A DNA stretch of 64,000 nt from a virus (Duplodnaviria > Caudoviricetes): positions 1 through 64,000 of the IMG/VR virus record IMGVR_UViG_3300021087_001082; one strand, written 5' to 3'. The notes below the pieces were generated by a model that was not told the origin of the DNA, did no database searches, and saw only the letters and a program-made list of their open reading frames with translations. Below, piece by piece: positions 1 to 64,000 of this stretch. Each line of letters opens with the position of its first letter. Within the stretch, counting starts at the first letter, position 1. The position numbers and the translations under genes were made by a program.

Positions 1-456
1 AGCGAACATATACATTTCAATATAAAGGCAAACGACCAAAAGGACACGTAAAGTTTGTCGAACGTCTAACAGCAGCAATATGAAATATTTTTTAATTATA
101 ACCTTGATGATAGCTATGAGTATTCCCGTCACATGTATAACATTGATGACTGATAGCTATGAGATACCGTTTGTAGGTGAGGCAATTGTATTGCTGCAAG
201 GAAAATAAATAACAATTATTGGGAGTGGGTGTAAGCTGGAATAAGCTCAGAGCTAGTGATAAACCTACTTCCTTTAACTAAATAGAGAGAGAAATTATGA
301 GTATGATAGTTTGTAAGTATGGATGTCTGAGTGATACAGACGAAGAACCGGATTTTGGATTCGAAGAAATTAAATGTTCGGACGGAACCACAATTCATGA
401 ATATACATGTGAATCTCATATGGAACCAAGAGAATATCCGGAACCAGAATTAGAAT

Positions 457-729
457 ATGACACCCATTGAGATTTTTGAATATAAGCAGAGATGGAAGCC
501 AAATGGTTTCAGTGTTGCATTTCATTCTGATTGGGACATCCACGTTAAGGCCTGGTTGAAGCAATTAGATAAGACCGAATGGATTTGGGATAACTGGACA
601 GGAGTATATGAACATACATGTTACTTTGAAGACCTGACAGTTGCTCAAGCTTTTACAAAATTCTTAGATGAAGGACACCCACGTGCCAGAATTAAAAAGG
701 CCGTGTTTGATGGACTTCCTGATAAATAG
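457..729 (+). CDS. hypothetical protein
   Basis: 90 aa ORF in the dominant + orientation; no recognisable motif. Confidence 0.6.
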   Translation: MTPIEIFEYKQRWKPNGFSVAFHSDWDIHVKAWLKQLDKTEWIWDNWTGVYEHTCYFEDLTVAQAFTKFLDEGHPRARIKKAVFDGLPDK

Positions 730-991
730 AAAGACCTAAGCATTCTGAGTTAGTGGTAGATCGTGGTCAGAGGTACGGCGGAGGTTCGTTGACCGAAGCT
801 GTAGGGTAACTTCCCCTTCAATGACTCTGAGGTAAGAATGTTATGTGTGAATGTTGTGGATATAAGCAGTCATCAATTTGGTGACAGTAACCACATACAC
901 TGGAGCGGCGATGACGATTCGTGAGAAGTTCGCAGGCCAAAGGTTCCAGGTATCGACGTACAAGGACGGACACATGGTCTTTCTTTTTTTT
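728..991 (+). ncRNA. putative structured ncRNA, unknown class (~257 nt)
   Basis: ORF-free GC-richer gap; AGAAAGACC (728-736) pairs with GGTCTTTCT (976-984), followed by a T run; internal helices such as TCAGAG/CTCTGA and GTCATCA-ATT-TGGTGAC. Confidence 0.6.
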
Positions 992-1011
992 AACCCTAAT
1001 CGGTATATATT

Positions 1012-1299
1012 ATGAGTAAAAATAAAAATAAAAAAAGAATAAGAGATGATGAAACAGTTACATCATGGGGTGCTCTAAGAGAATCAATTAGAGAAGAGGT
1101 CTTAGAAGAGTTCGTTGAAAAAGAACAAAATTATTTGCAGCGTATTGAATATCTAGTAGGTGCAAATAACGAAGCTATGGATTTGTTAAAAGTATGTGAA
1201 GATAAGTGTTCTTGCATGCATGAAGAATTAGATGCCTATCGATATCCAATGTTGCCAGGCCTTGAACAAGGAAAAGAGATAATATACGATCCGTTCTAA
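1012..1299 (+). CDS. hypothetical protein
   Basis: 95 aa ORF ending just before tRNA-Asn. Confidence 0.6.
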   Translation: MSKNKNKKRIRDDETVTSWGALRESIREEVLEEFVEKEQNYLQRIEYLVGANNEAMDLLKVCEDKCSCMHEELDAYRYPMLPGLEQGKEIIYDPF

Positions 1300-1305
1300 T
1301 TACAT

Positions 1306-1380
1306 TCCTCGGTAGCTCAGTGGTAGAGCAGATGACTGTTAATCATCGGGTCGCAGGTTCGAATCCCGCTCGGGGAGCCA
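1306..1380 (+). tRNA. tRNA-Asn(GTT), canonical
   Basis: TCCTCGG acceptor, GATGA-CT-GTT-AA-TCATC anticodon arm, GTTCGAATCC T arm, G73 and encoded CCA. Confidence 0.97.
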
Positions 1381-1528
1381 GCTTATGAAAGAAATAAAAC
1401 CATGACATTAGAAGAAGTAGAAACACGTTTAAAAGAGTTAATTGATATACCTATAATATTATATCAGGAGTGCTTAGAAGAAGGGTTCACAGAGGAAGAG
1501 GCTATTAAGGAAACGTTTATAAGGTTTT

Positions 1529-1735
1529 ATGAATGAAAAATGGATAAAGTATGGAGGGTGGATGCTCTCGTTGTTGACAATACTGATTGGTGTATCTTTC
1601 ATCTGGCCACATTTTCATGTAGCATTATTGGGATTTGCATTAATTTATTTGGGAGTTCGGATTTTTAATTTTTCTACCTTTGAAGAATATAAAGAAAAAC
1701 GAATATTGTTGATGCTAAAGCTAAGAAAATGGTGA
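1529..1735 (+). CDS. small membrane protein
   Basis: two hydrophobic segments in 68 aa. Confidence 0.6.
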   Translation: MNEKWIKYGGWMLSLLTILIGVSFIWPHFHVALLGFALIYLGVRIFNFSTFEEYKEKRILLMLKLRKW

Positions 1736-1736
1736 T

Positions 1737-2009
1737 ATGCCAGTAATGCGATATGATAGTGGATTCGCTGATTTGAAGCATACTAATATGTGCTATCGTT
1801 GTGATTGGTGTGATCAAGGATATAACAGGATCATCTACCTGGCGCAAGTAGGATTAGATTACTTCATGTGCGATCGATGTAGAGAATATTATAAGGTATC
1901 TTATAGTGATGCCAAAAGGTTACAATTCGTAACTAGTAAAAGAGAATGGATATCAGCAGTAGGATTATGGGTACCAGATCCCTTCTGGCGGAAGGATGAT
2001 GATGACTGA
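1737..2009 (+). CDS. hypothetical Cys-containing (possible Zn-ribbon) protein
   Basis: CDWC...CDRC motifs. Confidence 0.55.
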   Translation: MPVMRYDSGFADLKHTNMCYRCDWCDQGYNRIIYLAQVGLDYFMCDRCREYYKVSYSDAKRLQFVTSKREWISAVGLWVPDPFWRKDDDD

Positions 2010-2316
2010 GATCTGGATAGCATTGGTACTTACATGGATGCCAGTAGAGAGAGTAATAGATAAGGAATTCAACACAGAGAAAGAATGCTGGGATTATTAT
2101 GAAACAATAATATCAGAAGGCACAACATATGCTGAAGGTAAATGGGGAAAACAAAATCTAGATCATCAAGGAAGAAGACCAGATATGAATTTTCATTTCA
2201 AAACAAATTGGAATTATCCTATAAGGACTTATAAAGGTTTAGGAGAATCACCAAGGGGTAAAGATCAAGTATGGTTGAGTTGTGAACCAAAATATCCAAA
2301 TATCTATAACAAGTAA
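1996..2316 (+). CDS. hypothetical protein
   Basis: 106 aa ORF overlapping the upstream stop; hydrophobic N-terminus. Confidence 0.55.
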   Translation: MMMTEIWIALVLTWMPVERVIDKEFNTEKECWDYYETIISEGTTYAEGKWGKQNLDHQGRRPDMNFHFKTNWNYPIRTYKGLGESPRGKDQVWLSCEPKYPNIYNK

Positions 2317-2330
2317 TAAACATCAAAATT

Positions 2331-2532
2331 GATTTGTTGGGTAAACGACAGCTTGTAGGTCACTCGGAGGTAGACCGGCAAGGCTTGTACAAGTGCTCTA
2401 CTCTGGAGAAATTTAAGGTGTTATGTGGGAAGGCCAACGGTATGCGCCAACGGACGATACATAACTTAGGGAATGATGTGTCACTCGGTGATACCCTCTC
2501 ATTCGCACATCCAGAGCTCTACCCAACAAATC
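2331..2532 (+). ncRNA. putative structured ncRNA, unknown class (~202 nt)
   Basis: perfect 13-bp terminal helix GATTTGTTGGGTA/TACCCAACAAATC; nested CTCTGGA/TCCAGAG, GTTATGT/ACATAAC and GAATGA/TCATTC helices; ends 10 nt before tRNA-Asp. Confidence 0.65.
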
Positions 2533-2542
2533 TTTTATTATT

Positions 2543-2619
2543 GGTCCCATCGTCTAGGCGGCCTAGGACACCGGCCTGTCACGCCGGCAACATGGGTTCG
2601 AATCCCATTGGGACCGCCA
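2543..2619 (+). tRNA. tRNA-Asp(GTC)
   Basis: GGTCCCA/TGGGACC acceptor, CCGGC-CT-GTC-AC-GCCGG arm, GCCA end. Confidence 0.97.
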
Positions 2620-2632
2620 CAAAGGAATGTGA

Positions 2633-3576
2633 ATGACAGGGATTACACCAGCAGAATTTCTCGCAATACTTCCAAAAAAAAGTAAAGAGGATCATAAAAA
2701 GGATATTGAAGCAATGAAACAAATGTGGGGAACAAGTAAAAATATAAATCTTAATCCTAAAGTAGATTTAGAAGAAGCCGCAAAAGCAGTCAAAGTTATA
2801 GAAGACAATTTAAAAAAGAAACGAATTGAGGAAACATGACTGATAAAATTAAACCACAATCTCCCTGCAAACGTTGGAAGAAAAAAAAATTAGGAAAAAA
2901 TGAATATTGGAGCCCTAATATGAATATAGAATCAAAAGATAAAACATCTTTCGGAGAGTACTTTGACAATCAACGTGATAGAATAGTCAAGGCCATGCAA
3001 GATAAGAATAAGCAATTGAATGTTGAATGGATGGAAAGATATGAAAAGAGAAAGAAAATAGCTAAGGAGATGTTAGATGCACAAGTATAACTTTGAGAAT
3101 GCTACAGAGAAGAGAGAAGCAGATAAAATAATGGGACATATATTAATGCCTCATCCGGATGGTCAGGTAAAGCATCCAGAACATTTACAACAACATGAAA
3201 TGCTTCAAGTATTACAACGAGAAGCTATAAGTGCTAATTGGGAGGTTGTTAAAAAAACGATTTCTGAATTACCAGAACATCAAAAAAAAGATACAATAGA
3301 AATGTTAAAACGTTCAATGGACGTATCGCGGCACACCTGGCCCGATGATATAGTATGAAAGAAGTTCAAATTTTCATTGATAAAAAAGAAATGCCGTATT
3401 CACATCCAAATATGGTAGTAGCAATTAATTCATGGTTGCCATACTTAACAAATACAGATTTGGATGAATTAATAAAAAGAATCTGTGCTATGAAAGATCA
3501 TCGAGAAGAAAAACAAAAACAAGTAGAAGAAGAATGCAAAAACATTCCGATACAAACAAATAGACACGATACTTAA
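2633..3576 (+). CDS. four tandem small hypothetical proteins (2633-2839, 2836-3090, 3077-3358, 3355-3576)
   Basis: ATGA-type overlapping start/stop coupling typical of phage operons. Confidence 0.6.
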
Positions 3577-3577
3577 T

Positions 3578-3653
3578 AGGTGTTTAGCTCAGATGGGAGA
3601 GCAGGTGTTTAACAGGCATCAGGTCGCTGGTTCGATCCCAGCAACACCTACCA
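3578..3653 (+). tRNA. tRNA-Val with AAC anticodon (A34)
   Basis: AGGTGTT/AACACCT acceptor, Val-type D arm AGCTCAGATGGGAGAGC, anticodon arm GGTGT-TT-AAC-AG-GCATC, A73 and CCA. Confidence 0.9.
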
Positions 3654-3664
3654 TTAGGAAAAAA

Positions 3665-3874
3665 ATGAAAAGGCTATTATTAATTTTTACAATGATGGCA
3701 ACATGGATAGTTGTTAGTTGCAGCAGTACAGCAGGATGTTTTGGGCATTGGGTTAAAGGGCCAGGCCCTCAAAGAGGGACTAGAGATCTTAATCGAGACG
3801 CTAAATTACCTTATTACCAATGTGTAGATGAGAATAACAAAGGTAGTAATTTAGAAAGACGGAGTTCCCCGTGA
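3665..3874 (+). CDS. small putative lipoprotein
   Basis: MKRLLLIFTMMATWIVVSC signal peptide ending in a lipobox-like Cys; likely start lies after the tRNA. Confidence 0.55.
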   Translation: MKRLLLIFTMMATWIVVSCSSTAGCFGHWVKGPGPQRGTRDLNRDAKLPYYQCVDENNKGSNLERRSSP

Positions 3875-3878
3875 CCAA

Positions 3879-3952
3879 GCGAGTATCGTATAAAGGCAAT
3901 ACCTGAGATTTCCAATCTCATGATGAGGGTTCGATTCCTTCTACTCGCTCCA
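3879..3952 (+). tRNA. tRNA-Gly(TCC)
   Basis: GCGAGTA/TACTCGC acceptor, TGAGA-TT-TCC-AA-TCTCA arm, U73 and CCA. Confidence 0.96.
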
Positions 3953-4070
3953 TAAATAAATATATGGAAGAGCCACATCACGTATTAGTCGCGAGAAGCA
4001 GAGCCCGGAAAGACAAAGATTATTGGATCGAAACTACTTTAGAATATAAAACTCCAGACGGAGATCGTGG

Positions 4071-4289
4071 ATGGATAGTCAAAGTGCACAACGGACCAAA
4101 ACCGAAGACGTATCGGAAGAGATAGATCTATGCGTTCTTTGTAAAGAACCTACCAATTATAAAATTTCAGATCATATAGATAAAAGAAGAGACTACATAG
4201 AAGGCATGGGCCAAGTATGTAGTAGGTGTAGTTATACTCATCGGCAATATAAAAGCAATGAAGTGACAGACATGTTATATGATATATGA
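4071..4289 (+). CDS. small Zn-ribbon-like protein
   Basis: CVLC...YIEGMGQVCSRC. Confidence 0.6.
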   Translation: MDSQSAQRTKTEDVSEEIDLCVLCKEPTNYKISDHIDKRRDYIEGMGQVCSRCSYTHRQYKSNEVTDMLYDI

Positions 4290-5623
4290 ATCCTAAAGAC
4301 CATCCAACATATTGCCATTACCCTTTTAAGGCTATGACGTTTAAAAAGTGGTCTACAGATGGTAGACGACCAACAAATGTAACGCCTTGCTGTATGATGA
4401 TGAATCCTGTGGAACAAAAGGGAGAGGCTGCAGATATGCATTACAACATGGGTCTTTCCGAAAAGGCGTTAGCAGGAATGAATCCCCTTGAAATATTTAA
4501 TTCTCCTCAATACGAAAAGTTAAGAAACGATTTAACGAATGGTATAAAGAATGAAGCATGTTCTGTCTGCTGGAGGATGGAAGAAAAAGGTTTAGAATCG
4601 TTTAGACAATGTTCTGATTTATATGGAGGCACTGAAGGTCTATTTGAATTTGACATTACACTCTCTAACCTTTGTAACCTAGCTTGTAGAATGTGCAATG
4701 TTGGAAGTTCTCATCAGATAGGTAAAGATGTGGACGCTATGGTTAAGAATGGTACTCACGATGAATTTATGAGCGTAAGTGATAGAGCAATGCCAATAGA
4801 GAAAGGTGTTATCTATGATAAAGAGTCTAACGAAGTAATTGATTGGTTAATGAATAATACTCATCAGATAAAAATGTTAAAAGCATCTGGTGGAGAACCT
4901 TTTTATGATAGACGAGTTGTAAAGGTATTAGAAAAGTATGTTGAAGATGGCACTGCTAAAAATACAACTTTAAAGTTCCATACTAATGCTACTCAATTTA
5001 CACCTGAGTTAGCAAATCTATTAAACAACTTTAAAGAACAGGGCCACACATTTAGTATAGATGGCACACAAAGAACATATAATTATATTAGACACAATTC
5101 TAATTGGGGTGATTTAAATAATAGTTTAGATTGTTATTTAAGTAGGTGTAAAAATGTTAAACATCAATATTTTAATATGGTGTTATCTGGTATTAATGTT
5201 TTAAATGCTGCTGACTATATTGAATGGATTTGTATCAAATGTAAATCATTTGAAGTTCCTGATTGGTATATACATTTTGCTGAAATGTTTCCGGGTAATA
5301 GGGGAACATCAATTAAAAATATTCCCATAGAACTTTTAGAAGAATCATTAGATAGACTTATAGAAGTAATAGATTCCGGTATATCAACTGTCGCTGATTC
5401 AGATACTGTACATGCAACTATAAGAGGAAAAGAATATAAGTCATGGTATAGATTTAATATTCATAATTTAGTTGGACAAATACAAAACGCAATTAATAAT
5501 CATAACGGGGATTATAAGAAGTTTCAAAGAGAATTAGTTATTTTAGATAATGTTAGAAATCAATCCTATAAGGATTATATAGACCCTTTATTAGTAAAAC
5601 ATCTGGATAATATAAATGTATAA
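4286..5623 (+). CDS. radical SAM protein with N-terminal SPASM/twitch-like Cys domain
   Basis: CNLACRMC (CxxxCxxC), SGGEPF, HTNAT; N-terminal CHYPF...PCC...CSVC. Confidence 0.9.
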   Translation: MNPKDHPTYCHYPFKAMTFKKWSTDGRRPTNVTPCCMMMNPVEQKGEAADMHYNMGLSEKALAGMNPLEIFNSPQYEKLRNDLTNGIKNEACSVCWRMEEKGLESFRQCSDLYGGTEGLFEFDITLSNLCNLACRMCNVGSSHQIGKDVDAMVKNGTHDEFMSVSDRAMPIEKGVIYDKESNEVIDWLMNNTHQIKMLKASGGEPFYDRRVVKVLEKYVEDGTAKNTTLKFHTNATQFTPELANLLNNFKEQGHTFSIDGTQRTYNYIRHNSNWGDLNNSLDCYLSRCKNVKHQYFNMVLSGINVLNAADYIEWICIKCKSFEVPDWYIHFAEMFPGNRGTSIKNIPIELLEESLDRLIEVIDSGISTVADSDTVHATIRGKEYKSWYRFNIHNLVGQIQNAINNHNGDYKKFQRELVILDNVRNQSYKDYIDPLLVKHLDNINV

Positions 5624-5930
5624 ACCACTGCCCCACTATATAACAATTAAAAAATCTCCTATTAGTGGACTTGGACTTTTTGCAACAGAGAAAATTGAAG
5701 CCAATTCATTAATTGGGATTACACATCATCCTCGAAAAGAAAGTGAAGATGGATACATTCGCACACCTCTAGGTGGATTCGGAAATCATTCTGATGACCC
5801 CAATTGTAGTAAAATATTAATGGAAGATGGCTCGTGGTGGATTTGTGCTTCAAAAGATATTGAGTCGGGAGAAGAACTTACTTGGACATATACTTTATAT
5901 AAAATTACTTTTAATGAAGTTTTTAGTTGA
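5616..5930 (+). CDS. SET-domain protein (putative lysine methyltransferase)
   Basis: SPISGLGLFA, NHSDDPNC and IESGEELTWTY are SET signature motifs. Confidence 0.88.
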   Translation: MYKPLPHYITIKKSPISGLGLFATEKIEANSLIGITHHPRKESEDGYIRTPLGGFGNHSDDPNCSKILMEDGSWWICASKDIESGEELTWTYTLYKITFNEVFS

Positions 5931-5955
5931 CATTTTTGAAAAAATGCTGTATAAT
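5927..5955 (+). promoter_or_regulatory. sigma70-type early promoter
   Basis: TTGACA-N17-TATAAT. Confidence 0.85.
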
Positions 5956-5987
5956 AATAAATGTTGTACCACAAGGGATAATAATAA

Positions 5988-6659
5988 ATGGAAATACCAG
6001 ATTATAGTTACCTAGAAAATTTGAGAATTAAAGCGAACAGAAGTCAATTAGATAATACTATGTCAATGAAAGATGTAGAAAGATTAAGGAAAGCCCAACC
6101 ACCACTGAGAGTTAGATTAGGAAGTACTGATAGAACTATGTCAATCAAAGAAGACATTGATATAGAAAAGATAAACAAAGAAGTAGAAGAAACAGTTAAT
6201 AAGTTAAACCCAGAATGGAAGAAATCAGGAAATTGTCAAATATTATTACAAGGGTGTTTTGAAGGAAAGAATGATCCTTATTTTGGGTCGAGAAGAGTTA
6301 AAGAATTAGAAGATAGTGGTCACGAAGAAAAAGATTTTATTGTTCCTATATTTGATATGCCATATACTAATAAGTTAATAAAACAACTAAAGATGTATAG
6401 GACTCGATTAATGTTATTAAAACCTAAATCGTGTCTATCATGGCATTATGATCTAGGAATGAGAATACATATTCCCTTATATGGGGATAGTGACAGTTTT
6501 CATATTATAGAAGACAATGAAGGTAATAAAATTGTACACCAAATAAGACCAACAGGAGGAGCTCATTTAATGAACACAGAAGTTTATCACTCTGGAATTA
6601 ATCTATCTATGGATGTGGATAGATGTCATATAGTAGGATGTGTTAATGTAGACGAATAA
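5988..6659 (+). CDS. 2OG-Fe(II) oxygenase, aspartyl/asparaginyl beta-hydroxylase-like
   Basis: RTRLMLLKPKSCLSWHYD...RIHIPL...HSGIN...RCHIV (HxD...H...R). Confidence 0.8.
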   Translation: MEIPDYSYLENLRIKANRSQLDNTMSMKDVERLRKAQPPLRVRLGSTDRTMSIKEDIDIEKINKEVEETVNKLNPEWKKSGNCQILLQGCFEGKNDPYFGSRRVKELEDSGHEEKDFIVPIFDMPYTNKLIKQLKMYRTRLMLLKPKSCLSWHYDLGMRIHIPLYGDSDSFHIIEDNEGNKIVHQIRPTGGAHLMNTEVYHSGINLSMDVDRCHIVGCVNVDE

Positions 6660-6668
6660 AGGAGATCT

Positions 6669-6863
6669 ATGTATACTCGAAGAATAGTTATTGATAAAGT
6701 TAACAAACATATTAATGCTATGTACCCATACACAGGTGAATATATTATTGATCAGATGACACTACAAGGAGAAATGTCTCAGAACCTAGATAATGTTTTA
6801 GATAAAGCATATAAAATGTATAGAAAATTAATTAATGGAAATAAACAAGTATTGGACAAATAA
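6669..6863 (+). CDS. hypothetical protein
   Basis: preceded by AGGGAG SD. Confidence 0.55.
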   Translation: MYTRRIVIDKVNKHINAMYPYTGEYIIDQMTLQGEMSQNLDNVLDKAYKMYRKLINGNKQVLDK

Positions 6864-7539
6864 AGGATATGGCTCTGGGTTTGGGGATTTAATAAATCAG
6901 ATATCATATGATTATATAAGTGCTAGTGAACCTACAATAATTAATTGGCATTTACAACCTCGAACCCATAGACAAGTAAAACGAATATTAAACTTTTTTA
7001 AACCTAATGATTTAATTACACATGAGTTTAAAACATTTACTCAAACAGATGAACCGCCATTGAGTCAACATCCACATGATTATTGGCTAGCAAAAGAAAT
7101 TCATCAAGGCGGGGATTATGTAGCCATATGGTTATATACACAACATAAATCAAAATCCCCTCATCATCAAGAAAAGGTAGTGGATATTACTTCTTTGGAA
7201 ATGATGATAAGAAGTCTTAAAGCAAATGGGCATAAGATAGTTATTGTTCCAAGCTTGGGACCTAACAGGACGATCTATAATATCGAATATAATTTTGATC
7301 GATATGGTTATATGTTAACTAGTGTATTAAAGAATTGTAAATTTTTAATTTGTTCAGAAGGTGGCATTGCTCATTTAGCTAGAATGATGAGAGTTCCCTC
7401 TTTAGTTTATTTTAATCAAAAAGCGCCATGGAAGGGCCAACCTGGACCCGATTTAAGGGAATTTTGGATTACTGAATATAGTAGACCGATAGATACGTTA
7501 ACTAGAGCAGCTGCCGAAGGTGCAAAGCTAAATGTTTAA
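6835..7539 (+). CDS. putative glycosyltransferase (GT-B, GT9-like)
   Basis: N-terminal GFGD and C-terminal ICSEGGIAHLARMMRVPSLVYF resemble the GT9 DSG..HLA..LG.P motif. Confidence 0.6.
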   Translation: MEINKYWTNKGYGSGFGDLINQISYDYISASEPTIINWHLQPRTHRQVKRILNFFKPNDLITHEFKTFTQTDEPPLSQHPHDYWLAKEIHQGGDYVAIWLYTQHKSKSPHHQEKVVDITSLEMMIRSLKANGHKIVIVPSLGPNRTIYNIEYNFDRYGYMLTSVLKNCKFLICSEGGIAHLARMMRVPSLVYFNQKAPWKGQPGPDLREFWITEYSRPIDTLTRAAAEGAKLNV

Positions 7540-8086
7540 AGTAATACCTGGATTTGTGGATGAGGACTATTGTAAAGTATTTACAGTATATGCTCTCAAT
7601 GAACGATTAGAGCGATTTAAGCCCTACAGCAAAAAGAAACATGAAACACCTGGGCCTGATACTCACGGCAGATATAAAGACCATTTTGCTGAAGCATCGT
7701 TAAAAGCTTTTTTACCAAGAGTGCAACGATACTTTGGAGATAAAGAAATTTATCCTTCTTATTCATATTACATTGTGTATGAAAATGGTGCACGTTTAAA
7801 TAAACATATTGACAAGGAAGTTTGTGAAATATCTCTTACTATACCTACAGGTTACCTTTATAGTGATAGCTATCAAGGGTCTGTATGGCCTCTATATATC
7901 GATGACGATGTTCCAATAAAGCTAAATATTGGAGATGCTTTTTTATACACGCAAGACCCCAAGAAGCACGTACATTGGCGATTACCTTTTGAAGGAATAT
8001 ATCAAGTTCAATTATTACTTCATTATGTAACGGGATCTAATACAAAGTCCCCCATCCCCGTTCAAAGATTAATGCAAGATGCTTAG
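7532..8086 (+). CDS. 2OG-Fe(II) oxygenase
   Basis: LNKHIDKEVCEISLT...GDAFLY...HWR...QLLLHY. Confidence 0.8.
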   Translation: MFKVIPGFVDEDYCKVFTVYALNERLERFKPYSKKKHETPGPDTHGRYKDHFAEASLKAFLPRVQRYFGDKEIYPSYSYYIVYENGARLNKHIDKEVCEISLTIPTGYLYSDSYQGSVWPLYIDDDVPIKLNIGDAFLYTQDPKKHVHWRLPFEGIYQVQLLLHYVTGSNTKSPIPVQRLMQDA

Positions 8087-8195
8087 GAACCTAATGATCC
8101 GTAATATAATTATTATTTGCTTTTGTTTAGCCTTTGTTGCATTTTATACCCATATTGTCATGACAGGGATGTAGCTCAGACCCCCCTACCAAAAA

Positions 8196-10145
8196 ATGTT
8201 GCCAAAGAAAAAAGATAATTTAGAAAATCCGTTAGGTTATCCACTAGAAGAACATTTGCCTGAAATTAAATCCATAATAGGAAAATATAATAATACTTTA
8301 TATACACCTAATGGTATAACTAGTGATTGGTCAAATTATAAATTACATTTACAACAAACTAAACCTAATTTAAAACCTAGAGTTTTATTTCTTAGTCATG
8401 ATATAAGTGAAATAGAAAATATTACTTTAATGGCATTGGGTGGTATAGTTCGTGACATGAATGGTGAACGATATTATTTGTTAGTTAATGAAAGTAATAT
8501 ACACAAAACATATGAAGTAATAGAACAATTTAAACCCGATTGGATAGGAATTAGTTTATATACCGGTGTCAGTAATTATTTTTTTGATTGGGTTAAACAA
8601 TATAAATTTTCAAATAAAAAAACAATACCTATAATAATTGGCGGTCATTATAATAATTATAATTTTAAAGAAGCAAAAGAATTTGGTGGAGATTATGTTG
8701 TAAGAGGAAAGGGAATTAATATTTTTAGAGATATATTATTAGGATTATATCGACCAGGAATATATCACGATCCTATGCCTTATGCTAATATTCCTCGTAT
8801 GGATAGAGAAAAATTTTATGAAGACACTTTTAATTTTTCAGACAAAACTAAAATATATGCATTGAGTGAAGTTAAATCTGTTCTTACTGCTCTTGGTTGT
8901 GCATATTCTTGCACATATTGTTATATAAGTTCTTTAATAGAAAATTTAAAAGAAGCATATGATGGATCAAATATTTTACCTCCTAGTATAATACAAGATA
9001 GACCAATAGAAACTCTAATCGAAGAAGGTAAAGATATATTAAGATTAGATGAAAAATATAATATTAAAACAACAGCGATATTTGATCAAGCAGATATTTC
9101 TCTTAATAATATTAAATGGTGGAAAGAGTTAAGTGTTAGATGGAAAGAAATTAATATACCATTTTATATACAAGCTAGACCAGGAATGTTGGCGGGTAAA
9201 GGTGGTAAAGATAGAATAAATATTATTTCAAAAAATAACATAGTAGCAGGTATATCTATGGCAATAGAATCGGGTGATCCTAATATTAGAAAATTATTAT
9301 TAGACAGACACGAATCTAATGAAACTATCATAGATGCTATTAACAATGTTAAACAATTTAATATAGAATTAAGAACACAAGCAATAGTCGGATTACCAAC
9401 AGTTAAACCAAAACAATATGTAAAGCCATCTAAGGACTTGCCGTTAAAAGAATATTATTATGAAGACCCTATACAAGAGTCTTTAAAATGTTTAGATCTA
9501 ATTTCTAAATCTAATTTTAGAAAAGAAGATTATTATTGGAATGCACTCTATTCCCCATTTCCGGGAACCCCTTTAGGAGATTATTCTGTTGCTGCTGGAT
9601 TTGCTAATGATAATACAAACTCCAATATATATCAATTTACACAAGATAGTGGATTAAATTGTTTCACAGGAAATATACTAAAAAGACAAATTGCATTTAG
9701 CCAAACATCAAATTTTTTCTCGCATTTAAAAAATGCAAAGGACATGATGACATTATTTCTTTATGGGAATAACGATTTTGATTTGAATGTATATGCAGAT
9801 TTTATTAATAAGAATCGGAAATTATTTAAATTTAAACAACAATCAAATAATAAAGAAATATTTCCTGATGTAAATAAACATGAGTTAAAACTATTTTTTG
9901 ATTATGCATATAAAAACAATAAACCTTTTAAAAAAATAAATCTTAAATTAATACCATATTATCTAAATTTATATGATGGTATTATTTTGGCTGCAAAAGT
10001 AGCAGTTGACTTTTTTAATAAAGAACATTATAATTTAAAAGAATTTTATAGAACAGAACGATTGCATTATTATGATTACAACTATAATAAACATTATATT
10101 CCCAAAGAATATAAAGAATTTCTAACAAATTTATTATCTTATTGA
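8196..10145 (+). CDS. B12-binding-domain radical SAM protein
   Basis: KPDWIGISLYT and IIIGGHY cobalamin-binding fold, GCAYSCTYC, AIESGD, PFPGTPL; noticeably more AT-rich than its neighbours. Confidence 0.85.
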   Translation: MLPKKKDNLENPLGYPLEEHLPEIKSIIGKYNNTLYTPNGITSDWSNYKLHLQQTKPNLKPRVLFLSHDISEIENITLMALGGIVRDMNGERYYLLVNESNIHKTYEVIEQFKPDWIGISLYTGVSNYFFDWVKQYKFSNKKTIPIIIGGHYNNYNFKEAKEFGGDYVVRGKGINIFRDILLGLYRPGIYHDPMPYANIPRMDREKFYEDTFNFSDKTKIYALSEVKSVLTALGCAYSCTYCYISSLIENLKEAYDGSNILPPSIIQDRPIETLIEEGKDILRLDEKYNIKTTAIFDQADISLNNIKWWKELSVRWKEINIPFYIQARPGMLAGKGGKDRINIISKNNIVAGISMAIESGDPNIRKLLLDRHESNETIIDAINNVKQFNIELRTQAIVGLPTVKPKQYVKPSKDLPLKEYYYEDPIQESLKCLDLISKSNFRKEDYYWNALYSPFPGTPLGDYSVAAGFANDNTNSNIYQFTQDSGLNCFTGNILKRQIAFSQTSNFFSHLKNAKDMMTLFLYGNNDFDLNVYADFINKNRKLFKFKQQSNNKEIFPDVNKHELKLFFDYAYKNNKPFKKINLKLIPYYLNLYDGIILAAKVAVDFFNKEHYNLKEFYRTERLHYYDYNYNKHYIPKEYKEFLTNLLSY

Positions 10146-10273
10146 AATCATTATAGATATTTGTTTATCAATGATATCAACACCCTCTAATTATCCTATT
10201 GAAATCATTGATAATCTTTTATCAGCAATGATATCAACGGTTTCTAATTATCCTATTGAAATCATTGATAATC
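10137..10273. repeat. ~2.5 copies of a 57-bp tandem unit upstream of an early promoter
   Basis: TATTGAAATCATT at 10140, 10197 and 10254; CAATGATATCAAC at 10169 and 10226. Confidence 0.9.
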
Positions 10274-10280
10274 ATTTCTG

Positions 10281-10309
10281 TTGCTTTTTTGGTCTAGATG
10301 TGATATAAT
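10281..10309 (+). promoter_or_regulatory. sigma70-type early promoter
   Basis: TTGCTT-N17-TATAAT with extended TG; near-identical to the promoter at 27551. Confidence 0.85.
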
Positions 10310-10344
10310 ATATACAGAGATAAAAAAACTAGCCGGAGAGAGAT

Positions 10345-11890
10345 ATGATAGAGCCAGAAGTAAGTACGATCGCAAAAGAGATGGTTGAGGGGTTCCATAA
10401 TTATGAACCACTTGTTGGCGCAACGTTAAAATCATACGTTGAGACTACAAGTTCTATTGGCCTTGTCACTGCAGATAACAGTAATTTGTTATTTGGCGGT
10501 TTCAGCTTATTCTGTTCTACACTTCCTGGTACTCAGTTCATATGTGTACCAATGGCAGTAGGTTTTGTCTACGAATGGTTCGATCAGACGATCGCACACA
10601 TGTTTTAACATACCGGTGATCAACCACCGAAGCGAAGAGTTGGGAGGGTGGCGGTTAACTTTAATTTATTATGAGAGAGATTATGCTATTACAAGAGATA
10701 TTAAGATTCATAGGAACGACCATCGTCTTTGGTGGTCTGATGTATTTAACAACAATTCTTTTCTTTGTATTATAGAGGCTGTATGGAAGATAATAATTTT
10801 TTAGTTGGTGATAAAGTAGTCATTGGAACTTCTATAAGAGAAGAAGCCGGTGAAATTAAACATCAATTTTTTACAATGACAGGACCAGCTTACGTGGTTG
10901 AATATGATGATGGAACTGCAGAAACTGCAGACCATGATGATATAATTTTAGCACCAGAAGATTTTGTTGCACCTGTTGTGGGATTTAAATATGCAACTAT
11001 TGAAATCTTGAGAGAGAAAGAAACGATTTTCGATTCACCAACATCTGGAAAATATTTTGTTCGAGAGTGGACAGTGACAGATGGAGAAAGAGAAGAGCGA
11101 TCAGGAACGTTTTTTAAAACAATGAATGAGGCTGAAAATTATGTCAATGAATATCAAAGTTAATATGAAAAATGATAATCCGTTTAAACCTAATACTAGT
11201 AGAGTTGATAGATTAGAAACTCAGATATTAATTCTTATGGAGAGAGTCGCTACATTAGAAAGGGACTTAACATATCATATAAAAGAGTCTGAAAGATGTT
11301 AACATACTTATGGAGTCAAGGAATGGTAGATACAATAGCAAAAAAAGTTGCTGAAGAACCTACTGATTTTCAAATTGCAGAACAAATATTGGATAATGTA
11401 CCTCAACATGTGATTGATGAGGAACGTGGAGATATGATTAGAATGTTGAGAAAGGAACAAGCTCAACGTGAAATGTATGATGATCCTTATATGAATTGGT
11501 CAGGTCATAGATGATAATAACAACTACAGCTATAATGGCGGTTCAAGCTATTATTGTTACATGGATAATGGTTACCGCACCCGAAGAATGTCCTATGAAG
11601 TATAGGAAGACAATTGAAGAAGGTGGTGTACTAGAACATCAAGGACAGCTGAATGATTATTGTGTTACCGCATCCCTACCTTATGGAAGATATTACTGGG
11701 TTTTAAAAGAAGAAGAATAATGTTGAAATATATTATTTTAGGATTTTTATTAGGCTATGCATTTAGTTTTGTTAGCCAAGATTGGTACATGTTTTTTCAT
11801 CTTCACTTTATTAAAGCTTGTAGATGGGCAGAATTACCACACGAAGTTTGGGCATTCATGGATCAATATATATTTTTCGGGGCCTTATAA
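10345..11890 (+). CDS. cluster of small early hypothetical proteins (10345-10608, ~10783-11163, 11296-11514, 11511-11720, ~11720-11890)
   Basis: tandem + strand ORFs downstream of the early promoter; no recognisable domains. Confidence 0.55.
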
Positions 11891-11964
11891 CTCGCAGTGT
11901 CCGAGTGATTAGGAGATGGTCTGCAAAACCATTTACGTTGGTTCGATTCCAACCTGCGAGTCCA
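11891..11964 (+). tRNA. tRNA-Cys(GCA)
   Basis: CTCGCAG/CTGCGAG acceptor, ATGGT-CT-GCA-AA-ACCAT arm, U73 and CCA. Confidence 0.94.
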
Positions 11965-11972
11965 CTTTTACC

Positions 11973-12001
11973 TTGACATTTTATTTTTAATGTAGTATAA
12001 T
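11973..12001 (+). promoter_or_regulatory. sigma70-type early promoter
   Basis: TTGACA-N17-TATAAT. Confidence 0.85.
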
Positions 12002-12168
12002 ATAACTTTATAATAATTAACAGAAAGGAATAAGCATGGAAGCTATGACACATTGTTCTGAAATAATATCTACTCTCACAACTACACATCTTATTGGGGG
12101 TATAATGTTCTTCGCTATGGCATTTTGTTTAGGAGCACTTTTTGAAAAGATACAGCAGGAGAAAGCGA

Positions 12169-12378
12169 ATGCAGTCAGGTAAGCGAGTCCGACAAGAGAA
12201 TGCTTTAAAGCGTTTAGAGAAAACCGTGATCGCTCATACTGCGGGTCCGGAATTGGTAAATAAGATTTTGGGGGATAAAAAACTCTCCAAAACTTCCGAT
12301 GAGATAGAAAAAATTCGGAAGAAAAAACTGGTCCGCGCCCAGCTAACAATTGATAATACAAAAGCGCGATTAAGATAG
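12169..12378 (+). CDS. small basic hypothetical protein
   Basis: AGGAGA SD before ATG 12169 (MQSGKRVRQ...). Confidence 0.55.
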   Translation: MQSGKRVRQENALKRLEKTVIAHTAGPELVNKILGDKKLSKTSDEIEKIRKKKLVRAQLTIDNTKARLR

Positions 12379-12655
12379 GTATACCGAGGCGGTGGCTAGA
12401 AGGTCAGCCCTCCCTAAACTGGAGCAGGGGATCTTCGAAGGCTGGAGGTAATGTAGTACATCAACTACATTATTGCTCACTGGGTGATGGCCTCACCAAG
12501 CACCTTATCGATGTCTTTCCATATAAGGAAAGACTTAACGGTTTGGGAAATTTTCCTAACTACATCTTAACGCGTTGAGATGACAATTGGAAATGCTGGT
12601 GACCAGGTGTAGGTATACTAGGAGAAGGGGGTTCCTGATCAGGGCTCCCTTGTCC
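12378..12655 (+). ncRNA. putative multi-hairpin ncRNA, unknown class (~240 nt plus 3' hairpin)
   Basis: GGTATACC/GGTATACT closing helix (12378-85/12612-19) encloses hairpins TAATGTAGT/ACTACATTA, GTCTTTCC/GGAAAGAC and CATCTTAA/TTGAGATG; strong hairpin at 12621-12655. Confidence 0.65.
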
Positions 12656-12680
12656 GTTAACAATTAGAAAGGAATTATTA

Positions 12681-13046
12681 ATGCATTATTGCTTCGATAT
12701 TGATGGTACTATTTGTACTAACAGAGATACAGTAAGAAAAGAAAAAAATGATAATACGATTACTTATATGGATATGGAACCATGGCAGGATCGGATCGAT
12801 CATATAAACGCTCTATATGATAAAGGTCATCGTATTATAATGTGGACAGGAAGAGGTTGTAGAACTTATTCTGATAATCCAGAATTTTGGAAACCACAGA
12901 CTGCAGAACAATTAAAAAAATGGGGTGTTAAGTACCATGAATTAATTGTAGGTAAACCTTTTTTTGATGTATACATTTGTGACAAATCTCAAAACTCTGA
13001 AGCATGGTTTTCTATTAGTGAGGCATTAGACGGCGATGCCCTTTGA
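12681..13046 (+). CDS. HAD-superfamily phosphatase (capsule-biosynthesis phosphatase-like)
   Basis: FDIDGT motif I, WTGR motif II, GKP..DVYICDK. Confidence 0.85.
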   Translation: MHYCFDIDGTICTNRDTVRKEKNDNTITYMDMEPWQDRIDHINALYDKGHRIIMWTGRGCRTYSDNPEFWKPQTAEQLKKWGVKYHELIVGKPFFDVYICDKSQNSEAWFSISEALDGDAL

Positions 13047-13326
13047 AGTTAAAACGAAGCAATATGAAACCCATATACAAGGTAAGGAATTTAAACCGAT
13101 GAAAGCTATATTAGAATTTGAATTGCCTGAAGACTATGAGAACTATCTTCAATCACAATACGGTATGAATTGGTCTTTAGCTATGTGGGATTTAGAACAG
13201 TATTGCAGAAATGAGATTAAACACCGAGAAGAATATTATTCAGAGGGGGAACAGGAAGTTTTACAAACAGTCCGTGATAAGATAGTAGAGATCATGAACG
13301 AATATAATTTAAAATACCCAACATAA
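13036..13326 (+). CDS. hypothetical protein
   Basis: 96 aa ORF ending at tRNA-Tyr. Confidence 0.6.
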   Translation: MPFEVKTKQYETHIQGKEFKPMKAILEFELPEDYENYLQSQYGMNWSLAMWDLEQYCRNEIKHREEYYSEGEQEVLQTVRDKIVEIMNEYNLKYPT

Positions 13327-13411
13327 GGGGAGGCTGTGCAATGGTGAGCTCAACAGACTGTAAATCTGCCGTCTTTCGACTGTGATGGTTCGACTCCATC
13401 CCTCCCCACCA
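13327..13411 (+). tRNA. tRNA-Tyr(GTA)
   Basis: GGGGAGG/CCTCCCC acceptor, CT-GTA-AA loop, type II variable arm, ACCA; position 8 is C rather than the usual U. Confidence 0.92.
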
Positions 13412-13421
13412 AAGGAATATT

Positions 13422-13739
13422 ATGAGTATAACAGAAGGTGCTTTATATGATAGATTTGATCTAGAAGAATCTATAGTACAGTTAGGACAAATTTCAGATG
13501 ATGTAAAATTACTATCTGAGAATGTTATGGAGAATCTTGATATTAATACTGATACAATTGTTAATGCATTAACGGGATTAGAGACAATACATAATATGCG
13601 TTTTGATAAATGCATTGAAGTATTAGAATATGTTATTGGTACAAAGATATTAGATAATAAAAATTATAATCATCCTAATTTAGTAAAAAAGGTCCCAAAA
13701 GACGAATGGGATGAGACAGGAAGTTTTCAGGACTTCTAA
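13422..13739 (+). CDS. hypothetical protein
   Basis: 105 aa ORF with AAGGA SD. Confidence 0.65.
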   Translation: MSITEGALYDRFDLEESIVQLGQISDDVKLLSENVMENLDINTDTIVNALTGLETIHNMRFDKCIEVLEYVIGTKILDNKNYNHPNLVKKVPKDEWDETGSFQDF

Positions 13740-13744
13740 AATTA

Positions 13745-13752
13745 TATAAATA
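13745..13752 (+). promoter_or_regulatory. T4-type late promoter
   Basis: TATAAATA upstream of an acidic head-core-like gene. Confidence 0.75.
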
Positions 13753-13792
13753 AAGTAAATAAGAAACTGACAATAAATTACGGAGTGTATCA

Positions 13793-14503
13793 ATGTCGGA
13801 TAAGGAAATACAAGAAGAAGTAAATAATGACGATGCAACTGAGGTTATGGAGACTCCTTCGAATCCTGCGTCAGAACTGGTGGATTTAGTCCTATCCGGT
13901 GAGCTACACGCAGCCAATGAGAAGTTCCATGGAATCGTTGAATCTAAAGTGGTTACAGCAATTGAAGATGAAAAATTAAAAATCGCTCAAACTCTTTTTG
14001 CAGAAGAAGATGAAGAGCCCCTTGAAGAAGCACCTAAAGCAAAAGTAAAAGAAGATGATGATGATAGTGATGACGACGAGGACGACGATGAGGAAGAAGA
14101 TAGCGGCGAAGATAAGCCAGCTCCGCCATCGGATAAGGAAGATGACGATGATGATTCAGATTCAGATGATGACGATGATTCTGGAGATAAGGCTAAACCG
14201 AAGAAGGGTAAAATACCCCCTCAATTCATGAAAAAAGAAGACGTAGAACCCGTTGATCAAAATGAAGGGATCACTGGTGATGATGATGCGAATCAAAGAG
14301 CGTTAGATAAAAACCGCGCTATGGCAAAGAAGTATGGCCAAGTTCGACAGGGTATTCCTCCTGAAAAAAAGAAAGAAGAAAAGAAAGAGGAAGTATCACC
14401 TGAACAATCTTTTGATCCAGGCGAAGAGAGTTCAAATGCTCCTATCCCTGAAGGTTCTTTCGTAGCACAAGTAGCAGATTACTTAGCTGGAAACCGTAAA
14501 TAA
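13793..14503 (+). CDS. highly acidic protein, prohead core (gp67-like) N-terminal domain
   Basis: LVDLVLSGELHAANEKFHGIVESKVVTAIEDEKLKIAQTLF resembles the T4-like gp67 core; D/E tracts; late promoter. Confidence 0.55.
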   Translation: MSDKEIQEEVNNDDATEVMETPSNPASELVDLVLSGELHAANEKFHGIVESKVVTAIEDEKLKIAQTLFAEEDEEPLEEAPKAKVKEDDDDSDDDEDDDEEEDSGEDKPAPPSDKEDDDDDSDSDDDDDSGDKAKPKKGKIPPQFMKKEDVEPVDQNEGITGDDDANQRALDKNRAMAKKYGQVRQGIPPEKKKEEKKEEVSPEQSFDPGEESSNAPIPEGSFVAQVADYLAGNRK

Positions 14504-14520
14504 GAACGCAACTTAGGATT

Positions 14521-14555
14521 GGCTGCTGCCTTTGGTAAGCACAGCCTTTCCTTTT
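14521..14555 (+). terminator. probable intrinsic terminator
   Basis: GGCTG...CAGCC hairpin followed by TTTCCTTTT. Confidence 0.5.
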
Positions 14556-14580
14556 GCTTTCCTCAATTTAAAATAATCAA

Positions 14581-14787
14581 ATGAATATTTGGTTAGAGTA
14601 TTTTAAATATAATGATAAGAGTAGTAATTATCATGCGCAGATGAAAGAGAATGTCAAGTGGAGCGCGCCTGATAAAAAAGATATCCAAAGAAGACCCTGC
14701 ATAGATAGAGAAATGGCACTAAAGATAGCTAAGTCTCTACAAGATCAAGGTTACCACGTAACTATAAAAACAGATGGGCCTATTTGA
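14581..14787 (+). CDS. hypothetical protein
   Basis: 68 aa ORF. Confidence 0.5.
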   Translation: MNIWLEYFKYNDKSSNYHAQMKENVKWSAPDKKDIQRRPCIDREMALKIAKSLQDQGYHVTIKTDGPI

Positions 14788-14830
14788 AATAGCCTACCAA
14801 TAAAACAATTACAAATAGAAATGAAAAAAA

Positions 14831-15073
14831 ATGAATCTGGAAATCAGAGGGAATGTTGTAGTTAGACATCAGTCCGTTCCCGATTGTGAATGGTGCGATA
14901 AAGCAAAAGAATTATTAGACCAAAAAGGAATGAAGTATACAGTTATTGATAGTGATAAGAAGTTGTTTTATAATCTTATGCAAGAAACAAACAGTAAGAA
15001 AGTACCACAAATTATATTAGATGGAAAATTTGTTGGTGACTATAACGATCTATTAGAACATTTTGATATATAA
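14831..15073 (+). CDS. glutaredoxin
   Basis: CEWCDKAKELL, VPQI, GKFVGDY. Confidence 0.9.
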   Translation: MNLEIRGNVVVRHQSVPDCEWCDKAKELLDQKGMKYTVIDSDKKLFYNLMQETNSKKVPQIILDGKFVGDYNDLLEHFDI

Positions 15074-15171
15074 TTAACGTCGCAACGTTCGGTCGAAGGA
15101 GGTGTTTTACTTACCGGACATAGACATGATTCGTCTAATATTTTTCTCCCTATATATTTAAAGGAGTTATT

Positions 15172-15375
15172 ATGAATAAAAGTATTAGACGAATAGAATT
15201 ACAAGATTTGGAATATGAAGTGAAGGCAGCAAGAGTTAAAGACTCGGTTGAATATGAATTGCAAATATTGGATGAAGAATATGATGTTATTCAAGCGTTA
15301 TCAAGAGATGGAGATTTAACGCCCGTTGAATTTGGATTTCACCATGATGATATCGATTATATGCGCTCTCTTTAA
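15172..15375 (+). CDS. hypothetical protein
   Basis: AAGGAG SD. Confidence 0.6.
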   Translation: MNKSIRRIELQDLEYEVKAARVKDSVEYELQILDEEYDVIQALSRDGDLTPVEFGFHHDDIDYMRSL

Positions 15376-16066
15376 AGGAAAACGACTTGGTATACCACAC
15401 TCTACAGAAATATATAACGCTGAATGGGCTGATAAATTATATCGCGGTTTAAAGAGAAACATTACAACAGATTTTGAGTTGGTTTGTTTAGTTGATGATG
15501 ACTATACATTTAAAGAACCAATCCGCGCCATTCCTTTCCTAGACCCCAACTCTCCAGGTTGGTCACTCCTAGCAGAATTATTCCGTCCAGATATTACAAC
15601 TAATCGTAGAATGATCATTGGCTTAGACACTGTTATAATGTCTAACATTGATGATATCCTTACATTCCCTTTGGATGTTGGACTATTAACAGATCCAATG
15701 TCTGGCATAGGTATCATTCCAGAGAATGAAGTATGTAATGCAATATGTATTGTTAGTGATAAGACATCTAATTATATTTGGGATGTTTGGACTAATAAAC
15801 GAGATTGGGTTTTACAACATTGTAGATTACAGCCGTGGAATACACCATCTGAATTATCAATGATGAGAAAGTTATTTAATGAAGATGGTAAAGTTCCAAG
15901 AATAGATATTGGATTCCCAGATCGTATCTTATCTTATAAAATGCATATATGTACAAATCCAAAACTATTAGAGACGGCTTCAATTGTTTACTTCCACGGT
16001 AAACCTAAATTACACCAACTAAAGAATGTTCAATTTAACATAAAGGTATTGGAGAATTGGATATGA
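15344..16066 (+). CDS. putative glycosyltransferase (GT-A, GT8-like)
   Basis: LYRGLKRNITTDFELVCLVDD, GLDTVI (DxD-like), IVYFHGKPK. Confidence 0.75.
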   Translation: MMISIICALFKGKRLGIPHSTEIYNAEWADKLYRGLKRNITTDFELVCLVDDDYTFKEPIRAIPFLDPNSPGWSLLAELFRPDITTNRRMIIGLDTVIMSNIDDILTFPLDVGLLTDPMSGIGIIPENEVCNAICIVSDKTSNYIWDVWTNKRDWVLQHCRLQPWNTPSELSMMRKLFNEDGKVPRIDIGFPDRILSYKMHICTNPKLLETASIVYFHGKPKLHQLKNVQFNIKVLENWI

Positions 16067-16812
16067 ATCCTGTACTAATGATAATGCAGCCGAGAATAAT
16101 ACCTCCGGCTATAACATCTATAAGAGAGAATTGGAACAATCCTAGAGTATGGTTTAAAGCATTTACAGAACCTCAAGTAGTAAATGAAATGAATCGGTTT
16201 GTTAGAGAATCTGACTATAGTCATTATATTGTTATATCAGATGATGCTATATGTTATAAAAGAGCTTTTGATAATGTATTAGCTAATGCACCCAAGTACG
16301 ATGTTTTCACCGGATGGTGTAATATGGAAATGTACGGAGATAAAATAAGTTCACATTCTAATGTTTCATTTCATGCATTACCATTAATAGATGAAAATGC
16401 ATCTCTTGTTAGACCTTTATATGATGACTATCCTCCTTGGGCTTCCGTTGATGAGGTATTAAGTAAAGAAGGAAATTTTCAAACCGCAATTGCAAGTTTT
16501 GCAACTAGTTGTTTTACTAGAGATATTTTATTAAAGTATCCTTTAGGAGTTTGGGAGAATGGTAAAGCTTCTGATCATCACATTTCATATAGACTTCAAA
16601 AAGATAGAATACCAATATGGACTAGTAGAGATGTTTTTGTAAGACACTTACGTCAAGGTAGAGAGTCATATTTAAAAAATACTAAAGCATGGCTAGTAGG
16701 TAATGTTCCATCACAAATAATTTATGAGTTAGATAAAAAGCAATATCAATTTGATGGACAGAGACAATATGAATATGAACCTTTATTTGTAGGGACAAAT
16801 GGCAGAATTTAA
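16057..16812 (+). CDS. putative glycosyltransferase (GT-A fold)
   Basis: HYIVISDDA (DxD-like), ASDHHISYRL...VRHL. Confidence 0.55.
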   Translation: MDMNPVLMIMQPRIIPPAITSIRENWNNPRVWFKAFTEPQVVNEMNRFVRESDYSHYIVISDDAICYKRAFDNVLANAPKYDVFTGWCNMEMYGDKISSHSNVSFHALPLIDENASLVRPLYDDYPPWASVDEVLSKEGNFQTAIASFATSCFTRDILLKYPLGVWENGKASDHHISYRLQKDRIPIWTSRDVFVRHLRQGRESYLKNTKAWLVGNVPSQIIYELDKKQYQFDGQRQYEYEPLFVGTNGRI

Positions 16813-17404
16813 TGATTGGTATAATGTAGGTTCAAATAAAATACATAAGACAGCTCTTATTAATTGGGATGTTGTTGAGATAGGTGAAAATAATATTATA
16901 GGAGCTTATACTTGTATCGGTACAGATGCTCAAAGTGTTAGAGGTAAATCTACAGGTGTTATTTCTATTGGAGATAATAATACATTTAGAGAAGCTGTTT
17001 CTGTAAATATGCCAACTGAATGGTCAAAGTTAACAGCTATAGAAGATAATTGCTATTTGATGATTAATGCTAACATAGCACATGATTGTTATGTTGAATC
17101 AAATTGTATTATTAGTAATAATGCAGCTTTTGGTGGGCACGTATATGTTATGAAAAATACAAATATAGGTTATAGTGTATCAATACATCAGTTCCAAGTT
17201 ATAGGTTCATATTGTATGCTAGGTATGGGTTCTATCGTACCTAAGGGGGCTGATCTTAAATGTGGGACATTGTGGTATGGATCCCCAGCAAAATTTAAAA
17301 AGTATAATGAAGTTGGATTGCAACGAAACGAGCTGGCAGTAGAAGATATGAAACTTGAAGATGAAAGACGACAAAAGATTATTGAAGAAAGATCTAAATA
17401 CTAA
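16799..17404 (+). CDS. LpxA-like left-handed beta-helix acyltransferase
   Basis: hexapeptide repeats; NTFREAVSV, IAHDCYV, IHQFQVIG match LpxA-family motifs. Confidence 0.8.
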   Translation: MAEFNDWYNVGSNKIHKTALINWDVVEIGENNIIGAYTCIGTDAQSVRGKSTGVISIGDNNTFREAVSVNMPTEWSKLTAIEDNCYLMINANIAHDCYVESNCIISNNAAFGGHVYVMKNTNIGYSVSIHQFQVIGSYCMLGMGSIVPKGADLKCGTLWYGSPAKFKKYNEVGLQRNELAVEDMKLEDERRQKIIEERSKY

Positions 17405-17440
17405 GCTGGGAAGGCCCACATAATTTAAGGAACCTTTAAA

Positions 17441-17914
17441 ATGTTATACGATATATCAAGAATTAAAGAAGAGGTATTTGACCTAGTAGATATAAACTTT
17501 ATGGGAATAGATTGGAATCAAATTTATCTTCAAGGAAAAGAAAAAGGTTGGGCTCAAGGTAAAAACCAAATGATGTGGCCGGAAATAGATCAAGAAGAAG
17601 AACAATGGGATGTGAATCTATTTGAATTTCCGTATATCAATTCAATTATGGATGAACATAATCTATGTCGAACCAGAATCATTAAATCAAAACCAAAGTC
17701 ATGTTTTCTATGGCACAAAGACCCACGAAAAAGGTTACATATTCCAGTAGTAACAAATGAACATTGTTTTTTATTGCTAGAAAAAGATGGTAGAATACAT
17801 CTACCGGCCACAGGAGAAGCATACGTTGTTGATACCACACAACACCATACACAAATAAATGCATCAAGGGAAGAAAGAATACACATAGTAGGATCATTGA
17901 AATGGAAAAATTAA
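17441..17914 (+). CDS. 2OG-Fe(II) oxygenase, aspartyl/asparaginyl beta-hydroxylase-like
   Basis: WHKDPRKRLHIPVVTN...HTQINAS..ERIHIV; paralog of 5988-6659. Confidence 0.82.
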   Translation: MLYDISRIKEEVFDLVDINFMGIDWNQIYLQGKEKGWAQGKNQMMWPEIDQEEEQWDVNLFEFPYINSIMDEHNLCRTRIIKSKPKSCFLWHKDPRKRLHIPVVTNEHCFLLLEKDGRIHLPATGEAYVVDTTQHHTQINASREERIHIVGSLKWKN

Positions 17915-18001
17915 AAAGAGTTAAAACAAAAAAAGATCCCGATAACTATTCAGTTACCGAAAAACATATGTCCGTATTAGAAAAAGGACAAATTACTGAT
18001 C

Positions 18002-18265
18002 TTGAAGAAAGATCTAAATACTAATATGAACAAAGAAGCGTTTTTATCTATTGTAGACGACAAATTATGTGTGGATACAACTGTTTTTGAATTACATGAA
18101 TTAAGAGAATGTAAAGAGTATCTACAAAAAAATAATTATAAATCATCCCAATTCTTTTCCAAAGATAAAAGTGATGTAGATAAACTACATTCTATTATAG
18201 AAAAGATGGGGAAATTATCACCAGAATGTGCTGGGAAAGATATTGATAGTTTTTATTTAAACTAA
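18002..18265 (+). CDS. hypothetical protein
   Basis: 87 aa ORF; start uncertain. Confidence 0.45.
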   Translation: MKKDLNTNMNKEAFLSIVDDKLCVDTTVFELHELRECKEYLQKNNYKSSQFFSKDKSDVDKLHSIIEKMGKLSPECAGKDIDSFYLN

Positions 18266-18276
18266 TAGAGGAGAAT

Positions 18277-19488
18277 ATGTACACACAAGATGATGTTGAT
18301 CGATTAAGTGGCTCGGTCCATATTGAATACACACTTGCAAAGCTAGGAGCAGCAAAATTACGTAAAAAATTAACGAATCAAAAATACGTTAGTGCACTTG
18401 GGGCATTAACAGGCAACCAAGCAATGCAACAAGCAAAGGCTGGGTTAGATTCAGTTTACCTTTCGGGGTGGCAAGTAGCAGGCGATGCTAATGATAGTTT
18501 AGAGATGTATCCTGATCAATCTCTTTATGCAGTTAGCAGTGTACCCACAGTAGTTAAAAGAATTAATAATACATTTATTAGAGCAGATCAAATTCAATGG
18601 ATGGAGGGAAGAGGTGACCCAGGTTTTAATCATATTGATTATTTTTTGCCAATTATTGCTGATGCTGAGTCCGGTTTTGGCGGTGTTCTTAATACACATG
18701 AACTAGTGAAAGATTTAATCGAAGCAGGAGCAGCAGGTATTCATTTAGAAGATCAATTATCGTCTGCAAAGAAATGTGGACATATGGGAGGGAAGGTTTT
18801 AGTTCCAACTCAAGAGATGGTATCTAAATTAAAGGCTTCTCGATTAGCAGCAGACATAATGGGTGTTGATACAATTATTATTGCCCGTACTGATTCATTA
18901 GCCGGAGCATTATTAGTTACTGATGCTGACGCACATGATAATAGATTCATAACAGGTGATCGTACTGATGAAGGTTTCTTTAGAGTGGAAGCAGGAATGG
19001 ATCAAGCAGTTGCAAGGGGTATTTCATATGCTCCCTATTGTGATTTAATTTGGATGGAAACTGGTAATCCCGACATTGGTGAAATAACAGAATTTACAAA
19101 AGAAGTTCGTAAAGAGTTTCCTAATAAACAGTTTGCATATAACTGTTCACCATCTTTTAATTGGAAGAAGAAGTTATCTGATAGTGAAATAAGTTCCTTT
19201 AAAGATGAGCTCGGCGAGCTAGGTGTTACATATCAATTTATAACACTAGCAGGATTTCACTCATTGAATTATAGCATGTTTGAATTATCTGAGAACTATA
19301 GAGACAACGGAATGTCTGGTTATGTTGAATTACAAGAAAAAGAATTCGCAGCTCAGAAGAGAGGTTTTACAGCAGTGAAACATCAACGTGAAGTTGGCGC
19401 TAGTTATTTTGATGAAATTAATCAAATGTGTACTAATAGTACAGAACTTAGTTCATTAGAAGGATCAACAGAAAAAGAACAGTTCTAA
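18277..19488 (+). CDS. aceA: isocitrate lyase
   Basis: YLSGWQVA, YPDQSLY, PIIADAESGFGG, catalytic KKCGHMGGKVL, AYNCSPSFNW, QFITLAGFH, HQREVG, STEKEQF C-terminus. Confidence 0.97.
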   Translation: MYTQDDVDRLSGSVHIEYTLAKLGAAKLRKKLTNQKYVSALGALTGNQAMQQAKAGLDSVYLSGWQVAGDANDSLEMYPDQSLYAVSSVPTVVKRINNTFIRADQIQWMEGRGDPGFNHIDYFLPIIADAESGFGGVLNTHELVKDLIEAGAAGIHLEDQLSSAKKCGHMGGKVLVPTQEMVSKLKASRLAADIMGVDTIIIARTDSLAGALLVTDADAHDNRFITGDRTDEGFFRVEAGMDQAVARGISYAPYCDLIWMETGNPDIGEITEFTKEVRKEFPNKQFAYNCSPSFNWKKKLSDSEISSFKDELGELGVTYQFITLAGFHSLNYSMFELSENYRDNGMSGYVELQEKEFAAQKRGFTAVKHQREVGASYFDEINQMCTNSTELSSLEGSTEKEQF

Positions 19489-20207
19489 TGGAAATTATAT
19501 TAAATGGTCCAGGCGGTACAGTATCAACTTGGAAATTGACCGAAGCGGCTTATGATTATTGGAAAGATAAGCCGAGAAAAATGCTATTTGATTTTTCTTG
19601 GAATCTACCTGATCTTAGAAGTGATAATATTTTTGATGAAGAACATCCTCCTAGAGATAAGCTTGGTGTGCCCGATGAAGCATGGTTTTTTAAACCGTTA
19701 GATGGAATATGGCGAAATGGAGACTGGTCACAACCGGCTACGCCAACTGGCTGGTGCATAGATATTTGTGAATATGATAAAGCAACAATTTGGATAGAAG
19801 ATAATAACGAAATAACACAATATCATCCAGATGAAATACCATCTATAAGATTTGATAAAACATATGCGCCCCCATCTGAATTATTCTATTCAGCAGTTTC
19901 TACAGAAATAGGCAATTGGCAACATAAGTGGTATTCAAGATCTATCCCTTTACATAAATTTAGATTACATACAATGCGTATTAATGATAAGAAATGGATC
20001 TTTAATCTCGATACAGCTCAAAGAGAAAATTGGAATATGTATAGAATGGTTAGAACTGATTGGGCTTATAGACTCCATGTTAGAAATAAACCATTTGTTG
20101 ATAGTATGAGTTCATTTACAGGTATTGATTTATCATATGATATGAATACTGGAAACCACGAACAAGATTGTTCTCACTTTAAAGTTCATGATCAATGGGG
20201 CCACTGA
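19488..20207 (+). CDS. hypothetical protein
   Basis: 239 aa ORF coupled to aceA. Confidence 0.65.
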   Translation: MEIILNGPGGTVSTWKLTEAAYDYWKDKPRKMLFDFSWNLPDLRSDNIFDEEHPPRDKLGVPDEAWFFKPLDGIWRNGDWSQPATPTGWCIDICEYDKATIWIEDNNEITQYHPDEIPSIRFDKTYAPPSELFYSAVSTEIGNWQHKWYSRSIPLHKFRLHTMRINDKKWIFNLDTAQRENWNMYRMVRTDWAYRLHVRNKPFVDSMSSFTGIDLSYDMNTGNHEQDCSHFKVHDQWGH

Positions 20208-20210
20208 TCT

Positions 20211-20903
20211 GTGATACATGTATTCGGTGATTCATATTGTGATCCTCTCAATGGAAAGGGTGGAGGAATATCATCAGAAAAAAGGTGGTTCAATCTTTTA
20301 GACGAGCCTTCATTTGTTTTTGGTTTAGCGGGTTCTAGTATTGATTGGTCTTTGAATGTTTTTCTTGAAGGGCATAGGCATAGAGAAGGCAAAGTAATTT
20401 TTATTGAATCTATTCCAAGAAGATTTCATTTTGAGTTCTTACAATATCCCGGCCATGCAGGTGCGGTTCTATTTGATGATATGAAAGAGTGGGAAAATGA
20501 TAAATGGCTTTCATCACCACAAATGATATACCTTAATCAACATAAAAAGTTTATAGAATATTTTCATATAAATTATAAGGACTATCATAAAGCAACAAAA
20601 ACAAGATGTACGTTAAAAGCTTTATCCGATCAATATGAGAAGGTCATTTACTTTGCCACATCACATAATAGAAATTTATATGCCCCTGCGGAAATAGAAA
20701 ATACAGAAAAATTTATTATACCTGACATAACATTAATGGATATATCTCGAGCAGAGATAAAGAACGATTATGATCCTTCATTTAAAGATTGGAGATCAAA
20801 TCATTTTACAGAAGAGAATCATATAAATTTATCATCTTATATAAAGAGATTGTTTAATAATGAACCTGTGAATGATATAATATTTAATAAGAATGTGATA
20901 TGA
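20211..20903 (+). CDS. SGNH/GDSL-like hydrolase
   Basis: VFGDSY, GLAGSS, C-terminal NHFTEENH. Confidence 0.65.
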   Translation: MIHVFGDSYCDPLNGKGGGISSEKRWFNLLDEPSFVFGLAGSSIDWSLNVFLEGHRHREGKVIFIESIPRRFHFEFLQYPGHAGAVLFDDMKEWENDKWLSSPQMIYLNQHKKFIEYFHINYKDYHKATKTRCTLKALSDQYEKVIYFATSHNRNLYAPAEIENTEKFIIPDITLMDISRAEIKNDYDPSFKDWRSNHFTEENHINLSSYIKRLFNNEPVNDIIFNKNVI

Positions 20904-22348
20904 TATATTGGGGTATTACTTGTGGATCACATGACGGTGCTTTAGCTGTTTATGATAGTGCGAAACAAGAGGTTCTATTTGCAACCGACGCTGAAAGATT
21001 CTCTAGAAAAAAGAACGATCCTCAAATACCTTTAAGCTTGTTAGATTATGTGAGAGAAGAATATGATGTCCCGGATAAAATTTATTTTTATGAGGATCCT
21101 CGTATAAAGATTTCTCGAAGATGGTATGCTGGACAGAAGCCAGCTTGGAAACCACCTGTGTTACCACATCCTTATAATACTAAACATTATAAGATGAAGT
21201 ATACCTCGCATCATAGGTCACATGCGACATATGGTTATTATACATCTCCTTTTACTGAATGTATGATATTATGTATTGATGCTATAGGAGAATGGGAAAC
21301 ATTAACTACTTGGTACGTTAAAGATCATAAATTTAAAAAATTATGGAACTGGAAATATCCTAAGTCTTTAGGATTAATGTATTCAGCATTGACACAGTAC
21401 TCAGGTTGGAAACCCAATGAAGAAGAATATATTATGATGGGGGCTGCTGCTAGACAATCATATCCATATGATGTAGTAGTAAATAGAATTAGAGATTGTT
21501 GGGAAACAAAAAATATAACCTGGCATAAAGGATGTAATAATATTCCAGAGTGGAATGTGAAACCAGAAATACATCCTCAGGATGTACCTACTGCTGCACA
21601 ACATGTTTATGAAGAAGAGTTTCGTAAAGTATTAGGCCTATTAAGTCAACATAAGTTAAATAATGGAAATATAGTATTCGTGGGAGGATGTGCTTTAAAT
21701 GTTAGTGCCAATAGATTTTTATCTGATTATTTTTCTAATATCTATATACCAGCTAATCCAGGTGACTCTGGATCTGCTATTGGATGTATTCTTGCAAGAA
21801 CAAGAAACCATATTAGTCCTACTCCTTATCTTGGTTATGATATACAAGGACCGTATCCGTCCAAAGAAATAATTGAACACTTGATGATCGATCGAGTGGT
21901 TGGAGTAGCAAACGGAAAATGCGAATTCGGACCACGTGCTTTAGGTAATAGAACACTCTTCGGAGATCCTACTGATAAAAAAATAAAACAAAAAATAAAT
22001 GAAACAAAGGGTAGAGAACAGTTCAGACCTTTTGCTCCGATGATATTACCTGAAGACGTGGCACAGTATTTTAATGGTGGATTTCATTCACCTTATATGA
22101 GTTGCGCATTATCAGCAACAGAAGAATTTAAACAGAAATATCCTGGTGTTGTTCATTTAGATGGAACATCAAGATTACAAGTTGTTGATTCAGAACCTCA
22201 TATAACATTATTAAAAATTTGGAAGGAGATAACAGGATGTCCTGTATTATTAAACACTTCCTTAAATGTAAAGGGACAACCAATTGTCAACACAAGAGAA
22301 GAAGCCGAAGCTTTCACTAAGAGAACAGGTGTTACTGTTCTTTCTTAA
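20900..22348 (+). CDS. carbamoyltransferase (NodU/CmcH family)
   Basis: HDGA, ERFSRKKND, HHRSHA, DAIGE, GGCALN, EFGPRALGNR, FRPFAP, LLNTSLN. Confidence 0.95.
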   Translation: MIYWGITCGSHDGALAVYDSAKQEVLFATDAERFSRKKNDPQIPLSLLDYVREEYDVPDKIYFYEDPRIKISRRWYAGQKPAWKPPVLPHPYNTKHYKMKYTSHHRSHATYGYYTSPFTECMILCIDAIGEWETLTTWYVKDHKFKKLWNWKYPKSLGLMYSALTQYSGWKPNEEEYIMMGAAARQSYPYDVVVNRIRDCWETKNITWHKGCNNIPEWNVKPEIHPQDVPTAAQHVYEEEFRKVLGLLSQHKLNNGNIVFVGGCALNVSANRFLSDYFSNIYIPANPGDSGSAIGCILARTRNHISPTPYLGYDIQGPYPSKEIIEHLMIDRVVGVANGKCEFGPRALGNRTLFGDPTDKKIKQKINETKGREQFRPFAPMILPEDVAQYFNGGFHSPYMSCALSATEEFKQKYPGVVHLDGTSRLQVVDSEPHITLLKIWKEITGCPVLLNTSLNVKGQPIVNTREEAEAFTKRTGVTVLS

Positions 22349-22401
22349 AATTAAAGAAAAGATTTTTGGTAAAAAGAAACAAGATTTAGATCCATTTATA
22401 T

Positions 22402-22890
22402 ATGATTGAAAAAGTATTAATCGGACCTGCAGAACGATTAAGTTTTATGTTAAGACAGCATCATCTTGATGGTATGTATGATGATAAAGAGTTGGGGTTT
22501 GATTATCAAGAACATTTGATTCGCAAATGTTTCGAAGAGAAGGGTTCTGATATTTCTGTATATTTGATATATCAGAATTTTCATAAGAGCATAGGGTTTG
22601 ATGAAGATAAAATATATCCTAGAGATAGAGAACATGCTGAAGGTAAGAAGACATTATCTGAAGTAGAAGGATCTCAAGGTAGTAAAATATTAATGAGAAA
22701 TAAAAACGTAAAAATTAAAAAGAGTCTTCATTGGAAACCTTTTTTGGAATATTATTGTAATCATGAATTTTGGGAAATTGAATATAATAAATTTTTAAAA
22801 ACTTTACCTTACTATAAAAAAGTTTTTACTAATTTTAACTATGGACATATAAAGGATTATGAAAGTTGGAATAATTGGATGCTCTCATAG
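22402..22890 (+). CDS. hypothetical protein
   Basis: 162 aa ORF. Confidence 0.55.
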   Translation: MIEKVLIGPAERLSFMLRQHHLDGMYDDKELGFDYQEHLIRKCFEEKGSDISVYLIYQNFHKSIGFDEDKIYPRDREHAEGKKTLSEVEGSQGSKILMRNKNVKIKKSLHWKPFLEYYCNHEFWEIEYNKFLKTLPYYKKVFTNFNYGHIKDYESWNNWMLS

Positions 22891-23764
22891 TGCTGGTGTA
22901 AGCCAAGCAGGTCTCCTTAATAAAGCAGGTGGATTTAATGCCTGGAAAGGTTGGCCTCGTCAATTAGCAAAGAAATTTCCTCAACATGAGATTCATCTAT
23001 TTGCATCGCCAGGAGGTGGACAGAATAATATGGAAGCTGCTTTGAGGACTTGCCTTGTTGAAGATTATGAAATGGTGATCCTTCAATTTACAACACAACG
23101 TCAAATGTATCCTTTGACAATAGAAAGAAAATCAAAGAAGTATGATGGGTCATTAGATTCATGGTTCTATGCAGGTAATAGAGAAAACTTCTTTCTACAT
23201 CAACAAAGGATGAAATGTCTTTCTATAAAGAATTATGTATTAGAACGAAAATGTGTTAAGGTCGGCCCCCATTGGGATAACCGTATGGGATTAGATCTTG
23301 ATGGTACAAAAGTAAATACAAATGAATTACCCCAAGTTATATTAGATGCTCTTATAGATAATGAATACTTTAATGAGATGGCAGAGACATTTTATAATTG
23401 TCGAAATATGTATAAGAAATTATTTAAATATTTTTTCTCTATGTTATGGGTGCCTACTTATAAGCACGGTCCAACTAATAGCGATCAAGCTTTAATCGAG
23501 GTAGAAGGAAAGGTCCCGGTTTTTGTGGAAGAGTTTTTAACTGGTAAAGAATTAACAGACCAGGTGGATTGGAAAATAACTATATATGATTGGTTAGTTA
23601 AACATTATTCAAAAACAAAAAATATATCTCATCAAGATGCTAATAGAATTATATTTCATGAGTATAGAAAACACAAAGGACATTTAGGGGAAAAGCAACA
23701 ACATGAAGTTTTAAATCAATATTTACTTGCTAATGGAGAATTTTACGGAGCTTTAGATGGATAA
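22859..23764 (+). CDS. SGNH-like hypothetical protein
   Basis: IIGCSHSAG, WPRQLA, PGGG, C-terminal HLGEKQQ. Confidence 0.55.
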   Translation: MKVGIIGCSHSAGVSQAGLLNKAGGFNAWKGWPRQLAKKFPQHEIHLFASPGGGQNNMEAALRTCLVEDYEMVILQFTTQRQMYPLTIERKSKKYDGSLDSWFYAGNRENFFLHQQRMKCLSIKNYVLERKCVKVGPHWDNRMGLDLDGTKVNTNELPQVILDALIDNEYFNEMAETFYNCRNMYKKLFKYFFSMLWVPTYKHGPTNSDQALIEVEGKVPVFVEEFLTGKELTDQVDWKITIYDWLVKHYSKTKNISHQDANRIIFHEYRKHKGHLGEKQQHEVLNQYLLANGEFYGALDG

Positions 23765-25007
23765 ACATCTACAGTTCTTAAATCATAGTTCATTATTATT
23801 AACTACATCTAAAACTAAAATCCTATGTGATCCTTGGTTTAAAGGGACAGCTTTTAGTGATGGGTGGTCATTATTATACGATGAGTCTCATAACATCAAT
23901 GAGTTAGACTTTGACTATATTTGGATGTCACATGAACACCCTGATCACTTTTCAATACCCACATTACGAGAACTGAACAAAAGTTGTACTTTTCTTTTTC
24001 AAGAAACAAAAGATAAGAAAGTAAAAAAGTATCTTGAAGAAAAAGGTCATTTAGTAATAGAGCTTAAGAATAAAGAAGAAACAAAAATTGGTGACTTAAA
24101 GATTACATCTATTGTATGTGATGGCTTTGATTCAAGCCTGTTAGTAAAATATCCTGATGATAAGGTTTTACTAAACATTAATGATGCAATGGTATTAGAT
24201 GATATAGAAGTTGATAAAGTTGATTTACTTACATTTCAGTATAGCTATGCAAATTGGGCTGGTAATAAAGGTGATAAAAAAATACCTAAGTATCTTCAGA
24301 GTATAATAGATAGTAAGAATGATAAGGCAATAGCAAAGTTTAAACCAACTGCTATTATGCCATTTGCGAGTTTTGTATATTTTTCTCATGAAGAAAATTT
24401 TTACTGGAATGACAATAATTGGATAGATCATGTGTTTAACAAATATTTATTTAATGAATCTTTTCTAATATTCCCTAAACCAGATCAATCAATATCATTA
24501 AACAATCTTGAGAAAACACATTATGATCTGTCTGCTTGTGCATTTTGGAAAGACAAATATAAGAATCTAATTATAAAAGATAAAGTTAAGCCACTATCTT
24601 TAGATCAAATTGAAGATTGTTATTTGAAGTTCAATAAAAAACTAAATCAAGAAAATACTATTGATAGTGATCTCTCATTAAATATAAAAATTAATGACCT
24701 AGATAAGATTATTAAGGTTGGATTAGTAGAGACCTCATTTGAAGTAGTTGATGAAGAAGAGACGATTAGTGTCTCATCTGAAACCGCAGGCTTCTTATTT
24801 TCTCAATTATTTGCAAGAGGTACAGTATGTGTTAATTCAAGAGTGTCTTTTAATTATAAAACAGCACACAAATTCTTTTTGTTCTTTTTTATACCTTATG
24901 CAAACAATATTGGAAAATATTTTAAACAGTTTCCAAAAGATGCATATACATCAATAATGAAAACATCAGTAATGAGTGCAATTAATGGAAGTGATAACCT
25001 CGTATGA
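23757..25007 (+). CDS. metallo-beta-lactamase-fold protein (UlaG/CMP-Neu5Ac hydroxylase-like)
   Basis: NHSS, CDPWF, SHEHPDH, NINDA, PFAS. Confidence 0.8.
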   Translation: MDKHLQFLNHSSLLLTTSKTKILCDPWFKGTAFSDGWSLLYDESHNINELDFDYIWMSHEHPDHFSIPTLRELNKSCTFLFQETKDKKVKKYLEEKGHLVIELKNKEETKIGDLKITSIVCDGFDSSLLVKYPDDKVLLNINDAMVLDDIEVDKVDLLTFQYSYANWAGNKGDKKIPKYLQSIIDSKNDKAIAKFKPTAIMPFASFVYFSHEENFYWNDNNWIDHVFNKYLFNESFLIFPKPDQSISLNNLEKTHYDLSACAFWKDKYKNLIIKDKVKPLSLDQIEDCYLKFNKKLNQENTIDSDLSLNIKINDLDKIIKVGLVETSFEVVDEEETISVSSETAGFLFSQLFARGTVCVNSRVSFNYKTAHKFFLFFFIPYANNIGKYFKQFPKDAYTSIMKTSVMSAINGSDNLV

Positions 25008-25060
25008 AAAAAAAACATAGACAACTTTATGATTCATGGAAATATAAAAAAGGAGGCTTA

Positions 25061-25498
25061 ATGGAATTTAATAATCCCATTTTTCAGACCCTATTAGGGT
25101 TAGTGATTTTTTACATTGGTTTAAAAATGTTTTCGGGTGGAATGAAAAGCATGGGTAAGTTAGAACACCTTGAAGTCTTTCTTGGAAATCCTTACTATAT
25201 GTTTATTGGTGGTATTGTGATGACTCTTTTGTGGCAATCTTCATCACTCTCTACTACTGCAATTATCGGATTGGTCGCGAGTGGCGCACTTCCTCTCCCC
25301 GCAGCAATCGGTGCAGTTCTTGGAGCTAACATCGGAACGACAGGTACTATATGGTTAGCAGGGATAATGGTTTCTGATGGAATGCCTCAAGGAATAACAA
25401 AACAGGTAGCCATGGTCCATACAGGAGTCAACCTGTTCATGGCAGTTCTCTTGTTACCATTTGCTCAACATATAGCTAGGTTTATATCAAGATTCTGA
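25061..25498 (+). CDS. Na+/phosphate cotransporter family membrane protein (single repeat)
   Basis: QSSSLST and LGANIGTT motifs; AGGAGG SD before ATG 25061 (ORF open from 25004). Confidence 0.85.
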   Translation: MEFNNPIFQTLLGLVIFYIGLKMFSGGMKSMGKLEHLEVFLGNPYYMFIGGIVMTLLWQSSSLSTTAIIGLVASGALPLPAAIGAVLGANIGTTGTIWLAGIMVSDGMPQGITKQVAMVHTGVNLFMAVLLLPFAQHIARFISRF

Positions 25499-25521
25499 TA
25501 AATAAATCTTTACATTGGAAT

Positions 25522-25614
25522 TGGCTCTGGGGGTTGGATTCGAACCAACACGCCCCTCTGCAAAAGGGACAATACGTAAACAACGCATCACGTCTACCGT
25601 TTCGTCACCCCAGA
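25522..25614 (-). tRNA. non-canonical type II tRNA, anticodon GTT, 93 nt
   Basis: TCTGGGG TG ACG AAACGGTAGA CGT G ATGCG TT GTT TA CGTAT [22-nt variable arm TGTCCCTTTTGCAGAGGGGCGT] GTTGG TTCGAAT CCAAC CCCCAGA G CCA. Confidence 0.88.
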
Positions 25615-25832
25615 GTCCGTTCTTTTATAAGATGTCCCATTTGATGCTCTGCAAGCGCATCAAGGTCTGTATATGTTTCGTCGCATTCGAAGCAACTAGC
25701 AAATCCATTTTTCTTATAAAAGTTTTCTTCATCTATCATTTCTCTTGCTTGCCTTTGTAGCTCATTTATCACGTCGTGTATTCCATGTCCACCTGGGTAG
25801 ATCGGAAATACTTTATTGCTACTTTTAGGCAT
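25605..25832 (-). CDS. small C2H2 zinc-finger protein
   Basis: CFEC-DET-Y-TDLDA-L-AE-H-QMG-H fits C-x2-C-x3-[FY]-x5-L-x2-H-x3-H exactly; TAATG coupling to the upstream gene. Confidence 0.75.
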   Translation of the reverse strand: MPKSSNKVFPIYPGGHGIHDVINELQRQAREMIDEENFYKKNGFASCFECDETYTDLDALAEHQMGHLIKERTLG

Positions 25833-26704
25833 TACATAAGTCCTGCTCTTTTCATTCCACTAATAAGTCTCGTCATTCCTATTCCACCTCCAAACCTAGG
25901 TCTGAAGTCATGCCCCAGAAATTCATCAAGTTCTGCTTCTACTCTTTCTTCACCGAATAGATCATACAATAAACTGGCATACCCACCATCTGATATTGTA
26001 TGGAATTGTTTCCTCATTTCATCAACATCGGTTGCACGTTCAGCACTACCGATTGTTTCCATGCCACCAATAATAACATCGCATTTATTAGCAAGGCTGG
26101 CAGTTTTTTTCACATCTTGTTGACCAAGTTTCATGTTCCAGAAAGGACTTGTTGATTCCGGAAAATGGGTTAAAAAGAATACATCTCCATATTCTTGATA
26201 CATTTCTTCTTCATGGCCAGCATCTAATTCTTCACCAGTATATTTTGCTAATACACTTTGATACATGCCACCCGGAAAATCTAAATCTTTATATGGAGCT
26301 CTTCCATGATCACAATGAAATCCTAAATGAATTAATAAATCATTTTCCAGTTTTAATAATTCTTCAAAGTCGCCAGGAGCTTCAAATTCAAACATTGGGA
26401 AGATTAGTTCATGTCTTCCTTCTATTGAATTTTGTTCTTGCCTGTAACTTGTGCTAACACAATAACAACCTGGCAGATCAGGTTTAGTTAACAATTCATA
26501 TTCTAACCACATTTGCCCTGTTTGTGGTAATGGCCATATTTGACCATTATAATTATAGGTAGCAACTGTAGTGGGATCTTCGCATGCGGCGAGGATTGAT
26601 AATCTGCTTTGGGTATGTACTTCTTGAAAATTACGTGAGGAAAAAAAGGAACGGAGTTGTGAGACTACATTAGTGAAATCGGTTGGATCGATTAAACTAG
26701 TTAT
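25832..26704 (-). CDS. class IIb aaRS-like (AsnRS/AspRS) catalytic domain lacking the anticodon-binding domain, 290 aa; probable ATA start
   Basis: motif 1 LRSFFSSRNFQEVHT, motif 2 SYRQE...RHELIFPMFEFE, ETIGSAER, motif 3 FGGGIGMTRL; frame is open 64 codons upstream of ATG 26512 back to AAGGAGG-GTATT-ATA. Confidence 0.88.
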   Translation of the reverse strand: MTSLIDPTDFTNVVSQLRSFFSSRNFQEVHTQSRLSILAACEDPTTVATYNYNGQIWPLPQTGQMWLEYELLTKPDLPGCYCVSTSYRQEQNSIEGRHELIFPMFEFEAPGDFEELLKLENDLLIHLGFHCDHGRAPYKDLDFPGGMYQSVLAKYTGEELDAGHEEEMYQEYGDVFFLTHFPESTSPFWNMKLGQQDVKKTASLANKCDVIIGGMETIGSAERATDVDEMRKQFHTISDGGYASLLYDLFGEERVEAELDEFLGHDFRPRFGGGIGMTRLISGMKRAGLM

Positions 26705-26813
26705 AATACCCTCCTTTGATAATTAAAATGTTAACCTCCTTTTATTTCACAAATCTTAATATTTATAGAATCTCTTTATTCAACAAAATTTCTAAATAAT
26801 CATAGGAGGAAGT

Positions 26814-27419
26814 ATGGTAACATATTCACATTTATCAATGATTGCTTTTGTGATATTAGGTTTATCTATGGTGAGATTAATGATTAACTATAGTTCATTA
26901 GTTGCTAAAAATTTTAATGATAGTCCAGATGATGATGTTGTGTTTTATTGGCCACATACGGCAATGAGTTTTATAACTTTTTTTACTATTATATTATTTT
27001 GGTGGACTTCTTATCCACTGAGAGATGTGAATTATTTTCCAAACGAAGGATGGAATTTATTTACATTTTTATTATATCTTTCAGTACCATTCTTATTTTT
27101 TATGGTTACTGAAGTGATCGCTCCACAAATTGAAGAACATAGAACGAAGGAAGTTAATTTAAAAGATTATTATTATAATAATCATAAGGTCATATTAGGG
27201 TTGGCAGTAATGTTACAATGCGTTCTGCTCGCAAATCTTTTTGTATTCTTTAAAGGAGAATTGCTATCATTGAAAGTGATAGGCAGAGTCATATTGATTT
27301 GTGTCATGACTCCAATGATATTCAGTATCAATAAAAGATTACATGAAATTGGTATGACAATATTTTTTCTAGGATTCATCTATACCATAATAAAGTATCA
27401 TATCTATCCAGTGATATAA
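26814..27419 (+). CDS. multi-pass membrane protein
   Basis: about 6 hydrophobic helices; AGGAGG SD. Confidence 0.75.
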   Translation: MVTYSHLSMIAFVILGLSMVRLMINYSSLVAKNFNDSPDDDVVFYWPHTAMSFITFFTIILFWWTSYPLRDVNYFPNEGWNLFTFLLYLSVPFLFFMVTEVIAPQIEEHRTKEVNLKDYYYNNHKVILGLAVMLQCVLLANLFVFFKGELLSLKVIGRVILICVMTPMIFSINKRLHEIGMTIFFLGFIYTIIKYHIYPVI

Positions 27420-27550
27420 TGAGATGCGAGGGGCCTGGGGTGTCGTCCCAGCGGCACGCTCCTCCATTCTCAAAAAAAAATCAAAAAAGATCATTAATGA
27501 TATCAAAGCGATAGCGCCTAAGTCGTTGTAATCATTGATAATCATTTCTG

Positions 27551-27579
27551 TTGACATTTTGAGCTAGATGTGATATAAT
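27551..27579 (+). promoter_or_regulatory. sigma70-type early promoter with conserved upstream box
   Basis: TTGACA-N17-TATAAT preceded by AATCATTGATAATCATTTCTG, as at 10260-10280. Confidence 0.88.
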
Positions 27580-27616
27580 ATAAGTACAGAATAAGAAAAG
27601 CGAACGAGAGAGAAAC

Positions 27617-30169
27617 ATGAGCGAATTACGAGAACAAAAATCAATCCTAGCTAAGTTGATGGCTTCCGAGAATATCACGGTCCGTCACGCTAAAGTTCCT
27701 ACCGCAGGATTTGATCCTAAATCAAGAACCTTGATTCTTCCAATCCTTAAAGAGATGGAAGGAGAAGTCTATGACTTGTTTGTTTGTCATGAGGTTGGAC
27801 ACGCCTTATATACACCAGCAGAAGGTTGGCATAAAGTGGTTTCCGAACAAGGACCAAACTACAAAAGTTTTTTAAATATTGTCGAAGATGCCCGAATTGA
27901 AAAATTGATCAAACGCAAATATCATGGTGCAGCAAAAGCAATGCATGCAGGATATCAGGTTTTGATGCATGAACGCGATTTTATGGGACTCAAGAAATAT
28001 AAGATAGATATCAATACAGCCCCTCTGATTGATAAACTCAATATACATTTCAAAGGTGGATTACGCGAAGCAGTACGATTTACTGAAGAGGAAATGTATT
28101 TCGTCCACGAGATGGAAAATCTTGAAACATGGGATGATGTAGAACAATTAACAGGTGAGCTTTGGGATTGGTGTTCAGATCGAGAAGAACAGTTACAAGA
28201 GTTCGATGAATTTCAGATGCAAATGGATACTGAAGAGGATTCAGATTGTGAGGAAGATTGTGAATGGGATGACAATGACAATATGCAAAATATTGTACCT
28301 CCATCTGAAGATAAAGAAAATCCAGAAAATGAAGAACAGGTAAGTAAAGAAGATTGTGATGCCCCAGTTGATAGCTGTCCTGAATCAACGGATGGAGACG
28401 GACCAGAAGAACAGTTGAAAGCAGATGAAGATGGAAACAAACCTGCAGATCAATCTAAAGATGAATCTCAAGAAGAAGCTAAACCGAATAATCAAGCTGG
28501 TAGATCAGAAGGTGGAGATGATGCATGGTATGATGAAGATCCTTGGAAGTGGAATAAGCCTGAACCACAATCAATTACTGATCAAGAGTTTAGAGCCCAT
28601 GAAGAAGAATTAGTTCATGAAGAAGCGATCGAAATTCGATATTTTAATTCACCGAAACTGCATATCAAAAACAATGGTTTGATTGTCACTTATAAAGAGT
28701 TGATGAAAGACCACAAGATCAGAATCGAAAAGAAGGTGGCGGATTATGAAGTTGAATCACAACTTCCATTTGAATATGCACGCAAGTATTTGAAATTAGT
28801 TGATAAGGATAATAAACCAGTTGTTAATTATCTCGCAAAAGAATTTGAGATGAAGAAGAAAGCCGCGGAATATAAAAGATCACAGACTGCTAATTCCGGA
28901 CTCATATCTTTATCAGATATTCACAAATACAAATATTCAGATAATATTTTCAAGAAAGTCACGATCGTTCCAGAAGGAAAGAATCACGGATTATATATGT
29001 TGTGTGATTGGTCAGGATCGATGCACGATAAGATGATTCCAACATTTATTCAGTTGTTGCAATTAGTAGACTTTTGCAGAAAGTGCGCAATCAAACATGA
29101 AGTATATGCATTCGTAGATTATGCTTATGATGAAGAAGGGAATGACGTATTAGTAAAGAAGGAACAAAGGCCTTTAGAAGATAAGATAGCTGGAAATATT
29201 TCATCTGCAGGTAATCACCGAGCAGTTCAATTAATAGAGATCTTTTCAGATAAAATGTCAGCAAAAGATTTTCGTGAGATGAGAGAACAATTGGTTGTGT
29301 CTTTACTTCGATGTGATAATGAGTTTCACCAAGCCCCTTATCAGGAAAACAAAAGAAGAGAGGCTAAGATAAAAGCAGAAGTATATGATAGAAAGCTTAA
29401 AATAATTAAAGAGACCAAGCAAGAGATTGTTTGGAATATGATGAAAGAAGAAAATCCGGAATTATCTACATGGGATTGGAGCGCGCTCTGCTCTCGATAT
29501 AATTTTCCATTATCACGACTTTGTGGAACACCATTAAATTCTGCAATTATGTTTAGTATTCCAAATGCAAATAGATTCAGAAAAGATAATAGATTAGATA
29601 TTGTTAATACAATTATTTTAACAGATGGCGAATCAAATTCAGCTCATAGTTATTGGAAAGAGGACGAAGGTGTCATGAGGGCTTATAACATTGAAAATCA
29701 ACTGGGAGGTGATCCTGTTCGTAATAAGCTGGTAGATACTGAAACAAAAAAAGTATTTGATTGGAACCGTAGAAGTAATTGGAGTGAAACCCGTAATACA
29801 CTTGAGTATTACAAATATAAAACTTTTTCGAATGTGGTTGGATTCTTCCTTTGTACTAGTGGAGATACGGCTGGTAGGATAGGATCAAGGGATATTCAAT
29901 TGAAAACCGGATCAACGTTCAATCAAGAATCATATACAGTTGCAAAATCAGAATATAATAGGAACGGATTTTTTATAAGTAAGAACTTAGGATATTCAGA
30001 ATTGTATGTGATCAAAGCAAATAAATCAGTTCAGACGGAAGATGAGATTGATCTTGATACTGATAAGGAATTGTCCACGGCACAGATAACACGTGCATTT
30101 AAAAAGTTTCAGAAAGGAAAACTTGAGAAGCGCGTTCTGCTTAATCGATTTGCCGAGATGGTTGCGTAA
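27617..30169 (+). CDS. CobT-like protein: HExxH metallopeptidase-like N-domain, acidic linker, vWA domain
   Basis: HEVGHALYT, NIVEDARIE, MIDAS DWSGSM, GTPL, LTDGES; adjacent to an AAA ATPase as in T4-like phages. Confidence 0.88.
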   Translation: MSELREQKSILAKLMASENITVRHAKVPTAGFDPKSRTLILPILKEMEGEVYDLFVCHEVGHALYTPAEGWHKVVSEQGPNYKSFLNIVEDARIEKLIKRKYHGAAKAMHAGYQVLMHERDFMGLKKYKIDINTAPLIDKLNIHFKGGLREAVRFTEEEMYFVHEMENLETWDDVEQLTGELWDWCSDREEQLQEFDEFQMQMDTEEDSDCEEDCEWDDNDNMQNIVPPSEDKENPENEEQVSKEDCDAPVDSCPESTDGDGPEEQLKADEDGNKPADQSKDESQEEAKPNNQAGRSEGGDDAWYDEDPWKWNKPEPQSITDQEFRAHEEELVHEEAIEIRYFNSPKLHIKNNGLIVTYKELMKDHKIRIEKKVADYEVESQLPFEYARKYLKLVDKDNKPVVNYLAKEFEMKKKAAEYKRSQTANSGLISLSDIHKYKYSDNIFKKVTIVPEGKNHGLYMLCDWSGSMHDKMIPTFIQLLQLVDFCRKCAIKHEVYAFVDYAYDEEGNDVLVKKEQRPLEDKIAGNISSAGNHRAVQLIEIFSDKMSAKDFREMREQLVVSLLRCDNEFHQAPYQENKRREAKIKAEVYDRKLKIIKETKQEIVWNMMKEENPELSTWDWSALCSRYNFPLSRLCGTPLNSAIMFSIPNANRFRKDNRLDIVNTIILTDGESNSAHSYWKEDEGVMRAYNIENQLGGDPVRNKLVDTETKKVFDWNRRSNWSETRNTLEYYKYKTFSNVVGFFLCTSGDTAGRIGSRDIQLKTGSTFNQESYTVAKSEYNRNGFFISKNLGYSELYVIKANKSVQTEDEIDLDTDKELSTAQITRAFKKFQKGKLEKRVLLNRFAEMVA

Positions 30170-30176
30170 ATAAACC

Positions 30177-30205
30177 TTGACATTTTGTCAAACTTATGGT
30201 ATAAT
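30177..30205 (+). promoter_or_regulatory. sigma70-type early promoter
   Basis: TTGACA-N17-TATAAT. Confidence 0.85.
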
Positions 30206-30242
30206 ATATCATAATGAAAATAATAACGAGAGAGAGTATATT

Positions 30243-31400
30243 ATGACACACCGAGACCAATTAGTTGAAGCCTGGAAGCAAGTACATGGAGATTCAAAAG
30301 TACTTGATAGATCTGAGGTAAATAGAATAGCCGTTGATGCGGGACTCAAAGAACCGAATCAAAATTTTCTGAGTAAAATCAGAGTAGGTCGAAATCAGTT
30401 TTCGATCGCAAATTATGGACAAGTAGCAGTAATGCCACAAGCAAAATGGGGTGATCGTTATCGTAAGCCTAAAGCAATTGACGTACGTGAAGTACAACAT
30501 GAGACAGCAATTAAAAAGGTTAGCGAAGAAGTTTCATTTGTGCCTGATCATGATCCCAATTATGTTAAAGCAGGTTATTTTACAGAACTTGTAAGAATCA
30601 TAAATTCCGGAATGTTCATTCCAACATTCATTACTGGTCTTTCTGGTATGGGGAAAACCAAAGAGGTTTTCGAAGCAGCAGCAAAAACTAAACGTGAATT
30701 AATTCGAGTCAATATTACAATTGAAACTGATGAAGATGATTTACTTGGACACTATACTCTTAAAGATGGTGAAACTGTTTGGGAAGACGGTCCTGTTATC
30801 GTTGCAATGGAAAGAGGAGCAATTCTTCTTCTTGATGAGATTGACCTTGCATCAAATAAGATCATGTGTCTACAACCAGTACTTGAAGGTGGAGATATCT
30901 TCTTGAAGAAGATTAACAGACTCGTTAAACCAGTACCTGGATTCAATATTATTGCGACAGCGAATACTAAAGGAAAAGGATCTGAAGATGGAAGATTCAT
31001 TGGAACAAACATTCTTAATGAAGCTTTCCTTGATCGTTTCCCATTGACATTCGAACAAGATTATCCAAATGCGTCAACAGAGAAAAAGATTATTACTAAG
31101 ATCCTCGCAAATTATGAAGTCAAGGATGAAACATTTGTTGATCACTTAGTACAGTGGACCGATGTAATTCGTAGGACTTATGATGACGGTGGTATTGATG
31201 AGATCATCTCAACACGTCGTTTGGTAAACATTGTTAATTCGTATATGGTATTCAGAGACAAGATGAAAGCGATCGAATTTTCGATCAATCGTTTCGATGA
31301 AGATACTAAAAATGGTTTTATGGATCTATGGAGCAAAGTGGACCCTGCAGCAACCCCCGAAACAGATGAAGAACCTGCCGAAGAAGCAAAAGAAGAATAA
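30243..31400 (+). CDS. CobS/MoxR-like AAA+ ATPase
   Basis: Walker A GLSGMGKT, Walker B LLLDEID, ATANTKG, NEAFLDRF; start placed after the promoter. Confidence 0.92.
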   Translation: MTHRDQLVEAWKQVHGDSKVLDRSEVNRIAVDAGLKEPNQNFLSKIRVGRNQFSIANYGQVAVMPQAKWGDRYRKPKAIDVREVQHETAIKKVSEEVSFVPDHDPNYVKAGYFTELVRIINSGMFIPTFITGLSGMGKTKEVFEAAAKTKRELIRVNITIETDEDDLLGHYTLKDGETVWEDGPVIVAMERGAILLLDEIDLASNKIMCLQPVLEGGDIFLKKINRLVKPVPGFNIIATANTKGKGSEDGRFIGTNILNEAFLDRFPLTFEQDYPNASTEKKIITKILANYEVKDETFVDHLVQWTDVIRRTYDDGGIDEIISTRRLVNIVNSYMVFRDKMKAIEFSINRFDEDTKNGFMDLWSKVDPAATPETDEEPAEEAKEE

Positions 31401-31414
31401 AAACAAAATAGTCC

Positions 31415-31457
31415 TTGACATTTTAAACGTTATCTTCTATAATATACAATATAAATA
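31415..31457 (+). promoter_or_regulatory. tandem early (sigma70) and late (TATAAATA) promoters
   Basis: TTGACA 31415, TATAAT 31438, TATAAATA 31450. Confidence 0.8.
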
Positions 31458-31497
31458 GATGATAACGTTTTCTGTTTATTTAATATGAAAGGAGTGA

Positions 31498-32496
31498 ATG
31501 CAGATCGAAGTACCAATAGCTGAGTTAAGAAAGAAACGTATATTTGTTGCTACACCAATGTATGGTGGAATGTGTAGTGGAATGTATACTAAAGCTTGTT
31601 GCGACCTAGCAACTACAGCCACCAAATATCAAATCGATTTAAAATTCTTTTATCTATTCAATGAATCTTTAATTACAAGAGCACGAAATTATTGTGTTGA
31701 TGAGTTCTTGAGATCTGAATATACACATCTCATGTTCATTGATGCAGATATTTGTTTCGATCCGAATTACGTTCTTACATTAGCAGCACTATGTGATAGT
31801 ACGAAACCAATCGTTGGTGGAATATATCCTAAGAAGTGTATTGCTTGGGAGAAGGTTCGTAATGCTGTTGATAAAGGATTAGCTGATGATGATCCGACGA
31901 TGCTTGAAAGGTTTACAGGCGATTTTGTTTTCAATCCAGTAGGAGGTCAACAAACTATTTCATTATCAGAACCAGTAGAAGCTTTGGAAATTGGAACTGG
32001 ATTTATGATGCTTCAACGTGAAGTGTTAGATAAGTTCGCAAAAGAATATCCTAAGTTTCGATATAAACCAGATCATAACCGTTCAGAACACTTTGACGGT
32101 TCCAGATACATTCATGCATTCTTTGATACTATTATTGATAATGATCAATGGATGGGTGAAGGTAAATCGGAAAATTCCGATCGTTATCTATCAGAAGATT
32201 ATATGTTCTGTCAATTAGCACATAAGATAGATATCAAAACTTTTCTATGTCCTTGGATGAAATTATCACATGTTGGAACATATGTATTCTCCGGTAACTT
32301 ACCAGATATGGGTGCATTGGAATATGCAGCGCATGGATATGATACTGAGAGTAGACCTTTCTTAGAAGACAGAAAAAAGAAAAAGTCTTCAGAAGGCATG
32401 AATAGAAAAGAACGTAGAAAACTCGCTGCGGCAAAACGCAAAGAGGATAAGAAGTCAGGGAAACCTGATTATTCAAAAAGTCCTAACCATTTATAG
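31498..32496 (+). CDS. glycosyltransferase-like (GT-A) protein
   Basis: ATPMYGG, ESLITRARN, HLMFIDADI, GTGFM, LSEDYMFC, HVG. Confidence 0.8.
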   Translation: MQIEVPIAELRKKRIFVATPMYGGMCSGMYTKACCDLATTATKYQIDLKFFYLFNESLITRARNYCVDEFLRSEYTHLMFIDADICFDPNYVLTLAALCDSTKPIVGGIYPKKCIAWEKVRNAVDKGLADDDPTMLERFTGDFVFNPVGGQQTISLSEPVEALEIGTGFMMLQREVLDKFAKEYPKFRYKPDHNRSEHFDGSRYIHAFFDTIIDNDQWMGEGKSENSDRYLSEDYMFCQLAHKIDIKTFLCPWMKLSHVGTYVFSGNLPDMGALEYAAHGYDTESRPFLEDRKKKKSSEGMNRKERRKLAAAKRKEDKKSGKPDYSKSPNHL

Positions 32497-32502
32497 GAAA
32501 AC

Positions 32503-33189
32503 ATGATTATACATAATGAGACTGTTGAATATTTAAAAAACTTTGCTGAGATTAATCAAAGCCTGGTTATCGAAAAAGGTAAAGTCATTAAGACAGTTAG
32601 TGAACAGACAAATGTAATGGCAAAAGCAGAACTCGGACAAGAGTTCCCACAAGACTTTGCGATCTATGATCTCAATAAGTTTCTGGGTGTTCTTTCTTTA
32701 TTCGTTGAGCCACGATTTGAATTTAGTGAAAAATCTGTAAAAGTTCAATCAAGTGTTGATGCAAATAATTATACAGCTGGAGATCAGATAGCCGAATATC
32801 AATTTGCCAACATGTCTTTGTTTGAAAACGAAAAAAAGATTCTTGCAAAAGATATTGAGTTGCCAGAACCGGAAGCTTCATTTAAACTTGAAGAGAAGTA
32901 TTTCGTTTCTATTATGAGAGCAGCTTCAGTTATGAGTCTACCAGAAATTGCTGTTATAGCAAAAGATGGAAAGATTAAATTGCAAGCAATTGATTCCAAA
33001 ACATCCGTCGATAGTTATGCAGTTGACTTGGGTAATTCTGATTCTAATTTTAAAATGATTTTCAAACTTGAAAATCTTAAATTAATGAAAGGGACTTATG
33101 ATGTGAGAATATCAAATAAGGGTCTCGGACATTTTAAGAACACAGAGAAAAAACTTGAGTATTGGATTGCAACTGAACAGACAATATAA
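32503..33189 (+). CDS. gp45: sliding clamp (T4 gp45)
   Basis: LKNFAEINQS, FAIYDLNKFL, YWIATE; synteny 45-44-62-regA. Confidence 0.95.
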   Translation: MIIHNETVEYLKNFAEINQSLVIEKGKVIKTVSEQTNVMAKAELGQEFPQDFAIYDLNKFLGVLSLFVEPRFEFSEKSVKVQSSVDANNYTAGDQIAEYQFANMSLFENEKKILAKDIELPEPEASFKLEEKYFVSIMRAASVMSLPEIAVIAKDGKIKLQAIDSKTSVDSYAVDLGNSDSNFKMIFKLENLKLMKGTYDVRISNKGLGHFKNTEKKLEYWIATEQTI

Positions 33190-33194
33190 GGATT

Positions 33195-34133
33195 ATGACA
33201 GATAATATATTATGGGTTGAGGCGTATAGACCTCAAAAGGTAGCAGACTGTATTCTTTCTGATCATCTAAAGAATCCATTCCAATCATTTGTAGAAAAAG
33301 GAAATATTCCTAATCTATTATTGACTGGAGGACCTGGTGTTGGTAAAACAACAATTGCGAAAGCAATGTGTAAGGAGATTGGATCTGATTATCTTGTTGT
33401 GAATGGTTCTCAAGAATCTGGTATTGATTTATTGAGAGTCAAACTAGAAAATTATTGTAGTAGTGTTTCATTACTGGGTGGTAGAAAAGTTGTTATAATT
33501 GATGAGGCAGATTATTTAAACCCACAATCTACACAACCAGCTTTAAGAGGATTTATTGAACAGTTCTCTGAAAACTGTAGTTTTATTTTTACTTGTAATT
33601 ATTTACATAGGATTATTGAACCAATTCATTCCAGATGTTCTGTAATTGAATTTAAGATAGATAAAAAGGATGCGCCTGTGATTGCTCAATCTATGTTAGA
33701 TAGAGCAAAGCAAATCCTTGACGAGAATAATGTTAATTATAATGAAAAGGTTCTCGTTGAATTAATAATGAGATATTATCCAGATTTTAGAAGGACATTA
33801 AATGAATTACAACGTTATAGTGCTACAGGTGATATTGATAGTGGGGTTCTCGGTCAATTGGGCGATGCTAACTTTCTCGCTCTTATTAATGCATTAAAAG
33901 AAAAGAACTTTACAAAGGTTCGTAAATGGGTAAATGATTCAAGTCATACAGATCCAAGAAACATATATAGACAATTATATGATAACTTACATGAACATTT
34001 AACACCTAACACATTACCACCAATTATTTTATTATTGGCTGATTATCAATATAAATCTGCATTCGCAGCAGATCAACAAATCAATCTAACCGCATGCTTG
34101 ATCGAAGTAATGGTTGAAGGGCAATGGCAATGA
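33195..34133 (+). CDS. gp44: clamp loader large subunit (T4 gp44)
   Basis: LWVEAYRP, GGPGVGKTT, IIDEAD, HSRC, PDFRR. Confidence 0.96.
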   Translation: MTDNILWVEAYRPQKVADCILSDHLKNPFQSFVEKGNIPNLLLTGGPGVGKTTIAKAMCKEIGSDYLVVNGSQESGIDLLRVKLENYCSSVSLLGGRKVVIIDEADYLNPQSTQPALRGFIEQFSENCSFIFTCNYLHRIIEPIHSRCSVIEFKIDKKDAPVIAQSMLDRAKQILDENNVNYNEKVLVELIMRYYPDFRRTLNELQRYSATGDIDSGVLGQLGDANFLALINALKEKNFTKVRKWVNDSSHTDPRNIYRQLYDNLHEHLTPNTLPPIILLLADYQYKSAFAADQQINLTACLIEVMVEGQWQ

Positions 34134-34549
34134 ATCCATTCGATTTTGTAAAAGATATAAACTATAAGAAAAAAGATTTGTTACAAGATGATCCCGATGG
34201 TCATATAGAACGGGATTATAAACCCTTTTTAATTAATAGAACATTAAGTTTTACCTCTGATACGGCGCTTCATGCTAACGAAATGAACGTAAGACCGTTT
34301 CTAGATAACAAGCTTCAATACCACTATTTGCTAAATATCATTAGACCCAAGAACAGATTTGGTCGATGGTTAAAAGCCGAGAAGTACGAAGCCATAGATC
34401 TTATCGTTGAATATTATGGTTACTCCTTGCAAAAAGCTAGGGAAGTCGTTGATATATTCACGGATGAGGACTTACGTACTCTCAAGCAAAAATTATTTAC
34501 AGGTGGATTGAAGGAGTTAAATGAGTATAGAGGTCGAAGCGCTCGTTGA
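34124..34549 (+). CDS. gp62: clamp loader small subunit (T4 gp62)
   Basis: YKPFLINRTLS, ANEMN, EYYGYS..KA; synteny. Confidence 0.92.
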   Translation: MAMNPFDFVKDINYKKKDLLQDDPDGHIERDYKPFLINRTLSFTSDTALHANEMNVRPFLDNKLQYHYLLNIIRPKNRFGRWLKAEKYEAIDLIVEYYGYSLQKAREVVDIFTDEDLRTLKQKLFTGGLKELNEYRGRSAR

Positions 34550-34946
34550 AATCAAGCTGAAACAACCTGATGATTTTTTAAAAGTAAAAGAGACTTTAAC
34601 AAGAATTGGTGTGGCATCCAAGAAAGATAAGACTCTATATCAGAGTTGTCACATTCTTCATAAACAAAGTCGGTATTACATAGTACATTTTAAAGAGTTG
34701 TTCATGCTAGATGGGAAACCATCTAATTTTTCAGATAATGATGCAGCACGGCGTAATACAATAGTTAATCTATTAGCAGAATGGGATTTAGTACAAATTG
34801 TGGATAACGATAAAGTTAATGACAATATTGTTCCCATTAATCAACTAAAGATTATATCGTTCAAAGAAAAGGACGAATGGAATTTAGTGGCAAAATATAA
34901 TATTGGAAATAAGAAAAGTGACGACACTAAAATTGAAAGTACATAA
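34521..34946 (+). CDS. regA: translational repressor RegA
   Basis: DDFLKVKETLTRIGVAS, LYQSCHILHKQ, YYIVHFKELF. Confidence 0.97.
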   Translation: MSIEVEALVEIKLKQPDDFLKVKETLTRIGVASKKDKTLYQSCHILHKQSRYYIVHFKELFMLDGKPSNFSDNDAARRNTIVNLLAEWDLVQIVDNDKVNDNIVPINQLKIISFKEKDEWNLVAKYNIGNKKSDDTKIEST

Positions 34947-35427
34947 ATTATTTGATGATGTTCAAATTCCCCAATTTTCCACAAAAGGTTCAGCATGCTT
35001 TGATATACATGCATACTATAGACCTGAAGCTGGATATAAGGTTTGGAATGAAGATAAAAAAACATTTATAGAAAGAAAAGATTCTTCTATAACAATTCAT
35101 CCATTTCAAAGGGCATTGATTCCAACAGGATTGATTTTAGATATCCCAAATGGATATTCAGTAAGAATACACCCTAGATCTGGAACAGCAATTAAACAGG
35201 GCATGAGCTTAATTAATTGCGAAGGCGTAATCGATTATGATTACGTAGAACCATTGTTTATTGCTTGTGTGAACCTTTCAGAAGTTCAAACAATCATTAT
35301 AAATAATGGCGACAGAGTCGCTCAGGGCGAACTTGTCGAAATGACTCATTACGAAATTGAGGAGTCGTCTACTAAGCCTACTCAAAAGACTGACCGCGAC
35401 GGTGGTTTTGGAAGTACTGGCAAATGA
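34903..35427 (+). CDS. dut: dUTPase (trimeric)
   Basis: GSACFDI, PRSG, GVIDYDY, GDRVAQ, RDGGFGSTG; real start may be GTG 34918. Confidence 0.95.
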   Translation: MEIRKVTTLKLKVHKLFDDVQIPQFSTKGSACFDIHAYYRPEAGYKVWNEDKKTFIERKDSSITIHPFQRALIPTGLILDIPNGYSVRIHPRSGTAIKQGMSLINCEGVIDYDYVEPLFIACVNLSEVQTIIINNGDRVAQGELVEMTHYEIEESSTKPTQKTDRDGGFGSTGK

Positions 35428-35618
35428 GTAGATTTAAAGTTTTAGGGCACAGTTACGACTTAGAAATATACGAAGAAGTTTTAACTGATCCTGAAAAAGG
35501 TACTATTGAATTCGACGAGGTCGGAGTGTATAGTGCCAAATCCATACTAGAGTTAGTATGGATTGTTCTTAAACATCGGTTTGAACATCTGCTCGCTGGT
35601 GAGGGATGGAGAGACTGA
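35424..35618 (+). CDS. hypothetical protein
   Basis: 64 aa, coupled to dut. Confidence 0.55.
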   Translation: MSRFKVLGHSYDLEIYEEVLTDPEKGTIEFDEVGVYSAKSILELVWIVLKHRFEHLLAGEGWRD

Positions 35619-35644
35619 TAATCTTGCTTTTATAAGGAGATAAT

Positions 35645-36112
35645 ATGTTATATACAAACGCCGCATCACTGTTTACAAATCCCAAACATTTACAACACTT
35701 GACTCAGTCCGCAATTGGATTAGATAATCTGTTTGAAAGAGTGTTTGGAGAATTGTCTAATTTTAATCAAAATCAAACTTCAAGTTACCCACCTTATAAC
35801 TTGAAAAAAGATGGAGATGATTATATAATAGAGTTAGCAGTTGCAGGACTCAATGAAGAAGACATTACAGTGAATGTTGAAAACGGTGTATTAACCGTCG
35901 AATCAACAACAGATAAATCAGATGAAGATTTTCTTTATCAAGGGATTGCAAAGCGTTCTTTTAAACGTTGTTGGACTCTCTCTGATGATATAATTGTTAA
36001 AGAAGCAGCATTAGACGCTGGGATGTTAACAATTACAATGGAGAAGATTATTCCTGAGGAAAAGAAGGCAAAGCAGATTAAGATTGTAACAAATCAAAAG
36101 AAGCTTTCCTAA
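35645..36112 (+). CDS. small heat shock protein Hsp20
   Basis: YPPYN, IELAVAG, YQGIAKRSF, IIPEEKK. Confidence 0.95.
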   Translation: MLYTNAASLFTNPKHLQHLTQSAIGLDNLFERVFGELSNFNQNQTSSYPPYNLKKDGDDYIIELAVAGLNEEDITVNVENGVLTVESTTDKSDEDFLYQGIAKRSFKRCWTLSDDIIVKEAALDAGMLTITMEKIIPEEKKAKQIKIVTNQKKLS

Positions 36113-36174
36113 TTTCGACGGGGTCGTTGAAGATAAATACTTTCTAACCAGCGACCCCATAATAGGAGTGAAAA

Positions 36175-36660
36175 GTGAATGAAGCTGAAGATATTAGGGT
36201 AGCACCGAACTTTACCCTACCTGAATTACTAAAAAGTTCAACAGCAGATAGAATGGGCTTAGATAATACACCTGCCACAGATCAAGTTTTAGTTAATCTT
36301 ACCAATGTAGCAAATCATATTTTACAACCAGTTCGAGAAAAATTTGGACCAGTTCGTGTAAATAGTGGTTACAGAGGACCTGCTTTAAATAAGGCAGTTG
36401 GAGGATCTAAGACAAGTCAACATTGCCATGGAGAAGCAGCAGACTTTGAATGTTCAAGAGTTGGTAACGATGAGTTGGCAGAATGGGTCAGAGACAATTT
36501 AGAATTTGATCAGTTAATCTTAGAGTTCTATCAACAAGGAAAACCATCAAGTGGATGGGTTCATTGTAGTTTTAAAACAAATGGTAAAAATCGTGGAAAG
36601 ATTACGACTGCTTTGAGAGTTAATGGTAAAACTCAATATAAAGAAGGACTAATCAAATGA
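36175..36660 (+). CDS. peptidase M15A (putative endolysin)
   Basis: NFTLPEL, SGYR...LNKAVGGSKTSQHCHGEAAD, FDQLILE, WVHCS. Confidence 0.9.
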   Translation: MNEAEDIRVAPNFTLPELLKSSTADRMGLDNTPATDQVLVNLTNVANHILQPVREKFGPVRVNSGYRGPALNKAVGGSKTSQHCHGEAADFECSRVGNDELAEWVRDNLEFDQLILEFYQQGKPSSGWVHCSFKTNGKNRGKITTALRVNGKTQYKEGLIK

Positions 36661-36836
36661 GAGGGAGAATGGAAGATGAAACTTCTTATTTTAATTTACC
36701 TACAGTTCCTTTATACAATAGGAGCATTTACAGGTAGGTGTTGGATAGACCAACAGATATTATGGTGTTATAAAACACTAGAATCAAAGGGACATAAAGT
36801 AGAACATTATTATAGCATTCCTGAAAAACAAAATAA

Positions 36837-39341
36837 ATGAAATTTTACACTAATGTTCATCAAATTGGTGATCATATATTAGTAAGAGGATATGAGAATG
36901 GTCAGAAGTTCGATGACCGTGTTGAATATCGGCCTACCATTTTTATACCTTCTAGAGAGAAGTCAAGTCATACAACTATTGAGGGGAAATATCTATCCCC
37001 TGTTAAACCTGGAACAATAAAAGAAACAAGAGATTTTATTCGTAGATATGAAGGTGTTGATAACTTTCAAATTTATGGAATGAATACTTATAGGTATAGT
37101 TGGATCTATGATAACTTTCCAAAAGACAAAGGTATAGAATATGATTTTGGTTTATTGTCAATCGCGTCTATTGATATTGAGGTTGGTTCAGAACATGGCT
37201 TTCCTGATCCTATATCTGCAATTGAAGAAATACAAGCAATCACCGTTGGTAATAATGGGAAGTATTATGTTTTCGGTTGTGGGGATTATAAAGCCCATGA
37301 AGATAACATAGAATATTTTCAATGTTCTGATGAGAATCATTTACTTCAAGAGTTTCTTGGCTTCTGGGAAAAGCTAGCTCCAGATATTATTACAGGTTGG
37401 AATATTCAAGGCTTTGATATTCCTTATTTGTATAATCGCATAGTCAGGTTATATGAAGTTAAAGAAGCCCGCAGGCTATCTCCGTGGAGGTTAATACATG
37501 AGCGAGTTACTCAGTTTCGTGGAAAAGATGTTACTTTTCATGATATTATTGGCATTTCTGTTATTGACTATATTGACGTTTACAGACGTAATAGTCCCCC
37601 TGCTGAATCTTATCGGCTCGATTACATCGCATCAATAGAACTAGGAGAAAGAAAATTATCATTTGAAGAGTATGGTAATCTCTATACATTATATAAAGAA
37701 AACTTCCAACTGTTCATTGAATATAATATTAAAGACGTACAATTAGTTGAGCGATTAGAAGAAAAGAAAAAGTTAATCGAAATGGTAGTCGCTCTTGCAT
37801 ATGAAGCAAAAGTAAATTATCAAGATACATTTGGAATGGTTATGATGTGGGAAGTGATTCTCGCAAACGATTTAATGAATAGAAATATTGTTGTCCCACC
37901 AAAGAAAGATAATACAAAGAATAAAGCTTATGTAGGTGCGTATGTAAAGGAAGTACAAACAGGTATGCATAATTGGGTTGTTAGCTTCGATTTAAACAGC
38001 CTATATCCTCATTTAATTATGCAATACAATGTTAGTCCTGAAACTATTTTAACAGGTATTACACAGCAATGTGGCATTGATAACCTATTAAATAAGAAGA
38101 TCGATTTAGATAAGTTCTATGAAAAAGATATTACTATTGCAGCAAGTGGTCAAGCATTCAGAAAAGACACACAAGGATTCTTGCCTAGATTAATGCAAGA
38201 GAAGTATAATAATCGTGTCATCTTTAAAAAGAAGATGATTGAAGCAAAGAAGAAGTTAGAAAAAGAAACAGATCCAAAGAAGATTGATAAACTGCAGAAG
38301 GAAGCAGATTCGTTTGGTAATAAGCAGACCGCCATGAAGTTAATGCTTAATAGTGTTTATGGCGCTTTCGGTAATCCATATTTTAGATTTTATGATTTAA
38401 GAATTTCTGAGGCAATTACATTAGGAGGGCAGCTCAGTATCAGATGGGCGGAAACCACTGTCAATAATTATCTCAATCAAATATTGGAAACAAAGGAGGT
38501 TGATTATGTATTGGCATCGGATACTGACTCCCTCTATATTACTTTGGATGCTTTAGTTAAAAAGGTATTCCCAGAGGATGTGGAGACAACAAAGGTTATT
38601 GATTTTCTAGATAAGGTTTGTGAAGAGAAGATAACAAAGATAATTGATACAGGATATGCTGATTTAGCAAAGTATATGAATGCTTATGATCAGAAGATGT
38701 TTATGAAAAGAGAATGTCTTGCTGATAAAGGAATATGGACTGGTAAGAAACATTATATTTTAAATGTTCATGATAATGAAGGTGTTCGATATACAAATCC
38801 TCGAATTAAAGTTATGGGAATTGAATCTGTTAAATCTTCAACACCAACATCTTGTAGAGATAAATTAAAAAAGTCTTTTGATATTATCATTAATAAAGAT
38901 GAATTAGCCATACAACAATTTATTGCGGATTTTAGAACACAGTTTGAAAAAGAACCTATCGAGAATATTGCATTTCCTAGATCTGTAAAAGGAATTGAAA
39001 AGTATAATGGTGGACATACTTTATATGCTAAAGGAACACCGATACATGTGAAAGCAACACGTTTATATAATCATTTTTTAAAAGAGAAAAAGTTACAAAA
39101 TAAACATCCTTTAATTCAAGAGGGTGAGAAGATTAAGTTCGTTTATTTAAAACAACCTAACCCTATTAGGGATAGTGTGATAGCCATGATGGAGGGGCTA
39201 CCTGAAGAGTTTGGTCTCCATGATTACATTGATTATGAGAAGCAATTTGAGAAATCATTTAGGGGACCATTGAATGAAATACTGAAAGTAATTGGTTGGT
39301 CACCAGAGAAGGTAAGTTCTTTGGAAGCGTTTTTTGTTTGA
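36837..39341 (+). CDS. gp43: family B DNA polymerase (T4 gp43)
   Basis: DIEV exo I, SFDLNSLYPH, KLMLNSVYG, SDTDS; uninterrupted. Confidence 0.98.
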   Translation: MKFYTNVHQIGDHILVRGYENGQKFDDRVEYRPTIFIPSREKSSHTTIEGKYLSPVKPGTIKETRDFIRRYEGVDNFQIYGMNTYRYSWIYDNFPKDKGIEYDFGLLSIASIDIEVGSEHGFPDPISAIEEIQAITVGNNGKYYVFGCGDYKAHEDNIEYFQCSDENHLLQEFLGFWEKLAPDIITGWNIQGFDIPYLYNRIVRLYEVKEARRLSPWRLIHERVTQFRGKDVTFHDIIGISVIDYIDVYRRNSPPAESYRLDYIASIELGERKLSFEEYGNLYTLYKENFQLFIEYNIKDVQLVERLEEKKKLIEMVVALAYEAKVNYQDTFGMVMMWEVILANDLMNRNIVVPPKKDNTKNKAYVGAYVKEVQTGMHNWVVSFDLNSLYPHLIMQYNVSPETILTGITQQCGIDNLLNKKIDLDKFYEKDITIAASGQAFRKDTQGFLPRLMQEKYNNRVIFKKKMIEAKKKLEKETDPKKIDKLQKEADSFGNKQTAMKLMLNSVYGAFGNPYFRFYDLRISEAITLGGQLSIRWAETTVNNYLNQILETKEVDYVLASDTDSLYITLDALVKKVFPEDVETTKVIDFLDKVCEEKITKIIDTGYADLAKYMNAYDQKMFMKRECLADKGIWTGKKHYILNVHDNEGVRYTNPRIKVMGIESVKSSTPTSCRDKLKKSFDIIINKDELAIQQFIADFRTQFEKEPIENIAFPRSVKGIEKYNGGHTLYAKGTPIHVKATRLYNHFLKEKKLQNKHPLIQEGEKIKFVYLKQPNPIRDSVIAMMEGLPEEFGLHDYIDYEKQFEKSFRGPLNEILKVIGWSPEKVSSLEAFFV

Positions 39342-39367
39342 TAAATACTTAATAGTGGAGATTTGTT

Positions 39368-39865
39368 ATGAATAAATTATGGTACACTTGGCAGGAAATG
39401 TGTCTTGATGTTAATCAACTCTGTAGAGAGATTACATTAGATAACTTTACGCCGGACGTGATCGTGGGTTTAAGTAGGGGAGGTCTAACGCCTGGCGTTA
39501 TGATGTCTCATTGGTTAAAAAAACCTTTTAAGCCCGTGAAGAGCTCTCTTAGAGATTTTCCAGAATGGGAAGATTATCTTCCTAGAAAATCAGATGAGAG
39601 GGTTTTAATAGTAGATGACATATGCGATAGTGGTGAAACGTTTGAACGTATATCATCTTTTATTAAGGGCCCAAGAAAGGATCAGCCCTTAGAAATCAGT
39701 TGTGATGTAAAATTTGCATCCCTCTGGTGGAATAATGAAGTTAAATTCGAACCTCATTATTACGTAAGGGAGGTAGCAAAAGATACCGAGAATCTCTGGA
39801 TTCATTTTCCATGGGAATCATGGTGGTCTGCGCCTCTTACTTTTCAAAACAATTTAAAAGGATAA
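39368..39865 (+). CDS. type I phosphoribosyltransferase (xanthine/guanine PRT-like)
   Basis: GLSRGGL, VLIVDDICDSGET, WIHFPWE. Confidence 0.88.
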   Translation: MNKLWYTWQEMCLDVNQLCREITLDNFTPDVIVGLSRGGLTPGVMMSHWLKKPFKPVKSSLRDFPEWEDYLPRKSDERVLIVDDICDSGETFERISSFIKGPRKDQPLEISCDVKFASLWWNNEVKFEPHYYVREVAKDTENLWIHFPWESWWSAPLTFQNNLKG

Positions 39866-39868
39866 TTT

Positions 39869-40090
39869 ATGTTAGATAACGTGCTCGGTTGGATTAGAGG
39901 TATAACCGAATTAGGTCTTGCAATAATTGCTCTTGGCGTTGTTCTTCAAGTAATTTTTGGTGCAGCTGTACCATTTCTCGGAATGGATATCGTGGGTTCA
40001 GTAGTGTCACTCGTAAAACAATTAGGTGCAGAAGGATTAATCGGCCTAGTTTCAATATGGGTACTTTGGGGAATCTACTCTAAGAGGTAA
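39869..40090 (+). CDS. small membrane protein
   Basis: two hydrophobic helices. Confidence 0.7.
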   Translation: MLDNVLGWIRGITELGLAIIALGVVLQVIFGAAVPFLGMDIVGSVVSLVKQLGAEGLIGLVSIWVLWGIYSKR

Positions 40091-40104
40091 GATAACTAAA
40101 AAAT

Positions 40105-40129
40105 AAAAGGCCTCTTCGGGGGCCTTTTT
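40105..40129 (+). terminator. intrinsic terminator with UUCG tetraloop
   Basis: AAAAGGCCTC-TTCG-GGGGCCTTTTT. Confidence 0.9.
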
Positions 40130-40213
40130 ATACGCGAGAGCGGTGAAGGGGTTGGAAGACCCGTTAATGATGAGCGAGAGAGATTAACACACACTTTTCT
40201 TGGAAGGAGAAAA

Positions 40214-41305
40214 ATGAAAAAATTAATTTCAATTTTTATAATTTTGGTTGCAGGTGCAACCTTATTTGGTATTACGGCAGTTAGTAAAAAATTGCCTTCA
40301 GTTGGTTATGTTCTAGTGGGACCAAAAAACGATGGCGGATGGTCAATGAGACATTATCATGGATTCATGTCATTAAAAAAACATGGTTATAACGTAGCTG
40401 GTGTCGAAATGGTACCAGAATCAGAATCAACAAAAGTATTTCGTAAACTTGCCAGAAAACATGATATTGTCTTTGCAACTTCATTCGGTTATATGGATGG
40501 AATGGTAAAAGCTGCAACGAAAGACCCAGATACAATTTTCATGCATGCCACAGGTTACAAGGGTAATGATACAAATATGGACAACTACGTTTGTCACTCA
40601 TTTCAAGCACGATACCTAACAGGGATTGCGGCTGGAATGTTGACAAAGACAAATAAGATTGGTGTAGTTGGCTCACACCCTATTCCTGAAATTATTCGTA
40701 ATATTAATGCACTTACACTTGGTGCACAAACAGTAAATCCTGATATTGAAGTTTCTATAGTATGGATAAATTCTTGGTTTGATCCACCTAAAGATATGGA
40801 TGCGGCCAAGGCTCTTCTTGATGCAGGAAATGATATACTCTATACAACAACCGATTCACCTAGTGTAGTTGCTCTTGCTCAACAAGCATGGAAAACTAAT
40901 GGTAAAGAAGTTTGGAGTATGGGTAATGATGCACCTATGGGAAGTAACGGCCCAGACCGATACATCACAGGAATGATGTTCAACTGGAATGTTCTTTACA
41001 AACATATCGTTGACCAACTTGCAGCTGGAAAACTCAAAATGAACCAGAGATGGAATTGGGGCTTACAAGAAAATTGTGTAGGTCTATCTCCATGGGGTAA
41101 GAATGTTCCGGGTGAAGTTGTTAATAAAGTTGAAACCGTCAAGATGCAATGGATTCAAGATGATCTGGATACATTCTTTCCTTTTGATCAAGGAATCACA
41201 AAAGCTGATGGAAGCACAGTTGGTAAAGGTGAAATTGCTAGACCTCAAATAGAAACTATGCAATATTTTGTTAAAGGGGTTGTTTCCCGATTTCCCTCAA
41301 AATAA
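40214..41305 (+). CDS. BMP/PnrA-family substrate-binding protein (purine nucleoside-type)
   Basis: signal peptide, VGPKNDGGWS, ATSFGYMD, YLTGIAAG, PIPEIIRNINA, WINSWFDP. Confidence 0.92.
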   Translation: MKKLISIFIILVAGATLFGITAVSKKLPSVGYVLVGPKNDGGWSMRHYHGFMSLKKHGYNVAGVEMVPESESTKVFRKLARKHDIVFATSFGYMDGMVKAATKDPDTIFMHATGYKGNDTNMDNYVCHSFQARYLTGIAAGMLTKTNKIGVVGSHPIPEIIRNINALTLGAQTVNPDIEVSIVWINSWFDPPKDMDAAKALLDAGNDILYTTTDSPSVVALAQQAWKTNGKEVWSMGNDAPMGSNGPDRYITGMMFNWNVLYKHIVDQLAAGKLKMNQRWNWGLQENCVGLSPWGKNVPGEVVNKVETVKMQWIQDDLDTFFPFDQGITKADGSTVGKGEIARPQIETMQYFVKGVVSRFPSK

Positions 41306-41322
41306 TATAATGAAAGGTATAT

Positions 41323-42456
41323 ATGGAAGGCTTATTTGAAAGCATTCTGACCGCAGTAGCGGTTGTTATTAATGGTATCCCTCAGGGAATTTTGGCGTTA
41401 AGCTTTGGCTTCGCAGCTTTTCCTACGGCAATAGCATTTGTAATTGGTATCATTGGTTCGGCATTCTTTATGTCTGTCGCAACTATATCCTTTCAAGCAG
41501 AAACAATCACGTTAGCTGGTACTCTAGGTAATAATATAAAAGAAAGACTTTCTCTTATATTTTGGGGTGCCACCCTACTGTTGATTCCCTCTTTGCTTGG
41601 AATGAATGAAGCGTTAGTTAATTTTATTGGTCCCCTAGTTGTCACATCAATGATGGCTGGAGTGGGTATTATGTTAGCGAATGTTTCTGTAGATTTGTTT
41701 AAGTCAGAAAAATGGACAGGAGGAGTATCTTTAATTAGTGCTTTACTTGCTTGGTTTTGGACTAAAGACTTAGCACAAACAATTATATGGTCCGTGAGTT
41801 TATCTACACTTTTTTATGTTGCATTAAAGTTTTATGCTCCATTACGCGAAAAGTTAGGTGTCGTACTAGAAGAAATTGTAGTAGACAGCTCACGCGAAAA
41901 GTTTACAACGGGCAACATTGAGTGGAAGTTTTGGACTAATAGAAACATCGTTATTGGTGCTTTATCATTAGCATGTTTAAACATTGGGGCCAATATTTCA
42001 TTTGGTAAAATTACTGGAAGTATTGCAGGGACTAATACAAATATAGATCATCTTGCAATTTATTCTAGTCTTGCAGATATGGGCTCAGCATTCTTTGGTG
42101 GTGGTCCAGTTGAAGCGATAATTTCTGGAACTGCGGCCGCACCTATGCCAATAGTTGCATCTTGTATTATGATGGGAATTATGGCAGTTATTCTATTAAG
42201 CAAAGCATTGCCTTTGATCGGGCAGTATGTACATAGAGCATCTATTGCAGGTTTTCTTTTTGTATTAGGTGTATTCGTTACCTTTGCTACAAATATTGCT
42301 GGTGCTATTAGCATTGGTGGAACCTTTGCTGGACCATATGGATTTGGAGCAGCAGGAATGGTAATTGGCGCTGCAGCATTTGTAACTGCAAAATTTAATC
42401 CTTTTTATGGTTTGCTTGCAGGATTTGCTACAAGCCTAATCATGATGGGGGCTTAA
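41323..42456 (+). CDS. NCS2/xanthine-uracil-like permease
   Basis: multi-TM; ISFQAETI, FGGGPVEAIISGTA. Confidence 0.7.
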   Translation: MEGLFESILTAVAVVINGIPQGILALSFGFAAFPTAIAFVIGIIGSAFFMSVATISFQAETITLAGTLGNNIKERLSLIFWGATLLLIPSLLGMNEALVNFIGPLVVTSMMAGVGIMLANVSVDLFKSEKWTGGVSLISALLAWFWTKDLAQTIIWSVSLSTLFYVALKFYAPLREKLGVVLEEIVVDSSREKFTTGNIEWKFWTNRNIVIGALSLACLNIGANISFGKITGSIAGTNTNIDHLAIYSSLADMGSAFFGGGPVEAIISGTAAAPMPIVASCIMMGIMAVILLSKALPLIGQYVHRASIAGFLFVLGVFVTFATNIAGAISIGGTFAGPYGFGAAGMVIGAAAFVTAKFNPFYGLLAGFATSLIMMGA

Positions 42457-42457
42457 T

Positions 42458-43048
42458 ATGGCTTGGGGAGAACCTTTTACAGATGAGTTCTACGAATTAA
42501 AAGTCGCAGGACTTACACGTAAGTTACCCAAAGTCAAAATCAATGACGAGCTCGCTATTGCGAGCTTTGTCATATTGGGTGATACAGAATTAATAGAAGA
42601 ATGTGCTGAAGCAATGATTCTTCTGAATAATTTTCCAAAGAAAGATGAAATTGATATTTTTTGTACACCAGAAGCAAAGGGAATACCGTTGGTACATACC
42701 ATTGCAAGAAGGTTAGAAAAAGATTATGTCATTGCAAGAAAATCTATCAAAGGATATATGAATGATCCTATGATAGAAAAAGTTCAATCTATCACTACAA
42801 TCGGCGCACAAACACTTGTCCTTGATAGGAGTGATGTTAAGAAATTAGAAGGAAAGAGAGTAGGTATTATTGATGATGTAGTATCTACAGGGGGCTCTTT
42901 GATAGGACTTCAGACAATGTTAGAAAAAATTGATTGTTCTATTGTATGTAAAGCAGCTGTTTTATTGGAAGAGGCTGGATATGCCAAAGGTGATATACTT
43001 TATTTAGAAAAACTCCCAATTTTTAAACCAGATGATTCCGATAATTGA
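42458..43048 (+). CDS. apt: adenine phosphoribosyltransferase-like
   Basis: TPEAKGIPL, VIARKS, IIDDVVSTGGS. Confidence 0.8.
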   Translation: MAWGEPFTDEFYELKVAGLTRKLPKVKINDELAIASFVILGDTELIEECAEAMILLNNFPKKDEIDIFCTPEAKGIPLVHTIARRLEKDYVIARKSIKGYMNDPMIEKVQSITTIGAQTLVLDRSDVKKLEGKRVGIIDDVVSTGGSLIGLQTMLEKIDCSIVCKAAVLLEEAGYAKGDILYLEKLPIFKPDDSDN

Positions 43049-43928
43049 TTTGAAAAGTGATACTTGCGAAGCGCAGATGTATGACGCTTATACAACTGTG
43101 GGATTCGCAGTATTCACTAATGTTTATGATGAGTGGCTATCAGAATTTCAAGACTGGAAGCAACTCATGGACGAGTTCTTCCAACTACCATTAGATGTGA
43201 AAAAGAAATATGTATATAATGGAGTAAAGGGTTCCTCAACATGTCGTGCCGGCTGGGGCGAGATGGGTTATATTCAGAGTCGAGATGGTGATTCGAAAGA
43301 ATCATATAATTGGATTGAACCAGCAAGAATGCAAGAACAATATTGGCCTACAGAAATTCCAGAGTTTAAACCATTAGCTCAATCTATCCTTCAGATCTCT
43401 CAACGTCTTTCTTATCAATTTTTCAATAAGTTTGAAAGTATGTTCAAACATAAAAAAGGATATTTAATAGATAAGCATACGAATGGTTATGTTAATATGA
43501 GAATGCTTCATTATCCAGCGCACAAGAAGCAAGAGGATCACGAGTTCGGAGGAGAACATACTGATTATGGTTCTATCACTTTACTCTTTCGTTTCGATGA
43601 TGTTGGAGGTTTACAAGTACAGGATAGAAAAACAGATGAATGGATTGATGCTCCTGTAGTGAAAAATTCAATAGTATTAAACATTGGAGATATGTTTCAA
43701 AGATGGTCTAATGATACGTTAAAATCAACTAATCATAGAGTTGTTAATACAGTTCATACAAACTCTAGATATTCAATGCCGTATTTTGTAGATCCCGGTA
43801 GAGATGTATTAATTAAGAATTTCACAGATGAACCAGATAAACATTTACCAATTTCTACCGATGAATATTTTAAACAGACACTAGCTCTACACAATGTTGA
43901 ACAGAGTTGGGAACAACAGATTAATTAA
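43032..43928 (+). CDS. isopenicillin N synthase-family 2OG-Fe(II) dioxygenase
   Basis: IPIIDL, RMLHYP, HTDYGSITLL, GGLQV, NIGDMFQRWSND, HRV, RYSMPYF. Confidence 0.92.
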   Translation: MIPIIDLKSDTCEAQMYDAYTTVGFAVFTNVYDEWLSEFQDWKQLMDEFFQLPLDVKKKYVYNGVKGSSTCRAGWGEMGYIQSRDGDSKESYNWIEPARMQEQYWPTEIPEFKPLAQSILQISQRLSYQFFNKFESMFKHKKGYLIDKHTNGYVNMRMLHYPAHKKQEDHEFGGEHTDYGSITLLFRFDDVGGLQVQDRKTDEWIDAPVVKNSIVLNIGDMFQRWSNDTLKSTNHRVVNTVHTNSRYSMPYFVDPGRDVLIKNFTDEPDKHLPISTDEYFKQTLALHNVEQSWEQQIN

Positions 43929-43938
43929 AAAGGAAAAT

Positions 43939-44244
43939 ATGTTACCAGTATTATTATTTAATGTGATTTCAGGACTTGTTATGGACAAAGCTCAAGACCT
44001 TGCGAAAGAACACGTGGAAGCAATGATTGATAGTATCATTCCAGATGATGCAAAAGAAGAGTTAGATGATCTCGTTAAATCAGATCCTACTCACATGTTT
44101 GAAACAGCAAAAGATGCTTTAGTAGGTGCAGTCGAAGGAAAGCTTCCTATACCATTAAAAGATGGAACTATTAAACCTATAGAACTTATTATTAAAGTGA
44201 AATTCGATCCTACCACTATGGATTTAGATATCGAAAAAGCTTGA
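43939..44244 (+). CDS. hypothetical protein
   Basis: AAGGA SD before MLPVLLF. Confidence 0.6.
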   Translation: MLPVLLFNVISGLVMDKAQDLAKEHVEAMIDSIIPDDAKEELDDLVKSDPTHMFETAKDALVGAVEGKLPIPLKDGTIKPIELIIKVKFDPTTMDLDIEKA

Positions 44245-44269
44245 CATTTGTTTTAACCTGTGGTATAAT
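44241..44269 (+). promoter_or_regulatory. sigma70-type early promoter
   Basis: TTGACA-N17-TATAAT. Confidence 0.85.
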
Positions 44270-44296
44270 ATATAATGATTAAAGTGAAAGGATTAA

Positions 44297-45361
44297 ATGA
44301 GTTATTTTGATGAAATGTTGAAAGTAGCGAACAACACTTATGGTTCAAAAGTGAGTGATGGTGTTGAAGCTGGAGATGTCGAAAGTTATATCGACACAGG
44401 ATCATACATATTAAATGGATTATTATCTGGGAGTATCTATGGAGGATTACCTTCTAATAAAATCACTGCGTTCGCTGGTGAAAGTTCTACAGGAAAAACT
44501 TTCTTTGTCTTGGGTTGTGTCAGACAGTTTCTTGCAGATAATCCTAGCGGCGGTGTTATTTACTTTGAGTCTGAATCCGCTTTAACAAAACAGATGATAG
44601 AATCAAGAGGAATTGATTCTAACCGAATGATTATCCTGCCCGTTGCAACAGTTCAAGAATTTAGAACACAAGCAACAAAAATTTTAGAAAAACATTTAGA
44701 AGAATCTGAAAAAGATCGACCACCAATGATGTTATGTTTAGATTCATTAGGTAATCTTTCTACCTCTAAAGAGATGGAAGATGTTAGCGATGGTAAAGAG
44801 ACCAGAGATATGACCAGAGCTCAAATGGTTAAAGGAACATTTAGAGTTCTTACTTTGTTAGGAGGTAAAGCAAAGGTTCCTCTTGTTGTTACTAATCACA
44901 CATATGATCAAATAGGGACACTGTTTCCTCAAAAGATTATGGGTGGTGGAACCGGTCTCCATTATGCCGCATCTAGCATAGTATTCCTGTCTAAGAAGAA
45001 AGAAAAGGATGGGACTGAGGTAATTGGTAATATAGTCCATTGTAGAAATTTTAAATCTCGGCTCACTAAAGAGAATAAGATGATTGATGTTCTTCTTACT
45101 TATAAAGAAGGATTAAATCGTTATTATGGTTTAGCAGAATTAGCTGAGAAGTATGGAATCTTTAAAAAGGTTTCTACTAGATTAGAAATGCCAGATGGTG
45201 AAAAAGTTTTCTTGAAATCAATTCTAAAAAATCCTACTAAGTATTTTACCAAAGAGATTTTAGATAAAATAGATGCAGTAGCCCATAAAGAATTTCTTTA
45301 TGGTGAAGTCGGTCTTGAAGAAGAAGCAGCAGAGGAAGAGGATGTCGAACGAACTGACTAA
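44297..45361 (+). CDS. uvsX: RecA-like recombinase UvsX
   Basis: [28 protein letters not shown]. Confidence 0.96.
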
Positions 45362-45761
45362 AGAAGATTATGTTAGGATTAATACTTATTATAGATTAGT
45401 CCCTCATCCAGAATATCCTGATGATATTGCTAATCAATGCATAGAGATGACAACCGGACCTTTTAAAGGTGTCATTTATAAGTATGGTAAATTTCAAGTA
45501 GCCCCGCCAGATGCAGAAGATGAAAGTACTGCAAAGTATGAATATGATGTAATACTAGTTCCACCTGAATTAGAAGGAGTTGAACACTCTGATGAAGAAG
45601 GTGAAGAATTTGAATTTATGATTGGTGAAATATTAGTGAAATTATTATGGGACAGATATTTAGAACAAGACAACGCAGAAATGACAAACCCAATAACCTT
45701 TGTGGAGGACGATGAATCAACGGATAGAGCACCTAATACTATCTCATTTGATACACAATGA
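45342..45761 (+). CDS. hypothetical protein at the T4 gene 40 position
   Basis: lies between uvsX and gp41; family not confirmed. Confidence 0.6.
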
Positions 45762-47121
45762 ACCTTTTTCCCGAAAGGTTTCCCCTTATATAAGGCAAGA
45801 ATATTTTGATGATAATTCAGAAAAACTTATCTTCAAACAAGTACAAGACTATATTGTTAAACATAATAGTCTACCTACAAAGCAAAGTCTTCTAATTGAT
45901 TTAGATCAACAAGAAGGTTTGCATGAGAATGAATATCAAAAAGCTACAGAAATAATTAATACCTTAGATAAACCTGAGGATAAAGATGTAACTGCTTGGC
46001 TTATTGAACAATCAGAAACCTTCTGCCAAGATAAGGCAATTTATAATGCGGTTGTTGATGCAATTGCTATTTTAGAAGGTAACGAAAATAAATCAAATTT
46101 ACAAAAAGGTGCTATTCCATCTTTATTGTCAGATGCGTTAGCAGTATCATTTGATCCCCATGTAGGTCATGATTTTATTGAAGATGCAAATGAAAGATTT
46201 GATTTTTATCATAGAATCGAAGAGAAGATTGAATTCGATCTTGAAATGTTTAATAAGATCACTAAAGGAGGGTTACCTAACAAAACCCTTAATATATGTC
46301 TTGCTGGAACTGGTGTCGGTAAGTCTCTTTTTATGTGCCATCATGCTGCTAGTTGTTTATCCATAAACAAGAATGTTCTTTATATTACTTTGGAAATGGC
46401 TGAAGAAAGGATCGCTGAAAGAATAGATGCAAATCTTTTAGATATACCTATTAGTCAATTAGAAGAACTTTCAAGGGATATGTATCAAAAGAAAATTGAT
46501 AAGATAAATGCAAAGACTAAGGGTAAAATTATTATTAAGGAATACCCCACTGCTGCAGCAAGTGCAATGCATTTTAAAAATCTTTTATCAGAATTAAAGT
46601 TGAAACGTAATTTTACTCCTGATATAATATTCATAGATTATTTGAATATATGTTCAAGTGCAAGAATCAGAACAGGAGCAAACGTAAATTCGTATACTTA
46701 TATTAAATCAATTGCTGAAGAGTTAAGAGGATTAGCGGTAGAATTTAATGTTCCCATTGTATCCGCGACGCAGACCACAAGATCAGGTTTTACAAGTACA
46801 GATATTGGATTAGAAGATACTTCTGAAAGTTTTGGTTTACCAGCAACTGCTGATTTTATGTTTGCTATAATATCCTCTGATGAAATGGAAGAATTAAATC
46901 AATTACTTGTAAAACAATTAAAGAATAGATATAATGATCCCACATCTTATAAGAAGTTTATTATAGGTATAGACAGATCTAAGATGAGATTATATGACGT
47001 AGAACAAAAGGCCCAAGATGATATTGCAGATAGTGGGCAAGATGATGAACCATTATTTGATCAATCCACCGGCAATAGAATGCGCAATAAAGTAGACTTT
47101 GGTACTTTTCAATATGAATGA
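45712..47121 (+). CDS. gp41: replicative helicase (T4 gp41)
   Basis: AGTGVGKS, LEMAEERIAERIDAN, IKEYPT, IDYLNI, SESFGLPATAD, KQLKNRY. Confidence 0.97.
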   Translation: MNQRIEHLILSHLIHNEPFSRKVSPYIRQEYFDDNSEKLIFKQVQDYIVKHNSLPTKQSLLIDLDQQEGLHENEYQKATEIINTLDKPEDKDVTAWLIEQSETFCQDKAIYNAVVDAIAILEGNENKSNLQKGAIPSLLSDALAVSFDPHVGHDFIEDANERFDFYHRIEEKIEFDLEMFNKITKGGLPNKTLNICLAGTGVGKSLFMCHHAASCLSINKNVLYITLEMAEERIAERIDANLLDIPISQLEELSRDMYQKKIDKINAKTKGKIIIKEYPTAAASAMHFKNLLSELKLKRNFTPDIIFIDYLNICSSARIRTGANVNSYTYIKSIAEELRGLAVEFNVPIVSATQTTRSGFTSTDIGLEDTSESFGLPATADFMFAIISSDEMEELNQLLVKQLKNRYNDPTSYKKFIIGIDRSKMRLYDVEQKAQDDIADSGQDDEPLFDQSTGNRMRNKVDFGTFQYE

Positions 47122-47731
47122 TTTAGATTTTGTTAAAAATTCATTAGGATGTATAAACGAAGCCTTTAAAGAATTTAAGAGTTCTTATAATACATTGGAA
47201 TTCGGCTTCCGGAAACCTATTTCTCATTGGCATGTCTGCGCCAACAGAATGGAAGAAATATTAGAAGAAGAATTAGATTTTTCTTGTTATGTTACTATAC
47301 GAAAAGATAGAAGCCATGCTTTATATGAAATGACCTTTGATGGAGCCGCTAATGTTCCCGAAGAACATATTTCAGAATCTGAATTAGAAATAACAATTAA
47401 CTTATCACCAGAATTTTATACGCAACAACTATCTATTCCGGACGATACTTGGGAAAACTATAAACAACAACTTACCCTCACTTTCATTCATGAATTAACA
47501 CATTCTTTACAATTAGATGACGGCAAAAAGAAAAAAGATAATGATTATTTTTCAAGCCCATTTGAAATAGATGCGTATAGTTCTGAACTCGCCTTTGATA
47601 TGTTTCTTTATAATAAAGAAGAAAAAACTTGCGATTCGTATGCAAGGTATGCTACAATAGATTCTAAGGTTTCTAATAAAATGAAAACCTTGGCAAAAGA
47701 GAAATATCAGTATCTTAAAAATACTAAATAG
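47114..47731 (+). CDS. putative zincin metalloprotease
   Basis: FIHELTHSLQ followed by YFSSPFEIDAY. Confidence 0.6.
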   Translation: MNDLDFVKNSLGCINEAFKEFKSSYNTLEFGFRKPISHWHVCANRMEEILEEELDFSCYVTIRKDRSHALYEMTFDGAANVPEEHISESELEITINLSPEFYTQQLSIPDDTWENYKQQLTLTFIHELTHSLQLDDGKKKKDNDYFSSPFEIDAYSSELAFDMFLYNKEEKTCDSYARYATIDSKVSNKMKTLAKEKYQYLKNTK

Positions 47732-47780
47732 AGTATAATTCTAATAATTGGAGAAGAATGGATTATACGGTAGAGAAAAA

Positions 47781-49286
47781 ATGAAAACATATACAACTTT
47801 CATGGCTCCAATTGAAACTAAATCGGAAATTAGAACCCTTTTAGAGAGAGTAACACCAGAACTTAAAAAACAAGTGCTTGATCAAATCGAAATGATTGAC
47901 AAGGACGAGGTGTTAAAAAATGTATTAGAGGCCATTCAAAAAGATGTGATGGGCAACATGCTAAGAGTGAAAGCAGCTGACGCCAAAATCACTATGAATG
48001 TAGATCTGTTTATTGATTCTATAATATCTATAATTAATAAAACAGGTGATAGTGCAGAAGACCAAGTTACTTTTCTTAAAGACCTACTTGATGGCAAAGT
48101 AATAGATTGTATCAAAATGGTCAAAGATAGTTTGAATAAAGTAGTTAAAATGGATTCATATGTTAAGACAAAGAGTCCATTATGGTCCAAGGTTAAAGAT
48201 AAATTAATCGCTTTAGATATAAAAATTGATAATCAAAATATAGGTCCTGGTGAAATTCTTTATATAATATCAACACCAGGAGGCAAAAAAGGCGATGAAG
48301 AGAATAAAGGTGATTGTTGGTTAGCACAAGGTGTTAATGTTGAATTAAAGAAAGATGGAGGAACCTTTTCAAAACCAACTAAATTTGCTGATGCCAGATT
48401 AGCATGGATTAATGCATTTAAAGACTTAGGAAGAGATTTAAGTGGTGCAGATGCAGATACAATGGGCCTTGGTGGAACAAGTATATACGGCGAATCAAAT
48501 AAAGGTGGTGGTATAGCTAATGCATTATCCATAGGAAGTAAAGACTATACAACATTGTATATGGATAACAAAGGCGTTACTCAAAGACTAGCAGACAAAG
48601 CCTGTGAATCATTATATGCTAAAGTTTGTGCTATAGCTTGTCCTAATAACGGCGCGCTTCCATATACATTTAATAAAACAGTAAAAAATGGATTAACTGA
48701 CCCTAATGAATTTGTAAGACAATGGAATGCTAATGCCTTACATGATTATAAAGTACATGGTTGGGATTACTTAACATTATTTAATGCTGATTCAGGTGAT
48801 ACAATTTCATTTATGAGTGCACAGGATTTATATAAGTCTAAACAATGGAATGTGGGTTCTGAATGGATGTTAAGATGGACTGGAGGCGGAGGTTTCGGAG
48901 GTACTGGGTCTTCAACAAGAGTTTATGCTGGCACATTTAAAAATATAGCTACATATGATCCTGGTGATACCGATTTTGAGAAAAAGGTAGCAGAAAAAAA
49001 TAATATAAGAAAAGCTTTAGAGCACGCTTTCGGACAATTAAGCAACAAGAAAAATTCAGGAAAAATAAAAGCGGCATTTAGTAAAGCTAATGATTTAAAA
49101 GGTCCTATGAACGATCTTTCAAAGAATAACGAACCTAAAGATTTTAAACCTCTTGTAGGTCAAATAGGACAAAAAATAAGTGACTATTTTCAGGCTAAGA
49201 ATGAACTTAATTTTGGGAGAGATAAATCAGATAGAGATCTAGGAAAAAGCTTCGCGGATATGAAACGGAAATTGGGAGTAAGGTGA
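47781..49286 (+). CDS. hypothetical protein with capsid-targeting-like N-terminus
   Basis: MKTYTTF...; GPGE...GD...VELK may be a PD-(D/E)xK-like motif. Confidence 0.65.
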   Translation: MKTYTTFMAPIETKSEIRTLLERVTPELKKQVLDQIEMIDKDEVLKNVLEAIQKDVMGNMLRVKAADAKITMNVDLFIDSIISIINKTGDSAEDQVTFLKDLLDGKVIDCIKMVKDSLNKVVKMDSYVKTKSPLWSKVKDKLIALDIKIDNQNIGPGEILYIISTPGGKKGDEENKGDCWLAQGVNVELKKDGGTFSKPTKFADARLAWINAFKDLGRDLSGADADTMGLGGTSIYGESNKGGGIANALSIGSKDYTTLYMDNKGVTQRLADKACESLYAKVCAIACPNNGALPYTFNKTVKNGLTDPNEFVRQWNANALHDYKVHGWDYLTLFNADSGDTISFMSAQDLYKSKQWNVGSEWMLRWTGGGGFGGTGSSTRVYAGTFKNIATYDPGDTDFEKKVAEKNNIRKALEHAFGQLSNKKNSGKIKAAFSKANDLKGPMNDLSKNNEPKDFKPLVGQIGQKISDYFQAKNELNFGRDKSDRDLGKSFADMKRKLGVR

Positions 49287-50509
49287 AACAATATAAACAA
49301 TTTCTTACTGAAGCTTCTGGAAAAAATCTTCATATGGAACATCTCGAAGATGAGGTGTTAAATGGTGGGGTTAATGGTACTAGAGGTGCTATTGATTTTT
49401 TAAGATCTTTAAGAAACATGTTAGCCGGTCATAATAAAGAAGCAGTTAATGTTACTGTTAAATGGGATGGTGCTCCTGCTATATGCGCCGGTATTCATCC
49501 TAATGGAAAATTCTTTGTTGATTATAAGTCAATGAGACGTCCATGTTTTATTCAAGCCGATGTTGATGAACATTTCAGTGGTGGCCCCCTTCATTCTAAA
49601 ATGAGTGCTTTATTAGAACATTTACCTAAGTTAAAGATTCCAGGTAATATTTTTCAAGGTGATGTTCTTTGGACAGAGGATAAAGATAAGAAGATACAGA
49701 CAATTGATAAGGAAAGACAGATTACGTTTACACCTAATACGATAACTTATGCCGTTCCTTTAAATACAGAATTAGCAAATGCCATAATTAGAGCAAAGAT
49801 TGGAATTGTTTTTCATACAACATACAGAACAGCGGGACAAGAAGACTTAGCAGATTTGAAAGCCGAGTTTGGTGCAGATGTAAATCAATGGACATCACAT
49901 AAGGATGTTTGGGCTGTTAATGCGGACTTTACAGATGTAAGTGGAACAGCAACATTTACAAAGGCAGATGAAAAGAAAGTAACAGATATGTTATCTCAGT
50001 TAGGAAAAGATTTTAATAAAGTCAATGGTCGTTTTCTTGATGGTATCAAAGATGATAATATATTAAAAGTTCATATTAAGACCTATATAAATTCTAAAGT
50101 CAGAGAAGGTGAATTTATAGAAGAAAGGTTAGCAAGAGATTGTGTAAAATTTATTAAAGCTAAGTTAGATAAGGATGTTGCAAAGTTAAAATCAGAAAAA
50201 GGTCGTACACGAAAACAAATGACTGTTGATGAATACTTAAAGAAATTAAATGGTAATATAGATCAGATAGGTACTGTTTTTCGTATAATGGCTTTAATAA
50301 ATAATATTAAGCTATATATTGTAGAGAAATTAGAAGAGGTAAAAGGTTTAACTTCTACCTTTATTAAAACCTCAACAGGTTATAAAGTAACAAAACCAGA
50401 AGGGTTTGTTGCTATTGACTCATTTGATTCTGGTAAGGGATTAAAATTAGTTAACAGAATGGAATTTAGTAGAATAAATTTTACCGCAGAAAAGGATTGG
50501 GACCAATGA
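49283..50509 (+). CDS. conserved T4-like protein (DUF6267-type) with nucleotidyltransferase-like KxDG
   Basis: MKQYKQFLTE, KNLHMEHLED, TVKWDGAPA, FQGD, FTPNTITY, PEGFV, KLVNRMEFSRINF. Confidence 0.8.
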   Translation: MKQYKQFLTEASGKNLHMEHLEDEVLNGGVNGTRGAIDFLRSLRNMLAGHNKEAVNVTVKWDGAPAICAGIHPNGKFFVDYKSMRRPCFIQADVDEHFSGGPLHSKMSALLEHLPKLKIPGNIFQGDVLWTEDKDKKIQTIDKERQITFTPNTITYAVPLNTELANAIIRAKIGIVFHTTYRTAGQEDLADLKAEFGADVNQWTSHKDVWAVNADFTDVSGTATFTKADEKKVTDMLSQLGKDFNKVNGRFLDGIKDDNILKVHIKTYINSKVREGEFIEERLARDCVKFIKAKLDKDVAKLKSEKGRTRKQMTVDEYLKKLNGNIDQIGTVFRIMALINNIKLYIVEKLEEVKGLTSTFIKTSTGYKVTKPEGFVAIDSFDSGKGLKLVNRMEFSRINFTAEKDWDQ

Positions 50510-50772
50510 AAAATTACAAAGAATTCTCAAAGCGCGACCTGAAAGAATCTAAGTATTCTGATCAGTTGATTGATGCATTACGTGATTGCATTGATTCCGC
50601 GCCTGATAGAACTAAAAATAAACTAGCACAAGTATATGAGGACTATGTTCATAAGTTTATGAGACGTCCACAAAAATTACCATATATGTTACAAGGGTTC
50701 TTAGATGCTATCGAAGAAGGTACCGATGCAAGAATAGAATGGAAGGGTGGCGGAGATAGGAGCGACTGGTGA
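50506..50772 (+). CDS. small hypothetical protein with capsid-targeting-like N-terminus
   Basis: MKNYKEF...LKE. Confidence 0.6.
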   Translation: MKNYKEFSKRDLKESKYSDQLIDALRDCIDSAPDRTKNKLAQVYEDYVHKFMRRPQKLPYMLQGFLDAIEEGTDARIEWKGGGDRSDW

Positions 50773-51518
50773 AAACATATAAAGAATATACAGAATCTCC
50801 AGTTAATGAAGTTGATTCATCCGGCATAGATATGTATGATAATAAAAGAAAAGAATCAGAGAGGAAGAAGAAGGCTCGGGAAACTCCTTCTTCTCCAGAA
50901 ACTCAAGCTAAGCTTAAAAAGGTAAGAGCAGGGGAAACTGTTGATGAATATGTGGGATCAGTAGAGTATAAGAAAAGAATGAAGAAAAAGGGTTATCCCG
51001 AACATAAGAAAGACAGGTCTTCTGGTTATGTTGAAGATATTAAGAAGACTTTCGCTGAAATTACAACTGGTCTTTTAAACCGCGCCGCAGGTGCAGCAAA
51101 GAAGGATGCCGCAACACAAAGAGACGCGCAAGATTGGGCGACGAGAGTGAAAGGTAAAGGACATGCTTTTGGTGCTGCAGAAGCCGGCAAAAAAGCAGCA
51201 AAGAGAGAGAAACAAGCTGGAAAATTCAGTGCTGCCGCCGATGTCAAACAACGGAATACAGCCTTTAAAAAGGAAGGTGTCATGACTGGATATGTTGATG
51301 AACTTTCAAAAGGCTTATTACAACGCGCGCAACAATCAGCTAAAGCGAAAGCTGGACAACAAAGAGCCGTATCGGCTAAAGCCGCTTCAAGAGTTGGTGA
51401 CACTAGTCAACCACCAGGACAAAATCTTAAATCGAAACGTGCAGATTTCAAAGCAGCAAAAAAAGATTATCAAGCATTTAAATTTAAGAAAGCAGCAGAC
51501 AAGAAAGAAGAGGAATAA
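50769..51518 (+). CDS. basic Ala/Lys-rich putative internal head protein
   Basis: MKTYKEYTE; internal repeats EITTGLLNRA / ELSKGLLQRA. Confidence 0.65.
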   Translation: MKTYKEYTESPVNEVDSSGIDMYDNKRKESERKKKARETPSSPETQAKLKKVRAGETVDEYVGSVEYKKRMKKKGYPEHKKDRSSGYVEDIKKTFAEITTGLLNRAAGAAKKDAATQRDAQDWATRVKGKGHAFGAAEAGKKAAKREKQAGKFSAAADVKQRNTAFKKEGVMTGYVDELSKGLLQRAQQSAKAKAGQQRAVSAKAASRVGDTSQPPGQNLKSKRADFKAAKKDYQAFKFKKAADKKEEE

Positions 51519-51727
51519 TGTCTAAAGATAAACATGATTATTTTGGTGAAGGCCCATTTTCAGGACCACAAAGCGATCTAGTCGCTTCGGTTATGAGAAT
51601 AGCAGAAAAAGCAGAAAAAGAAAAGCCTGAAGAAGAAGAAGTAAAAGGTTTTGAAAAAATGTCTAACGACAAATTAAATCAGTCTGTTAAAGACGCATAT
51701 CTCGATAAGGTTCGAGGGGGAATGTGA
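51518..51727 (+). CDS. hypothetical protein
   Basis: coupled ORF. Confidence 0.55.
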   Translation: MSKDKHDYFGEGPFSGPQSDLVASVMRIAEKAEKEKPEEEEVKGFEKMSNDKLNQSVKDAYLDKVRGGM

Positions 51728-53169
51728 TTTCATTTACTCAATTACGGGAAGGGTCGTTAAAAACAGCAGTATTTGCTTTTGGTCGGTTTAATCCTCCCAC
51801 AATTGGACACGAGATTCTAGTTAATAAAGTAACTACAGTTGCTAAACGCAATCGTGGTGATGCTTTTATATTTCCTAGTTCCACACAAGATTCTAAAAAG
51901 AATCCATTAGATTATAAAGAAAAGATTAAATGGATGAAAAAAATGTTTAAACCGAAAGGCGAAGACATTTTTAAGTATTCCGAAGATCAACCTAAAGAAG
52001 TACTGAAATCTCTTTCATTATTACATGATGAAGGATATGAAGAAGTTATTATGGTTGTAGGAAGTGATAGAGTAAATCAATTTAAAAAACTATTGCCTCA
52101 ATATAATGGTGTTGATGGTAAAACACATGGTTTTTATGATTTCAAAAAAATAGAAATAGAAAGCGCTGGTGAAAGAGATCCAGATGCAGATGATGCTACA
52201 GGAATGTCAGCATCTAAATTAAGATCACTTGCTGTTGATGGTGATTTTGATAAGTTTAAAGAAGGGTTACCAGATATCTTATCTGATAAAGATAAACGTT
52301 CATTATATCAATCATTACGAAAAGGTATGAGACTATCCGTTATTGAATCCCAAATGAAAGAAAAATTGGGTCCTGGTGCACCAATTGGAAAAATGAAAAA
52401 TAGTGTATCGGATCCTAAAAAGGCAATGGGAAAATTTGTATCTAAAACTGCTCCACCAAGAGCAAACGATGATGCAGGAATAGATGATATAATGCAAAAA
52501 GCAGATTCAGGAGTTAAACCATCGAGCCCATCTACTAAAATAAAAAATAAGCAGACGCAGTTAAAGCCACCATCGTCTTCATCAGTAGATAAAGAATCAT
52601 TATGTATGGATAAACTATATTATGAAGATGATGTTTATCATTTAGAAACTGAAACGAAAGAATTATTTAAGTATTTGGAACAATTCGCTACAACTAAACC
52701 CAAACAAGAATATTATAAACGTGCTTTAAAAGAAACAGAAGAATTTTGGAGTAAATATGAAATGGCATTCGGTGGATCTGTTAAAGTGGCACTATGGGAA
52801 ATATCCCGATTAAGAGAACATACAAAGAAAGCTGCTGATTTTATTACATTGTTAGGTGAAGATGTTGATTATAACGTAGCAAACCTTTCTTATATGAATG
52901 AACGAATAGATGAATTGCCTACAAATAACATAGATATTAATAAACCAGTAAGTTCTAAATTACAAGAAATACTTGGTTTAAAGGAATGGCACAAGGATAG
53001 AGCCAAAGAAGGTCAACAGTTAGAAATCGGAACCGATAAATATAGACAGTACCTTGTAGATTTGACTCCGGGAGAGGAGTTTAAATCAGAACAAAATAAA
53101 AAACGCGAACAACAAGCGGAAAGAGTCAGTAAGATGATTTCCAAAATTATTGCCAACAGGAGCAAATAA
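51724..53169 (+). CDS. cytidyltransferase-like (HxGH) protein with C-terminal extension
   Basis: FGRFNPPTIGH, KNPL, VVGSDR, SAGERDPD, MSASKLR. Confidence 0.9.
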   Translation: MISFTQLREGSLKTAVFAFGRFNPPTIGHEILVNKVTTVAKRNRGDAFIFPSSTQDSKKNPLDYKEKIKWMKKMFKPKGEDIFKYSEDQPKEVLKSLSLLHDEGYEEVIMVVGSDRVNQFKKLLPQYNGVDGKTHGFYDFKKIEIESAGERDPDADDATGMSASKLRSLAVDGDFDKFKEGLPDILSDKDKRSLYQSLRKGMRLSVIESQMKEKLGPGAPIGKMKNSVSDPKKAMGKFVSKTAPPRANDDAGIDDIMQKADSGVKPSSPSTKIKNKQTQLKPPSSSSVDKESLCMDKLYYEDDVYHLETETKELFKYLEQFATTKPKQEYYKRALKETEEFWSKYEMAFGGSVKVALWEISRLREHTKKAADFITLLGEDVDYNVANLSYMNERIDELPTNNIDINKPVSSKLQEILGLKEWHKDRAKEGQQLEIGTDKYRQYLVDLTPGEEFKSEQNKKREQQAERVSKMISKIIANRSK

Positions 53170-55052
53170 TGGATTGGTCAAAATATTATCCCGCGAATTA
53201 CTCGGCGATAACAGAAGCAGACATTGAGATGATAAGGGAGAAACGAAAGTTAGAAACTCCTGTTGAAGACAATACTAATGATGAGCCAGATGACGGCGAA
53301 GGAATGGATAAAGTCCAACCTAAAGCGCTAAAGAAAAAGTTTGATAAACGTAAAGATAAAGATATCGACAATGATGGCGATACAGATGATTCTGATGAAG
53401 TTATTCACGCTAAAAGAAAAGCTATTGGTAAAAATATTGCTAAGCAAGATGAATCTAAAGGCGAAATGTGTCCGGAAGAGTGTTGTGGTGTACCAGTTAG
53501 TGAATGTACATGTCCACCAGATTGTCCACATTGTGATTGTAATGCTATTAATGAAATGTCTAAGGATGAATATAAAGATGATAATATGAAAAGACAACAG
53601 GCGAAGAAGAAAAAGAAAGATGAGCCTGAAGAAACAGAATTTTCCAAACAACAGGATACAGTTACAGATATGGAATCAGTCTCTCATGGAAAACCAGGAG
53701 TAATTGATATCTATAAAGAAACATTAGCATTAGCAAAAGTAACAAGAGGTAGAGATAAGTTGTCTCTTGAAGGCGCAGCCAAGTTAATAAAGCAACGTTC
53801 TTATGATAAGTTAGCACCTTACTTAGATAGTATGGAAGAAGAGCCACGACAATCTGTTTTAATGATCTTAATGAATGATCAAAAGATTGCAGATAAAGTC
53901 ATGAGGAAGATGAAGACAGAAAAGTATCATGGTTGGTTGATGTCTGAAATGCATCAGAAGTATGATGGCCTTACATGGGCAGAGATTGGGGAACGTTTAA
54001 TTAGAACACCAGAACGTAGATTAGTTTCTCTTGCATATGCTACTAAGATGGGAACAATTGATGCACCTTCACCTGAAGTCCAAAAATTAGCAGATGATTG
54101 TTCGTTGGAAGATTTAGAAAAAGCAGCCGGGGAAATTATCGGTGAAGATGATGAACTAGAAGAGGCAAAATCAGATGCGGAAAAGATTGCTGATAAACAA
54201 GCTAGCAATAATAAGATAAAACAAAAGTCATCTAATCAGGACAATCAGGCAGACGCAAAAAAAGCAGATAAAGCTCGTGAAACACAAGCTAATACAAATG
54301 ATAAAGAACAGGAAAAACGACAGGCTCAATCAGATAAAGAAAGAGCAGCAAAGAAAAAACAACAAGCTGCTGCCCGTGCTAGAGAAACTGATGATCCTAC
54401 AGTCAAGAGAGACGGCGGTCCAACTACAATGCGTTCAAAAATTGCAAATATAGCATTTTCTGCAATGGAAGACGCCGAAGATGTTCCTGAAACTATTGAT
54501 GCAAGACGTAGAGTATTTAAAGAAAAAATTAGAAAGCTTGCTTATGAGAAGGCCAAAGAATTAATTGCAAAGCAACAATCAGTGCCTGATCCAACTTATG
54601 ATGAAGCTAAAAAAGAAGAAGAAGAGGATTCTGAAGAAATCGGATCCAAAGTTAAAGAGACTGGTAAGGTCGATAACAAAATAAAGATGGAGCCAACAGT
54701 GAAAGAAAGTACAGGTGTTTCCTTTGTGCGGAAGTATAAGAATAAAATGTCAGCGGAACAGCGAGATGCAACTCTCGAAAATAATATACTTGAATATCTA
54801 GCAGGTGGTAGTTCTTTTGGTCGTGTAAAAAGGGCAGTACCTGTTGGTGCCGAATTTGCTTCTGATGATTCGCCAGCTTCAGCTACTTCAATTGCTCGTG
54901 CATTGAAGTGTAGTCCAATGCAAGTACAAAAGTTATTGGATGATATGTTAGAAGCAGGACAGATATCACGTGTAGGCGATGCATATTCATATGCTTCCCC
55001 TAGACCAGCTGATCCACAGGGTGAAAAAGAAGAGTCCGGACTAGAAGTATAA
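53169..55052 (+). CDS. large charged protein with DxDxDG loop, Cys-rich cluster and C-terminal HTH-like segment
   Basis: DKDIDNDGDTDDSDE; CPEECCGVPVSECTCPPDCPHCDC; SIARALKCSPMQVQKLLDDM. Confidence 0.7.
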   Translation: MDWSKYYPANYSAITEADIEMIREKRKLETPVEDNTNDEPDDGEGMDKVQPKALKKKFDKRKDKDIDNDGDTDDSDEVIHAKRKAIGKNIAKQDESKGEMCPEECCGVPVSECTCPPDCPHCDCNAINEMSKDEYKDDNMKRQQAKKKKKDEPEETEFSKQQDTVTDMESVSHGKPGVIDIYKETLALAKVTRGRDKLSLEGAAKLIKQRSYDKLAPYLDSMEEEPRQSVLMILMNDQKIADKVMRKMKTEKYHGWLMSEMHQKYDGLTWAEIGERLIRTPERRLVSLAYATKMGTIDAPSPEVQKLADDCSLEDLEKAAGEIIGEDDELEEAKSDAEKIADKQASNNKIKQKSSNQDNQADAKKADKARETQANTNDKEQEKRQAQSDKERAAKKKQQAAARARETDDPTVKRDGGPTTMRSKIANIAFSAMEDAEDVPETIDARRRVFKEKIRKLAYEKAKELIAKQQSVPDPTYDEAKKEEEEDSEEIGSKVKETGKVDNKIKMEPTVKESTGVSFVRKYKNKMSAEQRDATLENNILEYLAGGSSFGRVKRAVPVGAEFASDDSPASATSIARALKCSPMQVQKLLDDMLEAGQISRVGDAYSYASPRPADPQGEKEESGLEV

Positions 55053-55061
55053 ACAAACAAT

Positions 55062-55805
55062 ATGAATGTAGTGATTGGAAACGGTGAAAGTCGTAAGGCT
55101 TTTAATCTTAATTTATTATTGGATCATACAACATATGGATGTAATGCGATGTATAGGGATTGGAACCCTACACATCTTATATGTATAGACAATAAGATGC
55201 TGCATGAAATAGTAACATCACAGTATCCAAAGTTACATCATTGTTGGTTTAGAAATTTTCAGTTACTGGATCCTGATATGTATCCAGTTTTCAGGTCAAC
55301 AGTTACGCCTGATATTGAAGTAATAGAGAATAAGAATACAGGATATAAATTCGCCTATTACGGACAAGAAATAAGTAGAGTTTATCATGATGATACTCAT
55401 ACAATGGATCTGCTAGATAAACCGGTTCATTATTTTACATGGGTATCAGAACAAGATAAAATAGATGTGGTGGACGATTTAAAACATATACCAATGTTAG
55501 ATTCAGGACCACTCGCAACTTGGATATGTTGTGAACAAGAAAAACCGGAAACGGTTTATTTAATGGGTTTTGATTTTAACATAAATGATGGAAAAGTAAA
55601 CAATATATATAAAGACACAGATTGTTATGCTCCTAATTATGCATTGCCAGTGAAAGCGGCAGGGTGGATTCAGAATTTTGAAGTTATGTTTACTGAACAT
55701 TTTCCTGAAGTCAATTTTGTACATATTCAGGAAGAAGAGTGCTTTAATAAAGAAATTCCAAACATAGATACAATATCTATGGATGAGTTTAAAGAGTTGT
55801 TATAA
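55062..55805 (+). CDS. conserved T4-like hypothetical protein
   Basis: VIGNGESR, YGCNAMYRD, SGPLA, YLMGFD, NNIYKDT. Confidence 0.75.
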   Translation: MNVVIGNGESRKAFNLNLLLDHTTYGCNAMYRDWNPTHLICIDNKMLHEIVTSQYPKLHHCWFRNFQLLDPDMYPVFRSTVTPDIEVIENKNTGYKFAYYGQEISRVYHDDTHTMDLLDKPVHYFTWVSEQDKIDVVDDLKHIPMLDSGPLATWICCEQEKPETVYLMGFDFNINDGKVNNIYKDTDCYAPNYALPVKAAGWIQNFEVMFTEHFPEVNFVHIQEEECFNKEIPNIDTISMDEFKELL

Positions 55806-55808
55806 ATA
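55801..55808 (+). promoter_or_regulatory. T4-type late promoter
   Basis: TATAAATA. Confidence 0.8.
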
Positions 55809-55832
55809 TTTAAAAATTAATAGGAGAAATTC

Positions 55833-56402
55833 ATGCCTCTATGGGGAAAAGCCGCTGCTGGTACTCAGGCACAAAAACCAAAATGGGTTGGTACCACAGA
55901 AGGTGCACAATACAATAAACAAGATATCTATGGCGCTAACAATGGCTGGGTTATTAATACTAAAGCCAGTAAAAATGCTTCAGCTGCCCCAGAGATTCTA
56001 GTTGCAATGGGCGAACTTGGTACCGCTCTTGCCGCACCAACTGTTACATCAATGAGATTTACTGCATCAGCAATCACAGGTGGATCAAGAACAATTGCTG
56101 TTCAGGTCACTTGGGATGAAAGAGTTACAGTTACTGGAACACCACAAGTTGCTATTGCAAACGGTAACCAAGGAACTGGATCTGGTCGAGGACCACATAC
56201 AGCTTCATACGCTTCAGGTTCTGGAACAAACAGACTCACTTTCAGCGTAGCAAGTCAAACAGTTGCAACAGATGACGTTCTTACATTGGGTGGATCTAAT
56301 GTGGCACTAAATAGTGGTACAATTAAAGATACAACTGATGGATCAACTGTAGCATTGTTAGTTCTTTCAGGATTAACTGCGGTAACATTGACAGTAACTT
56401 AA
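55833..56402 (+). CDS. putative virion structural protein (Ig-like)
   Basis: MPLWG start, VTVTGTP, YASGSGTNRLTF; late promoter and AGGAG SD. Confidence 0.75.
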   Translation: MPLWGKAAAGTQAQKPKWVGTTEGAQYNKQDIYGANNGWVINTKASKNASAAPEILVAMGELGTALAAPTVTSMRFTASAITGGSRTIAVQVTWDERVTVTGTPQVAIANGNQGTGSGRGPHTASYASGSGTNRLTFSVASQTVATDDVLTLGGSNVALNSGTIKDTTDGSTVALLVLSGLTAVTLTVT

Positions 56403-56417
56403 TAGTTAACTGATATT

Positions 56418-56642
56418 ATGGAATATGTGGAAAATATAAATGTTGCTATAGTATTACAGCAACTACAGTCATACAAAGCTGAGAAAGAAAAACTTACCCA
56501 AAAACTTTCTCAGCTTAATGACGAAGCAGAAAAAAGTAAACGTGGTATACATAGTTATGACGGCGCTATACAAGCCCTTGATGCATTACTACAAACAGCT
56601 GAATCTAAAGAGATTGATGTTCCTGAATTGGAAGAAAATTAA
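56418..56642 (+). CDS. small coiled-coil protein
   Basis: heptad pattern, GAIQ motif. Confidence 0.65.
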   Translation: MEYVENINVAIVLQQLQSYKAEKEKLTQKLSQLNDEAEKSKRGIHSYDGAIQALDALLQTAESKEIDVPELEEN

Positions 56643-57484
56643 TGGCAGATAAAACGATACCCGCTTTAAATACACATGATAGTCCTACAGCGGAAGACTT
56701 ATTAATTATAGTTGATGATCCTTCGGGTAATCCTGTAAATAAGAAAATACGTGTAGACACATTACTATCAGCACTTTCTACAGATACAACAACTAGAAGT
56801 GTAGCAAATAAGGTTCAATCTAGAGCTGATACTAATATTGCAAGAGATTTAAATTTACGAAATTCTAAAACTGTTTTACAGCCAGAAGTATTGAAAGGTG
56901 AACAGGATGATATGACTGTCATTTTGGGGACCTTAGATATGGCAGAAAATTCTGTATGGCATGTAGAGATTGATGGAACATCTTCTTCAGCAAATGATAC
57001 ATTTAAATGGTGGAGAGATGGAAATACTCAGACCGGTGCAGCAACTGTCACTATTGACGGAACTACGCAAGCATTAGCAAATGGTGTAAGTATTAAATTT
57101 GATGGTGTTACAGGACACAAAGTTACAGATAAATGGCAAATTGTCGGTTTAATAGAATCCAGAATTGATTTTCAGGGAAGTATTTTAGTTGAAGATAGTG
57201 TTCCGGAAAATGGTTCTTTTACCAGTACCTTTTCAGAAACTGGTAATTTGCAATTAGAATCTGGAATAGATATGGCGTTTGAAGATGGTACAGAAAAAGA
57301 TATGTACATATCTGCAAATACCACAGTAATAAGATTTGTGGGTGGTCTACAATTAGGTGAATCCGCGGATCCAGTTGGATTTTTTGGTACTACACCAGTA
57401 TCAGCCAATGCAACATTTGTCGCAGGTGCTAGCACCGCGGCACATATTATAGCCGAATTAGAAAGATTAGGTTTAGTATCATAA
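56642..57484 (+). CDS. putative virion fibre/structural protein
   Basis: MADKTIPAL...EDLLIIVDDPSGNPVNKK N-domain; beta-rich body. Confidence 0.7.
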   Translation: MADKTIPALNTHDSPTAEDLLIIVDDPSGNPVNKKIRVDTLLSALSTDTTTRSVANKVQSRADTNIARDLNLRNSKTVLQPEVLKGEQDDMTVILGTLDMAENSVWHVEIDGTSSSANDTFKWWRDGNTQTGAATVTIDGTTQALANGVSIKFDGVTGHKVTDKWQIVGLIESRIDFQGSILVEDSVPENGSFTSTFSETGNLQLESGIDMAFEDGTEKDMYISANTTVIRFVGGLQLGESADPVGFFGTTPVSANATFVAGASTAAHIIAELERLGLVS

Positions 57485-57587
57485 ATAGTTTTTGGATGTC
57501 TGAGGAAGACCCTTCGCAAGAGTGAGCGATTCTCAGCATGATTTTAACTGGTGATGAGTCCCATCACGACGCCAGCAAGGAGATAAG

Positions 57588-58313
57588 ATGGCTGATAAGA
57601 AAATAACGGCTTTAACTGCTGCATCAGAAGCAGCAAGTGAAGACCTTTTACATATAATTGATGATCCTTCAGGATCTCCAGTTAACAAAAAGTTAACTGT
57701 TAAATCATTTGTAGGTAATGTAACACATACAATTACCGGAACCGCACAAGCAACAACAGAGGTAATTCATAAAACTCTACACACCGCTAATTTAGCCCCA
57801 TCGACTGCAAATGTTTTTGATAGTATTGTAACATCAGATGTTACAGTTGATGTTAAAGCAACAGGCTTAAATCAAGGTAATGTTGCTGTATTAACAGCTT
57901 CTTCAGGAACAGCAAAAATCCATGATGGAAACGTTGCTTTTACTTCAGAAGTGTCAGCTGTTAAAGGTGTTCTAGATCTTAATACATTTGACAGTACAGA
58001 TTCGTCTGCAGGTAAGTCATATTGTATTATCGCATCACACGCAAATAGTGCCGCCGCGCCTAGTGCTTCACCAACTGCTTTTCTTAAGTTTGATGTTGCA
58101 AGTTCATTGACGGGTGCTTCACAAAATGTATCATATGCTATTGACGCTACACCAACAGGTGGATATGGTGCCGCAGCCGGTGCAAACGTTGGGCCATTTT
58201 TGACAACCGGAGCAAATACTTCTGGATCATATACGGGACCTGCTAACGGTGCAATTAAATGTAATGTATCTGGTATTACAAAATATGTCCTTCTTTGGGA
58301 TGGAATTGCTTAA
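57588..58313 (+). CDS. putative virion fibre/structural protein, paralogous N-domain
   Basis: MADKKITAL...[18 protein letters not shown]; Ala/Ser/Thr/Gly-rich. Confidence 0.7.
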
Positions 58314-58333
58314 TATATAATTAATGGATTATT

Positions 58334-58594
58334 ATGATTAAACGTGAAGATATTGAAAAGCAAATTGAGTTTTTACAAAAAGATGTTGTAAATGTAAGGA
58401 CTAGGTTAGACGCAGTGAGGGGAGAAGAAGAACAACTTGTCTCCACACTGTCTTCCCTTCAAGGTGCCATACAGGTTAGTCAACATTATTTGAGTATATG
58501 TGATAAATCAGAGGATTCTGATGATGCTCCAGGAGATGAACCATCTGAAGAGCCCGTGAAAGAAGAAGAAAAGATCGAGCCGAATGAATTTTGA
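58334..58594 (+). CDS. small coiled-coil protein
   Basis: heptads, LQGAIQ motif. Confidence 0.65.
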   Translation: MIKREDIEKQIEFLQKDVVNVRTRLDAVRGEEEQLVSTLSSLQGAIQVSQHYLSICDKSEDSDDAPGDEPSEEPVKEEEKIEPNEF

Positions 58595-58976
58595 TGATAT
58601 TACTGAAAATAATATCGAACTTTTCTGCATGCACAAATACAATAATCCTCAATGTATAAGTACAGAGGATTATAGTGATGATATGAAAAGATTTAAGTAT
58701 TTAAAAAGACACTTAAATCATTATCTTGCATCAGGTGAATTGAAAGAAAGGTTGATTCTTAACCATTTGATTATGATATATAATCTATTTGATAATGAAT
58801 CCGGTACGCGAATATTATTTTATAAAATTGAAGACAACAGTTGGGCAGTATTAAAACCCTTTTTAATTTATTTAAGAAGAATGCCCAAAATAGTTCGTGG
58901 CGTAAAAGGTATGGATATCCGAGACGGTGATATTCAATTAGATCAACATGTAGTAAAGCAGCTAAGATGCCTATAG
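58584..58976 (+). CDS. conserved T4-like hypothetical protein
   Basis: YNNPQC, DMKRFKYLKR, LKERLILNHLI. Confidence 0.8.
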   Translation: MNFDDITENNIELFCMHKYNNPQCISTEDYSDDMKRFKYLKRHLNHYLASGELKERLILNHLIMIYNLFDNESGTRILFYKIEDNSWAVLKPFLIYLRRMPKIVRGVKGMDIRDGDIQLDQHVVKQLRCL

Positions 58977-59755
58977 GATTAAGATCAGCATTAACACAGG
59001 GTTCAGATTTATTCTTCCTATTTTCCTTTTTAAAGCGCCTGGTAACTCCCTTCGAAAAAACTAAAGCATATGCATTAGGCATTGTTGATAAGAATGGTAA
59101 AAATCTTATTAAGAAAAGAAATTTTACCACTCAAGATCAACGCGATGCTTATACAATGATGGATACGCTTATTTTCAATTTGAAAAGACTTTTAGGAAAA
59201 GTGCCTGGTGGTAAGTCAAGAATTGCGACTTATGCTGCGGCCTTGTTATTGCTTAGAGAAGAGAAGCAACTAAAGTTATTACAAGATGAAAAGTTTTTAG
59301 AAGAAGAATTTTCCATTATTTACGAAGATATGTGTTGTGAATGGCAATTAGATATGAATGATCCTGATCAAACGTTTTTGAAAGAAGAAGCGGTTGATGA
59401 GAACCTTGTGACTAAATTCAAAGATGTTCATAGAAATATGAATAGTAAAAAAGCACAGCATGCAATAGCAACTGCACAGGCAATGGGATTAGATCCTCTT
59501 AAAATTCAAATGTATTTGGCGGCAATTTTACCTGTAATGACAACTTTAGGATCAAATTATGAACCTGAAGATGAAGTTATAGAAGATGCGCCTACAATGT
59601 CAATGGGCGCAGGTGGAATTGCAGGTAGTGCTGAAGCAGGTGATGATCCACCTATTAGAAAGAAAAAGAAAAAAGGTGATGCTATGCCAATCCTAGCTAG
59701 GAAAGGGATTAAAGAGCATCTAAGAATTTTCCCATCACAAAATGTAACAATTTAG
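58967..59755 (+). CDS. conserved T4-like hypothetical protein
   Basis: LVTPFEKTKAYALGIVD, NLKRLL, YAAALLLLRE, EDAPT. Confidence 0.75.
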   Translation: MPIGLRSALTQGSDLFFLFSFLKRLVTPFEKTKAYALGIVDKNGKNLIKKRNFTTQDQRDAYTMMDTLIFNLKRLLGKVPGGKSRIATYAAALLLLREEKQLKLLQDEKFLEEEFSIIYEDMCCEWQLDMNDPDQTFLKEEAVDENLVTKFKDVHRNMNSKKAQHAIATAQAMGLDPLKIQMYLAAILPVMTTLGSNYEPEDEVIEDAPTMSMGAGGIAGSAEAGDDPPIRKKKKKGDAMPILARKGIKEHLRIFPSQNVTI

Positions 59756-59765
59756 AAAGGTAATT

Positions 59766-60095
59766 ATGGCAGGAATACAAGAGACAAAAGACGTTTTAGC
59801 TTTTGTGTTTTCACTTGGAAAAGCAACGGCTTCGGCATTGGAAGACGGCGATATTGGTTGGTCAGATGCAATGGACTTTATTGAACCTTTAAAAAAGTTG
59901 GGGCCAGCTATCGACAATATTGAAGACGTTTTAGTTGAACTACAAGACCTAGACGATGCTGAATTCGCAGAATTGGTACAATATGCCAAGGATGAATTTG
60001 GATTAGCTGACTTAGCTGAAGATACCGAAGTAATGGTAGAAGAGGCGATCAATGCAGGGGTTGAAATCGTTAAGATTGTAAGAATGTTTAGCTGA
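59766..60095 (+). CDS. acidic hypothetical protein
   Basis: 109 aa ORF before a terminator. Confidence 0.65.
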   Translation: MAGIQETKDVLAFVFSLGKATASALEDGDIGWSDAMDFIEPLKKLGPAIDNIEDVLVELQDLDDAEFAELVQYAKDEFGLADLAEDTEVMVEEAINAGVEIVKIVRMFS

Positions 60096-60109
60096 AGTAC
60101 ATCCTCGGC

Positions 60110-60140
60110 AAAAAAGGGAATCAATTGATTCCCTTTTTTT
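60110..60140. terminator. bidirectional intrinsic terminator
   Basis: AAAAAAGGGAATC-AATT-GATTCCCTTTTTTT. Confidence 0.88.
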
Positions 60141-60144
60141 ATCC

Positions 60145-60173
60145 TTGAAATTTATTATTTATTATGTTATAAT
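60145..60173 (+). promoter_or_regulatory. sigma70-type early promoter
   Basis: TTGAAA-N17-TATAAT. Confidence 0.7.
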
Positions 60174-60208
60174 ATAATTATTATATTAAACCCCCATAAT
60201 TGAGAGAT

Positions 60209-61216
60209 ATGAGTCTTTACATAGATCATAAGTATACAAATTTATTATCATCCCGCCTACAACGTTTTACAAGAAAATCTAGAGAGCTTTACAATTTCAG
60301 ATGTCCATTATGTGGAGATTCATCTAAGAATCAATTTAAAGCTAGAGGCTATCTTTTCAATAAAAAACAACAATTAATTTTTAAATGTCATAATTGTGGT
60401 TCTGGTGGACCTTTAAAAGTATTATTAGATAAAATTGATCCAACATTATCTAAGCAATATTCTTTTGAAAAATATAGAGAAGAAGCCGGTGACGATACTC
60501 ATCCAGAGAGAGAAGAAAAAGTACCAGTTTTTAGAAAACCTCAATTTAAAAAAGTGGGATGTCCTTCACTAAATGAACTAGGCGCAAATCATCCAGCTGT
60601 AAAGTTTTGTGATGTAAGAAGGATACCTAAAGTTCGTTATCATGATATGTATTTTGCAGATTGCTTTAAGAGTTGGGTTAGCAAATATGATATAGAACTC
60701 GCCGCACGATTAAGACCAGATGATCCCAGAATTATTATCCCATTTTTTGATAAAGATAGAAAGTTAATAGCCGCACAAGGAAGAAGTTTAGAAGATTCAA
60801 CTTTAAGATATTTCACCGTTAAGATTGATAAAACAGCTGGCAAACTTTTTGGATTAGATAGAAATGATCCGAAACAATTAACCTATATTGTTGAAGGCCC
60901 TATTGATAGTATGTTTCTTCCTAATGCTTTAGCTATGGCAGGAAGTGACATGGAAGATATGGGTCAATTTTATGCTCGAGACGTTACCTTTGTGTATGAT
61001 AATGAACGACGAAATAAAGAAATTGTAGACAAAATGCATAAAACAGTGAAGAAAGGTTTCGCAGTTTGCATCTGGCCTGACACAATTAAAGTTAAAGATA
61101 TTAATGATATGGTGCTAGATGGAATGGACATATTAGACATAGTTGATACCATAAATAAAAATACATTTCGTGGCTTACCTGCAAGGGTAAAATTGAATCA
61201 ATGGAAAAGAATATGA
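60209..61216 (+). CDS. gp61: DNA primase (T4 gp61)
   Basis: FRCPLCGDS...CHNC zinc finger, VEGPIDS, YDNE, KDINDM. Confidence 0.96.
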   Translation: MSLYIDHKYTNLLSSRLQRFTRKSRELYNFRCPLCGDSSKNQFKARGYLFNKKQQLIFKCHNCGSGGPLKVLLDKIDPTLSKQYSFEKYREEAGDDTHPEREEKVPVFRKPQFKKVGCPSLNELGANHPAVKFCDVRRIPKVRYHDMYFADCFKSWVSKYDIELAARLRPDDPRIIIPFFDKDRKLIAAQGRSLEDSTLRYFTVKIDKTAGKLFGLDRNDPKQLTYIVEGPIDSMFLPNALAMAGSDMEDMGQFYARDVTFVYDNERRNKEIVDKMHKTVKKGFAVCIWPDTIKVKDINDMVLDGMDILDIVDTINKNTFRGLPARVKLNQWKRI

Positions 61217-62019
61217 GTGAAGAAGTGAAAGTCCATGAGCATGGATTTGTTAAATTATTAGATATAATGGGTGATGATGAAGAAGTAGAAGATGCGGCTC
61301 GAATAAGTTATGGACAGGGAACACGAAAGACTAGTCAGACAAGAAATCTTATTCGGTATCTGATGAGGCATGGTCATACATCACCTTTTGAGATGTGTGA
61401 AGTTAAGTTTCATATGAAGTTACCAATTTTTGTAATGAGACAAATAGTTCGGCATAGGACGGCGAACTTAAATGAGTATTCAGGACGATACTCGATTATG
61501 AGTAATGATTTTTACGTACCTCATGATAATGATATTCAAAAGCAATCAAAACAGAATAACCAAGGTAGGGGGGAAGAAATTGAAAGTAAAGGTTTGGTTA
61601 AATATGAATTTAACAGAATCTATGACAATGCTTCCTGGGCCTACAAAAATTTATTAGATCTTGATTTAGCTCGTGAGTTATCACGTTCAGTACTGCCTGT
61701 TGGCAATTATACAGAGGCTATCTGGAAAATAGATTTACATAACTTTTTTAAGTTTTGTAAATTGAGAATGGATGGACACGCACAAAAAGAAGTTAGAGAT
61801 TATGCAGTTGCCATGTACGGCATGGTAAAACCAAAATTTCCCCTTTGTTGTGAGGCATTTGAAGATTATGTTCAAAATGCGGTTTCATTTTCTCAAAGAG
61901 AATTAAATATTATTAGAGACAATTTAAATGGTAGTTGGGTAATGTCAAAGTACGGATTATCAGAGCGAGAATCAACGGAATTTTTAGAAAAGCTGAAAAC
62001 GATAGAAGGGGAAGAATAG
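61213..62019 (+). CDS. thyX: flavin-dependent thymidylate synthase
   Basis: AARISY, HTSPFE, RHRTANLNEYSGRY ThyX motif. Confidence 0.97.
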   Translation: MSEEVKVHEHGFVKLLDIMGDDEEVEDAARISYGQGTRKTSQTRNLIRYLMRHGHTSPFEMCEVKFHMKLPIFVMRQIVRHRTANLNEYSGRYSIMSNDFYVPHDNDIQKQSKQNNQGRGEEIESKGLVKYEFNRIYDNASWAYKNLLDLDLARELSRSVLPVGNYTEAIWKIDLHNFFKFCKLRMDGHAQKEVRDYAVAMYGMVKPKFPLCCEAFEDYVQNAVSFSQRELNIIRDNLNGSWVMSKYGLSERESTEFLEKLKTIEGEE

Positions 62020-62021
62020 AA

Positions 62022-63983
62022 ATGAATTTGCCTACAGAATACCAGTCCTTTATTCATCTTTCAAGATATGCAAGATGGAGATATGATGAAGAAAGGCGAG
62101 AAACATGGCCAGAAACAGTTGGCCGATATTTTGATTTTTTTAAAGAAGATTTAAAAGAAAAATGTAATTTTAAATTAAGTGAAGCAGAACGAGAACAGTT
62201 AGAAGAAGCAGTATTAAAGATGGAAATTATGCCGTCTATGCGATGTATGATGACAGCTGGTGTTCCGTTAAGAAAAGAAAATGTTGCGGGGTATAATTGT
62301 TCATATATTAAATGTGATCAGCCTAGAACATTTGATGAAATTATGTATGTTTTAATGAATGGAACAGGAGTTGGTTTTTCTGTTGAAGAAGAGCATACAA
62401 AACAGATGCCAATAATTGCAGAAGAATTTTATCCTACAGATACTATCATTGTAGTTGCTGATAGTAAATTGGGATGGTGTAAAGCATATAAAGAATTAGT
62501 TGCTTTATTATATCAAGGTCTAATACCTAAATGGGATATTAGTAAAGTTCGACCAGCTGGGATGCCTTTAAAAACTTTCGGAGGTAGAGCAAGTGGCCCA
62601 CAACCTTTAGTTGATTTATTTAACTTTGTTACGGGGATATTTAAACTTGCCGCAGGAAGAAAACTCAAACCAGTTGAATGTCATGATATCATTTGTAAAA
62701 CGGCGGAAGTTGTTGTTGTGGGTGGGGTCAGGCGTAGCGCTCTTATCAGTTTATCTGATCTCAATGATCGTGAAATGCGATTCGCTAAAGCAGGTGAATG
62801 GTGGAAAAACGATGTCCAACGTGCCCTCGCGAATAATTCGGTTAACTATAAGGAAAGACCAGACATTGGTACTTTCATGCGGGAGTGGTTATCTCTCTAC
62901 GATAGTAAATCCGGAGAACGAGGAATCTATAACAGTATGTCTGCCAAAAATCAAGTAGAAAAATTAAATGAAAGAGAAAAAGATGGAAGTGGAAATTACA
63001 TTCGAAGACGAGTACCCAGAGATGACTTCGGCACAAATCCGTGCAGTGAGATCATTTTACGATCCCGAGAATTCTGCAACTTATCTGAAGTCGTTGTCAG
63101 GGGGACAGACACTAGAGAGCATCTCAAAGACAAAGTTCGCAGTGCGACCATTCTTGGAACATTTCAATCCACACTCACCGACTTCAAATATCTTACAAGA
63201 GAGTGGAACAGAAACTGCGCAGAGGAACGATTACTGGGAGTCTCACTTACTGGAATCATGGATAATGGATTAACAAATGGTAAAGTGGGTAAAAAGAAAA
63301 CTGGTGAACTATTGGAAGAACTCCGTGATATTGCCATTAAAACAAATACAGAATGGGCTGATAAACTTGGTATCCCTAGATCGGCCGCCATTACGTGTGT
63401 TAAACCTTCGGGCACTGTTTCTCAGTTGGTTGATTCTGCTAGTGGTATTCATGCCCGTCATAATCCTTATTACATCAGAACAGTGCGAGCAGATAATAAA
63501 GATCCTTTGTGTAAATTTATGATGCAAGCAGGATTCCCTAATGAACCTGATGTAACAAAACCAGAACATACAACAGTATTTTCATTTCCACAGAAGAGTC
63601 CAAAAGGTGCTATTTGTAGAAATGATATGAATGCTTTAGAACAATTGGAACTTTGGAAATTATATCAAGATCATTGGTGTGAACATAAACCATCTGTTAC
63701 AGTTTCTGTTAAAGAACATGAATGGTTGGGTGTAGGCAATTGGGTATGGGACAATTTTGATAATATCAGTGGTATTTCATTTTTACCATTTAGTGAACAT
63801 ACTTATAAGCAAGCACCATATCAAGATTGCGATAAAAAAGAACATGATGAGCTATCAGCGAAAATGCCTAAAGAAGTAGATTGGACGGCATTAGGAGATT
63901 ATGAGAAAGAAGATCACACTGCTGGAGCTCAATCTGCAGCATGTGCAGCTCCTGGTGGCTGCGAAGTGGTTGATTTAATATAG
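62022..63983 (+). CDS. nrdJ: class II (B12-dependent, RTPR-type) ribonucleotide reductase
   Basis: MPSMR, YNCS, GGVRRSA, TNPCSEI, CVKPSGTVSQL, EHKPS, C-terminal CAAPGGCE. Confidence 0.9.
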   Translation: MNLPTEYQSFIHLSRYARWRYDEERRETWPETVGRYFDFFKEDLKEKCNFKLSEAEREQLEEAVLKMEIMPSMRCMMTAGVPLRKENVAGYNCSYIKCDQPRTFDEIMYVLMNGTGVGFSVEEEHTKQMPIIAEEFYPTDTIIVVADSKLGWCKAYKELVALLYQGLIPKWDISKVRPAGMPLKTFGGRASGPQPLVDLFNFVTGIFKLAAGRKLKPVECHDIICKTAEVVVVGGVRRSALISLSDLNDREMRFAKAGEWWKNDVQRALANNSVNYKERPDIGTFMREWLSLYDSKSGERGIYNSMSAKNQVEKLNEREKDGSGNYIRRRVPRDDFGTNPCSEIILRSREFCNLSEVVVRGTDTREHLKDKVRSATILGTFQSTLTDFKYLTREWNRNCAEERLLGVSLTGIMDNGLTNGKVGKKKTGELLEELRDIAIKTNTEWADKLGIPRSAAITCVKPSGTVSQLVDSASGIHARHNPYYIRTVRADNKDPLCKFMMQAGFPNEPDVTKPEHTTVFSFPQKSPKGAICRNDMNALEQLELWKLYQDHWCEHKPSVTVSVKEHEWLGVGNWVWDNFDNISGISFLPFSEHTYKQAPYQDCDKKEHDELSAKMPKEVDWTALGDYEKEDHTAGAQSAACAAPGGCEVVDLI

Positions 63984-64000
63984 AAATTTTTTACTTGATT

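Follow-up and report, generated by a model that had tools for sequence, protein, structure and literature searches.

What does a phage gain from an anticodon-domain-less relative of asparaginyl-tRNA synthetase that sits beside a tRNA of its own? IMGVR_UViG_3300021087_001082, a marine T4-like phage, carries an AsnRS-like core enzyme and then an oddly built tRNA(GUU). In the 64,000 nt of this record analysed here (the window), the gene order on the minus strand is a 290-aa class IIb core enzyme, a microprotein of 75 aa with a putative C2H2 finger and a tRNA(GUU) of 93 nt, with the following features:

26709..26716, minus strand: Shine-Dalgarno-like AAGGAGGG, 4 nt 5' of the ATA start, proposed from sequence only

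25832..26704, minus strand: AsnRS-like class IIb catalytic-core protein, 290 aa (PF00152; start position common to homologs)

25605..25832, minus strand: 75-aa microprotein with an N-module and a C-terminal finger (ORF; TAATG-coupled to the enzyme; stop inside the tRNA)

25522..25614, minus strand: chimeric tRNA(GUU), 93 nt (ARAGORN; Rfam permissive run)

ORFs, Pfam and ARAGORN bear out the three-part minus-strand layout described in an earlier note on this DNA, namely a truncated enzyme, a TAATG-coupled finger ORF and a tRNA overlapping the TGA. The claim that this is the only credible minus-strand unit is nearly right: all 10 minus-strand ORFs of at least 100 aa overlap longer plus-strand ORFs or a tRNA, except the enzyme itself and an ORF at 12017..12361, which has neither a Pfam nor a PHROG match. 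The normal tRNA-Asn placed at 1306 is also called by ARAGORN/Rfam-type tRNA searches of the window. No pyr gene adjoins the unit in the window, and a promoter/terminator scan gave nothing above shuffles apart from the variable arm of the tRNA itself. Contigs from two RNA libraries are identical to 25819-26613 and 25549-25703; no transcript ends are visible in them and DNA carry-over is possible.

The enzyme frame is open from stop to stop over 25832..26722 (minus strand, 296 codons), with a TAA stop at 25834-25832 and a first ATG only at 26512. The proteins of P-SSM7 and P-SSM2 start MTSLIDP, the window enzyme reads I-I-TSLIDP at the same place, and the same start codon is ATG, TTG or CTG in IMG/VR homologs. 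Because homologs start at that codon and there is no ATG, GTG or TTG upstream of 26512, we place the start at ATA 26704-26702, giving 290 aa. DNA contigs of two runs from other studies are letter-identical to the window over 26222-26800 and 26364-26800, and the ATA is therefore not an assembly slip.

Pfam matches PF00152 in the enzyme with E=2.6e-18 and 66.6 bits (cut-off 25), reports no match to PF03590 and finds no anticodon domain, the protein beginning at the catalytic core. The OB anticodon domain PF01336 is absent from the 76.8-kb record and from the complete P-SSM2 and P-SSM7 genomes, and a split synthetase with a stand-alone domain of this kind was rejected on these grounds. Among solved folds the AF2 model (pLDDT 89) is closest to AsnRS (Z 26.0, rmsd 2.7, 251 aligned); the best structural matches are PDB 8TC8, 2XTI, 9SH8 and 1X54 (Z 26.0-24.5, rmsd 2.6-3.1, ~250 aligned), and the best profile match is again 2xti (E 2.3e-11). 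Common to the enzyme and AsnRS are intact class II motifs 2 and 3, the arginine (Arg223) of GSxxR and an SGQxxLE-type motif; residues R88/E90, R97-H98, E216, R223 and G272..R279 align with references, and (T)GQxxLE resembles the SGQxx[L/V]E of three NCBIfam-verified AsnRS, whereas two AspRS read SPQxxK. The enzyme differs from AsnRS in lacking the OB-fold anticodon domain, in a motif-1 Pro replaced by Gln and in a longer motif-2 loop; identity is ~20-23%, and in the protein tree the family stands apart on a long branch, away from full-length AsnRS, AspRS and LysRS. The NCBIfam AsnRS model NF003037 gives it 30.2 bits against a cut-off of 414, the AS-A model NF005055 14.3 bits against 389, and the EpmA model TIGR00462 17.8 bits against 286.9 (EpmA models overall 14-18 bits, cut-offs 264-287). 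It is assigned to phrog_29758, function unknown, and an ESM Atlas search returned only viral clusters of the family itself. Charge and pI were uninformative as hints of RNA binding.

The tRNA is called by ARAGORN as an Asn GTT tRNA of 93 nt on the minus strand, its first 10 nt overlapping the microprotein ORF, TGA included. A fast gathering run with Rfam RF00005 missed it, and a permissive run scored it at 41.6 bits (gathering score 29). Covariation in 36 homologous tRNAs supports the fold, with 97.6% of cells pairing and double changes in 21 of 25 pairs, matched by none of 500 shuffles. Features of the window tRNA are U1-A72, G73 and an encoded CCA, a D arm that is Leu-like and has a 3-bp stem, and a long variable arm; its anticodon loop is UUGUUUA, with U37, compared with CUGUUAA in the normal phage tRNA-Asn. 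Outside the family, model R1 scored best on tRNA-Leu. Position counts were taken over 52 distinct copies, in which GUU (52), U1 (52), A72 (51) and G73 (51) are conserved. Position 33 is U in 43, C in 6, A in 2 and G in 1, i.e. non-U in 9 of 52, whereas at position 37 U occurs 40 times, G 8 times and A 4 times, A37 being replaced in 48 of 52. Across the family, then, the tRNAs share GUU, G73 and U1-A72 with ordinary tRNA-Asn but do not consistently keep its anticodon flanks, U33 and a purine at 37 (A37, where t6A is formed). A Leu-like body is thus combined with GUU, U1-A72 and G73, and the tRNA looks unfit for ordinary decoding because position 37 is mostly U and position 33 is not fixed.

Lengths range from 77 to 111 nt as the arm varies, and 9 of the 52 copies (77-79 nt) have no long arm, so that the long arm with its stem, found in the window tRNA together with a 3-bp D stem, is not a trait of the family. 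The earlier idea of recognition through the long variable arm cannot apply generally, given these armless copies and the variable arm length. We rejected Ser, Leu and Tyr as identities for this tRNA because of G73, the armless copies and pair 2-71, which switches between C-G and G-C. Passages of PMC9976931 tabulate G73 as an antideterminant for LeuRS and TyrRS, give bacterial Asn identity as anticodon plus G73 and U1-A72 as the basis of GatCAB specificity, and state that in yeast t6A37 prevents aspartylation of tRNA-Asn.

The enzyme and the tRNA travel together. Among 80 enzyme-anchored IMG/VR loci, a same-strand tRNA lies just downstream in 60, 3 are cut off and 17 lack it, leaving 60 of 77 assessable loci with the tRNA. 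When loci were instead collected by tRNA pattern only (n=95), the enzyme was directly upstream in 80; of the other 15, 8 do not extend far enough upstream, 5 match the pattern weakly or by chance, one has the enzyme 1,053 nt upstream, and one is a true tRNA with no enzyme within 2.1 kb. The cassette tRNA is the sole tRNA of the complete 252-kb genome of P-SSM2. In the protein tree the tRNA-bearing rows fall in one clade of 60 rows, of which 54 have the tRNA, 4 lack it and 2 are cut off. The association of enzyme and tRNA is strong in both directions, and the pairing is kept in hundreds of ocean phages.

The same cannot be said of the microprotein. Its start codon overlaps the stop codon of the enzyme by one A (TAATG); residues ~4-32 form an N-module (..IP.Y..G.GIH..I.ELQRQ..E.), and the C-terminal part has the finger spacing C-x2-C-x12-H-x3-H, which scores 19 bits with Pfam zf-C2H2 (PF00096), below the cut-off of 25.2. 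This spacing is kept in the 8 aligned rows, out of 12, that hold the finger module, and related loci may have both modules, one alone or neither. The microprotein was found at only 12 of the 60 tRNA-bearing loci, many of which leave just 5-18 nt between enzyme and tRNA, and it forms only 26 clusters in a set of 5.8 billion proteins. Three runs predicting its complex with the enzyme scored 0.00, 0.56 and 0.00, which speaks neither for nor against binding. By its locus counts the finger is not a general partner; the test on homologs suggested in the earlier note came out in favour of the tRNA, almost never found alone, and against the finger. The microprotein with its putative zinc finger is a clade-local add-on, and the core cassette is enzyme plus tRNA(GUU).

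The family has at least 549 viral and 414 cellular relatives. Without the cassette tRNA, it occurs in giant viruses, CPR bacteria and Bacteroidota. Eight of 12 longer relatives hold PF01180 (dihydroorotate dehydrogenase, PyrD) together with PF00152, and a ninth is annotated with PF01180 only; in one relative (P0148), residues 319-595 are 55% identical to the entire window enzyme. Among 75 cellular loci, 13 have pyrD and/or a pyrE-pyrF fusion next to the gene; within a Bacteroidota subclade this is true of 11 of 12 rows. PyrB, the aspartate carbamoyltransferase, scores above cut-off in 1 of 20 carrier genomes and in 14 of 14 controls, and CarB in 5 of 17 carriers and 14 of 14 controls; PyrC does so in 2 of 17 carriers, with many matches of 180-260 bits below the cut-off, and PyrD is present in 16 of 20. 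In one order sampled with 81 genomes, 12 lack PyrB and include all 3 carriers of the family (220/85320 = 0.0026 by our own arithmetic); in the 9 other PyrB-less genomes the family was not found at E<=1e-40. All absence counts, here and below, are weakened by the incompleteness of MAGs. These fusions and neighbourhoods with pyrimidine genes, which the earlier note did not anticipate, favour a metabolic reaction over simple orthogonal charging.

Fusion or adjacency to pyrD or pyrEF and PyrB-less genomes are thus found among relatives, but the CPR carriers, the largest cellular clade of the protein tree (48 rows), do not fit: PyrD was found in 0 of 3, PyrB in 0 of 3 and PyrF in 0 of 5 of those searched. 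Nor was PyrD found in any of 5 phage records searched. Canonical AsnRS exceeds its cut-off in 1 of 49 CPR carriers; a role of the family as the general CPR AsnRS was rejected as its core function, only 2 of 151 sampled Patescibacteria carrying it. GatB is present in 20 of 22 carriers, while 7 of 17 larger carrier genomes have neither AsnA nor AsnB and three carriers have both; in the control cyanobacterium Synechococcus elongatus, GatB was found and AsnA and AsnB were not.

Known systems offer partial likenesses. The archaeal-type asparagine synthetase AS-AR (PDB 3P8T) and bacterial AsnA are, like the window enzyme, stand-alone class II cores of ~290 aa; they use ATP and Asp/Asn-type substrates, as the window enzyme would, and provide a precedent for a truncated AsnRS relative working as a metabolic enzyme; AS-AR is, however, a weaker match than true AsnRS (Z 22.3; profile E 4e-4), and the genomic company differs, with GatB present, AsnRS absent and pyrD fusions. 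GluQRS (YadB) and EpmA/GenX are truncated synthetase paralogs, likewise with no anticodon domain, in which the activated amino acid is passed to an acceptor other than a canonical one; GenX matches the model with Z 21.7, and no EF-P or queuosine link was seen for our enzyme. PylRS-tRNAPyl and other linked pairs resemble the cassette in that an enzyme gene and a dedicated atypical tRNA are inherited together, but here the tRNA keeps a sense anticodon, GUU, with host-type Asn identity, and the enzyme is widespread without it. Glu-tRNA in tetrapyrrole synthesis and non-proteinogenic tRNAGly in cell-wall synthesis are carriers outside the ribosome, and a tRNA used in such metabolism may fit the ribosome poorly. 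In Asp-tRNAAsn/GatCAB transamidation, too, a tRNA carries the activated amino acid for a non-ribosomal reaction; for the present cassette such a role is suggested only by gene order and tRNA anatomy, and no known case of this kind feeds pyrimidine synthesis.

We suggest, as our leading but tentative reading, which falls somewhat short of probable, that the enzyme is an asparagine-using, dihydroorotate-forming enzyme with a captive tRNA(GUU) partner. The observations behind it are the anatomy of the locus, the two-way linkage, the odd anticodon loop, the motif of Asn type, the fusions to PyrD and proximity to its gene, and a distribution complementary to PyrB; the reaction, the substrate and the contact between enzyme and tRNA are what we infer. 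The core of this phage auxiliary cassette would be an AsnRS-derived, anticodon-domain-less, adenylate-forming enzyme together with the captive tRNA, and the cellular members of the family would serve pyrimidine synthesis at its dihydroorotate step. Asparagine may be bound in the AsnRS-type pocket and its alpha-carboxyl activated to Asn-AMP, which with CO2 could give an N-carboxyanhydride (a step taken from general chemistry and not a result of this work), and ring closure by the side-chain amide would then yield dihydroorotate. Host PyrD, PyrE and PyrF could convert this to UMP for phage DNA, bypassing carbamoyl-phosphate synthetase and aspartate carbamoyltransferase; since the phage records lack a PyrD of their own, the scheme leans on the host. 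The phage tRNA would be a dedicated partner of the enzyme and not an ordinary decoder. It retains just the elements for loading with Asn by the host, GUU and G73 for AsnRS or a non-discriminating AspRS and U1-A72 for GatCAB, and once charged it could donate Asn to the enzyme as a pre-activated ester.

Several observations count against this dihydroorotate reading. PyrD, PyrB and PyrF are missing from the CPR carriers searched, so dihydroorotate would lead nowhere there; nine PyrB-less genomes of the sampled order do without the family, and three carriers possess both AsnA and AsnB. The phage-clade proteins are acidic (median net charge -19) and have no additional RNA-binding domain. The enzyme works without the cassette tRNA in other lineages, and the tRNA therefore need not touch it. 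A more specific version, a tRNA-dependent, carbamoyl-phosphate-independent entry into de novo pyrimidine synthesis, is decidedly unlikely by our estimate. Under it, the ribosome-averse tRNA(GUU) would receive its Asn from host non-discriminating AspRS and GatCAB or from host AsnRS, the enzyme would close the Asn ester (or free Asn plus ATP) with CO2 to dihydroorotate, and phage pyrimidines would be made past the feedback-controlled CPSase/ATCase steps.

Could the enzyme simply charge its own tRNA? In a private aminoacylation pair, as the earlier note proposed, it would load the co-encoded tRNA(GUU) with Asn via the acceptor end (U1-A72, G73). The phage would then translate with an Asn-tRNA that is its own and is shielded from anticodon nucleases or from the enzymes of the host. 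Such a pair would agree with the two-way linkage and the sole tRNA of P-SSM2, with the AsnRS-type pocket motif and intact motifs 2 and 3, with a fold closer to true AsnRS (Z 26.0) than to AS-AR (Z 22.3), and with the near-absence of canonical AsnRS from CPR carriers (1 of 49 above cut-off). We nevertheless consider it unlikely: the family is tied to pyrD through fusion and neighbourhood and exists without the cassette tRNA in giant viruses, CPR and Bacteroidota, U37 and the unfixed position 33 speak against a tRNA meant for ribosomes, and the invariant GUU implies that a reader of the anticodon matters, which this enzyme does not have. Nor is any truncated class IIb paralog known to charge a tRNA. 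We are similarly doubtful of a pyrimidine-route enzyme that does not interact directly with the tRNA, the latter being instead a co-transcribed Asn decoder with a loop altered to escape a host nuclease, or a 3' RNA-processing or stability element. That the enzyme functions without it in other lineages, that it keeps the full Asn identity set for host enzymes, and that 4 phage-clade rows lack it while one true tRNA has no enzyme nearby would all agree with this; left unexplained are a tRNA type essentially confined to the 3' flank of one gene (80 of 95 pattern loci), its place as the sole tRNA of P-SSM2 and the replacement of A37 in 48 of 52 copies.

An ammonia-dependent asparagine synthetase like AS-AR/AsnA, which together with a tRNA-Asn would raise the Asn supply of an AT-rich phage, is in our judgement very improbable. 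The stand-alone ~290-aa core is indeed that of AS-AR (3p8t: Z 22.3, rmsd 2.9, 244 aligned), neither AsnA nor AsnB was found in 7 of 17 larger carrier genomes, and with Synechococcus elongatus likewise having GatB without AsnA or AsnB, a free-Asn route would be new to such hosts. The AS-A models, however, give the enzyme 14 bits against a cut-off of 389, where true AsnRS reach 144-211 bits. According to passages of PMC2330236, known AsnA genomes rely on AsnRS and not on GatCAB, and the carriers show the reverse (AsnRS in 1 of 49 CPR carriers, GatB in 20 of 22). Three carriers already have AsnA and AsnB, and the PyrD fusions and missing PyrB would be left unexplained.

A literature search returned no paper describing the enzyme-tRNA cassette, although supplements, which lay outside the search, might list the gene. 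The T4-GC194 'tRNA ligase' is merely listed, for two phages, in the part of Sullivan 2010 available to us (PMC3037559), and the available parts of PMC7824862, PMC5389517 and PMC12801897 contain nothing on the cassette. The enzyme family is uncharacterised, and the cassette, rather than being a spare synthetase, may represent a tRNA-linked metabolic module that has yet to be described. As a private charging system, it would offer genetic-code engineering a minimal synthetase-tRNA pair from nature. In each of these cases, the annotations 'tRNA ligase' and 'tRNA-Asn' carried by P-SSM2 and P-SSM7 since 2005-2010 mis-describe these genes. Should the tRNA prove to be the partner of the enzyme, it would add a further example to the tRNAs known to have been recruited into metabolism. 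If asparagine is indeed turned into dihydroorotate, the enzyme would open a new route into pyrimidines and bring new chemistry to the synthetase fold, and the users of this asparagine route would be some Bacteroidota, giant viruses and very abundant ocean phages.

The minus-strand unit at 25522-26716 lies in a 76.8-kb IMG/VR virus record of a marine T4-like phage; T4-like genes in the window, including a gp43-type DNA polymerase, run nearly all on the plus strand. Its three features are arranged head to tail, and the antisense organization first read by eye, with TAATG coupling and a tRNA overlapping a TGA stop, was recovered from reading frames, ARAGORN/Rfam and Pfam:

Frame open from 26722, start ATA 26704, minus strand: enzyme, a class IIb synthetase core of 290 aa (PF00152)
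25605-25832, minus strand: ORF of a 75-aa microprotein, TAATG start within the enzyme stop, C-x2-C-x12-H-x3-H
25522-25614, minus strand: tRNA(GUU), 93 nt, its 5' end sharing the last codons and TGA of the 75-aa ORF

The earlier note had called this the only credible minus-strand unit in 64 kb, which stands except for one more non-overlapped ORF. This ORF (12017-12361, minus strand, 114 aa, TTG start), the sole other of at least 100 aa in the window, sits between tRNA-Cys and tRNA-Tyr and found no match in Pfam and PHROG searches. A 164-aa plus-strand ORF (25004-25498), convergent on the captive tRNA (our name for the tRNA(GUU) and its homologues), has only a partial Na+/Pi cotransporter match (PF02690, profile positions 1-102 of 137) and may be a phosphate-uptake fragment of the phage.

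Pfam detects PF00152 in the 290-aa enzyme (E=2.6e-18) and no anticodon domain. We place the enzyme start at the ATA at 26704, because homologs begin at that codon and no ATG, GTG or TTG occurs in frame ahead of 26512. The enzymes of phages P-SSM7 and P-SSM2 begin MTSLIDP, the aligned window residues being I-I-TSLIDP; the same start codon is ATG, TTG or CTG in IMG/VR homologs; and AAGGAGGG ends 4 nt before the ATA. The start region is letter-identical in contigs from two DNA runs of other studies. The solved folds nearest to the AF2 model (pLDDT 89) are the AsnRS structures 8tc8 and 2xti (Z 26.0, rmsd 2.6-2.7, 250-251 residues aligned), with archaeal AspRS at Z 24.8, AS-AR (3p8t) at 22.3 and GenX at 21.7, and a family profile search matched AsnRS with E 2e-11 and AS-AR with E 4e-4. 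No curated model scored near any cut-off, and PHROGs assigns the family to phrog_29758, with function listed as unknown. In class IIb enzymes, the Lys of the AspRS SPQxxK motif contacts the Asp side-chain carboxylate. Aligned with NCBIfam-typed references (three AsnRS plus an ND-AspRS, a bacterial AspRS and a LysRS), the family shares the Arg of GSxxR with AsnRS and AspRS, and carries (T)GQxxLE, as in the SGQxx[L/V]E of AsnRS, where the AspRS references have SPQxxK. With this motif instead of the Asp-binding Lys, the pocket therefore looks Asn-type, judging from the alignment.

The captive tRNA is real. Not picked up by the fast gathering run of Rfam, it scores 41.6 bits with the filters relaxed, and 36 distinct homologous tRNAs align cleanly into a cloverleaf with 97.6% of cells paired and double (compensatory) changes at 21 of 25 pairs; none of 500 shuffles matched this covariation, and slid partners pair in only 41-55% of cells. 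Across 52 distinct copies, collected via the enzyme gene and not via the tRNA, GUU (52), U1 (52), A72 (51), G73 (51) and an encoded CCA (49) are near-invariant. Position 33 is U in 43, C in 6, A in 2 and G in 1, and position 37 is U in 40, G in 8 and A in 4; length varies from 77 to 111 nt, and nine copies lack the long arm. The ribosome normally prefers U33 and, at position 37, a modified purine, and the tRNA(GUU) does not follow the ordinary tRNA-Asn loop rules. Since GUU, G73 and U1-A72 are kept while U33 and the purine at 37 are relaxed, signals for host Asn enzymes have been retained and features preferred by the ribosome given up. According to passages in Giegé and Eriani 2023 (PMC9976931), the anticodon and G73 make up bacterial Asn identity, GatCAB derives its specificity from U1-A72, t6A37 prevents yeast tRNA-Asn from being aspartylated, and for LeuRS and TyrRS G73 serves as an antideterminant. 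The body is Leu-like: on R1, the covariance model of the captive tRNA, the best scores outside the family are tRNA-Leu at 60-65 bits (from a megaphage, a CPR genome and neighbouring phage loci), and the normal tRNA-Asn of the window scores 40.7. At the closest relatives (L004, L009, L016, L030), tRNA-Leu(TAA) and tRNA-Cys genes lie just upstream of the enzyme on the opposite strand; the chimeric body may descend from this tRNA-Leu(TAA), which scores 63-64 bits on R1.

Enzyme and tRNA co-occur, the point that the earlier note had proposed to check, whichever of the two is used as anchor. An enzyme-anchored search gave 600 matched stretches, 549 of them encoding relatives; among the best 80 loci, 60 have the captive tRNA immediately 3' of the enzyme gene in the same orientation (47 by ARAGORN, 13 by the covariance model alone), three are cut off (L037, L041, L081), and at 17 it was not found. 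Contig names of eight of these 17 contain 'GVMAG', and for two neighbour clusters, each spanning five GV-like loci, a representative was typed: NCLDV major capsid protein in one (L046), mRNA capping enzyme in the other (L083). A D-arm-plus-GUUU pattern yielded 95 loci, sharing at least nine contigs with the enzyme-anchored set: the enzyme is directly upstream in 80 and 1,053 nt upstream in one (L178), upstream DNA is too short in eight, one (L230) is a true tRNA lacking the enzyme out to 2.1 kb, and five (L180, L183, L188, L264, L227) match weakly or by chance. L227 holds two tRNA-like matches of 118-123 nt (2212-2334 and 2818-2935; 38-40 bits on R1), with no ARAGORN call and no upstream enzyme gene. 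In the named phages the captive tRNA immediately follows the gene annotated 'tRNA ligase' (gap 6 nt in P-SSM7), and it is the sole tRNA of the complete P-SSM2 genome. A 735-kb uncultured megaphage (L003, LR756501) encodes a 291-aa enzyme with an ATG start and without an adjacent tRNA; its large tRNA arrays, including three ordinary tRNA-Asn, lie ~100 kb away.

The zinc finger, previously suggested as a possible partner of the enzyme, is local and not general to the cassette. The 75-aa microprotein, at 19 bits below the Pfam zf-C2H2 threshold of 25.2 despite its C-x2-C-x12-H-x3-H spacing, is a two-module mosaic: the C2H2 module occurs in only 12 of the 60 tRNA-bearing loci, and ~13 more have the N-terminal module (IPIYKNGxGIH..ELQRQ) without it. 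The remainder have different tiny ORFs or an enzyme-tRNA gap of just 5-18 nt. The N-module, ~30 aa (..IPIYKNGxGIH.LI.ELQRQ..EL), is a conserved, translationally coupled micro-ORF 3' of the enzyme at many loci (window 25605-25832; L011, L012, L015, L019-L024, L039, L040, L047), at times duplicated or fused to the C2H2 module. Several micro-ORFs have no stop before the tRNA, their frame continuing into its gene, and a large protein set held only 26 microprotein clusters.

In prokaryotes sampled at a single genome for each species, the search gave 414 relatives, most from CPR/Patescibacteria (~57% identity) and some from Saprospiraceae and Chitinophagales; the captive tRNA appeared at five loci only, all on marine MAG contigs. 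In a FastTree tree of 151 rows (HSP of at least 250 query residues, no stop), the family is set apart from full-length synthetases by a long branch and forms a CPR clade (48 rows), a mixed giant-virus/Bacteroidota clade (35) and a phage clade (60; tRNA in 54, cut off in 2, absent in 4). CPR neighbours are housekeeping genes (dus, nudix, dnaX, tRNA-Gln); the order serS fragment / dus / enzyme / nudix / dnaX / tRNA-Gln recurs at L160, L144, L139, L175, L137, L123, L155 and others. The family is rare there (2/151 sampled genomes). Among carriers, the cellular genomes holding the family, canonical AsnRS was present in 1/49 from CPR, versus 19/151 in the phylum sample, and GatB in 20 of 22 carriers tested (17 of them CPR). 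As would suit an asparagine synthetase, the unit partly works like AS-AR, in which a truncated relative of AsnRS has become a metabolic enzyme. Known AsnA genomes, in the portion of Sheppard 2008 (PMC2330236) concerned, are all AsnRS users, not GatCAB users, the opposite of our carriers; the family therefore does not behave as a known asparagine synthetase, and we regard that function as very unlikely.

A tie to pyrimidine synthesis emerged when neighbours of 92 tRNA-less loci were clustered and typed with Pfam. The enzyme gene adjoins pyrD (PF01180) in nine and a pyrE-pyrF fusion in ten; one or both occur at 13/75 cellular loci and in 11/12 rows of a Bacteroidota subclade. Of 12 longer protein relatives, eight combine PF01180 and PF00152 in a single chain of 584-661 aa, and a ninth is annotated with PF01180 only. 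The C-terminal 277 residues of the longer relative P0148 are 55% identical to the entire window enzyme, with the same TSLI start. Neither P0156 (614 aa) nor P0154 (525 aa), also among the longer relatives, is a PyrD fusion; one has PF22945 before PF00152 and the other an unannotated extension. With MAG absences being soft, PyrB exceeded its cut-off in 1/20 carriers versus 14/14 control genomes and CarB in 5/17 versus 14/14; PyrD was present in 16/20, and PyrC passed in 2/17, with many further matches below cut-off. In the Bacteroidota order of the carrier G206, three of 81 genomes carry the family, all among the 12 without PyrB above cut-off (chance by our arithmetic 220/85320 = 0.0026). The other nine, without the family at E<=1e-40 (G227, G228, G234, G244, G256, G265, G278, G282, G291), may be incomplete or hold another replacement. 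A universal pyrimidine role is counted against by these nine, by CPR carriers (PyrD 0/3, PyrB 0/3, PyrF 0/5 of those tested; MAG absences soft) and by phage records (PyrD in none of five searched). The role in CPR genomes, where PyrD, PyrB and PyrF were missing from those tested and canonical AsnRS is almost never present, falls outside the pyrimidine reading.

Judged against AsnRS, AS-AR/AsnA and EpmA, the enzyme failed defining tests of each. Our literature search found no description of the enzyme-tRNA cassette; the relevant part of Sullivan 2010 (PMC3037559) lists just a 'tRNA ligase' cluster. As a dedicated, gene-linked pair, the unit partly recalls PylRS-tRNAPyl and would accord with private charging that serves translation; the abandoned ribosome-preferred features point away from such a pair, which we consider unlikely. 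A metabolic enzyme beside a functionally separate tRNA would sit easily with the tRNA-less cellular loci and less easily with the linkage seen from both anchors, and we think it similarly improbable.

We tentatively suggest an Asn-using, dihydroorotate-forming enzyme with a captive tRNA partner, by a mechanism that we infer as follows. CO2 converts aminoacyl adenylates into N-carboxyanhydrides. The synthetase-type site would bind Asn and form Asn-AMP, which with CO2 would yield the N-carboxyanhydride; attack by the side-chain amide of Asn on the newly formed carbonyl could next close a six-membered ureide ring, dihydroorotate, to be taken as substrate by the fused or neighbouring PyrD. This route would be independent of carbamoyl phosphate and ATCase (PyrB), and the gene content of carriers, with PyrB and CarB mostly missing, fits it. 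The control cyanobacterium Synechococcus elongatus gave a GatB match and no AsnA or AsnB match, which suggests hosts where Asn is made only on tRNA. An Asn-tRNA ester has its activated carbon in common with Asn-AMP, so that a captive tRNA, loadable with Asn by host enzymes and poor on the ribosome, could feed the same reaction. We hold this tRNA-as-substrate version to be quite unlikely; a tRNA-fed reaction would account for the tRNA pairing seen in phages only.
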